Assembly: GCA_963771355.1 (NCBI GenBank)
Contig: CAVYTA010000006.1
Coordinates: 1,312,001 to 1,376,000 of the forward strand
DNA length: 64,000 nt
Direction: 5' to 3'
Source of the DNA: an uncultured Candidatus Rokubacteria bacterium
GTDB lineage: Bacteria; Methylomirabilota; Methylomirabilia; Rokubacteriales; CSP1-6
A program made the position numbers and the translations under genes. The notes below the pieces were generated by a model. The model made no database searches. It had not been told where the DNA came from and saw only the letters and a program-made list of their open reading frames with translations. Positions 1 through 64,000 of the stretch are shown here, one piece after another (the first letter of the stretch is position 1; each line of letters begins with the position of its first letter).

Positions 1-167
1 GCTCCCCGCCCCGTGTCCGTCCCGCGCGCATCCCCGCTCCTGCCCCCACTCCTGGCAAGATCCAGGACCGCGCGCCCGTCTCCTCCCCGCGTCAGCCGGA
101 TCAGCTCCGCCTGAGGCCGAACCCGCCGACAGCCCAGGCAGGTCCGACGGGGCGGCGATTTCGTCAC
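1..167 (-). CDS. ylxR: YlxR/RnpM (DUF448) family protein, 5' part (runs off window start)
   Basis: Not in ORF track; manual translation from GTG at 167 (overlapping nusA stop): MTKSPPRRTCLGCRRVRPQAELIRL...GRGA, the RTCxGCR/ELIR/GRGA YlxR signature, directly after nusA. Confidence 0.85.
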   Translation of the reverse strand, partial: MTKSPPRRTCLGCRRVRPQAELIRLTRGGDGRAVLDLARSGGRSGDARGTDTGRG

Positions 168-1546
168 CCCGCTTCGGACCGCGGCACGTCGTCGACGCCG
201 CCGCCCGGGTCCGCGGGCGCGGCCTCGACCATCGCCTCGTCGGCGCCGAGCTCGAGCGCCGTGACCGGCGGATGCTCGGCCACCCAGTCCGCCGCCGCCT
301 GGAGAATGGCCTCCGCCTTCTTGTCTCCCAGCCCGGGTACCGCTTCCAGCGCCTCGAGCCCGGCGCGCACGATCCGCGCGGGGGAGTAGAGGCCCGCGTC
401 CGTCAGGCGGTCCACCATCTGCGGGCCGACGCCGGCGAAGCCGGCGATGGCCTCACGTCCCAGCACGCGCTCCTCCTCGTCCCGGCGGCGCTCCTCCTCC
501 ACCTCGCCCTCACTCTTGATATCGACCCGCATCCCGGTCAGCTTGGCGGCCAGGCGCGCGTTCTGGCCGCGCTTGCCGATGGCCAGCGAGAGCTGGTTGT
601 CGGGGACGATGACGAGCACCGAGGCCTGCTCGCCCTCGTCCACACGCTCGGTCACCGTCACCGAGGACACCTTGGCCGGCGACAGCGCGCGTGCCACGAA
701 GGAGGACGGCTCCGCCGCCCACTCGACGATGTCGATCTTCTCGCCGCGCAGCTCCCGGCTGATCACCTGGATCCGGGTGCCCCGCAGGCCCACGCACGCG
801 CCGATGGGATCGACATCACGCTTGGTCGACGCGACGGCGACCTTGGCGCGCTCCCCTGCCTCGCGCGCGGCCGCGCGCACCTGCACGATGCCCTCCGCGA
901 TCTCGGGAATCTCGGCCTCGAAGAGCCGCGCCAGGAAGCCGGGATGGGTGCGCGAGAGGAGGATCTGGGGCCCCTTGGCCGTCTTCTTGACCTCCAGGAC
1001 GTAGGCGCGCACCCGGTCGCCCGGGTTGTACCGCTCGCCGGGGATCTGCTCGCGCTCGGTGATGACCCCCTCCGCCTTTCCCAGCTCCACGATCACGTTG
1101 CGCTTCTCGATGCGGTGGACCACGCCGCGGACGATCTTGCCTTCCTTGTCGATGAAATCGGAATAGATGGCGTCGCGCTCGGCGTCGCGCACCCGCTGCA
1201 GGATCACCTGCTTGGCGGTCTGCGCGGCGATCCGCCCGAATTCCTGGGGCGCCAGCTCCACCTCGATCTCGTCGTCCAGCTCCGCGGCGGCATTGAGCGC
1301 GCGGGCCTCCGCCAACCGGATCTCCAGCTTGGGATCGCCCACCGCGTCCACGACCTTCTTGCGGGCGAAGACCTGGAGGGCGCCGGTGTGGCGGTCGAGG
1401 TGCATCCGCACGTTGTCCGCCACCCCCATGGTCTTCTTCGACGCCGAGAGCAGGGCAGACTCCAGCGCATCGAAGAGAACCTCGACTCCGATCCCCTTCT
1501 CGTTGCCGATCTGCTGGATCACGTAGATGAGCTCTTTGTTGATCAC
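164..1546 (-). CDS. nusA: Transcription termination/antitermination factor NusA
   Basis: FGRIAAQTAKQVI, S1 and KH motifs (GACVG, LSLAIGKRGQNARLAAKLTG), C-terminal HhH-like repeats; follows rimP. Confidence 0.98.
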   Translation of the reverse strand: MINKELIYVIQQIGNEKGIGVEVLFDALESALLSASKKTMGVADNVRMHLDRHTGALQVFARKKVVDAVGDPKLEIRLAEARALNAAAELDDEIEVELAPQEFGRIAAQTAKQVILQRVRDAERDAIYSDFIDKEGKIVRGVVHRIEKRNVIVELGKAEGVITEREQIPGERYNPGDRVRAYVLEVKKTAKGPQILLSRTHPGFLARLFEAEIPEIAEGIVQVRAAAREAGERAKVAVASTKRDVDPIGACVGLRGTRIQVISRELRGEKIDIVEWAAEPSSFVARALSPAKVSSVTVTERVDEGEQASVLVIVPDNQLSLAIGKRGQNARLAAKLTGMRVDIKSEGEVEEERRRDEEERVLGREAIAGFAGVGPQMVDRLTDAGLYSPARIVRAGLEALEAVPGLGDKKAEAILQAAADWVAEHPPVTALELGADEAMVEAAPADPGGGVDDVPRSEAG

Positions 1547-2034
1547 GACCGACCCTGCTTCCTTGGAAACAACACCGGCACCAGACGCGCCTTGTCGAGC
1601 AGCCGCCGCGGCACCGCCTGGGTCACCTGACCCGCTTCCGCGACCGTCAAGGCTTCCGGCGTCACCGCCACCAGAACCCCCGCCAGCTCACGCCGGCCCT
1701 CCAGCGGCTCCCTCACCCAGCATCGCACTTCCTTGCCCACCGCCCAGGCGAACTCCCGATCCGACTTGAGCTCGCGGTCGAGTCCCGGGGACGAAACTTC
1801 GAGGTCGTACGGCTCGGAGATGAGCCCGGATACGTCCAGCACATCGCCCATTTCTCGGCTGAAGCGCTGGCAGTCGGCGATCCCGACACCACCGGGCTTG
1901 TCCACGTAGAACCGCAGGACCCAGCGCCGACCCTCGCGACGCCACTCCGAATCCACCAGGGTCAGACCGTGCGCTTCGAGCACCGGCGATGCCACCGCAT
2001 CGATCCGGCTGAGCCGCGCTTCCAGATCGCTCAT
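1543..2034 (-). CDS. rimP: Ribosome maturation factor RimP
   Basis: YDLEVSSPGLDREL motif; upstream of nusA. Confidence 0.97.
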   Translation of the reverse strand: MSDLEARLSRIDAVASPVLEAHGLTLVDSEWRREGRRWVLRFYVDKPGGVGIADCQRFSREMGDVLDVSGLISEPYDLEVSSPGLDRELKSDREFAWAVGKEVRCWVREPLEGRRELAGVLVAVTPEALTVAEAGQVTQAVPRRLLDKARLVPVLFPRKQGRS

Positions 2035-2059
2035 TGCCAGATCGCCCCCTCGTCTTCAG

Positions 2060-2086
2060 AAAAAAAAGTGGGCAGAGCCCACTTTT
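2060..2086 (-). terminator. rimP-leader terminator-like hairpin (attenuator)
   Basis: Minus strand AAAAGTGGGC-TCT-GCCCACTTTT followed by further T's, just downstream of the promoter and upstream of rimP. Confidence 0.8.
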
Positions 2087-2092
2087 CACGAC

Positions 2093-2121
2093 ACTTTAGC
2101 ATACGCCTCCCACCCTCGCAA
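2093..2121 (-). promoter_or_regulatory. Sigma70-type promoter of the rimP-nusA operon
   Basis: TTGCGA-N17-TAAAGT with extended -10 TG. Confidence 0.7.
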
Positions 2122-2264
2122 GAGGCGGGGGACGTCCCCGGGGGGCCGCGCCCCTCAGGGGGTGGCGACAACGCCGGGGGGAGGCGGTCGACCCGCGAGG
2201 TCGGCCTCGATCCAGGGCCGGAGGCGGGTCCCGGACCACCGGCGCGCGGTCACCACGGCCGAGG

Positions 2265-3968
2265 TCACGCGGTGGCGAGTCGGGCGGCGATGTCCTTCAC
2301 GGTGGCCAGCACGTGATCGCGGGGCACCTTGTGATCGCGGCGGGTGGCGCGCTCGCGGATCTCCACGATGCCCTCCTTCACCAGCCCCTGCCCCACCGTG
2401 ACCCGGAGCGGGCAGCCGAGCAGGTCGGCGTCCTTGAACTTGACGCCGGCGCGCTCGTCGCGATCATCGATGAGCACGTCGAACCCGGCGGCGCCCAGCT
2501 CCGCGTAGATCGTTTCCGCGGCGGCGGACTGGGTGGCATCCTTGATCGCCACCGGGACCACATGGACCTGGAAGGGCGCGATGGCCCAGGGCCAGAGGAT
2601 GCCGTCGGCGTCGTGGCGCTGCTCGATGGCGGCGGCGGTGATGCGCGCGGGACCGATGCCGTACGAGCCCATGACGATGGGGCGCTGCTGCCCGCTCTCG
2701 TCGAGGTAGACGGCGTTGAGCGCCTCCGAATACGTCGTGCCCAGCTTGAAGATGTTGCCGATCTCGATGACCCGCTCCACTGTGAGCGGCTTGCCGCAGC
2801 GAGGACAGCCCTCGCCCGGGAGCGCCACCTGCAGATCCACGAACTCGCAGGCGAAGTCCTGCCCGGGCGCGACGCCGGTGAGGTGATAGCCCTCGCGGTT
2901 GGCGCCCACCACGTAGCGGCCCTCACGCAGGGACTCGTCGGCGAGCACGCGCGAGACGCCGTTGACCTTCACGGGCCCGATGGAGCCCGGTGCCACGCCG
3001 AGATGCTGGCGCACCTCCTCGGGCTGGGCGGGGCGCGCCTCCGCCCGCAGGGCCCGGGCCAGCTTGCGCTCGTGCAGCCCGTGGTCGCCGCGGACCAGTG
3101 CCAGCACCGGACCCGCCGGCCCCATGAACACCAGCGACTTGATGGTCAGCGCCGGGTCCACCTTGAGCTGCGCGGACACCTCGGCGATGGTCTTTGCGTC
3201 AGGGGTCGCCACCTCATCGGGAGCGCTCCAGGGCGCGGCGGGGGTGACGGGCACCCCGCGGGCGAGCTCGACGTTGGCGGCATAGCCGCAGGCCGGGCAC
3301 AGCGCCACGTCGTCCTCGCCGGCCGCGCTGGGCGCCATGAACTCGTGGGACCCCGAGCCGCCCATCATGCCGGGATCCGAGTCCACCACGATGTAGCGCA
3401 CGCCGCAGCGCTCGAAGATGCGGCAATACGCGTCGTGGTGGGCCTGGTAGGAGCGGTCCAGCGCCGCCGCGTCGGGATCGAGGGTGTAGGCGTCCTTCAT
3501 GAGGAACTCGCGCGTCCGCAGCACGCCGGAGCGCGGCCGCGCCTCGTCGCGCTCCTTGGTCTGGATCTGGTACCAGATCTGGGGCAGGTCACGGTAGGAC
3601 CTGATCTCCTTGGAGGCCAGCCACGCGATCACCTCCTCGTGCGTCATGCCCAGGCACAGATCGCGGCCGTAGCGATCCTTGAGACGGAACATCTCCGCCC
3701 CGATCGCGTCCCAGCGGCCGGACTGCTGCCAGATCTCGGCGGGGAGGAGCACCGGCATGGTGATCTCCTGCCCGCCGATGGCGTTCATCTCCCCGCGGAT
3801 GATGGCGTTCACCTTCTCGAGCACGCGCTGGCCAAGCGGGAGATACACGTAGATGCCGGCGGCGAGCTGGCGGACGAGTCCGGCCCGCACCATGAGGCGA
3901 TGGCTCACCGCCTCGGCGTCGGCGGGGTCGTCACGCAGGGTAGGGATGAGGCTGCGATTCCAGCGCAC
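2265..3968 (-). CDS. proS: Proline--tRNA ligase (bacterial type with INS editing domain)
   Basis: Start re-called to GTG 3968 (MRWNRSLIPTLRDDPADAEAVSHRL); RDEARPRSGVLRTREFLMKDAY, IEIGNIFKLG, MGSYGIG motifs. Confidence 0.97.
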   Translation of the reverse strand: MRWNRSLIPTLRDDPADAEAVSHRLMVRAGLVRQLAAGIYVYLPLGQRVLEKVNAIIRGEMNAIGGQEITMPVLLPAEIWQQSGRWDAIGAEMFRLKDRYGRDLCLGMTHEEVIAWLASKEIRSYRDLPQIWYQIQTKERDEARPRSGVLRTREFLMKDAYTLDPDAAALDRSYQAHHDAYCRIFERCGVRYIVVDSDPGMMGGSGSHEFMAPSAAGEDDVALCPACGYAANVELARGVPVTPAAPWSAPDEVATPDAKTIAEVSAQLKVDPALTIKSLVFMGPAGPVLALVRGDHGLHERKLARALRAEARPAQPEEVRQHLGVAPGSIGPVKVNGVSRVLADESLREGRYVVGANREGYHLTGVAPGQDFACEFVDLQVALPGEGCPRCGKPLTVERVIEIGNIFKLGTTYSEALNAVYLDESGQQRPIVMGSYGIGPARITAAAIEQRHDADGILWPWAIAPFQVHVVPVAIKDATQSAAAETIYAELGAAGFDVLIDDRDERAGVKFKDADLLGCPLRVTVGQGLVKEGIVEIRERATRRDHKVPRDHVLATVKDIAARLATA

Positions 3969-3970
3969 CC

Positions 3971-4312
3971 TCAGGCCTCTTTGGGCGGGAGCGGCACCTT
4001 GTTGGGGCCCGGCACGCCGGGTTCGTAGATCAGGCGCGCGACCGGCCGCCCGCCCAGGATGTGGGACTCGACGATCTCGGCGAGATCCGACTCGGCGACG
4101 CCGTGATACCAGACGTTGTCGGGGTAGATCACCATCATCGGCCCGTGCCCGCACTGGGAGAAGCACCCCGCCTTGTTGACTCGGACTTCCTTGTGCTTGC
4201 CCGCGGTGGCGACGGCGGTGCGCAGGGTCTTGACCATCTTTTCCACGTCACCCTGCTGGGGACAGGTCTCCCCAGACGTGCAGACGAACACGTGACACGC
4301 GTACTGGCCCAT
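3971..4312 (-). CDS. Thioredoxin-like [2Fe-2S] ferredoxin
   Basis: HVFVC...C...GCFSQCGHGPMMVIYPDNVWY...IVESHILGGRPV family pattern. Confidence 0.9.
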   Translation of the reverse strand: MGQYACHVFVCTSGETCPQQGDVEKMVKTLRTAVATAGKHKEVRVNKAGCFSQCGHGPMMVIYPDNVWYHGVAESDLAEIVESHILGGRPVARLIYEPGVPGPNKVPLPPKEA

Positions 4313-4330
4313 GGTCCCTCGCCTCGGTGG

Positions 4331-5695
4331 CTAGCGGAAGAAGCGTAAGACGTCGATGCGCACCAGATCGTTGTACACCGCATACACCATCAGCATCATC
4401 AGCAGCACGAAGCCCACCTGCTGAGCCACCTCACGCTTTCGCAGCGACAGCGGACGGCCCAGGATCGCCTCGCACACGAAGAAGAGCAGGTGCCCGCCGT
4501 CGAGCATGGGCACCGGCAGCAGGTTGAGCAGCGCCAGGTTCACGCTGATCACCGCGGTGAAGAAGGCCAGGCTCGGCAGCCCCTGCCGGGCCTGCTCCCC
4601 CGCCGCCTGCGCGATCTGGATGGGCCCGCCGATGTTGGAGCGGTCGAGCTGTCCCACCACGATCTTCCACAGGCCGGTGGCGGTCAGCGCGGTGACCTCC
4701 ACCGTCTTCTGCACCCCGTCGCGCAGCGCGAGGATGGGATTTTCCCGCACGTAGGTGGTGCCGGGGGCGGGGCTGATCCCGATGCGCCCGACCTCGGCTT
4801 CCTTCCCGTCCGGCCCCCGGTCCTTGACCGCGCGCGGGGTGACCGTGAGGGCGACGCGCTCGGTGCCCCGCTGCACCACCAGGCGTGTGGGCTGGCCGGG
4901 GCGGCGGTTGATGGCCTCGGCCAGATCGGACCAGGACAGCACCGGCCGGCCCTCGATCTCCACCACGGTGTCGCCGGGCCGGAGCCCCGCCTCGGCGGCG
5001 GGGAAACCCGATACCGTGTCGCCGATGACCGGCGCGATGTAGGGACCCATGCCGACGTCCCAGACCTCGCGCTCGTCGCCGAAGATGTCCCGCTCCTTCA
5101 GCCGCGTCGGCGTCACCGTGACCTTGCGCTCGCCGCCGGGCACTCCGATCACCGTCAGCTCGATGGCCCGCCCCTGCCCCTCCTGCACGGAGCGGAGCAC
5201 ATCCTCCCAGTACTTCACCGGGCGGCCGTCGACCGCCACGACCTTGTCCCCGGTGGCGAGCCCCACCTTGGCGGCGGCCCCGTCCGGGGCGACGCGGCCG
5301 ACGACGGGCGGCAGCGCCGGTCTCCCCACGAACATGAACACGAGGGCGAAGATGACGGCGGCGAGGACGAAGTTCATCCCGGGACCCGCGAAGACGATGA
5401 GGAAGCGGGCGATGAGGGACTTGCCGTGGAAGGCCTTGGTCGGATCCACCGTCGGTCCCGCGCCGCCCTCGAGCGGATTCTCGTCGTCGCCCATCATCTT
5501 CACGTAGCCGCCCATGGGAATGGCGGAGAGGCAGTATTCGGTCTCCTTCCCCCGGTAGCGCCAGAGGACAGGGCCGAAGCCGATGGAGAAGCGCTCCACG
5601 CCCACGCCGAAGAGCCGCGCCACCACGAAATGTCCGAGCTCGTGGATGACGATGAGGATCCCGATCACGATGATGAAAGCCAGAACCGACGTCAC
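4331..5695 (-). CDS. rseP: RIP metalloprotease RseP with two PDZ domains
   Basis: Start re-called to GTG 5695; HELGH, FSIGFG, NLLPVPMLDGG motifs. Confidence 0.97.
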   Translation of the reverse strand: MTSVLAFIIVIGILIVIHELGHFVVARLFGVGVERFSIGFGPVLWRYRGKETEYCLSAIPMGGYVKMMGDDENPLEGGAGPTVDPTKAFHGKSLIARFLIVFAGPGMNFVLAAVIFALVFMFVGRPALPPVVGRVAPDGAAAKVGLATGDKVVAVDGRPVKYWEDVLRSVQEGQGRAIELTVIGVPGGERKVTVTPTRLKERDIFGDEREVWDVGMGPYIAPVIGDTVSGFPAAEAGLRPGDTVVEIEGRPVLSWSDLAEAINRRPGQPTRLVVQRGTERVALTVTPRAVKDRGPDGKEAEVGRIGISPAPGTTYVRENPILALRDGVQKTVEVTALTATGLWKIVVGQLDRSNIGGPIQIAQAAGEQARQGLPSLAFFTAVISVNLALLNLLPVPMLDGGHLLFFVCEAILGRPLSLRKREVAQQVGFVLLMMLMVYAVYNDLVRIDVLRFFR

Positions 5696-6888
5696 GTCGC
5701 GTTCCTCCCGGTGGCACGCGGCGCCGAGGGGACCCCGGCGGGCAGCCACCCCGCCACCGCCCGGCGCGTCTCGTCGTCCACATGTACGCATGTTTCGATG
5801 TCGGCGAGCCCCCGTGCCGGCACGTGCGCGAGGGCCCGCTCGATCAATTGGGCAATCTCGACGAAGCGAATCCGCCCTTCGAGGAAGGCGGCCACCGCCA
5901 TCTCGTTGGCGGCATTGAGCACCACCGTCGCCACCCCGCCCGCCTGGAGCGCGCGGCGGGCGAGGGCGAGGCAGGGGAACCGGTCGGTGTCGGGCGCTTC
6001 GAAGGTCAGCGCCCCCACGCGCGTGAGGTCGAGGCGCTCCGCCGCCGCGGGCAGCCGCGACGGATAGGTGAAGGCATAGAGGATGGGGATGCCCATGTCG
6101 GCCACCCCGAGCTGGGCGATCACCGAGCCATCCACGTACTCCACCATGGAGTGCACGATCGACTGCGGGTGCACCACCACCTGCACGCGCTCGGGCTCCA
6201 CGTCGAAGAGCCAGCGCGCCTCGATGACCTCGAGCCCCTTGTTCATGAGGGTGGCGGAGTCCACCGTGATCTTGGCGCCCATCTTCCAGGTGGGATGATT
6301 GAGCGCCTGCTCCACCGTGACGTGCTCCAGGTCTGCCTTCGTCATCCGGCGGAAGGGCCCCCCGGAGGCGGTGAGGAGGATCCGATGCACCTCCGCGCGA
6401 TTGTGGCCGACCAGACACTGGAACACCGCGCTGTGCTCGGAGTCTACCGGCAGGAGGGAAACTCCCGCGGTCCGCGCGGCCGCGGTCATGAGGCTCCCCG
6501 CCATGACCAGCGTCTCCTTGTTGGCCAGCGCCACCGTCTTGCCGGACCGGATGGCGGCCATGGTGGGCAGCAGCCCCGCCCCGCCCACGATGGCCGACAG
6601 CAGCACCTCGGCCTCCACCTCGGCCGCGAGCGTCACCAGACCGGCGGCGCCCCGGAGCATCTCGGGATGCGGCCGGGGCAGGAGCCGCGCCACCGCGTCC
6701 ACCGCGTCCCCTTCGGACAGGGCGAGCGCGCGCGGGCGATGCTTGAGGCACAGATCGGCCACCAGCTCGGGATTGGATCCGCGTGCGGCGAGCCCCTCCA
6801 CGCGGAACTCGCCGGGGAACTGATCCACCAGATCGAGCGCCCGGCGCCCCACCGAGCCGGTCGCGCCGAGGAGGACCAGCCGCTTCAC
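5692..6888 (-). CDS. dxr: 1-deoxy-D-xylulose-5-phosphate reductoisomerase
   Basis: Start GTG 6888; LGATGSVG, LANKE, PVDSEH, TASGGPFR, WKMGAKITVDSATLMNKGLEVIEA. Confidence 0.98.
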   Translation of the reverse strand: MKRLVLLGATGSVGRRALDLVDQFPGEFRVEGLAARGSNPELVADLCLKHRPRALALSEGDAVDAVARLLPRPHPEMLRGAAGLVTLAAEVEAEVLLSAIVGGAGLLPTMAAIRSGKTVALANKETLVMAGSLMTAAARTAGVSLLPVDSEHSAVFQCLVGHNRAEVHRILLTASGGPFRRMTKADLEHVTVEQALNHPTWKMGAKITVDSATLMNKGLEVIEARWLFDVEPERVQVVVHPQSIVHSMVEYVDGSVIAQLGVADMGIPILYAFTYPSRLPAAAERLDLTRVGALTFEAPDTDRFPCLALARRALQAGGVATVVLNAANEMAVAAFLEGRIRFVEIAQLIERALAHVPARGLADIETCVHVDDETRRAVAGWLPAGVPSAPRATGRNAT

Positions 6889-7745
6889 TGGAGCCCCCGC
6901 ATGTGCGCGGCGCAATAAAAGAGCACCGGCGTATTGAAGAGCAGGCTGTCGATGCGGTCGAGCACTCCGCCGTGACCGGGGATGAGGCTCCCGGTGTCCT
7001 TGGTGCCCACGCTGCGCTTGAGCGCGGACTCCACGAGGTCGCCGATCTGGCCGGACACGCCCAGGGCCAGTCCCACCAGCGCCGCGCCGGCCAGCCCCAG
7101 CGCGGGGAAGAACCACATCTGCGCGATCACCGCCGCCAGCACCGAGACCACGAGCTGCGCGAGGGCGCCCTCCACGGTCTTCTTGGGGCTCACCATGGGC
7201 GCGAGCCGATGGCGCCCGGCGGCGGAGCCGACCAGATAGGCGGCGGTCTCCCCCAGCCACGTCACCCACACCAGGAGCAGCACCCACTCCTTCCCCGACT
7301 CGAGGTCGCGCAGCCAGAAGGCATAGCCCAGCAGCCAGTTCACGTACAGGATTCCGAACACCGTGACCACCGCCGGCTGCCATTCCATCTGCCCGAGGCG
7401 CTGCTGCCACAGGGCGGCGGTGAGCGCGCCCAGGAGCACGGCGGTGAGCATCACCCGCTCCGACACCGGCAGCGCGAAGCTGGCGGTGACGAGCACGCCC
7501 CCCAGCAGGCCCAGCCCCCTCATGGTCCGCACGCCCGCGCGCTCGAACATCCCGGTGAACTCCCACTGCCCCAGCGCCCCCAGGAGCACGATGATGGTGC
7601 CGAAGAGCCAGAGCGGCCCGGCCATCACCAGCCAAAGGAAGAGCGGGAGCAGCACGAGCGTGCTGAGCCCCCGCCGGAGCAGGGCCGCGCCCCGGGAGGG
7701 CGCCGCGGTGGCGCGGGGGAGGGACATGTCCTCCGCCCCGCCCAT
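6885..7745 (-). CDS. cdsA: Phosphatidate cytidylyltransferase
   Basis: Hydrophobic; SPKKTVEG and GDLVESALKRSVGTKDTGSLIPGHGGVLDRIDS motifs; start 7745 or 7727. Confidence 0.95.
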   Translation of the reverse strand: MGGAEDMSLPRATAAPSRGAALLRRGLSTLVLLPLFLWLVMAGPLWLFGTIIVLLGALGQWEFTGMFERAGVRTMRGLGLLGGVLVTASFALPVSERVMLTAVLLGALTAALWQQRLGQMEWQPAVVTVFGILYVNWLLGYAFWLRDLESGKEWVLLLVWVTWLGETAAYLVGSAAGRHRLAPMVSPKKTVEGALAQLVVSVLAAVIAQMWFFPALGLAGAALVGLALGVSGQIGDLVESALKRSVGTKDTGSLIPGHGGVLDRIDSLLFNTPVLFYCAAHMRGLQ

Positions 7746-8527
7746 CACACGCGTCCGAATCGGCGATCGCGGCGCTGGAACTCGGCGACGGCCACGTGGA
7801 GGTCGCGCACGCCGAAGTCCGGCCAGAGCGTGGGCGTCACCCACAGCTCGGTATACGCGATTTGCCAGAGGAGGAAGTTGGAAACCCGCATCTCCCCGCT
7901 CGTGCGGATGAGGAGATCGGGATCGGGCATGCCGTCGGTGTAGAGCGCCCGCGCCACCGCGGCCTCGTCGATGCTCTCCGGATCGAGCGCGCCCGCGCGC
8001 ACCTCCCGCGCCAGGCCGCGCACCGCATCCACGATCTCGTCGCGGCCACCGTAGTTCAGCGCGAGCACCAGGGTGAGGCCGGTATTGGCGGCGGTCTCCG
8101 TGACCACGTGCTCGATGCGCCGCCGCACGCCGGGAGGAATGCCGGCGGAGCGGCCGATCACGCGGAAGCGGACGTTCTTCGCCATGAGATCGGGCAGCTC
8201 CCCGTCGATCGTACGCTCCAGGAGCGTCATGAGGAACGAGACCTCGGTCTCGGGCCGCTGCCAATTCTCGGACGAGAACGCGTAGAGGGTGAGGAAGTCG
8301 ATGCCGAGCTCCCCCACCTGACGCACCGTCTCGCGCACCGCCTTGACGCCCTGATGATGGCCGGCCACCCGCGGCAGCCCGCGCCGCGTCGCCCAGCGGC
8401 CGTTGCCGTCCATGATGATCGCGACATGGCGGGGACGGGGGCGGGCCAAGACACGGCTCCGGAGCTCCGCTTCAGGAAGGCGCGAGAGCTCGGCCACGGA
8501 AACGCCGGAGGCCGGGGGAAACGCCAT
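7745..8527 (-). CDS. uppS: Undecaprenyl diphosphate synthase (isoprenyl transferase)
   Basis: HVAIIMDGNGRWA, YAFSSENW, DLLIRTSGEMRVSNFLLWQ; start ATG 8527 lies 8 nt after a TACACT -10 box. Confidence 0.96.
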   Translation of the reverse strand: MAFPPASGVSVAELSRLPEAELRSRVLARPRPRHVAIIMDGNGRWATRRGLPRVAGHHQGVKAVRETVRQVGELGIDFLTLYAFSSENWQRPETEVSFLMTLLERTIDGELPDLMAKNVRFRVIGRSAGIPPGVRRRIEHVVTETAANTGLTLVLALNYGGRDEIVDAVRGLAREVRAGALDPESIDEAAVARALYTDGMPDPDLLIRTSGEMRVSNFLLWQIAYTELWVTPTLWPDFGVRDLHVAVAEFQRRDRRFGRV

Positions 8528-8607
8528 GGGCCTCAAGTGTACCGGAGGCAGCAAGAGACTGCCAGGAAAATCAGGCGTTTCGTCCACGCCGGGCGGCGGC
8601 GGCGCGC

Positions 8608-9165
8608 CTATATCGCGAGGACCTCGCCTTCCTTCTTCTTCGAGAGCTCGTCCACCTTCCCGATGTACCGGTCGGTGCTCTTCTGGATGGTGTCGTGCCC
8701 TCGGCGCTCCTCGTCCTGCGAGACCTTCTTGTCCTTGGCGAGGCCCTTGAGCTTGTCGTTGGCCTCGCGGCGGACATTGCGGATGGACACCCGCGCGTCC
8801 TCGGCGAACTTGTGCACCGTCTTGGCGAGCTGCTTGCGCCGCTCCTCGGTGAGCGTGGGCATGGTGAGCCGAATGACCTTGCCGTCACTGGAGGGAGTGA
8901 GGCCAAGATCCGACTTCTGGATCGCCTTTTCGATCGCGCTCGTCGTGGACACGTCCCACGGCTGGATGACGAGCGTCCGGGGATCCGAGACGGCGGTGGA
9001 AGCCACCTGGTTGATCGGCACCAGGTTGCCGTAGGCCTCGACCCGGATCGAATCGAGAAGGGCGGTGTTCGCCCGGCCGGTGCGGACGCCCCCGAGCTCC
9101 CGGGCGAGGAGGTCCACCGCCACCTGCATCCGCGCTTCCATGTCCTTGATCAAGGCCTCATGCAT
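8608..9165 (-). CDS. frr: Ribosome recycling factor
   Basis: RTGRAN, LTEERRKQL, IRNVRREAND motifs; alternative GTG start at 9174. Confidence 0.97.
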   Translation of the reverse strand: MHEALIKDMEARMQVAVDLLARELGGVRTGRANTALLDSIRVEAYGNLVPINQVASTAVSDPRTLVIQPWDVSTTSAIEKAIQKSDLGLTPSSDGKVIRLTMPTLTEERRKQLAKTVHKFAEDARVSIRNVRREANDKLKGLAKDKKVSQDEERRGHDTIQKSTDRYIGKVDELSKKKEGEVLAI

Positions 9166-9170
9166 CGCAC

Positions 9171-11317
<2,147 letters not shown>

Positions 11318-11334
11318 AGTGCCGTCCTTTCGGT

Positions 11335-11432
11335 TCGCCTCCGACCGTCGAGCGGCGGGGCCCCGAGGGCCGCCGCGCTTCCCCGCCGCGCCCCCTGAAG
11401 GGCCGCGGAGACCGAAGCTCGCGGTCGTGCGT
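11335..11432 (-). promoter_or_regulatory. Putative structured rpsB (S2) leader RNA
   Basis: Minus-strand CGACCG...CGGTCG closing stem enclosing GC-rich hairpins and followed by GGAGG, in the 5' region of rpsB where S2 autoregulatory leaders occur. Confidence 0.5.
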
Positions 11433-11442
11433 CGTTAACTTC

Positions 11443-12657
11443 TTACGTCGTGTACTTCGAGTTGAGCCGGACGTACTCCTCGGTGAGGTCCGAGGTCCAC
11501 ACGGAGTCCTCGCCGCGGCCAAGCCCGAGCTCGATGCCGATGCTGTATTCGCCGCCCCGCATGGTAGCCTCCACGCGGTCCATGCGCGCGCCCGGCCGGA
11601 GCATCCCGCGCTCCACGATGCGCTCCTCGCCGATCTGGATGGCCACCCGGTCGGCGGCGACCTTGGCGGTCGACTTGCCCAGCGCCATCATGATGCGCCC
11701 CCAGTTGGGGTCGGCGCCACAGATGGCGGTCTTGACCAGGGGCGAGTTGGCCACGCTGCGGGCGGCGATCAGCGCCTCTCGGCGCGTGCGGGCTCCCGAC
11801 ACGCGCACCTGCACCAGCTTGGTGGCGCCCTCGCCGTCCTGCACCAGCATCTTGGCCAGCTTCTCGGCCACGGCCTCGAGCGCCTGGCGGAACTGCCGCA
11901 GCCCCCGGCCGCTGCGCTCCAGCGGCGCGTTCTCGGCCAGCCCGTTGGCGAGCACCGCCACCGTGTCGCTGGTGGACTCGTCGCCGTCCACCGTCACGCG
12001 GTTGAAGGACCGATCCATGGCGCGCCGGAGCGAGATCTGGAGCGCGTCGGCCGCGATCACGGCATCGGTGGCGAGGAAGCAGAACATGGTCGCCAGGTGC
12101 GGTTCGAGCATGGCCACGCCCTTGGCGATACCGCCGATGGTCACCGGCCGGCCTCCGATCTCCACCCGGAGCGCGGCCTCCTTCGGCATGGTGTCGGTGG
12201 TCATGATGGCCTCGGCCGCGCTCCGGCTCCCCTGCGGCGACAGCGCCTTCACCAGCTTGGGCAGGCTCGCCCGCACCTTGTCCATCGGCATCGGCTGGCC
12301 GATCACGCCGGTGGCCGCGATGAGGACGCGCTGGGCGGGAATACGCAGGTGCTCGCCCACGATCTTGGTCATCTCCCGCGCGTCCCGGATCCCCTGCTCG
12401 CCCGTGCAGACGTTGGAGCACCCGGAGGACGCCACGATGGCCTGGGCCTGACCGCCCTTGACGTGGTCGCGGGACACCAGCACCGGCGCGCCCTTGACCT
12501 GGTTCGTCGTGAACACCGCCGCCGCCCGCGCGGGCGACGAGGAGTAGATGAGGGCGAGGTCCTTCTTGCCGCTGGGCTTGATGCCGGCGGTGACGCCGGC
12601 GGCGAGGATGCCGGGGACGGCGGTGATACCGCCGTCGAGCCACTGGATGTCGGCCAT
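11443..12657 (-). CDS. argJ: Bifunctional ornithine acetyltransferase/N-acetylglutamate synthase
   Basis: AIMTTDT, KGVAMLEPHLATM (autocleavage AT), STSD, DGEGATK, DPNWGRI. Confidence 0.96.
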   Translation of the reverse strand: MADIQWLDGGITAVPGILAAGVTAGIKPSGKKDLALIYSSSPARAAAVFTTNQVKGAPVLVSRDHVKGGQAQAIVASSGCSNVCTGEQGIRDAREMTKIVGEHLRIPAQRVLIAATGVIGQPMPMDKVRASLPKLVKALSPQGSRSAAEAIMTTDTMPKEAALRVEIGGRPVTIGGIAKGVAMLEPHLATMFCFLATDAVIAADALQISLRRAMDRSFNRVTVDGDESTSDTVAVLANGLAENAPLERSGRGLRQFRQALEAVAEKLAKMLVQDGEGATKLVQVRVSGARTRREALIAARSVANSPLVKTAICGADPNWGRIMMALGKSTAKVAADRVAIQIGEERIVERGMLRPGARMDRVEATMRGGEYSIGIELGLGRGEDSVWTSDLTEEYVRLNSKYTT

Positions 12658-12665
12658 GCCGGCGC

Positions 12666-13718
12666 CTACGGGTAGACGGGGGGCGCTTCGAGCCCGCTCC
12701 GCTCGTCCCAGCCCATCATGATGTTGAGGCTCTGGATCCCGTTGGCGGAGCCGCCCTTGCCCAGGTTGTCGAGAGCGGAAACGCAGACCGCGCGCCGCGT
12801 GCGCACATCCACGACCACGGTGACGTCGCAGAAGTTGGAGCCCACGATGTGACGCGTGGTGGGCTTCTCGCCTTCCGGGAGCACCCGCACGAAGGGCTCC
12901 CCCGCGTAGAATTCCCCGTACAGGCTCACCAGGTCGGCGGTGGAGGCGCTCCGCGTGAGCGGCACCGAGGCGGTGGTGAAGAGCCCGCGGTTCATCGGCA
13001 GCAGATGCGGGGTGAAGGCGACCACCACCGGCCCGCCCGCCAGCGCGGACAGCTCCTGCTCCATCTCGGCCGTGTGCCGGTGGGTGCCGCCGAGACCATA
13101 GGCCTGCACGTTCTCGTTGGCCTCGGTGTAGAGGTACATGGGCTCGATCTTCCGGCCCTGCGCTCCCGCTCCCGTCACGCCCGACTTGCCGTCGATCACG
13201 ATGCCCTCGCGCGAGCCGAGCCCGCTCTTGAGCAGGGGCGCGGTGGCGAGAATGGCGCCCATCGGATAGCAGCCCGGCGAGGCGACCAGGCCGGCCTGGG
13301 CGATCGCCTTGCGATGCAGCTCGGGCAGCCCGTACACCGCCTCCGCGAGCCCGGCGGCATCGACGTGCGGGGCCTTGTACCAGGTGACGTAGAGCGAGCC
13401 GTCGCGGAGCCGATAGTCCGCGGAGAGGTCCACGACCTTTCGCCCCAGACGGCGTAGCACCGGCACCGCCCGCTGCGACTCCATGTGCGGCAGCGCGAGG
13501 AAGACGAGGTCCGCCTCCCCGGCGATCCGCTCGGCATCGACCTCCTGGAAGACCAGCGAGGAGAGACCGCGGAGATGCGGGTACACCTTGTCCAGGCGCT
13601 CGCCGGCGAGCCGCTCGGAGGTGACGGCGGTGAGCTGGACCTGGGGATGGACGGTCAGGAGGCGGAGGAGCTCCGCCCCCATGTACCCGCTCGCCCCCGC
13701 CACCGCCACCCGCAGCAT
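12666..13718 (-). CDS. argC: N-acetyl-gamma-glutamyl-phosphate reductase
   Basis: Start ATG 13718; GASGYMG, DLSADYRL, PGCYP, SGVTGAG, DNLGKG. Confidence 0.97.
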   Translation of the reverse strand: MLRVAVAGASGYMGAELLRLLTVHPQVQLTAVTSERLAGERLDKVYPHLRGLSSLVFQEVDAERIAGEADLVFLALPHMESQRAVPVLRRLGRKVVDLSADYRLRDGSLYVTWYKAPHVDAAGLAEAVYGLPELHRKAIAQAGLVASPGCYPMGAILATAPLLKSGLGSREGIVIDGKSGVTGAGAQGRKIEPMYLYTEANENVQAYGLGGTHRHTAEMEQELSALAGGPVVVAFTPHLLPMNRGLFTTASVPLTRSASTADLVSLYGEFYAGEPFVRVLPEGEKPTTRHIVGSNFCDVTVVVDVRTRRAVCVSALDNLGKGGSANGIQSLNIMMGWDERSGLEAPPVYP

Positions 13719-13729
13719 CGGCAATCTCC

Positions 13730-14125
13730 CTACCGCTTCGAGTACTGGAACTTCGACCGCGCGCCTGGCTGGCCGTACTTCTTCCGCTCCTTCATCCGCG
13801 GATCGCGGGTGAGGAGGCCGGCCCGCTTGAGCGCCTGCCGGAGCTTCTCGTCGAACTCGAGCAGAGCCCGCGAGATGCCGTGCCGGACGGCGCCGGCCTG
13901 ACCGGTGGGGCCCCCGCCGCCGACGTTGATGTTGGCGTCGAATTGCCCCAGCAGGTTCGTGAGCTGAAGCGGCTGGCAGATGATCATCCGCAGCGTCTCG
14001 CGCGGGAAGTAATCCTCGAAGGCCCGCTTGTTCACCCGGATATTGCCGTTGCCCTGCTTGAGCCACACGCGCGCCACGGAAGTCTTCCGCCGCCCGGTCC
14101 CGTAAAACAGCATCGCCTCAGCCAT
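13730..14125 (-). CDS. rpsI: 30S ribosomal protein S9
   Basis: [35 protein letters not shown]...QYSKR. Confidence 0.99.
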
Positions 14126-14165
14126 ATGCTCGGTCGCTCCTTAGCCTACTTGGGCCTGCTTGGGC

Positions 14166-14612
14166 TTACTTGGCCGCGCGGCCGGCCGCGGCCAGCGGCT
14201 CGGGCTTCTGGGCGGCATGCGGATGAACGGTTCCCCGGTACACCTTGAGCTTCTTCGCCATGGCCCGGCCGAGCCGGCCCTTGGGAAGCATGCCCTGCAC
14301 GGCCCACTCGATGACACGCTCGGGATGGGTCTTGATCATCTTGTCGGCGCTCACTTCGCGCAGACCGCCGATATAGCCGGTGTGCCACCGGTACATCTTC
14401 TCGGTCATCTTGCGCCCGGTGAGCTGCACCTTCTCGGCGTTGACCACCACCACGTGGTCCCCCACGTCCAGGTGAGGCGCGAAGATCGGCTTGTGCTTCC
14501 CTCTCAAGATGGTCGCCACCTGAGTGGCGAGACGACCCAGCACGCGGCCCTCGGCGTCAACTAGGAACCACTTGCGGTCGATCGAGTCTTCCTTCGGCAT
14601 GACGGTCGGCAT
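14166..14612 (-). CDS. rplM: 50S ribosomal protein L13
   Basis: LGRLAT...[20 protein letters not shown]. Confidence 0.99.
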
Positions 14613-14640
14613 GATTCCTCCCCGAATTCAGCAACACGCC

Positions 14641-14669
14641 ATACTACGGGCCGTCCTCAAATCTGTCAA
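14641..14669 (-). promoter_or_regulatory. Sigma70-type promoter of the rplM operon
   Basis: TTGACA-N17-TAGTAT. Confidence 0.8.
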
Positions 14670-15379
14670 CCCTTTCGTACCTTTCTCCCCCGATCGGCGT
14701 CTCCTTTGACCGCGGGCTTCGGTCCCGCCGGCGGTGTCTTGCCGGGCCACGGACAGAGCGCGCGGACCCCGCATTCCGGGCACTTGGGGGCCCGCGCCTG
14801 ACAGGTACGCCGACCATGCCAGATGAGGAGATGGCTGGCCTCGGTGAGTCGGTCCGGCGGGAAGAGGGCCACGAGGTCGTCGTGGATCTTCTCCGGGTCG
14901 GTGGCCCGAGTGAGACCCAGGCGCTGGGAGACCCGCGTCACGTGGGTGTCCACCGCGAGGGCCGGAATCCCGAAGGCGTTGCCCAGCACCACGTTGGCGG
15001 TCTTGCGTCCCACTCCGGGGAGCTGGGTCAGCTCGTCGAGCACGCGCGGCACCTCGCCGCCGTGGCGCTCCACCAGCGCCCGAGCCATGCCGAGGATGGA
15101 CTTGGCCTTGGCGCGATAGAACCCGGTGGAGTGGATCTCGCGCTCGAGTCGCGCGGGCGGGATCGCCGCCCAGTCGCGCGCGGTGCGGTACTTCGGGAAG
15201 AGCCCGGCGGTGACCTGGTTGACCCGTTGATCCGTACACTGAGCGGAGAGAATCGTCGCCACCAGGAGCTCGAGCGGGGTGGACGACTCGAGCTCGATCC
15301 GCGCGTCGGGATACATCCGGGCGAGCCCGTCGAGGATGAGGCGGGCACGGCGCTTCCGGTCGGCGAGGGATTCCGCCAT
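14666..15379 (-). CDS. nth: Endonuclease III
   Basis: LVATILSAQCTD, LPGVGRKTANVV HhH, VDTHV, C-X6-C-X2-C-X5-C Fe-S motif. Confidence 0.97.
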   Translation of the reverse strand: MAESLADRKRRARLILDGLARMYPDARIELESSTPLELLVATILSAQCTDQRVNQVTAGLFPKYRTARDWAAIPPARLEREIHSTGFYRAKAKSILGMARALVERHGGEVPRVLDELTQLPGVGRKTANVVLGNAFGIPALAVDTHVTRVSQRLGLTRATDPEKIHDDLVALFPPDRLTEASHLLIWHGRRTCQARAPKCPECGVRALCPWPGKTPPAGPKPAVKGDADRGRKVRKG

Positions 15380-15395
15380 CGGGGCTCCTTTCGGC

Positions 15396-15767
15396 TCAGC
15401 GCGTCGCCGCGCCGGCCTCGCCGCCGATCTCCAAGCGGCCGGGAAGTATGCGCGGGGTGGCCAGCGTGACCGCGACCGGCAGGCGGCGCAGCCGGGGCGT
15501 GGGGTCGAGGTGGTGCCACACCCCGTCGACCACGAGGGAAGGGAGCCGCAACCCTCCCACGCGCACCCCCTCCACCGCGAGGGCGAAGGGCACGCCGTCG
15601 CGGCCGGGCAGAAGGCGCACCCGCGCGGTCACCGCGAGCCATTCGAGCGCCACGCCGGCGCGCGCGATCCCGTCCTCCAGCACGAGCGTGGCGCGCCGAA
15701 GCCGCACCCCGGCGAGGATGAGCAGGAGGAGGGCGAGCAGGCCGGCGTCCCGTCGCGCGGTGGACAC
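15396..15767 (-). CDS. Hypothetical protein with N-terminal hydrophobic segment
   Basis: Fills gap between HIT gene and nth in the same orientation; no recognised motif. Confidence 0.55.
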   Translation of the reverse strand: MSTARRDAGLLALLLLILAGVRLRRATLVLEDGIARAGVALEWLAVTARVRLLPGRDGVPFALAVEGVRVGGLRLPSLVVDGVWHHLDPTPRLRRLPVAVTLATPRILPGRLEIGGEAGAATR

Positions 15768-15788
15768 GGGTCTCGGCGGTGCCCGCGG

Positions 15789-16217
15789 CTAGCGGGGCGC
15801 GCCCAGGGCCCGGCGGATCGCCTCGATACGCGCGGCGACCTCGTCGGCGGGGAGCGTCGACGGCTCGTGCTGCACCCGCCACACCGGCCATTGCGGCTCC
15901 GGGTCTCCGGCCAGGCGCGGCACCAGGTGCCAGTGGATATGGGCCACCTGGTTGCCGAGGAGCTCGTAGTTCATCTTCACCGGCTGATACACCTGGGCCA
16001 GGGCCCGCGCCATCCAGCTCACGTCCTCGACCACGCGGGCGCGCTCGGCTCGGGACAGCTCGTAGAGCTCCCGCGCGTGCCAGCGCAGCACCACGAACAC
16101 CCAGCCCGGGAAGAACTGGTCGGGATTGAAATAGGCGCGGCAGGCGTCGAGGTCGGCGATGAAGTGCTCGCCCTCTCCCGCCACCCGCTCACACAGCACG
16201 CAGGCGGGCTCGCTCAT
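15789..16217 (-). CDS. HIT family hydrolase
   Basis: Start ATG 16217; N-terminal CxxC, HIHWHLVPR histidine triad. Confidence 0.9.
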   Translation of the reverse strand: MSEPACVLCERVAGEGEHFIADLDACRAYFNPDQFFPGWVFVVLRWHARELYELSRAERARVVEDVSWMARALAQVYQPVKMNYELLGNQVAHIHWHLVPRLAGDPEPQWPVWRVQHEPSTLPADEVAARIEAIRRALGAPR

Positions 16218-17359
16218 CACGGCCGCTCCGAGAGGAAGCGGCCGAGGCGGACCAGGGCCTCCTCGATCCGCGCGAGGGAGTTCGCGTAGGCGAAGCGCAG
16301 ATAGCCCTCCGCGTTCCGCCCGAAGTCCACCCCCGGCGTCACCGCCACGTGGGTGCGCTCGAGGATGTCGAACGCGAAGGCGAGCGAGTCCCCGGTGTAG
16401 CGGCGGGCGTTGGCCAGCACGTAGAAGGCTCCCGTGGGCGGGGCGGCCACGCCGAGGCCGATGCGGCGCAGCCCCGCCACCATGGCCCGGCGGCGCTCGT
16501 CGAAGACCCGGCGGAAGCCGGCCGCCTCCGCGCCCGCCTCGCGGAGGGCGGTCAGCGCCGCCCACTGGACGAACTCGTTGCTGGAGATGAAGAAGTTCCC
16601 GTGCAGCGCGGTGAGAGTCGCCATGAACTCGGGCGGGGCGATCACGTACCCGCACCGCCAGCCCGTCATCGCGTACGCCTTGGAGAAGCCGTTGAGCACG
16701 AAGGCCCGATCGGTGAACTCCAGGATCGTGTGCTCCGGCCCTTCGTAGGTGAGCCCGTGGTAGATCTCATCGGAGACGATCCAGGGACCGAGGCGCGCCA
16801 GCGCCGCCATGCGCTCCGGCGCCAGCACCGTCCCGGTGGGATTGGCGGGCGAGTTGATGAGAATGGCCCGGGTCCGCGGGGTGAGCGCCGCCGCCACCGC
16901 CTCCGGCCGGAGCTGGAACCCGTCGGTCTCGTGGACGTCGACGAAAACGGGCTCCGCCTCCGCGTACTTCACGAACTTCGGATAGCAGGCGTAATGCGGG
17001 TCGGAGAGGATGACCTCGTCGCCGCGCTCGAGCAGGGCGCCGAAGAGCAGCAGCATGGCGGGCGACGTTCCCGCGGTGACCAGGATGCGGTCCGGCGACA
17101 CGTCCACGTCATACCGCGTCCGGTAGTGCTCGGCGATGGCCTCGCGCAGCGGAAGGATGCCCAGGGTGTGAGCGTAGCGGGTGCGGCCGTCCTTCAGCGC
17201 CTTCTCGGCCGCCTCCCGGATCACCGACGGCGTCTCGAAGTCGGGCTCGCCGAACTCGAGGTGGATGACATCGACGCCGGCCCGCTCCAGCGCCTGCGCG
17301 CGCTGGAACACCTCCACCGCGAGAAACGGCTCGATCTCCCGGGCCCGGCGCGCGATCAC
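16217..17359 (-). CDS. PLP-dependent aminotransferase class I/II
   Basis: Start GTG 17359; GEPDF, NSPANPTG, SDEIY, GFSKAYAMTGWRCG. Confidence 0.95.
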   Translation of the reverse strand: MIARRAREIEPFLAVEVFQRAQALERAGVDVIHLEFGEPDFETPSVIREAAEKALKDGRTRYAHTLGILPLREAIAEHYRTRYDVDVSPDRILVTAGTSPAMLLLFGALLERGDEVILSDPHYACYPKFVKYAEAEPVFVDVHETDGFQLRPEAVAAALTPRTRAILINSPANPTGTVLAPERMAALARLGPWIVSDEIYHGLTYEGPEHTILEFTDRAFVLNGFSKAYAMTGWRCGYVIAPPEFMATLTALHGNFFISSNEFVQWAALTALREAGAEAAGFRRVFDERRRAMVAGLRRIGLGVAAPPTGAFYVLANARRYTGDSLAFAFDILERTHVAVTPGVDFGRNAEGYLRFAYANSLARIEEALVRLGRFLSERP

Positions 17360-18102
17360 CGCGTCCCCTTCCCCGCCCCGCCACCGAGCCGCAGTCGCGC
17401 CGCGACGATCTGGACGAGCATGCGCGGTCCGTCCCGGAAGACGCCGACCTTGGAGCCGGGCTGGTCGGTCCAGTTGACGGGGACCTCCGCGATCCGGTAG
17501 CCCCGCCGCTCCGCGCGCAGCACCAGCTCCACGTCGAACCCGAAGCCGTCGGTACGGAGGACGCCGAAGAGGTCGTCCGCCACCCCACCCCGGAAGAGCT
17601 TGAAGCCGCACTGGGTGTCCATCACCTGGCGCACCCCGAGGGCGCGCGTGGCGGCGATGAACACTCGCCCGAACCACCGGCGGTGCACGCGGGCCCGCAC
17701 CATCACGGACGGGTCGGCAAGCACCCGCGAGGCCACCGCGAGGTCCGCGCCGTCCTGAACGGCCACCTCCAGGCGCTTCACCTCCGCGATGGGTGTGGCC
17801 CCGTCCGCGTCGGCCATCAGGCGGAGAGCCCCGCGGGCGCGGAGCATCCCGGCCCGCACCGCCGCGCCCTTGCCCCGATTGGTCCCGAGGCGCAGGACGC
17901 CCACCGCGGTGTGCGCCGCCCACTCCTCCCGCACCCGGTCCGCGGTATCGTCGGTGCTCCCGTCGTCCACCACCAGCACCTCGTAGGGCTCGTCGCGCCC
18001 GTCGAAGTAGCCCGTCACCTCTCGGAGATAGCGCGGGAGGCGGCGCGCCTCATTGTAGGCGGGAATGACCACGGACCAGCGGAGGGCGGGGGGCGTCGCC
18101 AC
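17356..18102 (-). CDS. GT2 glycosyltransferase (dolichyl-phosphate beta-glucosyltransferase-like)
   Basis: Start GTG 18102; VVIPAYNE, VDDGSTD, GKGAAV, DADG, DTQCGFKLF. Confidence 0.92.
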   Translation of the reverse strand: MATPPALRWSVVIPAYNEARRLPRYLREVTGYFDGRDEPYEVLVVDDGSTDDTADRVREEWAAHTAVGVLRLGTNRGKGAAVRAGMLRARGALRLMADADGATPIAEVKRLEVAVQDGADLAVASRVLADPSVMVRARVHRRWFGRVFIAATRALGVRQVMDTQCGFKLFRGGVADDLFGVLRTDGFGFDVELVLRAERRGYRIAEVPVNWTDQPGSKVGVFRDGPRMLVQIVAARLRLGGGAGKGTR

Positions 18103-18113
18103 GCGCGGCCGGC

Positions 18114-19553
<1,440 letters not shown>

Positions 19554-19635
19554 TGGGACCCTCTCGAGGCCGCGGTTGGATCACCCGTTCTACCGCCTCT
19601 GCCGGGGTGGAATGGCTCCCGGACCCGCCCTGCCG

Positions 19636-19664
19636 TTGACCGGACGTGGGGGCCATGGTATCCC
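19636..19664 (+). promoter_or_regulatory. Sigma70-type promoter of the yceI-like gene (likely leaderless)
   Basis: TTGACC-N17-TATCCC with extended TG; GTG at 19671 is 6 nt downstream. Confidence 0.6.
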
Positions 19665-19670
19665 AACCGC

Positions 19671-20252
19671 GTGCTTTTGCGAATGGTTCTGGCGGGGCTC
19701 GTCCTCGCCCTCATCACTCCTTCCGCCGAGGCGCAGTCCCGCCGCTGGGTGCCGGTCCCCGGCAAGAGCGTGGTCGCCTTCGAGGCCACGCACCGGCTGG
19801 GGGACTTCCGCGGCAGCTCCGATACCGTCACCGGCGAGTTCGAGGCCGATCCTGCCGAGATCCGGGCGGGTTTCACGGGGACCCTGCGCGTGCCCGTCGC
19901 GGCGCTGAGGACTGGCGACGCCGGGCGCGACCGAGACATGCGGAAGCTGCTCCGCGCGGACACCCACAAGGTGATCCGCTACACCATCGGGGGCAGCGAC
20001 GCCTCGTTCCATGCCCTCACCGCCACTGCGGACGTGCTCCTGACCATCAAGGGCGCGCTGGAAGTCCGCGGGGTGGAGCGGCCGCTCGTCTTCCTCGCCC
20101 GGGCCCGCCTGGTCGGCGACCGTATCTGGGTGCGGGGCGAGTCGCGCCTGCGACTCACCGACTTCGGCATCGAGCCGCCGCGCCGCCTGCTGTTCCGGGT
20201 GGGCAACGAGGTGGCGGTCAGCTTCGATGTGACGCTCCAGCCTGGAAACTGA
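19671..20252 (+). CDS. YceI family exported lipid/polyisoprenoid-binding protein
   Basis: Signal peptide (AEA-Q), LRTGDAGRDRDM, GALEVRGVER, LTDFGIEPP; alternative ATG 19683. Confidence 0.88.
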   Translation: MLLRMVLAGLVLALITPSAEAQSRRWVPVPGKSVVAFEATHRLGDFRGSSDTVTGEFEADPAEIRAGFTGTLRVPVAALRTGDAGRDRDMRKLLRADTHKVIRYTIGGSDASFHALTATADVLLTIKGALEVRGVERPLVFLARARLVGDRIWVRGESRLRLTDFGIEPPRRLLFRVGNEVAVSFDVTLQPGN

Positions 20253-21455
20253 TCAGAGTGCGCGGCGCAGGAGATCCAGGGCCAGGGTGGCCGCGCGAAT
20301 GCGGAGCGAGGCGCGGTCACCCCCGAATCGATGCTCCCGCGTCTCGGTCTTCCCGGCGCCCGCCACCGCCAGGCAGATGAGGGTGACGGGCGGGGACGAG
20401 TCCGGGACGTCCTCGAAGTAGGTCGCCAGTCCCCACTCCACGCCGCTCCAGCCGCGCACCACCTCGGCCAGGCGACCGGCGCGGCTCGCCGCGTCCGGGA
20501 GGACGGCGAGATCGGTGCCGAGCCGGGTCGCGTCCGTCGCAGCTCCCAGGATCACGCCGGTCGCGAAGCCCGCACCGACCCCGGTGGCGAGCCGCTCGGT
20601 CACCGAGCCCCCGCTGCCCAGCTCGGCCGCCGCCACCCGCGTCCGCGCACCGGCCAGGCGCTCGGCAATCTGGCTCTCGAGGGTGTCGGCGTCCGCCCCG
20701 AACACCACCTCGCCCAGCCGCTGCCGGATCTCTGCCTCGACGGGCGCGATGAGCCGGGCCGCCTCGTCGCCATCGGCGCCCTTGGCGGCAATGCGCACGT
20801 CCACCTGCCCCAGATGGGCGAGGGTGCCCACGGTGGGGTTGCCTCCCTTCTCCATGAAGTCCGCGATCGCCTCGCCGATGCGACTCTCACCCAGCCCCAC
20901 CGTCTTGAGCACCCGCAACCGGATCTCGCCCTCGATCTTGTACCGGTCCCGCAAGTAGGGCATGACCCGCGTTCGGAGAAGATGCTGCATCTCGCGCGGG
21001 ACCCCCGGCAGCGTGATCACGCAGCCCGGTCCGGCCTCCACGATGAAGGCGGGCGCGGTGCCTACCGGGTTCTCGATGGGGATGGCCCCGGCGGGGATAT
21101 AGGCCTGACGCTGATTGGAGGGCGACAGCTTGAATCCGCGAGCCGCAAAGAAGGCCTCGATCTGGGTCATCAGGTGCGCCGAGAACACCAGCTCCCGGTC
21201 GGTGGCGGCGGCCACCGCCTCCCGAGTGACGTCGTCCAGCGTCGGACCGATGCCGCCCGCGGTTATGACGATCTCCGCTCGGCCCAGGGCCTGGCGAATC
21301 GCGCCCTCGAGGCGGCCGAGATTATCCCCTACCGTGGTCTTGTAGTAGAGATCGACGCCGGCGCCGGCGAGCTCGCGCGCGATGTAAGCGGAGTTCGTGT
21401 CGACGATCTGCCCCAGCAAGAGCTCCGAGCCGACCACCAGGATCTCCGCTCGCAC
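20253..21455 (-). CDS. cinA: CinA-like protein (MoCF-like N-terminal domain; degenerate C-terminal PncC domain)
   Basis: Start GTG 21455 with GGAGGT SD and TGnTATGAT extended -10; GSELLLGQIVDTN, GGIGPTLDDVT, LPGVPREM. Confidence 0.9.
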   Translation of the reverse strand: MRAEILVVGSELLLGQIVDTNSAYIARELAGAGVDLYYKTTVGDNLGRLEGAIRQALGRAEIVITAGGIGPTLDDVTREAVAAATDRELVFSAHLMTQIEAFFAARGFKLSPSNQRQAYIPAGAIPIENPVGTAPAFIVEAGPGCVITLPGVPREMQHLLRTRVMPYLRDRYKIEGEIRLRVLKTVGLGESRIGEAIADFMEKGGNPTVGTLAHLGQVDVRIAAKGADGDEAARLIAPVEAEIRQRLGEVVFGADADTLESQIAERLAGARTRVAAAELGSGGSVTERLATGVGAGFATGVILGAATDATRLGTDLAVLPDAASRAGRLAEVVRGWSGVEWGLATYFEDVPDSSPPVTLICLAVAGAGKTETREHRFGGDRASLRIRAATLALDLLRRAL

Positions 21456-21728
21456 GGACCACCTCCGGGCGGCATCATAGCAGACCTTCGAAAGAGGGCC
21501 CGCCTCACCGAATAGGCTCCACTTCTCGCGCGTCTTTCCCATAGCGCCGCCGCCTGGGAACACCGCCTCACGCGTGGGGGTTCTAGGTCACACGGCGATG
21601 AAACGAAGAGCGGGTTCACGCCCTCTAAACATTAGGTGAACGTGCACATTCAACTGGCAGCGCTGAGATCACGCCCCCGGAACGGGTCAGCAAGGCCGAA
21701 GCGGGCCAACAAGGCCGGAAGGATCGCG

Positions 21729-23321
21729 ATGACCTTTAGGGAAAGCGAAGGCCAAATCTCCCCTGATACTGTAGCTGTTTGGGCGGGAGCACCTACGACG
21801 CGGCGTAAGGATCGCGCGAGCGGGCCCTCCATCGGCCCCCGATTGGTGGCTCGCCGCAAGCCCTCGCTCCTGGCTCCGGTCGCGCTCGGCGAGGGGCTTC
21901 CCGGCGCCCTGCCCGATGCGGGAGACGACGAGGTCGAGAGCCCGGTGGCGGTAGTGCACGCCGCGGAGGAGCCCGGCCTCAGCGAGGAGGCGCTCCGTCC
22001 CTCGCCGGCCGAGGGCGAGGACCCGGTACGGATTTACCTGAAGGAGATCGGCAAGGTCCCCCTGCTGACCGCGCGGCAGGAGGTCGAGCTCGGCCAGCGG
22101 ATCGAGGCGGGCCAGATCAAGCTGCGTGGCGCCCTGGCTGACATCCCCCTGGCGATCGGCCGGCTGCTCACGCTGGTGGACGGGGTGCGGCGCGGCGAGG
22201 TCCCCCTCGACGACGTCATCATCCTGCCCGAGGGCGGCGAGCCCGCCCCCGAGCAGGTCAAGCCGATGATGGCTGCCTTCGCCCGGATCCGGCGCCTCGA
22301 GCGCGAGTCCGAGCGTATCCGGGTCTCGCTCGCGACCAAGCGTCGGGCGGCCGCCTCCACGCGGGCGAGCTACCGCGACTGGATCGCCCAGAACCGGGCC
22401 TCGGTCCGCGGCATCGTCGAGCGACTTCCCCTCAAGCCGGCGCTGGTGGACGGGTTCGTCGCCGAGGTACGCCGCGTCGCCGGCTCGATGCGGGTCGCGC
22501 GCGACGGCGCGGAGCTGCGCGGGCTCGAAGCGCAGGCGGGCCTGGCGCGGAAGCCGCTGCTGACCGCCCTCGCCGAGCTCGAGCAGCACGATCGCGTGGT
22601 TCGCCAGGCCAAGAAGGAGCTGATGGAGGCCAACCTCCGGCTGGTGGTCTCGGTGGCCAAGCGCTATCTCGGGAGCGAGCTGTCCCTCCTCGACCTCGTC
22701 CAGGAAGGCAACCTCGGGCTCATGAAGGCGGTGGATCGCTTCCAGTACCGGCGCGGGTTCAAGTTCTCGACCTATGCCACGTGGTGGATCCGGCAGGCCA
22801 TCACCCGTGCCATCGCCGACCACTCGCGCACCATCCGCATCCCCGTGCACATGGTGGAGACGCTCAACCGCATCTCGCGCGTGAACCGGACCATGCTCAA
22901 CGAGATGGGCCGCGAGCCCACGCCCGAGGAGCTGGCCCGGCGCACCGGCGTGCCGGCGCGGAAGGTCCGGCTCATTCTGGAGTCGTCGCGGAAGCCGCTG
23001 TCGCTGGAAACACCCATCGGAGAGGACTCCGACCTGGGCGATTTCCTGGAGGACAAGTCGGCCGAGTCCCCCAACGACACCCTGATCAGCCAGGACCTCA
23101 CGCATCAGGTCGAGCGCGCGCTGGGCACGCTCTCGCCCAAGGAGAAGGAGATCCTCCGCCTCCGCTTCGGCATCGGCGAGGAAGGCGAGCACACCCTCGA
23201 GGAAGTGGGCAAGCGCTTCGCAGTCACGCGCGAGCGAATCCGACAGATCGAGACCAAGGCCCTGCGCAAGCTGCGTCATCCGCTGCGCGGCCGCGCCCTC
23301 AAAGCCTTCGTCGAGAACTAG
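21729..23321 (+). CDS. RpoD-like sigma-70 factor paralog (regions 1.2, NCR, 2, 3, 4; no recognisable region 1.1)
   Basis: [67 protein letters not shown]; start uncertain (21636 or 21729). Confidence 0.93.
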
Positions 23322-23775
23322 ACCGCCCGTCCGCCGCCTTCTCCCCCCCGGGGGAGAGGGTGCGGGCCGACGCCCGCGTCATCGCGCTCTCGAGGATCCG
23401 CATCGCCATGGCGATCGGGCCCAGGATCCCCGCCACCAGCACCCCGAAGATCAGCTCGTTCAGCAGGGGATCCGCGCGACCGGTCAGCCACAGCACGCCC
23501 CAGAGCGCCAACACGCAGCCGAGCGCGACCAGGAGCAGACGGCGGCCCCGACGGAGCCGCCGCTCGGCGGCGTCGAAGATCGAGCCGCGTCCGGCCGAGA
23601 CATCGGCGCGGGCCGCCTCCGCCGCGATCCGGGCCGCGCCGCGGGCGACGAGGCCGGACGCCGTCAGGGCCAGCACGATGACGATGACGCCCCAGACCAG
23701 GAGCCACGGCACCAGCGCGGCCAGCCGCGGCATCGCGGCGGCCAGGTGGGGCGTGAGCTCCGCCACCGTCGGCAT
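23299..23775 (-). CDS. Hypothetical membrane protein
   Basis: About three hydrophobic stretches; directly downstream of the carboxyltransferase gene; overlaps sigma gene 3' end. Confidence 0.55.
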
Positions 23776-23794
23776 GGCTACCGGTGGCGGGCTG

Positions 23795-25345
23795 CTACAC
23801 GGGCATGACGCCGTGCTTCTTCCACGGCCGCTCCACCTTCTTGGTCCGCGCCATCGCGAGGGCCCGGATGAGCACGGGGCGCGTCTCCCGCGGATCGATC
23901 ACGTCGTCGATGAAGGCCCCGCCCGCGGCGATATAGGGATTGATGAGCCGGCGGAACTCCTCCACCCGCCGCGCCCGCTCCTCGTCCGGATTCGCCGCCC
24001 CCGCGATCTCCTTCCGGAAGATGATATTGGTGCCGCCCTCGGGGCCCATCACCGAGATCTCCGCGGTCGGCCAGGCCACGATGAGGTCGGCCTCGTAGGC
24101 CTTGCCGCACATGACGAAGTACCCGGCGCCGTACGCCTTGCGCAGCACCACCGTGAGCTTGGGCACGGTGGCCTCGCTCACGGCATACAGCATCTTGGCC
24201 CCGTGGCGAATGATGCCCTGCCGCTCCACCTTGGAGCCGACGAGGAAGCCCGGCACGTCCTGGAGGAACAGCAGCGGGATGTGGAACGCGTCGCACAGCA
24301 TGATGAACCGGGCCGCCTTGTCGGCCGCGTCCACGTCGAGCGCGCCGCCCAGCACCATGGGCTGGTTGGCCACCACGCCCACCGGTCGGCCTCCCAGCCG
24401 GGCCAGCGCGGTGACGAGGTTCCGCGCCCACCCCGGCTTGATCTCGAAGAAGTGCCCGTGGTCCACCACCGCGGCGATGACCTTCTTCACGTCATACGCG
24501 CGGCGCGCGCTGTCCGGCACCACCGTGAGGAGAGCCTCGTCCATCCGGTCCGCGGGATCGTCGCAGGGGAGCACCGGCGGCGCCTCCAGATTCGACGAGG
24601 GGAAAAAGGAGAGATACTCCTTCACCGCGGCGAGGCAGGCGGCGTCGTCCGCCACCTCGAGGTCGGCCACCCCGGAGATCTCGGTGTGGACCTTGGATCC
24701 TCCCAGCTCCTCGGGCGTGACATCCTCCCCCACCACCGCCTTCACCAGCGGCGGCCCGCCGAGCGCCATGTGGCTGGTCCCCTTCACCATGGGGACGAAG
24801 TCGGACAGCGCGGGGATATAGGCCGTGCCCGCTGCGCCCGGCCCCATCATGGCGGCCACCATGGGGACCACGCCGGACATGATGGATTCCTCCCGAAAGA
24901 GGTAACCGGACTGGGCGAAGCTGGAACCGATCGCCTCCTGGATGCGCGCGCCCGCGGAGTCGATGAGCCAGATCATCGGCATGCGCTTGGTGAGCGCGAT
25001 CTCCCGCGCGCGATTGCACTTCACTTCCGCGGTGCGCCCCATGGAGCCCGCCATCACCGTGAAGTCGTAGGCGATGAGGGAAGCGGGCCGCCCGCCGATC
25101 TGGCCGAAGCCGGTGACCACGCCGTCGGCCGGCGTCTCCTTGCCTCGCATCGCGGGTGAGATATTGGCGTGGGTGGCGAGGAGACCGATCTCCTGGAAGG
25201 AGCCCGCGTCGAAGAGGCGGTCGACTCGCTCGCGCACGGTGAGCTTGCCCTCGCCGTGCTGCTTCGCAATGGCCTCGGGCCCGCCCATGGCCAGCGCCCG
25301 CTGGCGGCGCGCGCGAAGCTCCTCCACCAGCTCCTTCATGCCCAT
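23795..25345 (-). CDS. Acyl-CoA carboxylase carboxyltransferase (beta) subunit
   Basis: GKLTVRER, DFTVMAGS, DSAGARIQE, LGGSKVH, DVPGFLVG, GIIRHGAK, RKAYGAG, KKHGVMPV. Confidence 0.96.
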   Translation of the reverse strand: MGMKELVEELRARRQRALAMGGPEAIAKQHGEGKLTVRERVDRLFDAGSFQEIGLLATHANISPAMRGKETPADGVVTGFGQIGGRPASLIAYDFTVMAGSMGRTAEVKCNRAREIALTKRMPMIWLIDSAGARIQEAIGSSFAQSGYLFREESIMSGVVPMVAAMMGPGAAGTAYIPALSDFVPMVKGTSHMALGGPPLVKAVVGEDVTPEELGGSKVHTEISGVADLEVADDAACLAAVKEYLSFFPSSNLEAPPVLPCDDPADRMDEALLTVVPDSARRAYDVKKVIAAVVDHGHFFEIKPGWARNLVTALARLGGRPVGVVANQPMVLGGALDVDAADKAARFIMLCDAFHIPLLFLQDVPGFLVGSKVERQGIIRHGAKMLYAVSEATVPKLTVVLRKAYGAGYFVMCGKAYEADLIVAWPTAEISVMGPEGGTNIIFRKEIAGAANPDEERARRVEEFRRLINPYIAAGGAFIDDVIDPRETRPVLIRALAMARTKKVERPWKKHGVMPV

Positions 25346-25425
25346 GGCGGACATCCTTCCGGCGGTAATTCAGTTGCGCGCATTTTTTCCACCTTCGCTC
25401 GCCTCGCCTTCGGCTGCGGCTCGCC

Positions 25426-25932
25426 CTACCCTTTCACGACCGACGTGCGGTAGGAATTGATCCCGGTATCCGGCGGGGAGCCGCTGATGAGGGTGAGCAT
25501 GGTGGCGGCCTCGCTGCGGTGGTGGGTGGCGTGGTTCACCACGTGCTGTAGGAGCGCGCCCAGGGCCACGCGGAACTGGACTCCCTCGGTGTTCCGGTAC
25601 TCGATGGGCCGCGTGAGGTCGGCCTCCCCCAGCGCCTCCACGAAGGCGCGCTGCTCCGCCTCCAGCGCGTCCCAGCGCGCGCGGAGATCCCCCATGCTCG
25701 GGAAGTCGGCGTCACCGGACAGGCGCTTGGGCGACTCGCCCTTCCAGCGCGCGAGCCAGATCGAGTCGGCGCCGTACATGTGGGAGAACATTCCCTTGAG
25801 GGTGGGAAAGCTCCAGTGCTTGCCCAGGTCGCGCGTCACCGGCTCCGCGCCCAGGCCCGCCGCAATATCGAAGAGCCGGTGATTGGCCCAGCGGTGATAG
25901 TCGTAGTGCTCGCGGATCAGCGCCGTGCTCAT
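25426..25932 (-). CDS. DinB/YfiT-like family metalloprotein
   Basis: YHRWAN, H...AD.IWLAR, HVVNHATHHRSE motif. Confidence 0.9.
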   Translation of the reverse strand: MSTALIREHYDYHRWANHRLFDIAAGLGAEPVTRDLGKHWSFPTLKGMFSHMYGADSIWLARWKGESPKRLSGDADFPSMGDLRARWDALEAEQRAFVEALGEADLTRPIEYRNTEGVQFRVALGALLQHVVNHATHHRSEAATMLTLISGSPPDTGINSYRTSVVKG

Positions 25933-25964
25933 GTCGGTCTCCCTCGCTTCCGGTCTTTATTCGC

Positions 25965-26180
25965 CTACTCGAGAACGGCGACGATGTCGCCGTCCTGGAC
26001 CGTCTGGCCCTCCGCCACGCGGATCTCGCGGACCACCCCCGCGCGCGGAGCCTCCACGGGAATCTCCATCTTCATGGACTCGAGCACGATGACGGGGTCG
26101 CCCGCCGCCACCTTGTCCCCCGCCTTGCTGGTGATCTGGAAAACCACGCCCGTGATGTGGGCCTTGACGTCCTCAGGCAT
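25965..26180 (-). CDS. Stand-alone biotin carboxyl carrier protein
   Basis: [10 protein letters not shown] biotinylation motif, 71 aa. Confidence 0.95.
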
Positions 26181-27517
26181 TGAACGCTCCTTGTTCGACC
26201 ATCTGGGTATGCACCCGGCCGGCGCGGAACGCCGCGCTCTCGAGCACGCGCCGGTGAAACGGGATGACGGTGCGGATCCCCTCCACGACGAAGCCGTCCA
26301 GCGCCGCCTGCATCCGTGCGAGAGCCTCCTCGCGGGTGGCGCCCCGGGTGATGAGCTTGGCCAGGAGCGGGTCGTAGTGTACCGAGACCTGCACCCCTTC
26401 CGCGACCCCGATCTCCAGCCGCACGCCGGGCCCCTCGGGCACGGCGAGGCGGGAGATCGTCCCGGGCGAGGGCATGAAGTTCTTGGCGGGATCCTCGGCG
26501 TAGATCCGGCACTCGATGGCGGCGCCGCGCTGGACGATCTCGTCCTGGCGCCACGGCAAGGGCTCGCCCGCGGCCACCCGCAGCTGGGCCTGGACGAGGT
26601 CCAGGCCCGTCACCTCCTCGGTGACCGGATGCTCGACCTGGAGCCGGGTGTTCATCTCGAGGAAGTAGAACTCGGAGCCCTTGACGATGAACTCCATGGT
26701 CCCCGCGTTGACATACCCGACCGCCCGCGCGCCCGCCACCGCGGCGGCGACCAGCTCCGCCTTCACGCCGGGCGCGAGCGCGGGCGCGGGACTCTCCTCG
26801 ATGAGCTTCTGGTGACGGCGCTGGATGGAGCACTCGCGCTCGTGCAGGTGGACGACCTCGCCCCGCGCGTCCCCGAACACCTGCACCTCCACGTGGCGGG
26901 CCTCGGCGAGATACCGCTCCACGAAGAGCGCGCCGGAGCCGAAGGCGGCCTGGGATCGCCGCTCCGCGGAAGCCCACGCCGCGGGCAGCGTGGCGGCGTC
27001 CGGCACCCGCACCATGCCGATGCCGCCCCCGCCCGCCGCCGCCTTGAGCATCACCGGATAGCCGATGCGATCGGCCAGCGTGACGTGCCGCTTCGAGCGA
27101 ATCAAGCGCGCCCTCGCTGCCGGGCACCACCGGCACCCCCGCGGCCTGCATCCGGCGGCGCGCCTCGACCTTGTCGCCCATCTGCTGGATGACGCGCCAC
27201 GGCGGCCCGATGAAGACGAGCCCGGCCTCCTCGCAGGCCTTGGCGAAGCGCCAGTTCTCCGAGAGGAATCCATACCCGGGATGGACGGCCTGCGCGCCCG
27301 TCTCGCGCGCGGCGGCGAGGATGCGGTCGACGTTCAAATAGCTGTCCCGGGCGGGCGCCGGGCCGATCGACACCGCCTGGTCGGCGTCCCGGACGTGAGG
27401 CCAGCCGGCGTCGGCCTCGGAGTAGACCGCGATCGCCTGCACCCCGAGGGCCCGGCAGCCGCGGATGACCCGGCGGGCGATCTCCCCGCGATTGGCGACG
27501 AGGACGCTCGAGAGCAC
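26173..27517 (-). pseudogene. Biotin carboxylase subunit interrupted by a 1-nt frameshift near 27086 (possibly a sequencing error)
   Basis: N-terminal frame has [23 protein letters not shown]-terminal frame has [43 protein letters not shown]; span 1345 nt = 448 codons + 1. Confidence 0.9.
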
Positions 27518-27523
27518 GCGCGG

Positions 27524-28495
27524 TCAGGCGGAGCGGGCGGCCCGAACGTGGGCCACGTCGAGGGCCTGTGCGCGCCAGCCCTCCGGCCCGCCCGCCCAGC
27601 GGGCGGCCAGCGTCACCGATCCGTCGGGACCATCCAGGCGGAGCTTCAGGAGCAGCTGCCGGCCGATGCGCGTGGCGGCCACGATCTCGTGGTGGGTGAA
27701 GCGGGCGGCCGCGAGCACGGAGTCCTCGGCCTCACTCCAGACGGCGTCGCCGGCCAGCCAGCGGCGCACGGCGGGGGCGTCGCGCGCGACCAGGGCGTCA
27801 CCCAGCGCGGCGGCGGCGGCCCGCAGGTCGTCGGGCACGGGCCAGCGGGCGGGCCGGGTCTCGAGACGGATGAACTCCTCCGCCTCCGTCATGCCCTCGG
27901 GCGAGACCGGCGCCGGCACCGGCGCGGGCAGGCCCTCGCCGGTGACCCCGCCCGCGGCGGCGAGCAGCCCACCCAGCCGCTCCGCCCACGCGGCCGCGCG
28001 GGTCTCGGCCGCAGGCGTGGTGGCGAGATGTGCGAGCACGCGCTCGCCCGCCGTGATGTGGCGGCGCTCGTCCTCGGCGCAGCGCGCGAGGATGCGACGG
28101 GTGGGCGGCTCGTAGACGGCGTTGGCGCTGGCGAGGTCGCGCTCGTAGGCGGCCAGCAGATGGGGCTTGAGCACGCGGTACACGCCCACCAGCCGCTCCA
28201 CCGTCAGCTCCGGCGTCTCCGCCGACTCCAGGGCGTCCATGAAGGCGACGAAGCCCTCCCCGGCGGGCTCCGACTCCTGGGCATGGGCGCGCAGCTCGGG
28301 GAGCCGGCGACCGAGCGCGTCGGCGTGCTGGGCATTGTCCCAGACGTGCCGGCCCATGAGGAGCTTGGCGGAGATTTCGGGCGTCAGGGCGAGCCAGCCG
28401 CCCAGGACGCGCATCAGGCGCTCGGTGGCGTAGCGGTAGTGGCGAACGCGGCGGGCGGACTCCTCGACCGAGTGGGCACCTTCCAGCGGGTACAT
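27524..28495 (-). CDS. Ferritin-like domain protein with incomplete metal-ligand set plus C-terminal extension
   Basis: Start ATG 28495; helical pattern with WDNAQH and DERRH at ExxH-equivalent positions; 5 nt after DUF455-like gene. Confidence 0.75.
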   Translation of the reverse strand: MYPLEGAHSVEESARRVRHYRYATERLMRVLGGWLALTPEISAKLLMGRHVWDNAQHADALGRRLPELRAHAQESEPAGEGFVAFMDALESAETPELTVERLVGVYRVLKPHLLAAYERDLASANAVYEPPTRRILARCAEDERRHITAGERVLAHLATTPAAETRAAAWAERLGGLLAAAGGVTGEGLPAPVPAPVSPEGMTEAEEFIRLETRPARWPVPDDLRAAAAALGDALVARDAPAVRRWLAGDAVWSEAEDSVLAAARFTHHEIVAATRIGRQLLLKLRLDGPDGSVTLAARWAGGPEGWRAQALDVAHVRAARSA

Positions 28496-28500
28496 CGAGG

Positions 28501-29256
28501 CTAGTAGACCTGCGAGCGCTGCGTGGTCTTGATGAGGCGCTCGATCTCCTCGTCGGTGAAGCCGCCGAGCTGGCGCGCCTCCGTGGCGATCGAGATCAGC
28601 ACCGCGTCGTGATCCCCGTCCTGCCGCACGCCGCCCAGGTTGAAGCGCTCGTCGATGGTCTCCTGGAACTCGATGGCGCGGCGTCGACGCTCCGGATCGC
28701 CCTCGGTGAGCTTGGTGAGCCACTTCGAGCCCATGCGCACGTGGGTGATCTCGTCGGCGAGGACGAAGTCCACCGCGCGCTCCAGGATGGGATCGCCCAT
28801 CTTCCGCGCGATGTGGACGAGCTGATTGAACACGTCGCAGGCGAGCCCCTCGAGGCCGCGGTTCACGCCCGCCACCCGCGCCGCCGCGTCCTCGGCGCAG
28901 GCGCAGCGCCAGAGGATGGTGGTCTCCGGGAACTCCCCCACATAGCCGTCCAGGTGCTCGAGGAGCCGGAGATAGATCTCCAGGTGGCGGGACTCGTCCC
29001 AGACCTGGCGGGCCATGTCCAGGGTGAACTCCCAGGGCGCGTCGGGAAAGTCGTAGACGCTGCGCCCCGCGCCCTCCATGGCCTGCATCTCGCCCACCAT
29101 GATGCCGTGGACCCGCTCCTTGATGGACTCGCGGCTGCCGAGGTCGGGAAAGGGCGTGAGACCCTGCTCGACCTTGAGCTGCGCGACGTCCCGGGCCCGC
29201 ATGCGGACGAAGCGCTCCTCGCGGGCCAGCTTGTCGTAGGCGATCGGGCGATCCAT
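28501..29256 (-). CDS. DUF455-like ferritin-like diiron protein
   Basis: Start ATG 29256; GEMQAME, WDESRH, LEGLACD, ADEITHV give an E...ExxH...E...ExxH set. Confidence 0.85.
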   Translation of the reverse strand: MDRPIAYDKLAREERFVRMRARDVAQLKVEQGLTPFPDLGSRESIKERVHGIMVGEMQAMEGAGRSVYDFPDAPWEFTLDMARQVWDESRHLEIYLRLLEHLDGYVGEFPETTILWRCACAEDAAARVAGVNRGLEGLACDVFNQLVHIARKMGDPILERAVDFVLADEITHVRMGSKWLTKLTEGDPERRRRAIEFQETIDERFNLGGVRQDGDHDAVLISIATEARQLGGFTDEEIERLIKTTQRSQVY

Positions 29257-29275
29257 GAGTACCCCTTCCCGGCGA

Positions 29276-29293
29276 AATGAACCGCGGTTCATT
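29276..29293. promoter_or_regulatory. Perfect 18-bp palindromic operator over the predicted transcription start
   Basis: AATGAACCGCGGTTCATT is its own reverse complement; 1 nt downstream of the -10 box. Confidence 0.75.
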
Positions 29294-29294
29294 C

Positions 29295-29323
29295 AGTCTA
29301 GTCGAAGCTCGGGTCGAAGGCAA
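29295..29323 (-). promoter_or_regulatory. Sigma70-type promoter of the ferritin-like/carboxylase operon
   Basis: TTGCCT-N17-TAGACT. Confidence 0.7.
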
Positions 29324-29467
29324 TGCACCCCGCCGGGCGATCTCCTGATCGAGAAACGGATCGGGCCGATCAACGGTTGCCGCCTCCCGCCGGCCGAAGC
29401 CGCGGCGGCGCAGCGTCACCTCATCGAGGAGGGTCCCCCTCGATCGCGAGTGCTTGATTGAAGGGTG

Positions 29468-29516
29468 GCCGGAGGCGACGACGGCCGGCCTCGACGCCGG
29501 CCGCCGCCCCTCCGGC
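29468..29516 (-). terminator. Long GC-rich hairpin after the ABC operon
   Basis: GCCGGAGG-GGCGGCGGCCGGC-loop-GCCGGCCGTCGTC-G-CCTCCGGC just after the SBP stop; no strong U-tract. Confidence 0.5.
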
Positions 29517-29528
29517 GGGAACCGCCGA

Positions 29529-30704
29529 TTAGAAGGTCAGCGGATCGGTCAGGCGCACCCAGCGCCCGCCTTTCACCACGGCCAGGAACGAGGAGTTGGC
29601 GCCCTGATGCTTGTCGGGGCCGAAGCTGGCCTCGGGGCCGTTGAAGATGTCGCGGTAGCTCTTGATGGACTCGAGCGCCTTGACGAAGTTCTCGGTGGTC
29701 AGCTCAGGGCCGGTCTTCTCCAGGCCCAGCACGGTCAGGTCGGCGGCCACGTGCCCGTAGATCGCGCCGATGTTCGGGTCCACTTTGTAGCGGTCCTTGT
29801 AGCGGTCGAACCACTTCTGAGCGGCCGGGCTCAGCGTGTCGTGATAGGGCATGGCGGTGAGGCCCATGGCGTAGAGCCCTTCGGTCACGCCGCCCTGGGC
29901 CGCGGCCACGAAGAGATCGTAGCTGGCGGCCGAGCCGAGGAAGTCGACGTCGGTCCAGCCGATCTTCCGCGCCGTCGCGTAGGGGACGATCGAGTCGCGC
30001 ACGATGGTGCCGAGCACCACCAGATCGCAGTTGGCGGCCTTCAGCTTGGTGATCTGGGCGCTGAAGTCCTGGTCGGTCGGCTTGTGGGTGACCGTCTCCA
30101 CGATCTTGAGCTTCATCTTCTCCGCCTGCGCCTGCACACCGTCCACCACCTCCTTGCCGAAGTCGGTGTCCTGGTACATGGCGCAGAGGGCCTTCTTGCC
30201 CTTCTTGGTCACGAAGTAGTTGATGCCGGCACGCACCTGGTCCACGTAGCTGGCCGCGCCGTAGAACTTGAGCTTGTGGAAGGGCTCGTACATCGAGCGC
30301 GCCGCGGAGAGCGGAAAGAGGTTCGGCACCCCGGCGTCGAACTGGTCCTTGAAGAGCGCGTTGTTCATCGGGGTGCCGAGGCCGGCCACGATGGCGAAGA
30401 CCCGGTCGCGGTTGATGAGCTTGGCGCCGACCTGCACCGCGCGCGGCACCTGGTACTGGGTGTCCTCGACGACCAGCCGGATCTTGCGGCCGTTGACGCC
30501 GCCCGCCTCGTTGACCTCGTCGAAGCGCATCTTCACCGCATTCGACGACGAGACCCCGTAGGTGGCGGCGGGCCCGGAGAGATCGGTATGCATGCCGAGC
30601 ACGATCTCCGCCTTCGTCACGCCGCGGGTCTCCTTCTGGGCGGTGGCCACCCCGGCCACCGCCACCGCGGCGGCCAGCACGCTGACTGCCAGTAGCTTTC
30701 TCAT
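29529..30704 (-). CDS. ABC transporter substrate-binding protein (Liv/branched-chain type)
   Basis: Signal peptide; LGMHTDLSGP, NEAGGVNGRKI, ED..Y. Confidence 0.93.
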   Translation of the reverse strand: MRKLLAVSVLAAAVAVAGVATAQKETRGVTKAEIVLGMHTDLSGPAATYGVSSSNAVKMRFDEVNEAGGVNGRKIRLVVEDTQYQVPRAVQVGAKLINRDRVFAIVAGLGTPMNNALFKDQFDAGVPNLFPLSAARSMYEPFHKLKFYGAASYVDQVRAGINYFVTKKGKKALCAMYQDTDFGKEVVDGVQAQAEKMKLKIVETVTHKPTDQDFSAQITKLKAANCDLVVLGTIVRDSIVPYATARKIGWTDVDFLGSAASYDLFVAAAQGGVTEGLYAMGLTAMPYHDTLSPAAQKWFDRYKDRYKVDPNIGAIYGHVAADLTVLGLEKTGPELTTENFVKALESIKSYRDIFNGPEASFGPDKHQGANSSFLAVVKGGRWVRLTDPLTF

Positions 30705-32562
30705 GCCTCGCTCCTTTCGTACATGCCGTCGATGAGGTCCTTGTACTTCACGTTGATGAACGTGCGCTTCAGCTTCATGGTGGGGGTGAGCTCCTCGTCC
30801 TCCGCGGTGAGGAGTTGCTCGATCAGCCGGAACTTCTTGATGGTCTCCACCCGGGCGAGCTCCTTGTTCACCCGCTCGATCTCGCTCCAGATGAGATCCT
30901 GCACCTCGGGCGCCCGGCAGAGCGAGGTGAAGTTGCTGAAGGGGACGTCGCGCTCCTGGGCGAACTGGGCCACCGTCTCGTGGTCGATCATGACCAGGCA
31001 GGAGAGGAACTTGCGCCGGTCGCCGATCACCACCGCGTCGGAGATGTAGGGCGAGAACTTGAGCTGGTTCTCGATCTCGGAAGGAGTGACGTTCTTGCCC
31101 CCGGCGGTGATGATGATGTCCTTCATGCGGTCGGTGATCCGCACGAACCCTTCCTCATCCATGGTCCCGACGTCGCCGGTGTGGAGCCAGCCGTCCACCA
31201 CCGTCTCCGCCGTCTTGTCCGGCTTGCCGTAGTAGCCGAGGAAGACGTGCGGGCCCTTCAGGAGGATTTCGCCGTCGGGGGACAGGCGGACGTGCGTATC
31301 CGGCCGGGCGGTGCCCACCGTGCCGAGCTTGATCCGGTCGCGCGGCATGGCGGTGGCGAGACCGGTATTCTCGGTCTGGCCGTACACCTCCGTCATGTTG
31401 ATACCGAGCGCGAGGTACCAGCGGATCAGGTCCGGGGCGATGGGGGCGGCGCCGGTGGCCGCGCCGCGCGCCCGGTGGAGCCCGATGGAGCGCTTGACGT
31501 TGTCGAGCACCAGAAAGTCGGCGATGCGGAAGGCGAGGCGCTGGAGCAGGGACGGGCGCCGGCCCTGGATCTTTCCCTCCGCCAGGGCGAGGCCGACCCG
31601 GATGGCCTGTCCGTAGGCGAACCGGCCGAGCCAGGTGGCGTCGCGCATGCGGAGGGCCACCCCGGAGTAGAACTTCTCCCAGATGCGGGGCACCGCGAAG
31701 AACAGGGCGGGGGCGACTTCACGGATGTTGTCGGGCACCGTGTCGATGCTCTCCGCGAAGTTCACGGTGGAACCGGTGTAGAGCGGGTTGAAGACCGTGA
31801 ACGTCCGCTCGGCGATGTGGCACAGCGGGAGGAAGGAGAGCTGCTGGTCGCCCTCACGCAGCTCGGTGATGAAGTCGGCGTAGGCGAGCTGGAAGAGGAT
31901 GTTGCGGTGGCTCAGCATGGCGCCTTTGGGGGGCCCGGTGGTGCCGGAGGTGTAGACCAGGATGGCCAGGTCTTCGGGCTTCGGGATCTCGACCATGCGG
32001 TCGAAGGCCCCCGGGTGCTCGCGGTCGTACCGACCGCCGAGCTCGAGCAGCGCCTCGAAGGTCATGACCTGGTCGTCCTGGAAGCCGTGCAGACCCTCCA
32101 TGTCGTAGACGACGATCTTCACCAGGGCCGGGCAGCGCGCGCGCACTTCGAGGATCTTGTCGAGCTGCTCCTCGTTCTCCACGAAGAAGAAGCGGGTACC
32201 GCTGTCGTTGACGATGTACTCGACCTGGCGGGCGGAGTCGGTGGAGTAGATGCCGTTGGGGATGCCGGCCACCGACATGACGCCGAGATCGGTGTAGAGC
32301 CACTCCGGTCCGTTGTCCGCGAGGATCGCGACCACGTCGCGCGGCTCGAGCCCGAGCGCCACGAGCCCCAGGCCCACCCGCCGCGCCCGCTCGCCGTAGT
32401 CGCGCCAGGAGATACCCCGCCAGATGCCGAGGTGCTTCTCGCGCAGGGCCACGCGATCGCCCCGCTCGCGCACCACGTGGCGAAAGAGCCGGGGCAGGGT
32501 GTCCTGCCCGTGCACGGTGAAGGCCGCGCGATCGGACGAGGAGACCGGGCCGGGTGCCGTTC

Positions 32563-32572
<10 letters not shown>
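30701..32572 (-). CDS. Long-chain acyl-CoA synthetase (AMP-binding)
   Basis: Start ATG 32572; YTSGTTGPPKG, YGQTE, WLHTGD, DRMKDIIITAGGKN, ELTPTMKLKR. Confidence 0.95.
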
Positions 32573-33336
<764 letters not shown>

Positions 33337-33340
33337 CGGG

Positions 33341-34099
33341 TCAGCCTCCGAGGTACGCCTTGATCACGTCGGGATGCTCCTGCACTTCGCGTGACGTCCC
33401 GCAGGCCACCACGCGCCCGTAGTTCAACGCCAGCACCCGATCGGACACCGCGCTCACCAGGCTCATGTCGTGCTCGACCATGAGCACGGTGATGCCGAGC
33501 AGCGTGCGGATGTCCTGGATCCAGAAGGCCATGTCCGCGGTCTCCTCCACGCTGAGGCCGGAGGAGGGCTCGTCGAGCAGGAGCAGCGCCGGCTCGGTGC
33601 AGAGCGCGCGTCCCATCTCGACGACCTTCCGCACCCCGTAGGGCAGGTTCACCACGAGGCTGTCGCGATAGGCCTGCAGGGCGAGGAAGTCGATCACCTT
33701 CTCGGCCGCTTCGCGGTGGGCGCGCTCCCGCGCCCGTACGCTCGGCAGGAACAGCAGCTCGGCGGCCAGGTGCGGGCGGGCGTGGGCGTGACGGCCCAGG
33801 AGCAGGTTCTGCAGCACGGTGGCGTGCTCGAACAGCTCGATGTTCTGGAAGGTGCGCGCGACGCCGCGGCGGGCAATCTCGTGGGGCGGCACCTGGGTGA
33901 TGTCCTCGTCCCGGAAGATCAGGCGGCCCTGGGTCGGGTCGTAGATGCGGGAGATCAGGTTGAAGATCGTGGTCTTGCCCGCCCCGTTGGGCCCGATGAT
34001 GGTGAAGACCTGGCCCTGCTCGACCTCGAAGCTCACGCCGTCCACGGCCCGGATGCCCCCGAAGTTCACCACGAGCTCGTCGACGGCGAAGAACGTCAT
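33341..34099 (-). CDS. ABC ATP-binding protein (LivG-like)
   Basis: Start ATG 34099; GPNGAGKT, ARTFQN, LLDEP, VEHDM, VIKAYLG. Confidence 0.95.
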   Translation of the reverse strand: MTFFAVDELVVNFGGIRAVDGVSFEVEQGQVFTIIGPNGAGKTTIFNLISRIYDPTQGRLIFRDEDITQVPPHEIARRGVARTFQNIELFEHATVLQNLLLGRHAHARPHLAAELLFLPSVRARERAHREAAEKVIDFLALQAYRDSLVVNLPYGVRKVVEMGRALCTEPALLLLDEPSSGLSVEETADMAFWIQDIRTLLGITVLMVEHDMSLVSAVSDRVLALNYGRVVACGTSREVQEHPDVIKAYLGG

Positions 34100-35238
34100 C
34101 GCAGCCGCTCCGAGCGCATGTAGGTCTTCTGGCGTCGGAAGGTGGCGCGCTTGTAGAGCGGGAAGGTCGAGAAGAAGACCTGCATCTTGCGCCACCGGCC
34201 ATAGATGCCGAGCGGCTCGAACAGGATGAAGAGCACCAGGATCAGGCCGAAGATGCCAGGCTCGAGGCCCGGCTGCTTGACGAAACGGTCGAGCCCCAGG
34301 TACACGACGGCTCCCGCGTCCTGGCCGAGCAGCGCCACCGCCTGGCCCGCCCACTGGGGCACGCGGTCGCGCGCCTCCGAGATCAGCACCGGCAGGATCG
34401 CCACGAACACCGCGCCGTAGAGCGCGCCGTGCAGACTGCCGAGGCCGCCCACCACGACCATCAAGAGAAATTGGATCGAGAGGAGCACGCTGAAGATGTC
34501 CGGGGCCAGGTAGCCGATCTTGTGCGCGAACAGCGCGCCCGCCGCGCCCATGAGACCGGCGGAGTAGGCGAAGGCCATCGTCTTGTAGCGCGCGAGGTGC
34601 ACGCCCATGGACTGCGCAGCGATCTCGCTGTCGCGGATGGCCACCCAGGCCCGGCCGGTGGGCGCCCGGAGCACGTTGGCGGTGAGCCAGAGCCCGGCGA
34701 TCAGCACGGCCACGCAGAGGAAGTAGAACGCGACGTCGGAGGCGAACGAGACGCCGAAGATCACCGGCTTGTCCACCGGCCGGCCCTTGAGGCCGTGGGT
34801 GACCCGGTCCCAGCGCGTGAACACTTCCTGGATGATCAGCGCGAAGGCGAGCGTGGCGATGGTCAGGTAGACGCCGGTCATGCGGAGCGCGGGCAGACCC
34901 ACCAGCACGCCCGCCGCCGCCGAGATCGCCGCGGCCAGCGCCACCGAGACCACCCAGGGCAGGCCGAGATCCTGGAGACAGAACACGTGGGCGTAGGCGC
35001 CGATGCCGAGAAACGCTGCGTGTCCGAGGCTCACCAGGCCGGTGTAGCCGGCCAGCACCATCAGCGAGAGTCCGCAGAGCCCGTAGATGAAGACGAGGCT
35101 CACGTCCACCAGATAGGACGGCACCGCCAGCGGCAGCAGGATCACGGCCGCGAGCAGGCCTCCGTACCAGCGGCGCTGGACGCGATCGCGGAAGAGGCCC
35201 AGGTCGTCGTCGTACGCGGTCTTGTACGGAAAGCGCAT
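34096..35238 (-). CDS. ABC permease (LivM-like)
   Basis: GYTGLVSLGHAAF, YLTIATLAF, AIRDSEIAA..MG, VVGGLGS. Confidence 0.94.
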   Translation of the reverse strand: MRFPYKTAYDDDLGLFRDRVQRRWYGGLLAAVILLPLAVPSYLVDVSLVFIYGLCGLSLMVLAGYTGLVSLGHAAFLGIGAYAHVFCLQDLGLPWVVSVALAAAISAAAGVLVGLPALRMTGVYLTIATLAFALIIQEVFTRWDRVTHGLKGRPVDKPVIFGVSFASDVAFYFLCVAVLIAGLWLTANVLRAPTGRAWVAIRDSEIAAQSMGVHLARYKTMAFAYSAGLMGAAGALFAHKIGYLAPDIFSVLLSIQFLLMVVVGGLGSLHGALYGAVFVAILPVLISEARDRVPQWAGQAVALLGQDAGAVVYLGLDRFVKQPGLEPGIFGLILVLFILFEPLGIYGRWRKMQVFFSTFPLYKRATFRRQKTYMRSERLR

Positions 35239-35245
35239 GCGCCGG

Positions 35246-36118
35246 TCAGACCTTCTTCCGACCCACGGTGCCGAACAGACCCTGGGGCCGGATGGCCAGC
35301 ACCAGGAGCAGTACGATGTAGGCCGCCACGTCTTTGAACCCCTGGGGCAGGTACACGCCCGAGAACAGCTCGATCAAGCCGATGGTGACGCCGCCGACCA
35401 GCGCACCCGGGATGGAGCCGAAGCCGCCCAGGACCGCGGCCGCGAAGGACTTCAACCCGATGAACCCGAGGTTGATGTCGATCAGCGACACCGGCGCGAG
35501 CAGCACGCCGGCGATGGCGGCCACCCCCGCCGAGATGGCCCAGATCAGCGAGAACATTCGCTTCACCGGGATGCCCATGTAGTAGGCGGCAAGCTGGTTC
35601 TGGGAGGCGGCCTGCATGGCGACCCCCACGCGCGAATACGTGAAGAAGGCGTAGAGCAGCGCGCACAGGAGCACCGTGCCCACGATGATGGCCACGTACT
35701 CGTGGCTCACGCTGACCGCGCCGAGCCGTGTCGTCCTGGCGCTGAACGGGGTCGGCAGCGTGTAGATCTCGGAGCCCCAGGTCATGGAGGCGAAGCTCCG
35801 GAACATGGCGCCGAGGCCGATCGTGAGCATGACCACCGCGAACTGGGGCTGGCCGATGACGCGCCTCAGGAGCGTGGCGTCGAGGACGGCGCCGAACAGC
35901 GCGACGATCCCCACCGCGAGGGCGAAGGCGGCCCAGTAGCCGACTCCGTACCAGACCACGAACATGTAGCAGACGAAGGCACCCAGCATGAGGAGATCGC
36001 CCTGGGCGAAGTTGACCAGCTCGGTGGCCTTGTAGATGAGGACGAAGCCGAGGGCGACCAGGCCGTAGATGCAGCCGACGGCGACACCGTTCAGGGCGAG
36101 TTGCAGAATGGTATCCAG
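35246..36118 (-). CDS. ABC permease (LivH-like), probable CTG start
   Basis: Conserved N-terminus LQLALNGVAVGCIYGLVALGFVLIYKATELVNFAQG lies in frame upstream of the ORF-track start (35989); VLGGFGS motif. Confidence 0.9.
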   Translation of the reverse strand: MDTILQLALNGVAVGCIYGLVALGFVLIYKATELVNFAQGDLLMLGAFVCYMFVVWYGVGYWAAFALAVGIVALFGAVLDATLLRRVIGQPQFAVVMLTIGLGAMFRSFASMTWGSEIYTLPTPFSARTTRLGAVSVSHEYVAIIVGTVLLCALLYAFFTYSRVGVAMQAASQNQLAAYYMGIPVKRMFSLIWAISAGVAAIAGVLLAPVSLIDINLGFIGLKSFAAAVLGGFGSIPGALVGGVTIGLIELFSGVYLPQGFKDVAAYIVLLLVLAIRPQGLFGTVGRKKV

Positions 36119-36357
36119 AGCGGACCCCCCACCGGCGACGCCGGCTGCTGCGCCCGTCCGCCGCGACGACCCTGTCGCAGGATAGGCAACATGAACGACC
36201 TCCGGAGACGGTCGCCCCCTTCCTTGGGCCCCGTCAACGTGACCTCAGGTGCCAGACTCGGCCGCTGGCCGCCCTGAGGCGCACGACACCCAACACCCTC
36301 CGCGCGAGCCGAGAGCACCGGGCTGGCGCAGCGACACCCTAGCCAGGCGCCGCGCAG

Positions 36358-36945
36358 GTGTCAAGCGTCCAGGCGGACTTCATGCACCTCGCCAGGGCGG
36401 CGCGAGTCCTTGACGCCCCGCTCGACGGCATCCATGCTTTCGGCACGGCGAAGTCGGAGGCGCACGCCCTCACGGTGACCATTCGGGAGACGCCCTGTCG
36501 AGACACCATGAGCGGCGAGGCGATGAGCCATGCGGTGACCGTGCGACTGAGCGGGCGCGAATATCGCGGCTGCGGCGTGGTGCTGCGCACCGGTTCGCTC
36601 ACCAATACCTACTGGAAGCTCACCGAGCTTGACGGTCGCGCCGTGCTCGCCTCTCCCGATCGCCGGGAGCCGCATCTGCGACTGATGGTCGAAGGCGCCC
36701 GTGTGGCCGGCTCCACCGGGTGCAACAGTATCCTCGGCCGCTACGAGCAAGCTGGAGACCGCATCCGATTCTCCGCGCTGGCCACCACGCGGATGGCCTG
36801 CCTCGACGCGGAGGCCAACCGTCAGGAAGGGGTCTTCGCGGAAGTTCTGGGCCAGGTGGACCGCTTCATGGTGTCGGGCGATGCCCTCACCCTCTACCAG
36901 GGAGACCGGCCCCGGGCTCGCTTCGCTGCCGTGTACCTACGCTAG
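36358..36945 (+). CDS. META/HslJ-domain protein with upstream CxDxMSG...GCG module; start uncertain, possibly 5'-truncated
   Basis: PCRDTMSG...RGCG, YWKLTELDG, GSTGCN, ATTRMAC. Confidence 0.75.
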   Translation: MSSVQADFMHLARAARVLDAPLDGIHAFGTAKSEAHALTVTIRETPCRDTMSGEAMSHAVTVRLSGREYRGCGVVLRTGSLTNTYWKLTELDGRAVLASPDRREPHLRLMVEGARVAGSTGCNSILGRYEQAGDRIRFSALATTRMACLDAEANRQEGVFAEVLGQVDRFMVSGDALTLYQGDRPRARFAAVYLR

Positions 36946-36960
36946 ACCCGCTCCTTGACG

Positions 36961-38193
36961 TCAAACTGGACGCCCGCTCGAGGCCGCGTCGTCCCCCTCG
37001 GCGGAGGGCCGGCGTCGCCGGCGCCGGCCCAGCAGGCTGGCCGGGCGCACGGCGTCCTCGCCGAAGCGCTCGGTGAGCTGGTCCAGCGCCCGTCCCAGGC
37101 GCTCGCGCCGCGCGAGGTCGGGACCGAAGAGTGGGATCTGCCCCTGCCCCGCGGGACCCAGCCCGGACACCGAGAGACCAAGGAGGCGCACCGCCTGGAT
37201 GAGCCGCACCCGGCCGAGCAGCGCGGCAGCCTCCTCGAAGATACGCAGGCCATCCTGGGTGGGCTCGCCGGTATGGGCGCGCGTGTAGGTCGAGAAGTCG
37301 GCGAAGCGGATCTTGAGCGTCACTACGCGCCCGGCATACCCTTCGGACCGCAGCTCCCGGGCCACCCGCTCGGCCTGCCCTCGCAGGGTCGCGCGCAGGC
37401 GGTCGAGGTCACGATGGTCGGCGTCAAAGGTCTCCTCCGCGCCCATGGACTTGGGCACGCCGAACGGCTCGACCGGGCGCTCGTCGCGGCCGCGGGCGAG
37501 CTCTGCGAGAGCAAGGCCGCCGCTGCCGAAGCGTGCCTCCAGCGCAGCGCGCGGCATTTTCGCGAGCTGACCGATCGTTCGGATGCCGAGGCCCTCCAGC
37601 TCGGACGCGGTGACCTTGCCCACGCCCCAGAGCCGTCCGATGGGAAGCGGCGCCAGGAAGGCTTCCTCGGACCCGGGTGGTACGACCACGAGCCCGTCGG
37701 GCTTCTCGAGCTCGGACGCCACCTTGGCGAGGAACTTGTTCGGCGCCACCCCCACCGAAGCGGTCAGGGACATTTCGGCGCGTATCCTCGCCTTGATCTC
37801 CCGCGCGATGCGGGGGCCGTCGCCGCGAAGCGCGCGGCTCTCGGTGACGTCGAGGAAGGCCTCGTCGATGGACACCGGCTCCAGCAGCGGCGTCCACTGC
37901 GCCAGCAGCGCCATGATCTCTCGCGATACCCCCGCGTACTTGTCCATGGCCACCGGCAGGTACACGGCGTCGGGACAGAGCCGGTAGGCGCGACTGATGG
38001 GCATGGCGGAGTGAATGCCGAAGCGGCGAGCCTCATAGGAGGCGGCGGAGACGACGCCGCGCCCGCCCGGCAGGGCGCCCACCACCACCGGGCGGCCCCG
38101 CAGCTCGGGTCGGTCCCGCTGCTCGACGGACGCGTAGAACGCGTCCATGTCCACGTGAATCACCGTCCGGATCGCGGGCGCGGATCCGGGCAT
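36961..38193 (-). CDS. dinB: DNA polymerase IV
   Basis: HVDMDAFYASVE, SYEARRFG, SIDEAFLD, NKFLAKVAS, KPDG. Confidence 0.96.
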   Translation of the reverse strand: MPGSAPAIRTVIHVDMDAFYASVEQRDRPELRGRPVVVGALPGGRGVVSAASYEARRFGIHSAMPISRAYRLCPDAVYLPVAMDKYAGVSREIMALLAQWTPLLEPVSIDEAFLDVTESRALRGDGPRIAREIKARIRAEMSLTASVGVAPNKFLAKVASELEKPDGLVVVPPGSEEAFLAPLPIGRLWGVGKVTASELEGLGIRTIGQLAKMPRAALEARFGSGGLALAELARGRDERPVEPFGVPKSMGAEETFDADHRDLDRLRATLRGQAERVARELRSEGYAGRVVTLKIRFADFSTYTRAHTGEPTQDGLRIFEEAAALLGRVRLIQAVRLLGLSVSGLGPAGQGQIPLFGPDLARRERLGRALDQLTERFGEDAVRPASLLGRRRRRRPSAEGDDAASSGRPV

Positions 38194-38199
38194 GGCGGA

Positions 38200-38769
38200 C
38201 TACTGCGCGGGGCCCCCGAGGCCGAGCGAAGGAGCCACCGCGGTGAGCGCGCCGATGACGAAGCGCAGATGCTCCTCGAGCGGCACCGCCAGCTCCTCGG
38301 CCCCCCGCGTGACGTCGTGGCGGTTCACCGTCCGGGCGAAGCCCTTGTCCTTGAGCTTCTTGAGCACGGAGGCGGGCTCGAGGCCGGCGATGGCGCGACC
38401 GGGCCGCACCAGGGCGCAGGCGGTGACGAAGCCGGCGGGCTCGTCGCAGGCGTAGAGCGCCCGGTCGAGCAGGGACACCCGAGGGCAGCCGGAATAGTCG
38501 GCATGGGCGAGGATGGCGTACACGATCTCTTCGGGTACCCCCCGCGCGCGCAAGATCTCCGCGCCCTTGAGCGGATGCTGGGGCGCGGTGGGGTGTATCT
38601 CGTAGTCGAAGTCGTGGAGCATCCCGGCGATGCCCCAGGCCGCCGCATCCGCGCCGTAACGGCCGGCATAGGCCCGCATGGCCGCTTCCACCGCGAGCGC
38701 GTGCTTGCGCAGGCTGTCGGTGTGGGTGAATTCGGTGAGGACACTCCAGGCGGCGGAGCGATCGATCAT
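38200..38769 (-). CDS. HD/HDIG-domain phosphohydrolase
   Basis: LRKH, LHDFDYE, ILAH, ACDE, KLKDKGFA. Confidence 0.9.
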   Translation of the reverse strand: MIDRSAAWSVLTEFTHTDSLRKHALAVEAAMRAYAGRYGADAAAWGIAGMLHDFDYEIHPTAPQHPLKGAEILRARGVPEEIVYAILAHADYSGCPRVSLLDRALYACDEPAGFVTACALVRPGRAIAGLEPASVLKKLKDKGFARTVNRHDVTRGAEELAVPLEEHLRFVIGALTAVAPSLGLGGPAQ

Positions 38770-38801
38770 CTCGGGACCGGGGAGGGGGAGGCGGTCCTAC
38801 A

Positions 38802-38984
38802 TCAAGCGCGGGCGGTGGGCTGGCGGGCCTTCCACTTGTCGATGGACTTCTTGGACAGGAGCCACTGGCCGTTGTGATGCAGCGCGGGGATGCGGCGCTC
38901 GAGAGCCATGCGCGTCACCGTCTGCTCGTCCATGGCCAGGTACTGCGACGCCTCCTTGATGCTCATCGTGTCCGTGGGAACCAC
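38802..38984 (-). CDS. Small excisionase-like helix-turn-helix protein
   Basis: MSIKEASQYL..TV..M...RIPA...GQW; AAGGAG SD before GTG. Confidence 0.8.
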   Translation of the reverse strand: MVPTDTMSIKEASQYLAMDEQTVTRMALERRIPALHHNGQWLLSKKSIDKWKARQPTARA

Positions 38985-39024
38985 GCCGTCTCCTTTTTCA
39001 TTCGTCTCTCGCTCTGGGCCGCTT

Positions 39025-39693
39025 TCACGCCTGTTCCTCGCTCTCGCGCGCGGGGTGCTTCAGGGCCTCCAGCTCGCCCTCGAGCGCCCGAATGCGGTCG
39101 AGCAAGTGCTCCACCGTCCGCGCCAGCGGATCGGGCAGGTCCACCTGGTTGAGGTCGATCTCGCCGTGGACACGCTGCCCGTCACGATATGTTACCCGGC
39201 CGGGCACGCCCACGACAACCGAGTTCTCCGGGACCTCCCGCACCACCACCGAGCCCGCGCCGATCCGGCTCCCCGCCCCGATGGTGAAGCCGCCCAGAAT
39301 CTTGGCCCCCGCGCCCACGGTGACGTTGTCGCCCAGGGTGGGATGACGCTTCTCCCGCCGCACACTGGTGCCGCCGAGGGTCACGCCCTGGAGCAGCGAC
39401 ACGTTCTGGCCGACCTCCGCCGTCTCGCCGATGACGATGCCCATGCCGTGGTCGATGAAGAGGCCCGGCCCGAGCTTGGCCGCGGGATGAATCTCGATCC
39501 CGGTGAGGAAGCGGCCCAGGTGGGCCACGAAGCGCGCGAGCGTATGCCAGCCCGCGTTCCAGAGGCGGTGCGCCACGCGATGAATCCAGATGGCGTGGAC
39601 GCCGGGATACGCCAGCACCACCTCGAGCTTCGAGCGCGCGGCGGGATCCCGTTCGAGCACGGTCTGCACGTCGGCTTTCATCCGCTCGAACAT
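39025..39693 (-). CDS. cysE: Serine O-acetyltransferase
   Basis: Start ATG 39693; RDPAARS, GIEIHP, FIDHG, GVTLGGT...RHP, hexapeptide repeats. Confidence 0.96.
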
Positions 39694-39697
39694 CGCC

Positions 39698-40099
39698 TCA
39701 TGCCTCCCCGGCCGGCCAGCCGCCGGCCTCTCGCATCCGGGCCATCGCATCCCGCGCCGCCGCCCGGACGGCTGCGCTCACCACGTGGGCGGCATGGGCC
39801 CGGTCCGCGGGGAGTCCTCCCACCGCCGACTCCACGCGCGCGTCGACCAGCTCCAGCAAGTCCTCCACCGCCACCCCCCGGATCAGCTCCGTGGCCGCGC
39901 TCGAGGCCGCGATGGTCGGCCCGCACCCGTAGGTCTGGAACCGCGCCTCCGTCACCCGACCCTCGCGCACCCGCAGGTACACTCGCGCGAGGTCCATACA
40001 CTCCGGGTACTCACTCTCCCCGACCCCGTCGGGATCGCGCATCATGCCCGCATTCCGCGGGTTGCGAAAGTGCTCGATCAGGGTCGGGCTATAGCGCAC
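39698..40099 (-). CDS. IscU/NifU N-terminal-like protein lacking the third conserved Cys
   Basis: [28 protein letters not shown] where IscU has LPPVKIHC. Confidence 0.85.
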
Positions 40100-40100
40100 C

Positions 40101-41255
40101 TCAAGCCTTCAGGGGAGAGAGGCTCCGCAGCTTCCCCGCCAGCGGCTCCACGCAGTCCAGCACGTAGTCGACGTCCTCGGCGGTGGTGGTCCGGCCCAGC
40201 GAGCACCGCACCGCACCCATCGCCCAGTCCAGGGGCATCCCCATGGCCACGAGCACGTGGGAGGGCTCGATGCTCCCCGAGGTACAGGCCGACCCTGCCG
40301 AGACCGCGACGCCCTTGAGATCCAGCCCCAGCACGATGGATTCGGACTCGATGTGCCGGAAGCACACGTTGCAGGTGCCGGGCAGCCGCTCGGTGGGATG
40401 GCCGTTGAGCCGGATCTCCGGCACCCGCCGCTCGAGGCCCGCCCAGAGGCGATCCCGGAGCCCGCGGACCCGGGTCTCCTCGGCCGCCATGTCGCGGGCC
40501 CGCACCTCCACCGCCCTGCCGAGGCCGACGATGCCGGGGACGTTCTCGGTGCCCGCGCGACGCCGCCGCTCGTGCTCCCCGCCGTGCTGCACCGACACCA
40601 TCTTGGTGCCCTTGCGGATATAGAGGCCGGCGATGCCCTTCGGCCCGTAGATCTTGTGCGACGAGAAGGACAGCAGGTCGATGCCGAGGGCGTCGAGGTC
40701 CAGCGGAAGCTTGCCGAAGGTCTGCACCGCGTCCACGTGGAAGGGAATCTCCCGCTCGCGGGTGAGCCGCCCGATGGCGGCCACCGGCTGGATGGTCCCC
40801 ACCTCGGAGTTGGCGTGCATGATCGACACCACGATGGTGTCGGATCGGAGCGCGCGCCGCACGTCGTCCGGATCCACCATGCCGTGGCCGTCCACCGGCA
40901 CGTACGTGGCCTCGAAGCCCGCCTTCTCCAGGGCCTGCACGCTGCGGAGGACGGCGTGGTGCTCCACCGCGGAGGTCACGATGTGCCCGCGGCCCCGCGC
41001 GGCGGCGATTCCCTTCACGGCCACGTTGTCGGATTCGGTCCCGCCGGAGGTGAACACGATCTCGTCCTTGCCCACGCGGAGGAAGTGCGCCACGCGCTCG
41101 CGCGCGCCCTCGACCCCGTCGCGCGCCTCGCGGCCGAAGCCGTGGATGCTGGAGGGATTCCCGAACCGCTCGGAGAAGAACGGCAGCATCGCCTCGAGCA
41201 CCTCCGGATGCACGGAGGTGGAGGCGTTGTGATCCAGATACACGCGACGGTTCAT
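40101..41255 (-). CDS. Second cysteine desulfurase (IscS/NifS group I)
   Basis: YLDHNAST, FTSGGTE, HVDAVQ, SSHKIYGPKG, SAGSACTS; no IscS C-terminal tail. Confidence 0.95.
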   Translation of the reverse strand: MNRRVYLDHNASTSVHPEVLEAMLPFFSERFGNPSSIHGFGREARDGVEGARERVAHFLRVGKDEIVFTSGGTESDNVAVKGIAAARGRGHIVTSAVEHHAVLRSVQALEKAGFEATYVPVDGHGMVDPDDVRRALRSDTIVVSIMHANSEVGTIQPVAAIGRLTREREIPFHVDAVQTFGKLPLDLDALGIDLLSFSSHKIYGPKGIAGLYIRKGTKMVSVQHGGEHERRRRAGTENVPGIVGLGRAVEVRARDMAAEETRVRGLRDRLWAGLERRVPEIRLNGHPTERLPGTCNVCFRHIESESIVLGLDLKGVAVSAGSACTSGSIEPSHVLVAMGMPLDWAMGAVRCSLGRTTTAEDVDYVLDCVEPLAGKLRSLSPLKA

Positions 41256-41283
41256 TGACGGTCCCCTTTCACGATGCTAGGCT
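41255..41283 (+). promoter_or_regulatory. Sigma70-type promoter of the dsrE-like trio
   Basis: TTGACG-N17-TAGGCT with extended TG; -35 overlaps the start codon of the divergent desulfurase gene. Confidence 0.7.
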
Positions 41284-41292
41284 GAGCCCGCG

Positions 41293-41610
41293 ATGGAATA
41301 CGCGGGGAAAAAGCTCGGTCTCATGCTCTCCACCGGCCCCGAACACCGCAACCTCGAGACCGTGGTGGGTCTGTCCGAGGCGGCGCTCGATCGCGGCGCG
41401 CAGGTCTACCTCTACCTCATCGACGACGGCGTGGCCGCCGTCGACGACCCTCGCGTCCAGACGCTGGGCGAGCGGGGCGCGCGTCTCTTCGTGTGCGCCT
41501 TCGGCTGCCAGAAGCGCGGGCTCCCGCTCTCGGAGCGCGCCACCAACTGTGGCCTGGTGGTGCTCACCGACGTCATCATCGGCACCGATCGCTTCGTCGC
41601 GCTGAACTGA
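41293..41610 (+). CDS. DsrE/TusD-like sulfur relay protein
   Basis: LYLIDDGV, LFVCAFGCQKRG with the conserved Cys. Confidence 0.85.
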   Translation: MEYAGKKLGLMLSTGPEHRNLETVVGLSEAALDRGAQVYLYLIDDGVAAVDDPRVQTLGERGARLFVCAFGCQKRGLPLSERATNCGLVVLTDVIIGTDRFVALN

Positions 41611-41614
41611 TCGC

Positions 41615-41971
41615 GTGCCCGACGGCCGGCCCGTGCTCGTGCTGATCTCGGAGGATCCGCGCGTGTCCCACCGCGCCAACGAGGCCATGCGCATCGCGCT
41701 CGGCGTGGTGGCGGGCGAGAACGACGTGGCGGTGGTGCTCAGCGGGCCCGCCGCCCACCTGCTCGACGCCGACACCGACGACCTCGTGGACGGGGACGAC
41801 ATCGCCAAGTTCCGCGCGGCGCTGAAGAAGCTCGGTATCGTCTTCCACGTGGAGACCGGCGCCGCGCCGTCGGATCCCGACTGGAATGCGGACGGCCACC
41901 CGGTGGCTCCCATCGACGCGGACGGAGTAGCCGCGCTCGCCGCCCGGGCGAGCCGGTACCTCGTCTTCTGA
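41615..41971 (+). CDS. DsrF/TusC-like protein
   Basis: EDP..SHRANEAMRIALG...VAVVL pattern; middle gene of the trio; no Cys. Confidence 0.75.
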   Translation: MPDGRPVLVLISEDPRVSHRANEAMRIALGVVAGENDVAVVLSGPAAHLLDADTDDLVDGDDIAKFRAALKKLGIVFHVETGAAPSDPDWNADGHPVAPIDADGVAALAARASRYLVF

Positions 41972-42192
41972 TGGCGCGCTACCTCCACCTCCTCAAGGCC
42001 GACACGCCCGCGCTGGCGCCCGCGGTCATCGGACAAGCCGCCCCGGATGCTACCGTCACCGTGGTCATGCTGGACGGGAGCGTCCCCCCGACCCTGCCGC
42101 CGGGCGCACGTCTCCTGCGCCTGGGCGAGGGCCTCGACCATGCCGGGCTCCTCGACCTGATCTTCGAGTCGGACCACGTGATCAGCTGGTAG
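41971..42192 (+). CDS. DsrH/TusB-like small protein
   Basis: LHLLK N-terminus and LLDLIFESDHVISW C-terminus; TGATG coupling. Confidence 0.75.
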   Translation: MARYLHLLKADTPALAPAVIGQAAPDATVTVVMLDGSVPPTLPPGARLLRLGEGLDHAGLLDLIFESDHVISW

Positions 42193-42207
42193 CATCTCGG
42201 CCCGGCG

Positions 42208-42408
42208 TCACCGGTCGCGAAACTCTTCGTGCCACTTCATCTGGATAGCCTCGAGGATGCCCTCGTTGGAGGCCTTCGGATCGTCGTCGAAGTCCTCCAG
42301 CGCGATCACCCACTTGTGCAGGTCGGTGAACCGCACCGTGAGCGGGTCCGTGTCCGGATGCACGTCCATCAGCGCGATGGCGATGTCCTCCGCGTCCGAC
42401 CATTTCAT
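42208..42408 (-). CDS. iscX: Fe-S assembly protein IscX
   Basis: [30 protein letters not shown]. Confidence 0.95.
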
Positions 42409-42728
42409 TTCGGTATCTCCACGACGACGTCGCCTTTCACCACCGCCTGGCAGCCGAGGCGCGAGTGGAGGGTCAGCCCCTCGGCGGTGTCGAGACGGTC
42501 CTCCTCGTCGGGCTCCATGGGGGAGAGGTTGCCCTCACCCTCGCGGACGATGACGTGGCAGGTGGTGCAGGCGCAGCTGCCGCCGCAGTTGTGCTCGAGA
42601 TGGATGTCGTTCGCGAGCGCGATGTCCAGCAGCGACCCGGGCTTGCCGTGGTCGGCCAGCGGATACTTGTCGTCGTCCACCTCCACGGTGACGTCGAGGG
42701 GAAGGAAGGTCACCTTGTGCTTCGCCAT
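42405..42728 (-). CDS. fdx: ISC-type [2Fe-2S] ferredoxin
   Basis: [13 protein letters not shown]...SRLGCQ. Confidence 0.95.
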
Positions 42729-44554
42729 CAGGAAGACTCCAGGATACTGTCCGCCCGCTTGGAGGCCAGGGCCCCCTTGAGGGCGGCATCCATCATGGCC
42801 TCGGCCAGCCGCTCCGTGGCCCGATTCACTTCAGTGGTGCGCTCGTGGATGAGATCGCGGTCCGTCCCCGCGCGCGCCTCGCGCAGCCGGCCCAGCGCGG
42901 CCTCGATGCGCTCCCGCTCGCCCGGCTCGGCGAGCTGCGCAGCCTGCGCCAGGGCGCGCTGCACGTGGTTGGCCACGTTGTCGGCCTCGGTCTGCGCCTC
43001 GATGAGGAGCCGCGCGGCCACGTCGGCCTCCGCGTGCTCGAAGGACTCGTCCACCATCCGCTCCACCTCCGCCTCCGTGAGCCCGTAGGTGGGGCGCACC
43101 TCGATGGACGACTCCTTGCCCGTCCGCAGCTCCTTGGCATGGACCTGGAGGATGCCGTTGGCGTCGATCAGGAAGGTGACCTCGATCTTGGGCATGCCCG
43201 CCGGCATGGGATCGATCCCCCGCAGCTCGAAGCGGGCGAGAGAGCGGTTGTCCCGCGCCAGCTCGCGCTCCCCCTGCAGCACATGGAGGTCCACCACCGT
43301 CTGCCCGTCCACCGAGGTGGTGAACTGCTCCTTGGCCATGGTGGGGATGGTGGTATTGCGCGCGATGAGCACGCTCACGATCCCGCCCAAGGTCTCGATG
43401 CCCAGCGACAGCGGCGTGACGTCCAGCAACAGCATGTCGGTGATCCCGCCGGCCAGGATCTGGGCCTGCACCGCCGCCCCCAGCGCCACCACCTCGTCGG
43501 GATTGAGCTGGCTGTGCGGCGTCTTGCCGAACAGCGCCTCCACCCGCCGGCGCACCAGCGGCACCCGGGTGGAGCCTCCCACCAGCACCACTTCGTCCAC
43601 GTCGGCGGGCGCAAGCCCGGCGTCGCGGAGCGCCAGCCGGCAGGGGCCGAGGGTCTGCTCCACGAGGGGGCCGAAGCGCGCTTCCAGATCCTCGCGCGTG
43701 ATGTCGCGGCGGTAGACGAAGTCGCCGAACGGGATGGCGAGCTGGGTGCGCGCCTCGAAGGACAGGCGGCACTTGGCGGCTTCCGCGGCCAGCCGCAGCT
43801 CCTGCCGCGCCTCCGCGTCCCCGGAGAGGTCCGCGCCGTGCGTGGCGTGGATGTCCTCCAGGAGCCAGTCCACCAGCACCCGGTCGAAGTCGTCGCCGCC
43901 GAGGTGGGTGTCACCGTTGGTGGCGAGCACCTCGAACACCCCGTCCTTGACCCGAAGGATGGAGATGTCGAAGGTCCCGCCGCCGAGGTCGTACACCGCG
44001 ATGGTGCCCTGGGCCAGCTTCTGCAACCCATAGGCCAGCGACGCCGCGGTGGGCTCGTTGACGATGCGCAGCACCTCGAGCCCCGCGATGCGGCCAGCGT
44101 CCTTGGTGGCCTGGCGCTGGCTGTCATTGAAGTAGGCGGGCACGGTGATTACCGCCTGCTCCACTTTCTCGCCGAGCGCGGCTTCGGCCCGTTGCTTCAG
44201 CGCACGGAGGATCTGGGCGGAGACCTCGGGCGGCGTCACCTCGCGCTCCCCTACCCGGATGCGGACCACCTCGGCGGCGGGAATCACCTCGAAGGGCAGA
44301 TGGGCGAGCTCGCCCTGGACATCCTCGTAGCCCCTCCCCATCAGCCGCTTCACCGAATAAATGGTGCGGGCGGGGTTCCGGACGAGCTGGCGCCGCGCGG
44401 CGTCGCCCACCAGCACGCCCTCGGGCGTGTACGCCACGATGGAGGGCAGGAGCGCGCGACCGTCCGCGTCCGGGAGGATCCGGGGCGCGCCACGGTCGAC
44501 GTAGGCCACCAGGCTATTGGTGGTCCCGAGGTCAATGCCGACGATGTGAGACAT
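42728..44554 (-). CDS. hscA: Fe-S chaperone HscA (Hsp70)
   Basis: [39 protein letters not shown]; in isc operon. Confidence 0.93.
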
Positions 44555-45137
44555 GACTCTCCAGATCTTCTCCGAGCGCGTCGCTCAGGTCGTCGATGAC
44601 GGTGCGCAGATACGCCCGCGCGGCCAGCCGCGCCTTGAACCACTCGAGGAGCGGCCGGCGGTCGGCCCCCGCGCCCAGCGCGGCGTCCCAGTCCGCCGCC
44701 CGGCCGATGATGGCTTCCTCCTCCGTGCGCTTCCGCTCCCGCAGGCGCTCCCGCTCCTCACGGAGCTGGGCGCGAGCCGCCTCATCCATGCCCCCCGCCT
44801 TGGCTTCCTCGAGCGCCTCCTGCACGTCCATCATCTCGGCGAGGAGCTCCCGGGGCGCGACCGGGCGCTCCGTGGCGCCCTCGCGGGTGTCCCGGCCCTC
44901 TTCCAGGGCGATCAGGTACTCCACGCGCGCGAGCGGGTCCCGCAGCGCTCGATAGGCGCGGTTGACCAGGGCGGAGCGGGCAAGCGTCTTCGCCTGCGCG
45001 TCCGCGTCCGCGCCCTGATGGAAGTCCGGGTGATGCGCGCGGCTCAACTCGTAGAAGCGCGCACGGAGCGCCTCGCCGTCCACGGTGAGCTTGCGCGGTA
45101 GCCCGAACACCGCGAAGTAGTCGTCGATCCCCGTCAC
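44532..45137 (-). CDS. hscB: Fe-S co-chaperone HscB
   Basis: DYFAVFGLP, HPD J-domain motif, NRAY..L.DP..R.EYL. Confidence 0.93.
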   Translation of the reverse strand: MTGIDDYFAVFGLPRKLTVDGEALRARFYELSRAHHPDFHQGADADAQAKTLARSALVNRAYRALRDPLARVEYLIALEEGRDTREGATERPVAPRELLAEMMDVQEALEEAKAGGMDEAARAQLREERERLRERKRTEEEAIIGRAADWDAALGAGADRRPLLEWFKARLAARAYLRTVIDDLSDALGEDLESHVSHRRH

Positions 45138-45173
45138 CTCACACCTCTCATCAACCTGAAGGGGCCATAAAAT

Positions 45174-45201
45174 ACGAACGGGCCCGCCGGGGCCCGTTCG
45201 T
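45174..45201 (-). terminator. Hairpin between iscA and hscB
   Basis: ACGAACGGGCCC-N4-GGGCCCGTTCGT perfect 12-bp stem followed on the minus strand by ATTTTAT. Confidence 0.7.
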
Positions 45202-45222
45202 CGTCGTTCCCGGGGGCCCGAC

Positions 45223-45549
45223 CTAGGCCGAGAACGAGGTCCCGCAACCGCAGCTGGATTTCGCCTGGGGGTTCACGAAGGTGAAGCCGCCCTGCAGCCC
45301 CTCCGTCACGTAGTCGAGGGTCGTCCCGTTGAGGTAGAGGTAGCTCTTGGCGTCCACCACCACCGGCACTCCGTCGATCTCGAATGTCTTGTCGTGCTTG
45401 CCCTTCTCGGTGTCGAACTCCAGCGAGTAGGAGAGCCCGGAGCAACCGCCCCCCTTGACGCCCATGCGGAGGAAGACCTGCTCCAGCTTCTGCTCCTCCA
45501 TGAGCTTCTTCACCTGCTTCGACGCCTTCTCGGTCAGGATCACCGCCAT
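45223..45549 (-). CDS. iscA: A-type Fe-S carrier IscA
   Basis: GGGCSGLSY and CGCGTSF motifs. Confidence 0.95.
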   Translation of the reverse strand: MAVILTEKASKQVKKLMEEQKLEQVFLRMGVKGGGCSGLSYSLEFDTEKGKHDKTFEIDGVPVVVDAKSYLYLNGTTLDYVTEGLQGGFTFVNPQAKSSCGCGTSFSA

Positions 45550-45585
45550 ATGGATGTGCCTCCTCGAATGGGACTCGACCCGTCC

Positions 45586-46002
45586 TTAGGACGCGCCGGC
45601 GTCCGCTCCCGCTTCCGCCTTGGCCCACTTATCCTTGTAGTCGGTGAGCGCCGCCTTGATGGCATCCTCCGCCAGCACGGAGCAGTGGATCTTCACCGGG
45701 GGCAGCTTCAGCTCATTGACGATGTCGGTGTTCTTGATCTTGGCCGCCTCGTCCACCGTGCGCCCCTTCAGCCACTCGGTGGCCAGGCTCGACGAGGCGA
45801 TCGCGCTGCCGCAGCCGAAGGTCTTGAACTTCGCGTCCTCGATGACCCCCGTCTCGACGTTGACCTTGATCTGGAGCTTCATGACGTCGCCGCACTCCGG
45901 CGCCCCCACCAGCCCTGTCCCCACTCCCGGGGTGTCCTTGCCGAAGGACCCCACGTTCCGCGGGTTGTTGTAGTGGTCGACCACCTTTTCGCTATAGGCC
46001 AT
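45586..46002 (-). CDS. iscU: Fe-S scaffold IscU
   Basis: GAPECGD, FGCGSAIASSS, LPPVKIHC. Confidence 0.98.
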   Translation of the reverse strand: MAYSEKVVDHYNNPRNVGSFGKDTPGVGTGLVGAPECGDVMKLQIKVNVETGVIEDAKFKTFGCGSAIASSSLATEWLKGRTVDEAAKIKNTDIVNELKLPPVKIHCSVLAEDAIKAALTDYKDKWAKAEAGADAGAS

Positions 46003-46035
46003 GGCTCATCCGCCTCCTGATCGGCGCCGGCGCCG

Positions 46036-47262
46036 CTATTCAGCCTTCCACTTGATGGTCTTGAGATCCACGCCTTCCTTGGCGAGCTCGTAGAGCGGCG
46101 ACATTTCGCGGAGCCGCTGCACCACGTCCACCGTGCGCGCCGCCACGAAGTCCACCTCTTCCTCGGTGCTGAACCGGTGCAGGCCGAAGCGGATGGACGA
46201 GTGCGCCAGCTCCGCGTTCACCCCGAGCGCCGAGATCACGTAGGAGGGTTCGAGGGTCGACGACGTGCAGGCAGAGCCGGAGGCCAGGGCCACTTCCTTG
46301 TTGAGCCCCATCAGCACCGACTCCCCCTCGACATAGGCGAAGGAAATGTTGAGATTGTGGGGCAGCCGCCGCTCGGGATGACCGTTGAGGAACGCCTCGT
46401 CCACCCGGGACAGGATGGCGTCCTGCAGCCGGTCCCGCAGCCCGGCCAGCCGCTTCGACTCGTCCGGCATCACCTCGCGACAGATCTCGGCCGCGCGGCC
46501 GAAGCCCACCGCCAGCGGCACCGGCACCGTGCCCGACCGCATTCCGCGCTCGTGGCCGCCGCCGTCGATCATCGGCGCCAGCCGCACCCGCGGGCCCTTC
46601 CGCCGGACGTAGAGGGCTCCCACGCCCTTGGGTCCGTAGAGCATGTGCGAGGTCGAGGACAGCAGATCGATCCCCATCGCCTCCACGTCCACCGGCACCT
46701 TGCCCACCGCCTGAGTGGCGTCGGTATGGAAGACGATGCCCTTTTCCTTGGCGAGCGCGCCGATGGCCGCGATGTCCTGAACGGTGCCGATCTCGTTATT
46801 GGCGAGCATCACCGAGATCAGGATGGTCTTGTCCGTCAGGGCGGCGCGAATCGCCTCGGGATCCACCAGGCCGTCGGCGCCCACCGCGAGATAGGTCACC
46901 GCGAATCCCTGCCGCTCGAGCCGCTTGCACACGTCGAGCCCCGCCCGCTGCTCGATGGCGGTGGTCACGATGTGATTGCCCTTCTCGCGGTACATCTCGG
47001 CCACGCCCTTCAGCGCCAGGTTGATGGACTCGGTGCCCCCCGACGTGAAGACCAGCTCCTTGGGGTCGCGGGCGCCGATCAGCTTGGCAAGCTCACCGCG
47101 CGCCCGGTCCACTGCGCCCTCCGCCTCCCACCCGAAGGGGTGGTTGCGGCTCGCCGGATGCCCGAACTTCTCGGTGAAGTACGGCAGCATGGCGTCCAGC
47201 ACCCGCGGGTCCACCGGCGTGGTGGACTGGCTATCCATGAAGATCGGCAGCTTCAACGTCAT
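46036..47262 (-). CDS. iscS: Cysteine desulfurase IscS (PLP-lysine position reads Met)
   Basis: TTPVDPRV, SGSACTS, LREMSPLYE...IKW C-terminal tail; SSTSHMLYGPKG instead of SxHKxYGPKG. Confidence 0.93.
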   Translation of the reverse strand: MTLKLPIFMDSQSTTPVDPRVLDAMLPYFTEKFGHPASRNHPFGWEAEGAVDRARGELAKLIGARDPKELVFTSGGTESINLALKGVAEMYREKGNHIVTTAIEQRAGLDVCKRLERQGFAVTYLAVGADGLVDPEAIRAALTDKTILISVMLANNEIGTVQDIAAIGALAKEKGIVFHTDATQAVGKVPVDVEAMGIDLLSSTSHMLYGPKGVGALYVRRKGPRVRLAPMIDGGGHERGMRSGTVPVPLAVGFGRAAEICREVMPDESKRLAGLRDRLQDAILSRVDEAFLNGHPERRLPHNLNISFAYVEGESVLMGLNKEVALASGSACTSSTLEPSYVISALGVNAELAHSSIRFGLHRFSTEEEVDFVAARTVDVVQRLREMSPLYELAKEGVDLKTIKWKAE

Positions 47263-47284
47263 CGGTCTCCGTCTCCCCTCTCGT

Positions 47285-47722
47285 CTATCGGGTCGCGGTC
47301 AGCGCCGCCACCGGAACCACCGCGTCGGCGCCAAGCTCGGCCAGTGTCATGCCGTCCAGCATCGAGGTGATGCTCGCCTGGATCTTCTGCACGGGCAGCC
47401 GCAGGTTGCAGCGCGAGTACTGCGGGCAGTGATCGTCCACCACGCAGCTCGTGATCTGCACCGGCCCCTCGAGCGCCCGCAGCACCTGCCCCACCGTGAT
47501 GTCGTGCCGCGGGCGGGCGAGGACGTAGCCGCCCTTCGGCCCGTTGTGGCTCACGATCAGCTTCTTCTTGGCCAGCCGCTGGAGGATCTTGGCCAGCAGC
47601 TCCGCCGGGATATTGAACTCCTCGGCGATCCGCTTCGCACTCACCGCCGCTTCGTCCGGATGCGCGGCGATGTAGTAGACGGCCATCAACCCGTAGTCGG
47701 CCCGCTTCGTGAACCGCAGCAT
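47285..47722 (-). CDS. iscR: Rrf2-family Fe-S regulator (IscR-like)
   Basis: TK.ADYGL, GPKGGY.LAR, C-X5-C-X5-C; first gene of isc operon. Confidence 0.85.
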   Translation of the reverse strand: MLRFTKRADYGLMAVYYIAAHPDEAAVSAKRIAEEFNIPAELLAKILQRLAKKKLIVSHNGPKGGYVLARPRHDITVGQVLRALEGPVQITSCVVDDHCPQYSRCNLRLPVQKIQASITSMLDGMTLAELGADAVVPVAALTATR

Positions 47723-47747
47723 TTCGTGTCCCGACCCCCGGCTATAT

Positions 47748-47809
47748 CCGACCGTTTCTATCGGCGACCGTTATGGTCGGAGTTTGCTCCCCCCGGCCCG
47801 GGAAGTCAA
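47748..47809 (-). promoter_or_regulatory. isc promoter with tandem Rrf2-type operators
   Basis: TTGACT-N17-CAAACT followed by CGACC-N5-GGTCG (47765-47779) and CCGA-N9-TCGG (47748-47764). Confidence 0.65.
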
Positions 47810-47818
47810 CCGATTCCT

Positions 47819-48847
47819 CTATTTTTCCAATGAGACCCAGGCCTCCCTCAGGCGGGCGGCAGCCTCCTCGGGGGCGAGGTTATTGACGTAGATCCCCCCG
47901 ATACGCTTGAGGCGCTCTGGGCTCGGCAAGATACCGATATGCCAGTGATAATCGTCGGCGAGGGTGGCCCATTCTCCTGGCATCACCTTGGAGGCCCGAT
48001 TGGGGGCGTTGTAGAGTGCCATTTCCAGGGAGGGGTCCCCCAGCGCGTCGGTGAAGGTCCGGAAGCTGCCCCCGAGCACCCGGGCCAGATCGGCCACCAG
48101 GTCGCCGGAGAGCGCATCCTCATAGGCGGCCGCGTGCTGTCGGGGCAGGATCCACGTCTCGAACGGCGCCCGCGCCGCATAGGGCACGACGACCACGAAC
48201 CGCTCCGTCTCGTGGATCACCCGCTCACGGTCGGCCAGCTCCTGCCGGATGATGTCGCAGTAGATGCAGCGATGCTTGTAGCGGTAGTAGTCGCGCGCCT
48301 CGTCGAGCTTGCGACGGCCCTCGTCGAAAATGATGGGAATGGCGGTGAGACGGGAGTAGGGATGCCGGATGCGCGAGGCCGTGCGGGGGTGCCGCCGGGT
48401 GACGAGGATGTCGCGGATGGCGAGGTCGCGCTTCAGGTCACGGATCCGCTCGCCGTACATCCAGAGAACCCGCTCCCACTGTGCCTCCGGCATGGTGGCA
48501 GGCGTGTCGTCGTGACGCGGGCTCTCCACGATGAGCTCGGTGGCTCCCCGGGGCGTGATCTTGTCATAGAGGCCCACCCCCTCGCGCAAGAGCGGGAGCT
48601 CGATGCGAAAATACGGATCGCGCTCGGGGATGGCGCGCACCGACCAGTCCCCACTGTTGGCGGGCGCGCCGTCTTTTCGATAGCACGCGGTCTCGGGCGG
48701 CGTGAGCCGCTCATTTCCTGGGCAAAAGGGACACTCGCCCTCATGCGCGCTGGCGCTGCCGGGCGGGCGCACGAGCACCCACTGGCCTCTCGTGGGATCC
48801 TTGCGCAACTCGCTCAGGGAAGATTCGCTCGCGGCGGACTCGCTCAT
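47819..48847 (-). CDS. GalT-like (galactose-1-phosphate uridylyltransferase fold) protein with HPY in place of HPH
   Basis: ELRKDP..G.WV, CPFCPGNE..TPPE, IVESPRH, CIYCD, PFETWILP, YHWH. Confidence 0.85.
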   Translation of the reverse strand: MSESAASESSLSELRKDPTRGQWVLVRPPGSASAHEGECPFCPGNERLTPPETACYRKDGAPANSGDWSVRAIPERDPYFRIELPLLREGVGLYDKITPRGATELIVESPRHDDTPATMPEAQWERVLWMYGERIRDLKRDLAIRDILVTRRHPRTASRIRHPYSRLTAIPIIFDEGRRKLDEARDYYRYKHRCIYCDIIRQELADRERVIHETERFVVVVPYAARAPFETWILPRQHAAAYEDALSGDLVADLARVLGGSFRTFTDALGDPSLEMALYNAPNRASKVMPGEWATLADDYHWHIGILPSPERLKRIGGIYVNNLAPEEAAARLREAWVSLEK

Positions 48848-48856
48848 GGCCCGGTC

Positions 48857-48885
48857 ACGATAGAGAATGCGCCGCGGCAAGTCAA
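48857..48885 (-). promoter_or_regulatory. Sigma70-type promoter of the galT-like gene
   Basis: TTGACT-N17-TATCGT, 9 nt before ATG. Confidence 0.65.
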
Positions 48886-49019
48886 CCGGACGGGTCGCCA
48901 GCCCGGTAATTACGACTCGGTAGCGGTGATCCGAGTGGCTCCTTCTTCGACAGGCGCGGCGCGCAAGTGCTCACGGAGTCGGTCGAAAGACGGGCATGAT
49001 TTTTGTAACGATTACTGTC

Positions 49020-49892
49020 ATGAGTGATTCTCTCGCACGCCTCTACTCCGGCCGGCCGCCTGTCCGCGCCCAGGTCGAGCAGGAAGGGGCCGCGGCGCGC
49101 CGCCGGTATCGTCGCGCCCTCATGGCGCTCACGCGGTCGGGCTTGCCGTTCCTCGTGGGCGGCGCCTATGCGCTCGAGCACTACACGACCATTGCGCGGT
49201 GGACCAAGGACCTCGACATCTTCGTGCTGCCTGGTGACGTGGACGGCTGCCTGGACGCGCTGACCTCCGCCGGTTTCGAGACGGAGATCGCGTTCCCGCA
49301 CTGGCTCGCCAAGGCCTATGCGGGCCGCGACTTCATCGACCTGATCTTCAGCTCCGGCAACGGGGTCGCGGAAGTGGACGACGAGTGGATGGCCCACGCC
49401 ACCCCCGGTCATGTCCTCGGCCTGCCGGTTCCCCTCTGTCCGGCGGAGGAGATGATCTGGTCCAAGGCGTTCGTCGCCGAGCGCGAGCGTTATGACGGGG
49501 CCGACATCGCTCATCTCATCCGTGCCTGCCACGCCGGGCTCGACTGGGAGCGCTTGGTCCGACGCTTCGGCGCGCACTGGCGCGTGCTGCTCAGCCATCT
49601 GCTGCTCTTCGAGTTCGTGTATCCTTCCGAGCCGGCGCCAGAGGCGCGCCACTGGGCCCGCGTGCTCGCCCGGCGACTCGAGGCGGCCGGGAGCGTGCCC
49701 GATGCGAGCGAGCGCATCTGCCAGGGCTCCCTCCTGTCCCGCTCCCAGTACCTCCCCGACATCGTCGCATGGGGATATGGGGACGCGCGGCTGCGCCCGC
49801 ACGGGCGCATGAGCGAGGAGGCGGTGCAGCAGTGGACGGACGCCATCGACGAGGACGAGGAGGGCCCGCGTGCGCATCGCAGCGGTGGGTGA
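49020..49892 (+). CDS. Nucleotidyltransferase family protein of unknown function
   Basis: FLVGGAYA...TKDLDIFV (GG...DxD pol-beta-like motif), EEMIWSK, RYDGADI. Confidence 0.85.
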   Translation: MSDSLARLYSGRPPVRAQVEQEGAAARRRYRRALMALTRSGLPFLVGGAYALEHYTTIARWTKDLDIFVLPGDVDGCLDALTSAGFETEIAFPHWLAKAYAGRDFIDLIFSSGNGVAEVDDEWMAHATPGHVLGLPVPLCPAEEMIWSKAFVAERERYDGADIAHLIRACHAGLDWERLVRRFGAHWRVLLSHLLLFEFVYPSEPAPEARHWARVLARRLEAAGSVPDASERICQGSLLSRSQYLPDIVAWGYGDARLRPHGRMSEEAVQQWTDAIDEDEEGPRAHRSGG

Positions 49893-50637
49893 CCTTCACT
49901 GCGGCGTCGGGTCGGCGGGAGCCCTGGAGCCATTGTTCGGCGCCATGAGCCGCGCCGCCGACGTGCTCGTCCTCTGCGGCGACCTCACCGATTACGGGCT
50001 GCCCGATGAGGCGCAGGTGCTGGCGCGCGAGCTCCAGGTCGCCAGCCCGGCGCCGATGATCGCCGTGCTCGGCAACCACGACTTCGAGTCTGGGGCCGCC
50101 GACCAGGTGCGGGGCATCCTCGAGGACGCCGGTGTCCACGTGCTCGACGGCGGCACCCACGTAGTCGGCGGGGTGGGCTTCGCGGGCGTCAAGGGCCTGG
50201 GCGGCGGGTTCGGCGAGCGTGCGCTACAGCCCTGGGGCGAGGAGGTCATGAAACGCCTGGTGCACGAGGCGGTGGGAGAAGCGCTCAAGCTCGAATCCGC
50301 CCTGGCCCGCCTCCACACCTCGGTACGCGTGGCCGTACTGCACTACTCACCCATCCGCGGCACCGTGGAGGGCGAGCCGCCCGAAATTTTCGCGTTCCTG
50401 GGTTCGAGCCGGCTCGAGGAGCCGCTGGTTCGGTACTCGGTCACCCTGGCGCTGCACGGTCATGCGCATCGCGGCTCGCTGGAGGGGCGCATCCGGACCG
50501 GCGCGCCGGTGTACAACGTCTGCCTGCCGCTCCTGCGCGCGGCCTTTCCCGGGGAGCCGCCGTTCCGCCTGATCGACCTCGGCGAGATTCCCGAAGTCGA
50601 GCCGGCAGCAGCGCCCGCGGCGGGCGTCGGTCTTTAG
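49870..50637 (+). CDS. Calcineurin-like metallophosphoesterase
   Basis: GDLH, GDLTD, GNHD, LHY, HGHAH motifs. Confidence 0.92.
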   Translation: MRIAAVGDLHCGVGSAGALEPLFGAMSRAADVLVLCGDLTDYGLPDEAQVLARELQVASPAPMIAVLGNHDFESGAADQVRGILEDAGVHVLDGGTHVVGGVGFAGVKGLGGGFGERALQPWGEEVMKRLVHEAVGEALKLESALARLHTSVRVAVLHYSPIRGTVEGEPPEIFAFLGSSRLEEPLVRYSVTLALHGHAHRGSLEGRIRTGAPVYNVCLPLLRAAFPGEPPFRLIDLGEIPEVEPAAAPAAGVGL

Positions 50638-50643
50638 TGCGGG

Positions 50644-51990
50644 CTAGTCCTTGAACTGGGACTTCAGCTTGCGCAGGTGCAGCCGCGCCACGTCCACCCA
50701 GTCCTTTTCCGCCGGCAGCGGGCCGGCGAGCGCGATGTACCGTTCCCACAAGGAGATGGCCTCCTTGGGATCCACCTTCTCGTAGACCAGGGCCAGGTTG
50801 TACAGGGCGCCCGTATTCTTGTCGTCCTGCTCGACCACCTTGCGGTATTCGCCGATCGCGTCCTGGTACAGTCCCTTGTCCTCGTAGACCTCGGCCAGCC
50901 CCATCCGCGCCTCCACGTAGCGCGGATCCAGCTCCACCGCCTTCTTGTAGGCAGTGACCGCCTCGAAGTAGAGCTGCTTCTCGCCGTAGTAGATCTTGCC
51001 CAGGCTCACATACACGCGCGGATTGAGCGGGTTGTGCACGAGCGCCTTCTGATAGGCGCTGACCGCCCCGTTCACGTTGCCCTTGGCGGCACTGGCGTCC
51101 CCGAGCCCCGCGTAGGCGTCGGCGAAGTAGGGCCGCAGCTCGAGCGCCTTGTTGTACGCCTCGATGGCCTGATCGAAGAGCCGGCGGGGCGCGGTCAGGA
51201 AGAGATCGCCGAGGGCTTTGTAGGGCTCGGGATAGGTCGGGTCCAGCTGGGTGGAGGCACGGAACTGCGCCGCCGCCTTCCAGCGATTGCCCAGCGTCTG
51301 GTGGACGACGCCCAGCCCGTACTGGGACACCACGAACTGCGGATCGAGCTCCACCGCGCGGCCGAGCAACTCCACCGCCGCCTCGTTGCCTTCCTGGGTG
51401 CCTCGCTGCGTCGACATCTGGCCCTTGATGTAGGCCTCGTACGCGCGGGCGGACCCGGTGGGGGCGGCGTATTTCTGCACGCGCGCCAGCTCCGCGTCGG
51501 TGGCGGGTACCTTGAGGGCACGCAGATACGCGACCGGAATGGTCTTGAGCCGCTCGAGAAGCTCCCCCTCCGGCACCGTCACCGCTTCCAGCGCCCCCTG
51601 GGCGGCCTGATCACCCTTCAGCTCGATGAAGCGGGGCTGGAAGGACAACTCCCCGGCGGTCCGACGGACCTCGCCGTACAGCGCGATGTCGGCGTTCAGC
51701 GCCCGGGCCGCGGACAGGGCGGATTTCTCGCTCCAGAAGTCCGACTGGGGCACCGTCCTGAGGCGCCCGCGGTCGATCTGGACCAGCGCGGGAACCTGGA
51801 TGAGCGCGAGCCCCAGGCTTTCCGCCACCGCCTCGCCCAGCCACTGCTCCTCGCGCCCGAGATCGATCGGTGCAAAGGGCAGCACGAGCACGCTGCGGGG
51901 CTTGGCCGAAGCCGACGAGGCCCCCAGCAGCAGCAGGCCTCCGAGGAGCGCGCTGAGTACCGTCCGGTTAGGGATCGTGCGGAGTCGCAT
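50644..51990 (-). CDS. Exported tetratricopeptide repeat protein
   Basis: Signal peptide (ASA-K), VLVLPF N-terminal domain, multiple TPR units (A..AY.KA.EL.P). Confidence 0.9.
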   Translation of the reverse strand: MRLRTIPNRTVLSALLGGLLLLGASSASAKPRSVLVLPFAPIDLGREEQWLGEAVAESLGLALIQVPALVQIDRGRLRTVPQSDFWSEKSALSAARALNADIALYGEVRRTAGELSFQPRFIELKGDQAAQGALEAVTVPEGELLERLKTIPVAYLRALKVPATDAELARVQKYAAPTGSARAYEAYIKGQMSTQRGTQEGNEAAVELLGRAVELDPQFVVSQYGLGVVHQTLGNRWKAAAQFRASTQLDPTYPEPYKALGDLFLTAPRRLFDQAIEAYNKALELRPYFADAYAGLGDASAAKGNVNGAVSAYQKALVHNPLNPRVYVSLGKIYYGEKQLYFEAVTAYKKAVELDPRYVEARMGLAEVYEDKGLYQDAIGEYRKVVEQDDKNTGALYNLALVYEKVDPKEAISLWERYIALAGPLPAEKDWVDVARLHLRKLKSQFKD

Positions 51991-54900
51991 TTCCGGTCCC
52001 CCCTCGACCCCAGAGCCGTCGCAGGGGCGTCACCACCCGGCTCAGCAGGCCAGGTCCGACGCGCCGGAGCGCGATCTCAGGAATCAGCATCGCCGCCACC
52101 AGGCCCACGAGCCAGGGCCAGAGCTCCAGGGACAGCCGCGACCGCCGCCGGGCCTGCAGGAAGGCGTCGCGGGGCTGTGCGAGCACCCCACCGCCGGTCA
52201 GCTCCGACAGCTCCCGCAACAGCGCCTCGTCCACTCCGAGCTCCTTGAACTCCTGAGAGTACGGTACCACCAGTCCGGCGAGCTGGGAGCCCACCATTTG
52301 CTCGCCCCGGCGCTGGGACATGGCGACGAGGTACACGCCCTCCCGCGCGGCGGGGAAGCGCCCGCGATAGCGGCCGGGTCCCACCTGCTCGAGCTCCACC
52401 ACGCTCCGCTGCTTGTCGGGCGCCACCACACCCACCTGGGAATCGAGGAAGTTGATGAACTCCCCCTTGGGATCCACCGCGTCCACCACGATCTCGCCGG
52501 TCTCGTCGTTCCGCTGCACCGCGGCGACGGTGTCGCTGCGCGTCCCCGTGCGCAGCGTCCAGCGCGTGAGCTGCGACCAGAACTTGTTGAACCCGCCCCA
52601 GCGCATCCAGAGCACTGCCCACTTCGCCTTGGCGTCCGACGTGAAGGCCGCGGTGCGGCCGAGGCCGTAGCGCCAGGTGGCGAGCAGCGGATCTTCCTGA
52701 TGCGTGAGCAGGACCATGTCCGCGGTGCCCTTGAGCGAGGTGGCCACGTAGCCGCCCAGCGGCGGCGCGTTCTTCCAGTCGATGTCCTGGATGGCCTCGT
52801 GCGCGGGCGAGCCCACCGACGCCTTGAAGGGCTGCTCCACCAGCGAAGCCTTGGAAGCCAGCTGCGTCTCCAGCGTGAAGATGCGCGGGATGGTGGTGTC
52901 GTCCTCCGTGTAGTAGAAGCGCCCGCGCCCCCATTTCGCGATGTCGAACATGAGCTGGGCATCGGCGTCCTTGCCGATGGCCACCGAGGACACCGTGATC
53001 TTGTCCTTGGCCATTCGCCGGACGAGGCCGGAGAAGTCGCCGCGGGTCATCTGCCCGTCGGAGAGGAAGATCACGTGCTTGAGCAGGGCGGACCGCTCGA
53101 AGAGTACCTGGTACGACTCCTTGAGCGCGGGATAGCCGTCCGTCCCGCCGCCCGCCTTGATCGTCGAGATGGCCTGATGGACGGTCCCCTTGTCGCGCGC
53201 CGGACGGACAGCCGAGTCCCAGATGAACTCGGTGTCCCAGCTCATGATGCCGACCTCGTTCCGCTCGTCGAGGAGGTCCACCACGAGGTGCGCGGCCTCC
53301 TTGGCGATGTCGAGCTTGGTGACCCTGGAGTCGGTGGTCATGGCCATGGAGCCCGACCGGTCGATGGACAGCACCACCGCGAGGCTCGGGATCTCGAGCT
53401 TCTGCTTCACCTCCATGGTCACCGGCAGGGCTTCCTCGATGGGGGTGCGGTAGTAGCCGCCCAGTCCGAAGCTTTCCTCGCCCCCCAGCATGATGAGCCC
53501 GCCGCCCTGGTCGCGCACGTAGTCCCGGATGTTCTCCATCTGCTTCTTGGTCATCTTCAGCGACGAGACGTTGGACAGGATGATCCCGTCGTATTTCTGC
53601 AGCCCCGCCATGTCCTTGGGGATTCGGTCCGGCTCCACCACCTCCACGTCCACGTGCTGGGCGCGCAGGGCGGCGGCAAGCGTCTGGCCCTGCGCCCGAT
53701 CCTTCTCCGCCAGGAGTACCTGCGGCCGGCCGCGCACCACCACCGTCCCCACCGAGCGATTGTTCTCGTCGATGGTGTCGCCCTCGACCTCGATCGCCGC
53801 CTGATAGACGTGGATGCCGCTCTGCTCCAGCGCCTGTCGATAGGTGTAGACGTTCTTGCCCGCGGTCATGCGCACGACCTGTGAGCCGAGGAACTCCCCA
53901 TTTCGGTAGAGGGACAGGCGCCCCTGGGTGTCGGCCTGGCTCCACGCCACCACCTTGGCCTGGAAGGGCTCGCCGAACTTCACCTCCACCGGCAGCACCA
54001 TGGACTCCACCACCACTTCCTGCTTGAAGGTGAGCGGAGCGGGAACGTAGTAGACGTCGGCGCCCGCGTCCTTGGCCGCCTGCGCCACCGCGAGGGCATT
54101 GCCCGCGTTCTGGCGCCCGTCGGTCAGGAGCACGAAGCGGTTGGCGTGGCCGGGGGGCGCGGTGGCCAGCGCCAGCTGCAGCGCCTGGGCGAGATTGGTC
54201 CCCCGCCCACCCACCTGCACCTGCGGGCGATCGAGCTTCGACGAGGGCTTGAGCGCCTGATCCACCACCGCCTCGTCGCCGAAGACGATGAGGCCGGCCT
54301 GGTCCCCCGGCTGCAGCGACTGCGCGGCCTGGGCGGCGAAGCGGAAGGCGTTCTCACGCGCGGCGAGGCTCACGCTGTCCGAGACGTCCAGGAGGAACAG
54401 TACGTTCAGCCGGTCCACCCAGCGAGGCACGGTGGGCCGCGCGAGGGCAACCACCAGCACTGCCAGGAGCACGCAGCGCAAGCCCAGGGCCCAGCGCTCG
54501 CCTGCGGTGAACGGCAGCACCAGCCGCCCCCCGGTCTGGCGCCGCCAGTAGAGAAAGCCTTCCAGGGCGAACACCGCCAGCGCGAAGAGGACGAAGTACG
54601 GCCAGAGCTCACGCTGCACGGGAACGGGGGCCGCCTCCGGCCGCGCGCCCTCCACGAAAGTGGGCACGGGCCGCGGAGTGAGATCCGACTCGTCCCCGGT
54701 CCCGATGTTGACCGCCACCCGCGTCTCGCCGCGGGAGGTGGTCACCCGGTACACGCCCACCTCGTCCGTCTCCGTGTAGCTGGCGAGCCCGCGGGTGACC
54801 TGGGCCTGGACCACGCGCCCGGAGGGCGTCTTCACGGTGGCGCTCGTCACCCCGTGCTCGACGGGAAGCAGGATGGACTGCCCGGTGGCGAGCTGGAGGC

Positions 54901-56365
54901 TCGACTGGTCCAGTCCCGCCGGGTGCAGCCAGCGCAGGCTCTTCGACAGCATGAGCGGGAAGGCCACCCGCAGCGGGAAGTCCGAGCGGAACAGGTCGAA
55001 GCCGAAGAACACCGCCTTCCGATCGCGCTCCTCGAGGAGATAGATGAGCGGGCCGCCCTGCGCCTCCACGAGCGTCTTCCCGGGCGCGAGGGGCCGCACT
55101 CGCATCGCCTCCTCGATGGCCACCTTGGCGAAGTCGATCTGCCGCATGATCGGGTGGTTGCGGTCCCAGTCCATGATCACGGGCGACTCGAGCCGGCCCA
55201 GCACCTCGATGGGCACATCGCCGGGGGCGGCGTTGACCAGCACGAAGCGCCCGTTCCCGACGCGGGCCGGATTCACCCCGTCCACCACCACCACGTCGAA
55301 GCTCTCCATGCCGCCCTGATACGCGTCCGGTGTCCGCACCTCGAGCTTCACCTGCGGGTCGGTCTTGAGCACCTTCTCGAGGAAGAGGTTGCCCGGGCTC
55401 ACCAGGAGGACGGCGATGTCGCGCGGCGGCGGAATCACCGCGTAGGCGGCGTTGTCGGCCTCGAGGTCGTCCGACACGTTGAGCCGCGCCCGCACCACGC
55501 CGCCGCCGGGGTGGCTGAAGGGCAGCACCACCGCGCGGCGGACGTTCGGCTCGAGCGTGAGCGACTTCTCGGCGATGAGATCGTTGTCCAGGTGCAGGGT
55601 GAAGGAGAGGGACTGCGTCTCGCCGGAGAAGTTCACCACCGAGAGGAAGGCCTGGGAGTCGAAGGCCCCGAAGTAGTTCCGCCGGACGGCGAGATTGGTG
55701 ATGGCCACGTTGCGCCCGCGCTGCCCCACCGCCGTCCAGCGCACGCGGACATCGTCGCCCTGCCCCTTCACCGCCTCCGGGTGCGCGCCGTCGGTGAAGA
55801 CGTGGATCTCCGCGCGCGCGTCGGGTCCCACCAGGGCCCGCGCGGTGCGGATGCCGTCCCCCAGCCGGTTCGGCAGGTCGCGGGCGTGCGCCCCGCGCAC
55901 CGCCCCCACCACCTCGTTGCGGTCGCGCGTGAAGGGCGCGAGCACCTTGGGCTGCACCCCCGCCTCGATCACCATGACCTCGGCGCCCTCGCCGAGGCGG
56001 CTCACCAGGCCGAGGGCCTCGCGCTGGGCGTGCGCGAACCGTGAGGGCGAGAGGTCGGTGGCCTTCATGGAGGCCGAGGTGTCGAGCACCACCACCACCC
56101 GCTTGGCCCCGTACCCGCTCACCGTCACGACCGGCCGGGCCAGCGCGAGGGTGAGCGCGATGAGAGCCAAGATCTGCAGCAGCATCAGCGGGTCGCGCTG
56201 GAGGCGCTGGAAGAAGGCGGAGGCCTCGCGGTCACGCAGGGCGGGGTCCCAGAGGAGGAGGCTCGACACCCGCTGCGGCCGGCGCCGCACCTTCAAGAAA
56301 TAGAGAAGCAGGAGCGGGACCGCGAGGGTCGCGAGCAGGAGCGAGAGCGGCGAGAGGAAGCTCAT
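51968..56365 (-). CDS. Large membrane-anchored protein with BatA-like N-terminus, three VWA domains and glutamine-amidotransferase-like modules
   Basis: LLLLYFLK...VSSLLLW; MIDAS motifs DTSAS, DVSDS, DRSGS; GGGLIMLGG..SFG.GGY; internal and terminal ELWP transmembrane segments. Confidence 0.9.
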   Translation of the reverse strand: MSFLSPLSLLLATLAVPLLLLYFLKVRRRPQRVSSLLLWDPALRDREASAFFQRLQRDPLMLLQILALIALTLALARPVVTVSGYGAKRVVVVLDTSASMKATDLSPSRFAHAQREALGLVSRLGEGAEVMVIEAGVQPKVLAPFTRDRNEVVGAVRGAHARDLPNRLGDGIRTARALVGPDARAEIHVFTDGAHPEAVKGQGDDVRVRWTAVGQRGRNVAITNLAVRRNYFGAFDSQAFLSVVNFSGETQSLSFTLHLDNDLIAEKSLTLEPNVRRAVVLPFSHPGGGVVRARLNVSDDLEADNAAYAVIPPPRDIAVLLVSPGNLFLEKVLKTDPQVKLEVRTPDAYQGGMESFDVVVVDGVNPARVGNGRFVLVNAAPGDVPIEVLGRLESPVIMDWDRNHPIMRQIDFAKVAIEEAMRVRPLAPGKTLVEAQGGPLIYLLEERDRKAVFFGFDLFRSDFPLRVAFPLMLSKSLRWLHPAGLDQSSLQLATGQSILLPVEHGVTSATVKTPSGRVVQAQVTRGLASYTETDEVGVYRVTTSRGETRVAVNIGTGDESDLTPRPVPTFVEGARPEAAPVPVQRELWPYFVLFALAVFALEGFLYWRRQTGGRLVLPFTAGERWALGLRCVLLAVLVVALARPTVPRWVDRLNVLFLLDVSDSVSLAARENAFRFAAQAAQSLQPGDQAGLIVFGDEAVVDQALKPSSKLDRPQVQVGGRGTNLAQALQLALATAPPGHANRFVLLTDGRQNAGNALAVAQAAKDAGADVYYVPAPLTFKQEVVVESMVLPVEVKFGEPFQAKVVAWSQADTQGRLSLYRNGEFLGSQVVRMTAGKNVYTYRQALEQSGIHVYQAAIEVEGDTIDENNRSVGTVVVRGRPQVLLAEKDRAQGQTLAAALRAQHVDVEVVEPDRIPKDMAGLQKYDGIILSNVSSLKMTKKQMENIRDYVRDQGGGLIMLGGEESFGLGGYYRTPIEEALPVTMEVKQKLEIPSLAVVLSIDRSGSMAMTTDSRVTKLDIAKEAAHLVVDLLDERNEVGIMSWDTEFIWDSAVRPARDKGTVHQAISTIKAGGGTDGYPALKESYQVLFERSALLKHVIFLSDGQMTRGDFSGLVRRMAKDKITVSSVAIGKDADAQLMFDIAKWGRGRFYYTEDDTTIPRIFTLETQLASKASLVEQPFKASVGSPAHEAIQDIDWKNAPPLGGYVATSLKGTADMVLLTHQEDPLLATWRYGLGRTAAFTSDAKAKWAVLWMRWGGFNKFWSQLTRWTLRTGTRSDTVAAVQRNDETGEIVVDAVDPKGEFINFLDSQVGVVAPDKQRSVVELEQVGPGRYRGRFPAAREGVYLVAMSQRRGEQMVGSQLAGLVVPYSQEFKELGVDEALLRELSELTGGGVLAQPRDAFLQARRRSRLSLELWPWLVGLVAAMLIPEIALRRVGPGLLSRVVTPLRRLWGRGGTGNATPHDP

Positions 56366-57255
56366 CCGACCAGGAATCCCTTGAGCTGACGGAGCATGAA
56401 CTCCTCCACCGGAGTATCGGTCACCACCCGGTGATAGCCGATTTCGTTTGCGCGGCAGAAAGCCTCGGCCCTCTCGAGGAACTCCCGCAGCCGCTGCCGG
56501 TACACGCGCAGCGCGTCCGCGTCGAGGGTGAGGTCGCGTGTCTCGCCCGTCTCGGCGTCCTCCAGCCGCAAGTCCCCGCCCCAGCCCGGATTCATCTCCT
56601 CCGCCGCCAACAGGTGGATCACGTGCACGTCGTGACGGCGCTCCAGCAGCCCGCGGAGCCCGCGCTCATAGCCGCCCGGGTCCATGAGATCCGAGATGAG
56701 GACGGCGAGCCCGGCCTCGCGGGTGCGCAGACGCCACGCGGCGAGGCCCTCGTTGAGCGAGGTCCCGCCGGCCGGCCGGACGCGAGACAGGAAATCCAGG
56801 AGCGGCAGCACCTGGCCGCGGCCCCGGGTCGGGCTCCAGCCCTCGGCGATGCGCTCTCGCACCACGCCCACCCCGACGCGCTCGAGGTTCACCAGGCCGA
56901 CGAAGCCCAGCGCCGCCGCCAGTCGCGCGCCGTAGTCAAGCTTGCTCGGCGCGCCGAAGCTCATGGAGGCGGAGGCATCGAGGAGGAGGTTCAAACAGAG
57001 ATCTTCCTCGTCCACGAAGAGCTTGACGTAGAGCCGGTCGAGCCGCGCGTAGATGTTCCAGTCCACGTAGCGAAGGTCGTCGCCGTGTCCGTACGGGCGG
57101 TAGTCGGAGAACTCGACGCTGATGCCCTTGCGGGGGCTGCGCCGCTCGCCCTTGACCCGGCCGCGGAACGCCCGGCGCGACAGCAGCGCCAATCGCTCCA
57201 GCTGCGCGAGGAAGTCCGCGGAGAGGAGCTCCTGCCCGCGGGAGGCGATCGGCAC
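56362..57255 (-). CDS. DUF58 family protein
   Basis: EFSDYRPY..GDDLRYVDWN..AR, DASASM, LISD. Confidence 0.93.
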   Translation of the reverse strand: MPIASRGQELLSADFLAQLERLALLSRRAFRGRVKGERRSPRKGISVEFSDYRPYGHGDDLRYVDWNIYARLDRLYVKLFVDEEDLCLNLLLDASASMSFGAPSKLDYGARLAAALGFVGLVNLERVGVGVVRERIAEGWSPTRGRGQVLPLLDFLSRVRPAGGTSLNEGLAAWRLRTREAGLAVLISDLMDPGGYERGLRGLLERRHDVHVIHLLAAEEMNPGWGGDLRLEDAETGETRDLTLDADALRVYRQRLREFLERAEAFCRANEIGYHRVVTDTPVEEFMLRQLKGFLVG

Positions 57256-57259
57256 GGGG

Positions 57260-58732
57260 CTACTTCTCGTCCAGTGACTGGAAGTACTGCTTGACCTGGC
57301 TCTGGTAGTCCCGCGGCACCTGCTCGCGGGCGATGGCCTCTTCCATCATCTTGCGGTACTGGCCCACCACGCCGAGGTACTGAAGCCGCGACGGCGTATT
57401 GGCCCCCTTGCCGAGGAGATTGGTGTCCATGCCTTCCTTGCGGCCCGGCCGCGACTGCCCCTCGACGCCCACGTCGAAGGGATTGGCGCGCAGCCGCTGG
57501 GTGGGATCGCCCTTGGGGTTGCCGCTCTTGCCTTTGCCCGGAAACAGCCCCTCGCCCTCGGGGAAGTCGCCCTCGTCCCCCGGCCCCGGCTGGCCCTGCC
57601 CGCGCTGATTCCCCCGCTGGCCGCCGCGCCGCTCGCTCTCGCGGCCGCCGCGAAGCCCCTTGCCGTCGGAGCCCTTTTCCTCCATGGAGCGGAGCTTGTT
57701 CAGCGCGCGCTCCATGGCGTCCATGGCCTTGTCGCTCTGCCCCTGCTCGAGGGCTTCCATCCCCTCGCCGATCTCGCCGCTCCAGGGATTCTGGCCGCCG
57801 CCCTTCCGGCCGAGCTTCTCCATCTCGTTCAGCAGCTCGCGCATCTTGTCGGGCGAGAACTGGTTGCCGCCCATGGCCCCGCGCAGCTCTTTCGCCCGCT
57901 GGAACATCGCCTTGCTCTGGCTCTGGGTGAAGTCGCGCTGGAGATCGGGAAGCCGGTCCACCTGCTCGAGCATCCGGATCCGCTCGTCGCCCTTCTTGAC
58001 GAAGGCGTTGAAGTCGGGGCTCTTGGAGCCCAGCGAGGTGTCCTTGAACACGGCGGCGAGATCGCCGGACTGGGTGGGACCGGCGCCGCCCTGGCGGGGC
58101 GCCACCGTGCGCTCCTGCATGTCGGCCCGCGGAAGCGGCTCACGCCGGGTCGCCGCCTTGCGCTCGTCCGACTCGATCTTGCCCCCGCGGTCGGCAGGCT
58201 TGGCCTCGTCCTCCTCCGACTTCGCGGTGAAGTCCGGCAGGCCGGCGGTGGGCAGCGGGATGGGCGGGGCCAGCGCCAGCACCAGCCCCAGGGCCAGGGG
58301 CAGGGGGACGAGCTTCGCCTCGCGGGGCAGGATCCGCGGCACCACGCGCCGGCCGTCGCGTGCCTCCACGCGCGCCAGGGTGTCGGTCAGCAGCCCATCG
58401 ACCAGCGGCGTGCGCTCCGGATGCTCCGCCCACTCGATCGCGGTGGCGACGCGGTCCTGGAAGCCGAAGCCGCGATCGGCGAGGCGGGCGGCCTCGGTGG
58501 GCGTGACCTTCCGGAAGAAGCCCCAGAGCCCGCCGGCAAGGGCCCCCGCCAGCAGAAGCGCACCGGCGATCACGAAGGCCAGCGCGCCCAGCGACTCGCG
58601 AAACACCAGCGGGACGGCGGCCGCCACCGCCCCGGCGAACAGGCCGCGAAGCGCCCAGAATTCGGCGCGCCGCATGCGCACCTCGCGCATGACCTGCTCC
58701 ACCAGTCGCTCGAGGATCCTCGGATCGGGCAT
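57260..58732 (-). CDS. MoxR-cluster membrane protein with G/Q/E-rich C-terminal region
   Basis: Start ATG 58732; N-terminal TM segments, ADR....DRVATA, C-terminal VP..Y...VK.YF. Confidence 0.8.
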   Translation of the reverse strand: MPDPRILERLVEQVMREVRMRRAEFWALRGLFAGAVAAAVPLVFRESLGALAFVIAGALLLAGALAGGLWGFFRKVTPTEAARLADRGFGFQDRVATAIEWAEHPERTPLVDGLLTDTLARVEARDGRRVVPRILPREAKLVPLPLALGLVLALAPPIPLPTAGLPDFTAKSEEDEAKPADRGGKIESDERKAATRREPLPRADMQERTVAPRQGGAGPTQSGDLAAVFKDTSLGSKSPDFNAFVKKGDERIRMLEQVDRLPDLQRDFTQSQSKAMFQRAKELRGAMGGNQFSPDKMRELLNEMEKLGRKGGGQNPWSGEIGEGMEALEQGQSDKAMDAMERALNKLRSMEEKGSDGKGLRGGRESERRGGQRGNQRGQGQPGPGDEGDFPEGEGLFPGKGKSGNPKGDPTQRLRANPFDVGVEGQSRPGRKEGMDTNLLGKGANTPSRLQYLGVVGQYRKMMEEAIAREQVPRDYQSQVKQYFQSLDEK

Positions 58733-58776
58733 CCCGTCCCTCCCCCGTATCGCGGCAGACGCCGGGCGTCCCGCGC

Positions 58777-59814
58777 TTATCGGACGAACGCGTCCTTGCC
58801 GGTGGTGCTCAGCGACTCCGCCGCCTCGACCAGCTGATCGATCAGGGTGTCCGCGTCCACGCCCTCCGCCTCGCCCTCGAAATTCAGGATGAGGCGATGC
58901 CGGATGGCCGGCAGGGCCATGGCGCGGAGATCCTCCACGCTCACGTTGTAGCGGCCCTCGGATAGTGCGCGCACCTTGGCGCCGAGCACCAGGGCCTGCG
59001 CGCCGCGAGGGCTGGCGCCGTAGCGAACGAACCGCCGCGCCGCCTCGGGCGCCCGGTCCCACTGGGGGTGGCTGGCCAGCACGATGTAGGAGGCCAGCTC
59101 GCGCACGTGGGCGGCCAGCGGAACTTCCCGCACGAGCTCGCGGAACGCCATCACCTCGGGCCCGGTCATGACGCGCTGGACCTCGACCTCGCGGGGCCGG
59201 GTGGTCCGGTCGATGATCTCCGTCAGCTCCTCGAGCACGGGATAGCGGACCCGCAGCTTGAAGATGAACCGGTCGAGCTGCGCCTCGGGGAGCGGATACG
59301 TCCCCTCCATCTCGATGGGGTTCTGAGTGGCGAGGACGAAAAAGGGCATGGGCAGCGGATGTGCCGTGCCCGACACGGTGACATTGCCTTCCTGCATCCC
59401 CTCGAGGAGGGCCGACTGCGTCTTGGGCGTGGCGCGGTTCACCTCGTCGGCGAGGAGGATGTGGCCGAAGATGGGGCCCCGCTGGAACTGGAAGTGCTTC
59501 CGCCCGCCCGCGTCCTCCGCGATGATGTTGGTGCCGATGATGTCGCCGGGCATCAGGTCGGGCGTGAACTGGATCCGCGAGAACGTGAGGTCCAGGCACT
59601 CCGATAGGGTCTTGATCAGGAGCGTCTTGCCCAGTCCCGGCACCCCTTCGAGGAGCACGTGGCCGCCGGCGAAGAGCCCGACGAGGACCTGGTTCACCAC
59701 GTCGTCGTGGCCGACGATCACCTTCTGCATCTCCGCGCGGAGCGCCCGGAAGGCCTGGACGAAGGCCTCGACGCGCTGCTCCTGGGTTCCGGACGGCTGC
59801 GGGGACTGCGCCAT
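58777..59814 (-). CDS. moxR: MoxR family AAA+ ATPase
   Basis: Start ATG 59814; EGVPGLGKT, RIQFTPDLMP, DEVNRA.PKTQSALLE, ATQNPIEMEGTYPLPEAQLDRF, GASPR. Confidence 0.97.
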   Translation of the reverse strand: MAQSPQPSGTQEQRVEAFVQAFRALRAEMQKVIVGHDDVVNQVLVGLFAGGHVLLEGVPGLGKTLLIKTLSECLDLTFSRIQFTPDLMPGDIIGTNIIAEDAGGRKHFQFQRGPIFGHILLADEVNRATPKTQSALLEGMQEGNVTVSGTAHPLPMPFFVLATQNPIEMEGTYPLPEAQLDRFIFKLRVRYPVLEELTEIIDRTTRPREVEVQRVMTGPEVMAFRELVREVPLAAHVRELASYIVLASHPQWDRAPEAARRFVRYGASPRGAQALVLGAKVRALSEGRYNVSVEDLRAMALPAIRHRLILNFEGEAEGVDADTLIDQLVEAAESLSTTGKDAFVR

Positions 59815-59862
59815 GAAGAGCCCCTTTCCCGAACTGGTGATGGGGAGGCCGACTGAAATTTG

Positions 59863-59895
59863 ACCCATCATATGGGTGGTTCCCCGACCCGTCAA
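59863..59895 (-). promoter_or_regulatory. moxR operon promoter with inverted repeat over -10
   Basis: TTGACG-N17-TATGAT; ACCCAT-N3-ATGGGT at 59863-59877. Confidence 0.7.
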
Positions 59896-60097
59896 CCCGA
59901 TGCGCGGTAGGGACGCCGAAAAGCTGCCCCTACTGCGCACCAGAAAGGGAGAAAATCCCGGCCGGCCGGAAGCGCCGCGCCCCGGAACGACGTCTCAAGA
60001 GGCAGGAACGGGGAGTGGGGCCTGTGTTAAGGTGACTTCCGCGTACACGGGCGCGAACGGGCCGATCGCGATCGGCAAACCCTCAACGGGGAGAGCG

Positions 60098-60349
60098 ATG
60101 CCGGAGCAGCCGATGAACCTGGACTGCCGCGAATGCATGGACCTCCTGTGCGACTACGTGGACGGGAGCCTTCCGAAGCATCAGGCCGAGCTCCTCGAGT
60201 GGCATCTGGAAGGGTGCTCGCCGTGCGTGACCTTCGTGAATACCTATAAGGGGACGGTGGACGCGGCCCGGCGGCTCCGCGAGACCACGCTCCCCCCCGA
60301 GCTGCAGCAGAAGCTCGTCGCCTTCCTCAAGCGCTCCGCGCGCGCCTAG
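60098..60349 (+). CDS. Stand-alone zf-HC2 (ZAS anti-sigma-like) protein
   Basis: C.....LL.DYVDG.L...HLEGCSPC (HxxxCxxC); start ATG 60098 or 60113. Confidence 0.88.
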   Translation: MPEQPMNLDCRECMDLLCDYVDGSLPKHQAELLEWHLEGCSPCVTFVNTYKGTVDAARRLRETTLPPELQQKLVAFLKRSARA

Positions 60350-60374
60350 CCCTCCGGCGCACGATCCGCCGCCC

Positions 60375-61466
60375 TCAGGCGCCGAGCTCCCGCGCCGTCA
60401 GCTTGTAGCGGAACGAATCCGGGTCCAGGCTGTCTCGCCGCTCCCCGCTCACCTCCGCCTGGGGATACATGAAGAAGCCCAGCGCGTCGCCCGTGGAGCC
60501 CGGCAGCTTGATGTCATGGGCGTAGTTGTAGGCCAGCCAGTTCATCTCCCACTGGCCGAACAGCTTGGCGCGGGCCTTGAGCACGGCCGGGTCGGTCAGC
60601 GGCAATCCGCCGCGCTCCTCCAGGACCACTTTCCGCACGTCCGCGGGGTCCACCGGCACCCAGCCGAAGCCGGTCAGATAGGACTCGGCCCGGCAGTGCT
60701 GCGCCTTCGTGATCTCGCCGCTCTTGCCGAGGCTCTTGAACTCCGCCGAGTCGGCCACCCGCACGCCGTACACGTCGCGCGACGGAACGCCCACCGACCG
60801 CGCCAGGCCGACGTACAGCGCGTTGAGGTCGGCGCACTTGCCGCTCAGGTTGCCGGACTCGAGCATGGCGCGGATGTCGCCGATCCCGCAGCCGCGCACC
60901 TTGGGATCGCGGAAGGTGTTGTCCACGATCCACTCGTACAGCGCGCGCGCCTTGTCCAGATCGGACTTCTGCCCCTTGGTGATCTCGCGCGCCGTCTTCT
61001 GGACGATTCCGTCGGTGGGCATGAGCCGCGTGGGCTCGAGATAGCGCGCGAGCACTCGGCGGTCCTCGCGGACATCGGCCGGCCGGGACAGGTCCACCGC
61101 GCGATCGCGCGTGGCGAAGCGCGTGGTCACCTCGACCACCGGCGCCGTCGCACCCGCCTCCCACTCCGCATGGAAGATGCCCGCGCCATACTTGTCCTCG
61201 CGGACGACGCGGCCCACCTTGGCATTGCCGGTCCAGGTCTGGCCGAGATTCTTGAAGTAGTCGGTGTCCGCGGTGAGCGGCAGCGGTAGCCACGTGCGCA
61301 CCGTCCCGGTCGGGTTCAGGATCTCCGCGCGCGTGACGACCTCGAAGGCCCGCCAGCGCGTGCCCTCCGACGCGCTCTGCGCGAGGGCGCGCCGCGCCCC
61401 GCCCGTTCCCGCCGCCAGCGCGACCGACGCGGCCAGTCCCGTCCTCAAGAACGCACGACGCCTCAT
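60375..61466 (-). CDS. Tat-exported transglutaminase-like protein
   Basis: ATG 61466 with AGGAGG SD; RRAFL Tat motif, ALA-Q cleavage; GKCADLN, QHCRAE, WVPVDP Cys-His-Asp triad. Confidence 0.9.
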   Translation of the reverse strand: MRRRAFLRTGLAASVALAAGTGGARRALAQSASEGTRWRAFEVVTRAEILNPTGTVRTWLPLPLTADTDYFKNLGQTWTGNAKVGRVVREDKYGAGIFHAEWEAGATAPVVEVTTRFATRDRAVDLSRPADVREDRRVLARYLEPTRLMPTDGIVQKTAREITKGQKSDLDKARALYEWIVDNTFRDPKVRGCGIGDIRAMLESGNLSGKCADLNALYVGLARSVGVPSRDVYGVRVADSAEFKSLGKSGEITKAQHCRAESYLTGFGWVPVDPADVRKVVLEERGGLPLTDPAVLKARAKLFGQWEMNWLAYNYAHDIKLPGSTGDALGFFMYPQAEVSGERRDSLDPDSFRYKLTARELGA

Positions 61467-61503
61467 TCGAAGGAGCCTCCTGGTGATGTGACTCGTGCTC
61501 GTC

Positions 61504-61578
61504 ATGGTACGAACCTGCCCGGACAAGTCCAATTGGCTGTTTCGATGGGAATCGCGCGGCGGATAGGGCGCGTCTATC
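61504..61578 (-). promoter_or_regulatory. Promoter and LysR boxes upstream of the transglutaminase-like gene
   Basis: TTGGAC-N17-TACCAT; GATAG-N7-CTATC (T-N11-A) at 61562-61578 and a second T-N11-A next to -35. Confidence 0.7.
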
Positions 61579-61615
61579 GCCGCGAAGGCGAACGGCGGCG
61601 GGATTGGTGTCCGGC

Positions 61616-62509
61616 CTAGCCGGGATCGGCCTCGAGAAAGATTCGAAACGCCTCCGCCACCGGCGAGCGTATCCGGTCCTTGTGGGTCACCACGTGGAAC
61701 GCGCGAGTGATGGCGAGATCCTTCACCTGGAGGCAGATGAGCCAGCCGGCCCGGCACTCCTCCTCCACCGCGCGGCGCGAGAGGATGGTGATGCCCATCC
61801 CCGCCTTCACTGCCTGCTTCACGGCCTGGCTCGAGCCCATCTCGCCGACCACCCGCAGCGCGCCCAGGTCGACCCCGGCGCGCTCGAGCGCGGCCTCCAG
61901 CGCGGCCCGCGTGCCGGACCCCGCCTCGCGGATGAGCAGCGGCTCCCGCGCCAGCTCCGCCAGCGTGATCTCCACGCGCCCGGTCCAGGGATGCCCCGCG
62001 GGCGCCACCACCACCTCCTCGTCGGGGAGGAGCTCGCGAAACTCGAGCCCGCGCCGCGGCAGGCGCGCCCCCACCACCGCCACCTCGACCCGGCCCTCCG
62101 CCACCCAGTCCGTCACGCCCCGGCTGTCGCCGATGAGCAGGGTCGTCGAGATGTCCGGGAACTTCTCCTTGAACCGGCCCAGGATGGCGGGAAGGATGTA
62201 TTCCCCCGGGATGGTGCTCCCGCCGACGACCAGGACGCCGCTCATCCGGCCCTGGAACGCGTCCATCGCCTGCCGCGCCTCGCGCGCGAGGGTGAGCATG
62301 CGCCCCGCGTACGAGAGCAGCAGCTGGCCGGCCCGCGTGACGCCGGCGCCGCGCCCCAGCCGGTCGAGCAGGCGCACGCCGAGCTCGTCCTCGAGGGAGC
62401 GGATATGCTCGGACACGGTGGGCTGGGTGAGATGCAGCGCCTCGGCGGCGCGGGAAAAGGAGGCGAGCTCGGCCACCTTGGTGAAGATCTCGAGCTGGCG
62501 CAGATCCAT
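61616..62509 (-). CDS. LysR-family regulator (CysL-like substrate-binding domain)
   Basis: SFSRAAEALHLTQPTVS HTH, STIPGEYILP, REAGSGTR. Confidence 0.95.
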   Translation of the reverse strand: MDLRQLEIFTKVAELASFSRAAEALHLTQPTVSEHIRSLEDELGVRLLDRLGRGAGVTRAGQLLLSYAGRMLTLAREARQAMDAFQGRMSGVLVVGGSTIPGEYILPAILGRFKEKFPDISTTLLIGDSRGVTDWVAEGRVEVAVVGARLPRRGLEFRELLPDEEVVVAPAGHPWTGRVEITLAELAREPLLIREAGSGTRAALEAALERAGVDLGALRVVGEMGSSQAVKQAVKAGMGITILSRRAVEEECRAGWLICLQVKDLAITRAFHVVTHKDRIRSPVAEAFRIFLEADPG

Positions 62510-62569
62510 GGCGGTCGAGTATAGAAGCGGGCCCGGAGGCTGTCCAGCGGCCTTCCACCCGCGCCGGAC

Positions 62570-63949
62570 TCAGCCGAGCAGGGACTCGGCGGCCTCCATG
62601 AACCCTTCCGCGAGCGTCGGATGGGCGTGGATGGTCGCGGCCACGTCCTCGGCCAGGAGCGCATTCTCGACCGCGAGCGCCCCCTCGGCGATCAGCTCCC
62701 CCGCCCCGGGCCCCACGATGCCCACGCCGATGAGGCGCCCGGTGGCGACCTCGGCCACGAGCTTGGTGAGGCCGTCGGCGCGCCCGAGCGTGGCGGCGCG
62801 TCCGGAGGCGGCCCAGGCGAAGCGTGCCACCCGCACCTCGCGGCCGGCGGCGCGCGCCTCGGGCTCGCTCATCCCGCACCACGCCACCTCGGGATCGGTG
62901 AAGACCACCGCGGGCACGACGACATTGTCGAAGGCGGCGGGCCGGCCGGCGATCACCTCCGCGGCCACCTTGCCCTGGCGCATCGCTCGGTGCGCGAGCA
63001 TCGGCTCGCCGGTGACGTCCCCGACGGCGAAGATGCGCGGGTCGTCCGTGCGACAGTGCCCGTCCACCGTGATGAGTCCGCGTCCGTCCACGCGTGCCCG
63101 CGTCGTCTCGAGGCCGAGCTCCGCGCTTCGCGGGCGGCGCCCCACCGCCACGAGCGCGCGGTCGTACCGCTCCGGGCGCCCGCCCAGCGTCGCCTCCACC
63201 TCCGCGCCCACCTCGCGGAGGCTCTCGATGCGCGTCCCCAGCCGGATCTCCGCGAACTGCTTTGCGATGTGTCGGGCCAGCGGCTGCACGAGGTCGCGAT
63301 CGACACCGGGCAGCACGCCCTCCGCCATCTCGACGAGCGTGACCCGGCTCCCCAGGGCGGCGTAGACCTGCCCCAGCTCGAGCCCGATATAGCCGCCCCC
63401 CACCACCAGGAGCCGCTCCGGCACGTCGGGCACCTCGAGCGCGGCGGTCGAGTCCATGATGCGCTCACCCGCCGTCACGCCGGGCAGCGTGGCCGGCTCG
63501 GAGCCCGTGGCCACGATGGCGTGGCCGAAGCGGATGGTCTGCGGCGCCTCGCCCTCCACCCGCAGCGTCCGTGAGCCCTCGAAGATCCCCCGTCCGGTCA
63601 CCAGCTCCACCTTCTTGGCGCGCGCCACGCCGGCGAGCCCCTTGGCGAGCTTGCCCACCACGCGCTCCGTCTTCCACTTCCGCAACGGGTCGAGCGCAAA
63701 TCGCGGCGGGCCGAACTCCACGCCGAGCTCGCGGGCACGCTCCACCTCGGCGACGACGTGGGCGACGTGGAGCAACGCCTTGGAGGGAATGCAGCCCTCG
63801 TGGAGACAGGCCCCGCCGAGGCGCCCGTCGCCGTCCACGATCAGCGTCTCGAGCCCGAGGTCGGCGCAGCGGAACGCGGCGGAGTAGCCTCCGGGACCGC
63901 CGCCCACCACCACCACGTCCACCTCGCGCACGAGATCGCCCATGACCAT
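62570..63949 (-). CDS. lpdA: Dihydrolipoyl dehydrogenase
   Basis: GGGPGGY, GGACLHEGCIPSK, GGGYIGLE, HAHPTLAE. Confidence 0.96.
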   Translation of the reverse strand: MVMGDLVREVDVVVVGGGPGGYSAAFRCADLGLETLIVDGDGRLGGACLHEGCIPSKALLHVAHVVAEVERARELGVEFGPPRFALDPLRKWKTERVVGKLAKGLAGVARAKKVELVTGRGIFEGSRTLRVEGEAPQTIRFGHAIVATGSEPATLPGVTAGERIMDSTAALEVPDVPERLLVVGGGYIGLELGQVYAALGSRVTLVEMAEGVLPGVDRDLVQPLARHIAKQFAEIRLGTRIESLREVGAEVEATLGGRPERYDRALVAVGRRPRSAELGLETTRARVDGRGLITVDGHCRTDDPRIFAVGDVTGEPMLAHRAMRQGKVAAEVIAGRPAAFDNVVVPAVVFTDPEVAWCGMSEPEARAAGREVRVARFAWAASGRAATLGRADGLTKLVAEVATGRLIGVGIVGPGAGELIAEGALAVENALLAEDVAATIHAHPTLAEGFMEAAESLLG

Positions 63950-63961
63950 GACGCGACTCGC

Positions 63962-64000
63962 TCAGAGACCGAGCAGCAGCCGGCCGGGCGTCTCGAGCAG
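63962..64000 (-). CDS. C-terminus of a probable dihydrolipoamide acyltransferase (E2), partial
   Basis: LLETPGRLLLGL* resembles the E2 C-terminal LE.P..LL motif, directly upstream of lpdA; only 13 codons visible. Confidence 0.6.
   Translation of the reverse strand: MLETPGRLLLGL

Follow-up and report, generated by a model that had tools for sequence, protein, structure and literature searches.

We analysed a stretch of 64,000 nucleotides (the window) from the genome of an uncultured soil bacterium of the Rokubacteria, in which six genes on the minus strand encode, in order, a DUF455 protein (A), a second ferritin-like protein (B), a biotin carboxylase (BC), a BCCP, a DinB-family protein and a carboxyltransferase (CT) (Table 1). 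The string is real, and its order, the gaps of 5 nt between A and B and 6 nt between B and BC, and the overlap of BC with BCCP (−8 nt) are as the preliminary description had read them; BCCP and DinB are spaced by 32 nt, and DinB and CT by about 71–80 nt. The promoter proposed there, TTGCCT-N17-TAGACT, is also present. A consensus promoter scan of the window found none, this sequence lying below its pass mark, and because many of 40 relatives have equivalent hexamers in front of A we do not regard it as a chance match. Co-transcription of the operon genes is predicted from the intergenic gaps and this promoter. Six RNA runs contain 7–38% of the words, and no weight was placed on them as evidence. 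Gene A starts at the ATG at 29256 and not at 29292, and its product is 251 aa long in 40/40 relatives. A +1 frameshift at 27084–27086 interrupts BC in this assembly alone, the gene being a single frame in relatives; because the extra base is absent from near-identical strains in four independent metagenome studies, we attribute the frameshift to an assembly error, and BC, whose catalytic motifs are present, is intact in natural strains. By sequence comparison, the small predicted membrane protein that follows CT is a recent addition outside the conserved unit. An RpoD-like sigma gene lies repeatedly close to the locus in Rokubacteria and Acidimicrobiia.

Table 1. Positions in the window of the genes and sequence features at the locus
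Feature	Coordinates	Strand	Length	Remarks
Promoter, sigma-70-type	29295..29323	-		-35 TTGCCT 29323-29318; -10 TAGACT 29300-29295
Palindromic operator TGAAC-N4-GTTCA	29276..29293	.		Directly behind the -10 box; predicted Bacillus-type FadR site
Gene A	28501..29256	-	251 aa	DUF455 ferritin-like, predicted catalytic (alpha) subunit; Pfam PF04305
Gene B	27524..28495	-	323 aa	Degenerate ferritin-like domain 1-190; NTF2/SnoaL-like domain ~215-323
Biotin carboxylase (BC)	26173..27517	-		Stand-alone; GTG start; Pfam/NCBIfam matches
BCCP	25965..26180	-	71 aa	MKM motif; NCBIfam PRK05889 above cut-off
DinB-family protein	25426..25932	-		Accessory; Pfam PF05163
Short dispersed repeat (REP-like)	25386..25432	.		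Between dinB and CT; 57 blastn hits in genome
Carboxyltransferase (CT)	23795..25354	-		PccB-type acyl-CoA carboxyltransferase, accessory; Pfam PF01039; start possibly 25345
Small predicted membrane protein	23299..23775	-		19 nt 3' of CT; matched in 1/40 relatives

Protein A is a member of PF04305 (DUF455; E 6.6e-27, 95.1 bits against a gathering cut-off of 34.3), its neighbours in the ESM Atlas are DUF455 clusters throughout, and its median identity over 40 relatives is 84%. It carries the full diiron ligand set that had been claimed for it, E56, E88, H91, E136, E169 and H172, which is the E, ExxH, E, ExxH pattern of a four-helix bundle; in the predicted model these residues lie on helices 42–62, 75–101, 134–153 and 156–184. 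The ligands are invariant in 41/41 Rokubacterial and 49/49 other paired homologues (H172 in 48/49). The AlphaFold model is of low confidence (pLDDT 56), a consequence of its shallow alignment, and its best structural match is the cyanobacterial aldehyde-deformylating oxygenase (ADO), no match falling below E 0.001. A profile search of PDB sequences gave R2lox at E 0.011, ADO at E 0.3–0.9 and nothing else. PDB sequence searches with A and B returned no meaningful match (that to the Crov588 repeat was spurious), and no NCBIfam model for either protein was found.

Protein B shows the motifs WDNAQH, K and DERRH from which loss of ligands had been proposed, and the first ligand position is additionally lost in this copy, the residues at the six positions being T24, N54, H57, K110, E143 and H146. 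Among B homologues Glu never occurs at position 54, and Lys occupies position 110 in 39/39. No Pfam family lies above cut-off for B (DUF455 scores 13.6 bits, a non-member), its ESM Atlas neighbours are unnamed, and it has no match among plasmids. Its predicted model (pLDDT 94) supports the ferritin-like fold assumed earlier, with Foldseek and VIA matches to ferritin-like proteins that include ADO (Z 18.0, rmsd 2.6, 183 residues aligned), the toluene monooxygenase beta subunit (1T0Q chain B; Z 16.0, Foldseek E 2.4e-3) and PaaAC (3PVR; Z 14.7). An hhalign comparison identifies A and B as paralogues (94.3%, E 1e-7). Both proteins carry helices beyond the four-helix bundle, and other lineages encode the NTF2 domain of B in a gene of its own. 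In ferritin-like alpha/beta pairs such as PaaA/PaaC and the multicomponent monooxygenases, a catalytic diiron subunit is joined by a paralogue without the full site. A and B are likewise alike in fold, one with all ligands and the other with an incomplete, broken site, and the reading of a catalytic subunit with a degenerate partner is supported.

A and B are adjacent in 40/40 Rokubacterial loci and in 50/76 and 25/34 other loci from several phyla with varying gene orders; 26/76 A loci have no adjoining B, and 9/34 B loci have no A. Their trees are congruent over 113 pairs. All 26 two-domain relatives tested join a B-like N-domain to an A-like C-domain, and a search for longer relatives of A gave mostly frameshift or read-through artefacts, none of which was counted as a fusion. 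Because adjacency across phyla, congruent trees and fusions agree, A and B likely form a heterodimer. One family of fused relatives sits in sugar-catabolism clusters, and an acyl-CoA connection is thus not inherent in the architecture.

The substrate class is suggested by the operator, which is the top site of a genome-wide scan at the promoter of A. The palindrome is present in the A promoters of 23/40 relatives and missing in 17/40; it was found in 18/18 genomes of the family, with 0 for a reversed-pattern control, and is missing in 11/12 genomes of a second family. Six kinds of gene cover 36 of the 40 operator loci examined: fadR accounts for 12, acyl-CoA dehydrogenases for 10, MoxR-CoxE for 6, thiolase for 4, AurF-like genes for 3 and A for 1. 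A TetR-type regulator scores above the FadR equivalog cut-off (202.5 vs 200), this fadR orthologue, at C6:1240322-1240924, has its own operator, and the operator is common to beta-oxidation genes above chance. The operator of Bacillus FadR is a 16-bp dimer repeat, ATGA(A/G)T-N4 (PMC5397183), which the present one matches, and as in Bacillus control is predicted here over fadR itself, enoyl-CoA hydratase, acyl-CoA dehydrogenases and thiolase. Unlike the Bacillus regulon, that predicted here adds two ferritin-like diiron genes, the carboxylase, MoxR-CoxE and a PHA synthase operon. We had also considered that the operator might be of DesT or BioQ type, an idea abandoned when fadR proved to be autoregulated. 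In Acidimicrobiia a different palindrome lies ahead of B, of two acyl-CoA dehydrogenase genes, of a thiolase gene and of a TetR gene; no model for its regulator lies above cut-off. This palindrome may resemble the mycobacterial FdmR site. No palindrome of any kind was seen 5′ of Myxococcota-type pairs. Co-regulation with beta-oxidation genes does not name the substrate of A-B.

The operon also holds the parts of a biotin-dependent acyl-CoA carboxylase, BC, BCCP with its MKM lysine and CT, and has the separate BC, short BCCP and PccB-type CT of three-subunit acyl-CoA carboxylases. Besides this carboxylase the genome has an ACC and a mutase-linked PCC, and an orphan CT lies at C6:644021; among PDB sequences the CT of the operon is nearest to PccB (E 1e-154, vs 1e-88 for MccB), and its score is below the mmdA cut-off. 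What stood out most in the preliminary description was a pathway common to the diiron pair and the carboxylase, in which one would produce the substrate of the other. Tight gaps, a single promoter, the order A-B-BC-BCCP in 34/40 Rokubacterial loci with BCCP in 40/40, and a CT orthologue that differs from the housekeeping PccB encoded next to methylmalonyl-CoA mutase are consistent with it. However, none of 190 non-Rokubacterial loci (76 + 34 + 80) has BC, BCCP or DinB, CT occurs in two of these at 34–36% identity and not adjacent, and within the Rokubacteria each module can disappear while the other stays. The pair is kept in the absence of full BC in 6/40 Rokubacteriales loci and of CT in 17/40, those 17 genomes having no CT orthologue elsewhere, and BC-BCCP-DinB-CT persists without the pair at two loci (L356 and L357). 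Full BC and CT are found together in just 18/40 loci, BCCP is retained in 8/8 loci from genomes that lack a B orthologue, and the whole carboxylase in two of them, and the neighbouring sigma factor, cinA and malic enzyme genes, though unrelated, are equally syntenic. BCCP is the most constant gene, being present in 94/96 Rokubacteriales genomes and retained even after the loss of A, B, BC and CT; DinB is found in 30/40 loci and CT in 22/40, plus one at a locus edge. The pair, BC and CT do not co-occur across lineages as an obligately coupled oxygenase and carboxylase would, and the linkage, surveyed in related genomes, is specific to one order and loose even there. A common pathway is very unlikely, and we consider the carboxylase genes a separable module that is probably only co-regulated with A-B through the common promoter. 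Hence the heterodimeric diiron oxygenase or desaturase on acyl-CoA of the preliminary description stands in part: fusions, adjacency and trees make the heterodimer likely and the predicted FadR-type operator points to an acyl-CoA-type substrate, but coupling to carboxylation falls away.

Among known systems A-B resembles ADO and BioE, which share the six-ligand pattern of A and both act on long acyl chains (BioE, PMC12704756). ADO is the best structural match of the models of both A and B, at 13–19% identity. BioE is a homodimer (PMC12704756), unlike the catalytic and degenerate pair here, and unlike both systems the locus has no acyl-ACP reductase or biotin-synthesis genes. A BioE-like conversion of acyl-CoA to pimeloyl-CoA, which would supply biotin to the adjoining carboxylase, is hardly credible and was rejected: A has the ADO-like fold and ligand set of BioE (PMC12704756) and the pair adjoins biotin-dependent genes, but in a genome 99.8% complete bioB does not exceed its cut-off and bioD was not found, and control is FadR-type and not by a biotin-pathway regulator. 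PaaA/PaaC (3PVR, 3PW8) and the multicomponent monooxygenases (1T0Q) resemble the pair through the matches of the B model to 3PVR and 1T0Q chain B. A does not reach PF05138 (12.8 bits vs 28.5) and B does not match it; unlike PaaA/PaaC, the operon lacks paaB, paaD, paaE and phenylacetate genes. A PaaA-family gene lies elsewhere in the genome. Unlike multicomponent monooxygenases, A and B are much smaller and no effector or reductase is encoded in the operon or by recurring neighbours. Absence of a reductase from the operon had been noted earlier and agrees with its Pfam and NCBIfam content, and no linked reductase was found in the operon or recurring neighbours of any lineage surveyed; genome-wide there are 22 2Fe-2S matches and one FAD_binding_6 protein, none tied to the operon.

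An alternative that we consider unlikely is that A-B is a soluble desaturase of fatty acyl-CoA or acyl-ACP, induced by accumulating long-chain acyl-CoA as DesA1/DesA2 are under MadR. The mycobacterial desA1 and desA2 are under acyl-CoA-responsive control by MadR (PMC8872791), and two ferritin-like genes with an acyl-CoA-released TetR repressor parallel what is predicted here. The desaturase ligand set is identical to that of A, and A has a weak FA_desaturase_2 match, a trace of similarity to DesA1/DesA2 (E 0.011). Against this, desaturase structures rank 43 and 49 with the A model, far below ADO, A is ∼80 aa shorter than the Pfam profile and scores 15 bits vs 22.7 for PF03405, the genome contains two membrane desaturases as well as a further FA_desaturase_2 protein, and the remaining regulon members are degradative. 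In contrast to A and B, desA1 and desA2 have separate promoters, and evidence of a fusion or complex of DesA1/DesA2 was not found in the part of the source available (PMC8872791). That A-B is a peroxide- or iron-handling ferritin-like protein, protective during fatty-acid oxidation and not an oxygenase, is quite unlikely: Dps, bacterioferritin and Mn-catalase are among the structural matches of B (Z 13–16), and the lack of a linked reductase would suit such a role, but the extra helices of A and B, the match to ADO over 183 residues and the FadR type of the operator argue against it, and a degenerate partner with a lipid-binding-type NTF2 domain fits an enzyme with an organic substrate.

A-B is best read as likely an ADO/BioE-like alpha-beta diiron oxygenase on fatty acyl-CoA. 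In full, we give a probability of about one half to an alpha-beta diiron enzyme by which long-chain or branched fatty acyl-CoA is likely oxidised on predicted release of FadR, with a separable carboxylase that probably shares only the promoter. On release of the predicted FadR-type repressor A-B would be expressed; A and B would bind each other, and A would hold two irons and activate O2. The substrate may be an acyl-CoA, bound or delivered through the NTF2-like domain of B, and the reaction a hydroxylation or oxidative cleavage that opens the chain to beta-oxidation, with electrons presumably supplied by a ferredoxin or a flavoprotein whose gene lies elsewhere. The carboxylase may remove short acyl-CoA, for example propionyl-CoA. 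A broader proposal, which we offer only tentatively and hold to be doubtful, is that DUF455 proteins with a degenerate partner are a further widespread class of ADO-like alpha-beta diiron oxygenases, whose Rokubacterial, Binatia and Acidimicrobiia members would use O2 to cleave or hydroxylate fatty acyl-CoA in a reaction not yet described, circumventing a block in beta-oxidation, the carboxylase in Rokubacteria fixing the released short acyl-CoA.

DUF455 is widespread, and in the main texts searched neither a function for the family nor a description of the A-B pair or operon was found. The A subfamily has a degenerate partner, and an enzymologist should thus express both genes; predicted FadR control narrows the candidate substrates to fatty acyl-CoAs. 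If acyl-CoA is oxidised, A-B would offer a small heterodimeric scaffold for C-H oxidation, and would add an oxygen-dependent step to the fatty-acid breakdown of abundant soil bacteria.

The window (G+C 70%) corresponds to C6:1312001-1376000 of the host genome (5.5 Mb, 99.8% complete), which the names of close homologues assign to Rokubacteria/Methylomirabilota. The six genes lie on the minus strand in the order that the preliminary description gave: A (DUF455 match, E 6.6e-27), B (MiaE_2 match under the cut-off, E 4e-5), biotin carboxylase (BC), a 71-aa biotin carrier (BCCP), a DinB-family gene and carboxyltransferase (CT). Gaps described as 5–6 nt among A, B and BC, with BC overlapping BCCP, were measured at 5, 6 and −8 nt, the BCCP-DinB gap is 32 nt, and the promoter string was found as claimed. 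A 251-aa protein begins at the A start codon in 40/40 relatives examined. BC is broken by one surplus base, and because this base is missing from four same-genus relatives and from near-identical strains in contigs of four independent studies, the frameshift is most likely an assembly error.

Features of the window and of related loci (plain numbers, window; C1 and C6, contigs of the host genome; L, loci fetched from genomes)
Feature	Location	Strand	Remark
A, DUF455 ferritin-like	28501-29256	−	start codon 29256
B, degenerate paralogue	27524-28495	−	
Surplus base in BC	27084-27086		
BCCP	25965-26180	−	single-copy in 94/96 Rokubacteriales genomes
Promoter string	29323-29295	−	
Operator palindrome	29276-29293		
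Short palindromic repeat	25386-25432		57 blastn matches genome-wide, often tandem
RpoD-like sigma gene	21636-23321		convergent
ABC transporter, long-chain acyl-CoA ligase	29529-35989		upstream; ligase FadD11-like (under cut-off)
fadR, enoyl-CoA hydratase, SCP2, class III PHA synthase	C6:1236610-1240924		phaB- and phaR-like genes adjoin
AurF-family diiron gene	C6:1862451-1863416		operator in three relatives (L160, L185, L197)
MoxR AAA+ ATPase and CoxE-type VWA pair	C6:1782216		also L159, L165, L166, L168, L171, L187
Orphan CT	C6:644021		no BC or carrier adjoining
Single PaaA/PaaC-family gene	C6:994927-995646 (L352:6928-7680)		flanked by paaK-like ligase and paaI-like thioesterase; the only copy above cut-off in the genome; no reductase seen beside it
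Ferritin-like protein	C1:176653-181354 (L353:1653-6354)		weak FA_desaturase_2 match, then BadF/BadG/BcrA/BcrD activator-type genes
205-aa gene	L252:9296-9910		after B-A in Acidimicrobiia

The full diiron ligand set claimed for A was confirmed, since E56, E88, H91, E136, E169 and H172 are invariant in 41/41 Rokubacterial sequences and, in paired homologues of other groups, in 49/49 except for H172 (48/49). Over 40 Rokubacterial loci, the median identity is higher for A (84%) than for BC (71%). The ligand pattern of the diiron enzyme BioE, in the relevant passages of PMC12704756, is identical to that of A; a BioE-like supply of the biotin pathway was ruled out because the host genome has no bioB above cut-off and no bioD, and its probability is negligible. 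The model of A was weak (pLDDT 56), and its Foldseek search, in which the first 14 rows were structures of the cyanobacterial aldehyde-deformylating oxygenase (ADO; best E 1.3e-3), gives a lead only. B aligns with A across 176 columns (hhalign 94.3%, E 1e-7) and has indeed lost ligands, carrying T, N, H, K, E and H at the six positions in this copy; in none of 39 Rokubacterial B proteins is position 54 a Glu, position 110 is Lys in all of them, and in 49 from other groups most of the remaining ligands are lost as well. The confident model of B (pLDDT 94) agrees with a ferritin fold: toluene monooxygenase beta subunits came top in Foldseek (E 2.4e-3, with no match below E 0.001), and a wider structure search placed ADO first (Z 18.0, rmsd 2.6, 183 aligned), then other ferritin-like proteins including 1T0Q_B (Z 16.0), R2lox (15.9) and PaaAC (14.7). 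The tail of B matched NTF2-like proteins in Foldseek; its counterpart in the second Rokubacterial family and in Binatia (there in two copies) has a gene of its own, and none was found in Myxococcota-type loci. PaaC and monooxygenase beta subunits are partners without a full diiron site, and a similar way of working is proposed for A-B, although the pair is a member of neither PaaAC nor the monooxygenase hydroxylases.

Indirect evidence points to a joint role for A and B, which were adjacent in 40/40 Rokubacterial loci (chosen by B), in 50/76 loci of Myxococcota-type, Gamma- and Alphaproteobacteria, Acidimicrobiia and Binatia (chosen by A, one cross-hit removed) and in 25/34 loci added from Acidimicrobiia and Binatia (again selected through B), with the orders A-B, B-A and B-C-C-A-A and varying neighbours. 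Counting against a joint role, no B was nearby in 26/76 A loci, about 11 of which are second copies in genomes with a pair (by contig name) and two of which end at a contig edge, and A was lost in 9/34 B loci (Acidimicrobiia, Binatia). On the supporting side, 26 proteins of 408–547 aa were sampled from the 150 best of the 1009 representatives that a search with B returned; all 26 join a B-like N-domain (112–202 bits) to an A-like C-domain (22–136 bits), with a DUF455 match in 25. The A and B trees, built from 113 pairs (out of 148 loci), share their main clades (distance rank correlation 0.77), and both nest the proteobacterial pairs and one Binatia pair among Myxococcota-type pairs; because kin share ancestry, this congruence shows co-inheritance, not binding. 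By hand count, the two main Rokubacteriales families have strong B matches (E < 1e-30) in 136/158 and 17/21 genomes, and elsewhere in the phylum matches are weak or absent. In the class samples, B-type genes were found in 48/151 Acidimicrobiia and 8/81 Binatia genomes. In Acidimicrobiia, B-A is followed in 14/34 loci by a conserved 205-aa gene that matches nothing in Pfam or NCBIfam and is a possible third component. An RpoD-like sigma gene is found close to the pair in Rokubacteria and in most Acidimicrobiia loci (L238-L271), which may be coincidence.

The coupling of oxygenase to carboxylase put forward in the preliminary description did not hold in the neighbourhood survey. Outside Rokubacteriales, none of BC, BCCP and DinB was found in any of three sets of loci (0/76, 0/34 and 0/80, many of the 80 short), and CT was found in 2/76, divergent and non-adjacent. 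The 40 Rokubacterial loci contain BCCP in 40, full BC in 34, DinB in 30 and CT in 22 (plus one at the locus edge), with BC and CT together in 18/40; in all 17 genomes whose operon lacks CT, the closest CT at another place was ≤51% identical, vs 75–95% for orthologues. Ten BCCP loci were taken from genomes in which the B match is weak or missing; all ten kept BCCP, the pair being absent in eight and the contig edge reached in two. The pair-less L356 and L357 retain BC-BCCP-DinB-CT, and A was not found in 5/5 such genomes searched. Because pair and carboxylase are lost independently, and the BC/BCCP/DinB search found none outside the order, the carboxylase is, judged from comparative genomics, a separable module. 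Obligate coupling of A-B to it has little probability, and the synteny within Rokubacterial loci is similar for unrelated neighbours (sigma factor, cinA, malic enzyme, ABC transporter). CT is PccB-like, and the genome has an ACC and a mutase-linked PCC besides. BCCP persists after loss of A, B, BC, DinB and CT (L354, L355, L360, L361) and may serve the orphan CT, the like of which is present in 17/17 genomes searched.

A palindrome lies behind the −10 box in 23/40 A promoters, and by eye a leaderless −10 box stands 7–8 nt before ATG in many of the remaining promoters. In a matrix scan of the host genome, three sites scored above 25 bits: the A promoter, a site preceding an acyl-CoA dehydrogenase pair, and a third that overlaps the start of a TetR gene. 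This TetR gene heads the enoyl-CoA hydratase, SCP2 and PHA synthase operon and exceeds the Bacillus FadR equivalog cut-off. The putative operator has the same form as the repeat of B. halodurans, whose FadR dimers, in the portion of PMC5397183 concerned, bind 16-bp repeats of ATGA(A/G)T spaced by 4 bp until long-chain acyl-CoA releases them. The pattern occurs 1–6 times per genome in 18/18 family genomes (reversed control, 0 matches) and in 1/12 genomes of the second Rokubacterial family. Forty operator loci were examined, 20 returned by the search and 20 hand-picked from non-A sites, and 36 of them cover fadR (12), acyl-CoA dehydrogenase (10), MoxR-CoxE (6), thiolase (4), AurF-like diiron (3) and A (1). 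The AurF-family gene is predicted from its operator to be a second uncharacterised diiron protein of the FadR regulon. MoxR-CoxE-type pairs mature metalloenzymes, and the one in this predicted regulon could serve A-B. A cassette related to the transporter-ligase genes lies upstream of A in many relatives, consistent with a fatty-acid context.

Six Binatia genomes have a similar repeat upstream of tetR-B-C-C-A-A, at one site per genome in 5/5 searched, and FadR is the sole NCBIfam match of this TetR, under the cut-off. In Acidimicrobiia, a different palindrome, TTGACC-N4-GGTCAA, precedes B in 6–7/23 loci; five genomes carrying it there hold 15 sites (0 control matches), 14 of which precede B (4), acyl-CoA dehydrogenases (2), thiolase (1), TetR (1), luciferase-like monooxygenase (1), ABC1 kinase (1), aldehyde dehydrogenase-family (3) and VWA protein (1) genes. 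Myxococcota-type pairs showed no palindrome upstream and have variable neighbours, many lipid-degradation genes among them.

In the articles searched, without their supplements, we found no functional description of DUF455, PF04305 or the operon; in the portions concerned, PMC4520260 and PMC9988556 go no further than assigning a fold and mentioning DUF455 in a proteomics context. The favoured reading, with roughly even odds (about 0.5), is that A-B would act on a fatty acyl-CoA in the course of fatty-acid degradation as an alpha-beta diiron oxygenase. The analysis establishes the fold, the ligands, the linkage, the operator and the independent loss, and the complex, the metal, the substrate, the reaction and the electron donor are inferred. 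That the pair is a desaturase is unlikely, and a peroxide- or iron-handling protein less likely still. In the family of the natural B-A fusion P0162 (L272-L351; one cluster member of these fused proteins is named Chloroflexota), the fused protein lies in sugar clusters among GH106, GH38, alpha-amylase, sugar ABC transporter, LacI, ureidoglycolate-lyase-like and URO-D-like genes, and it would be a diiron protein of carbohydrate catabolism. Thus, because one fusion family sits in sugar-catabolism clusters, the B-A architecture would have other substrates as well.
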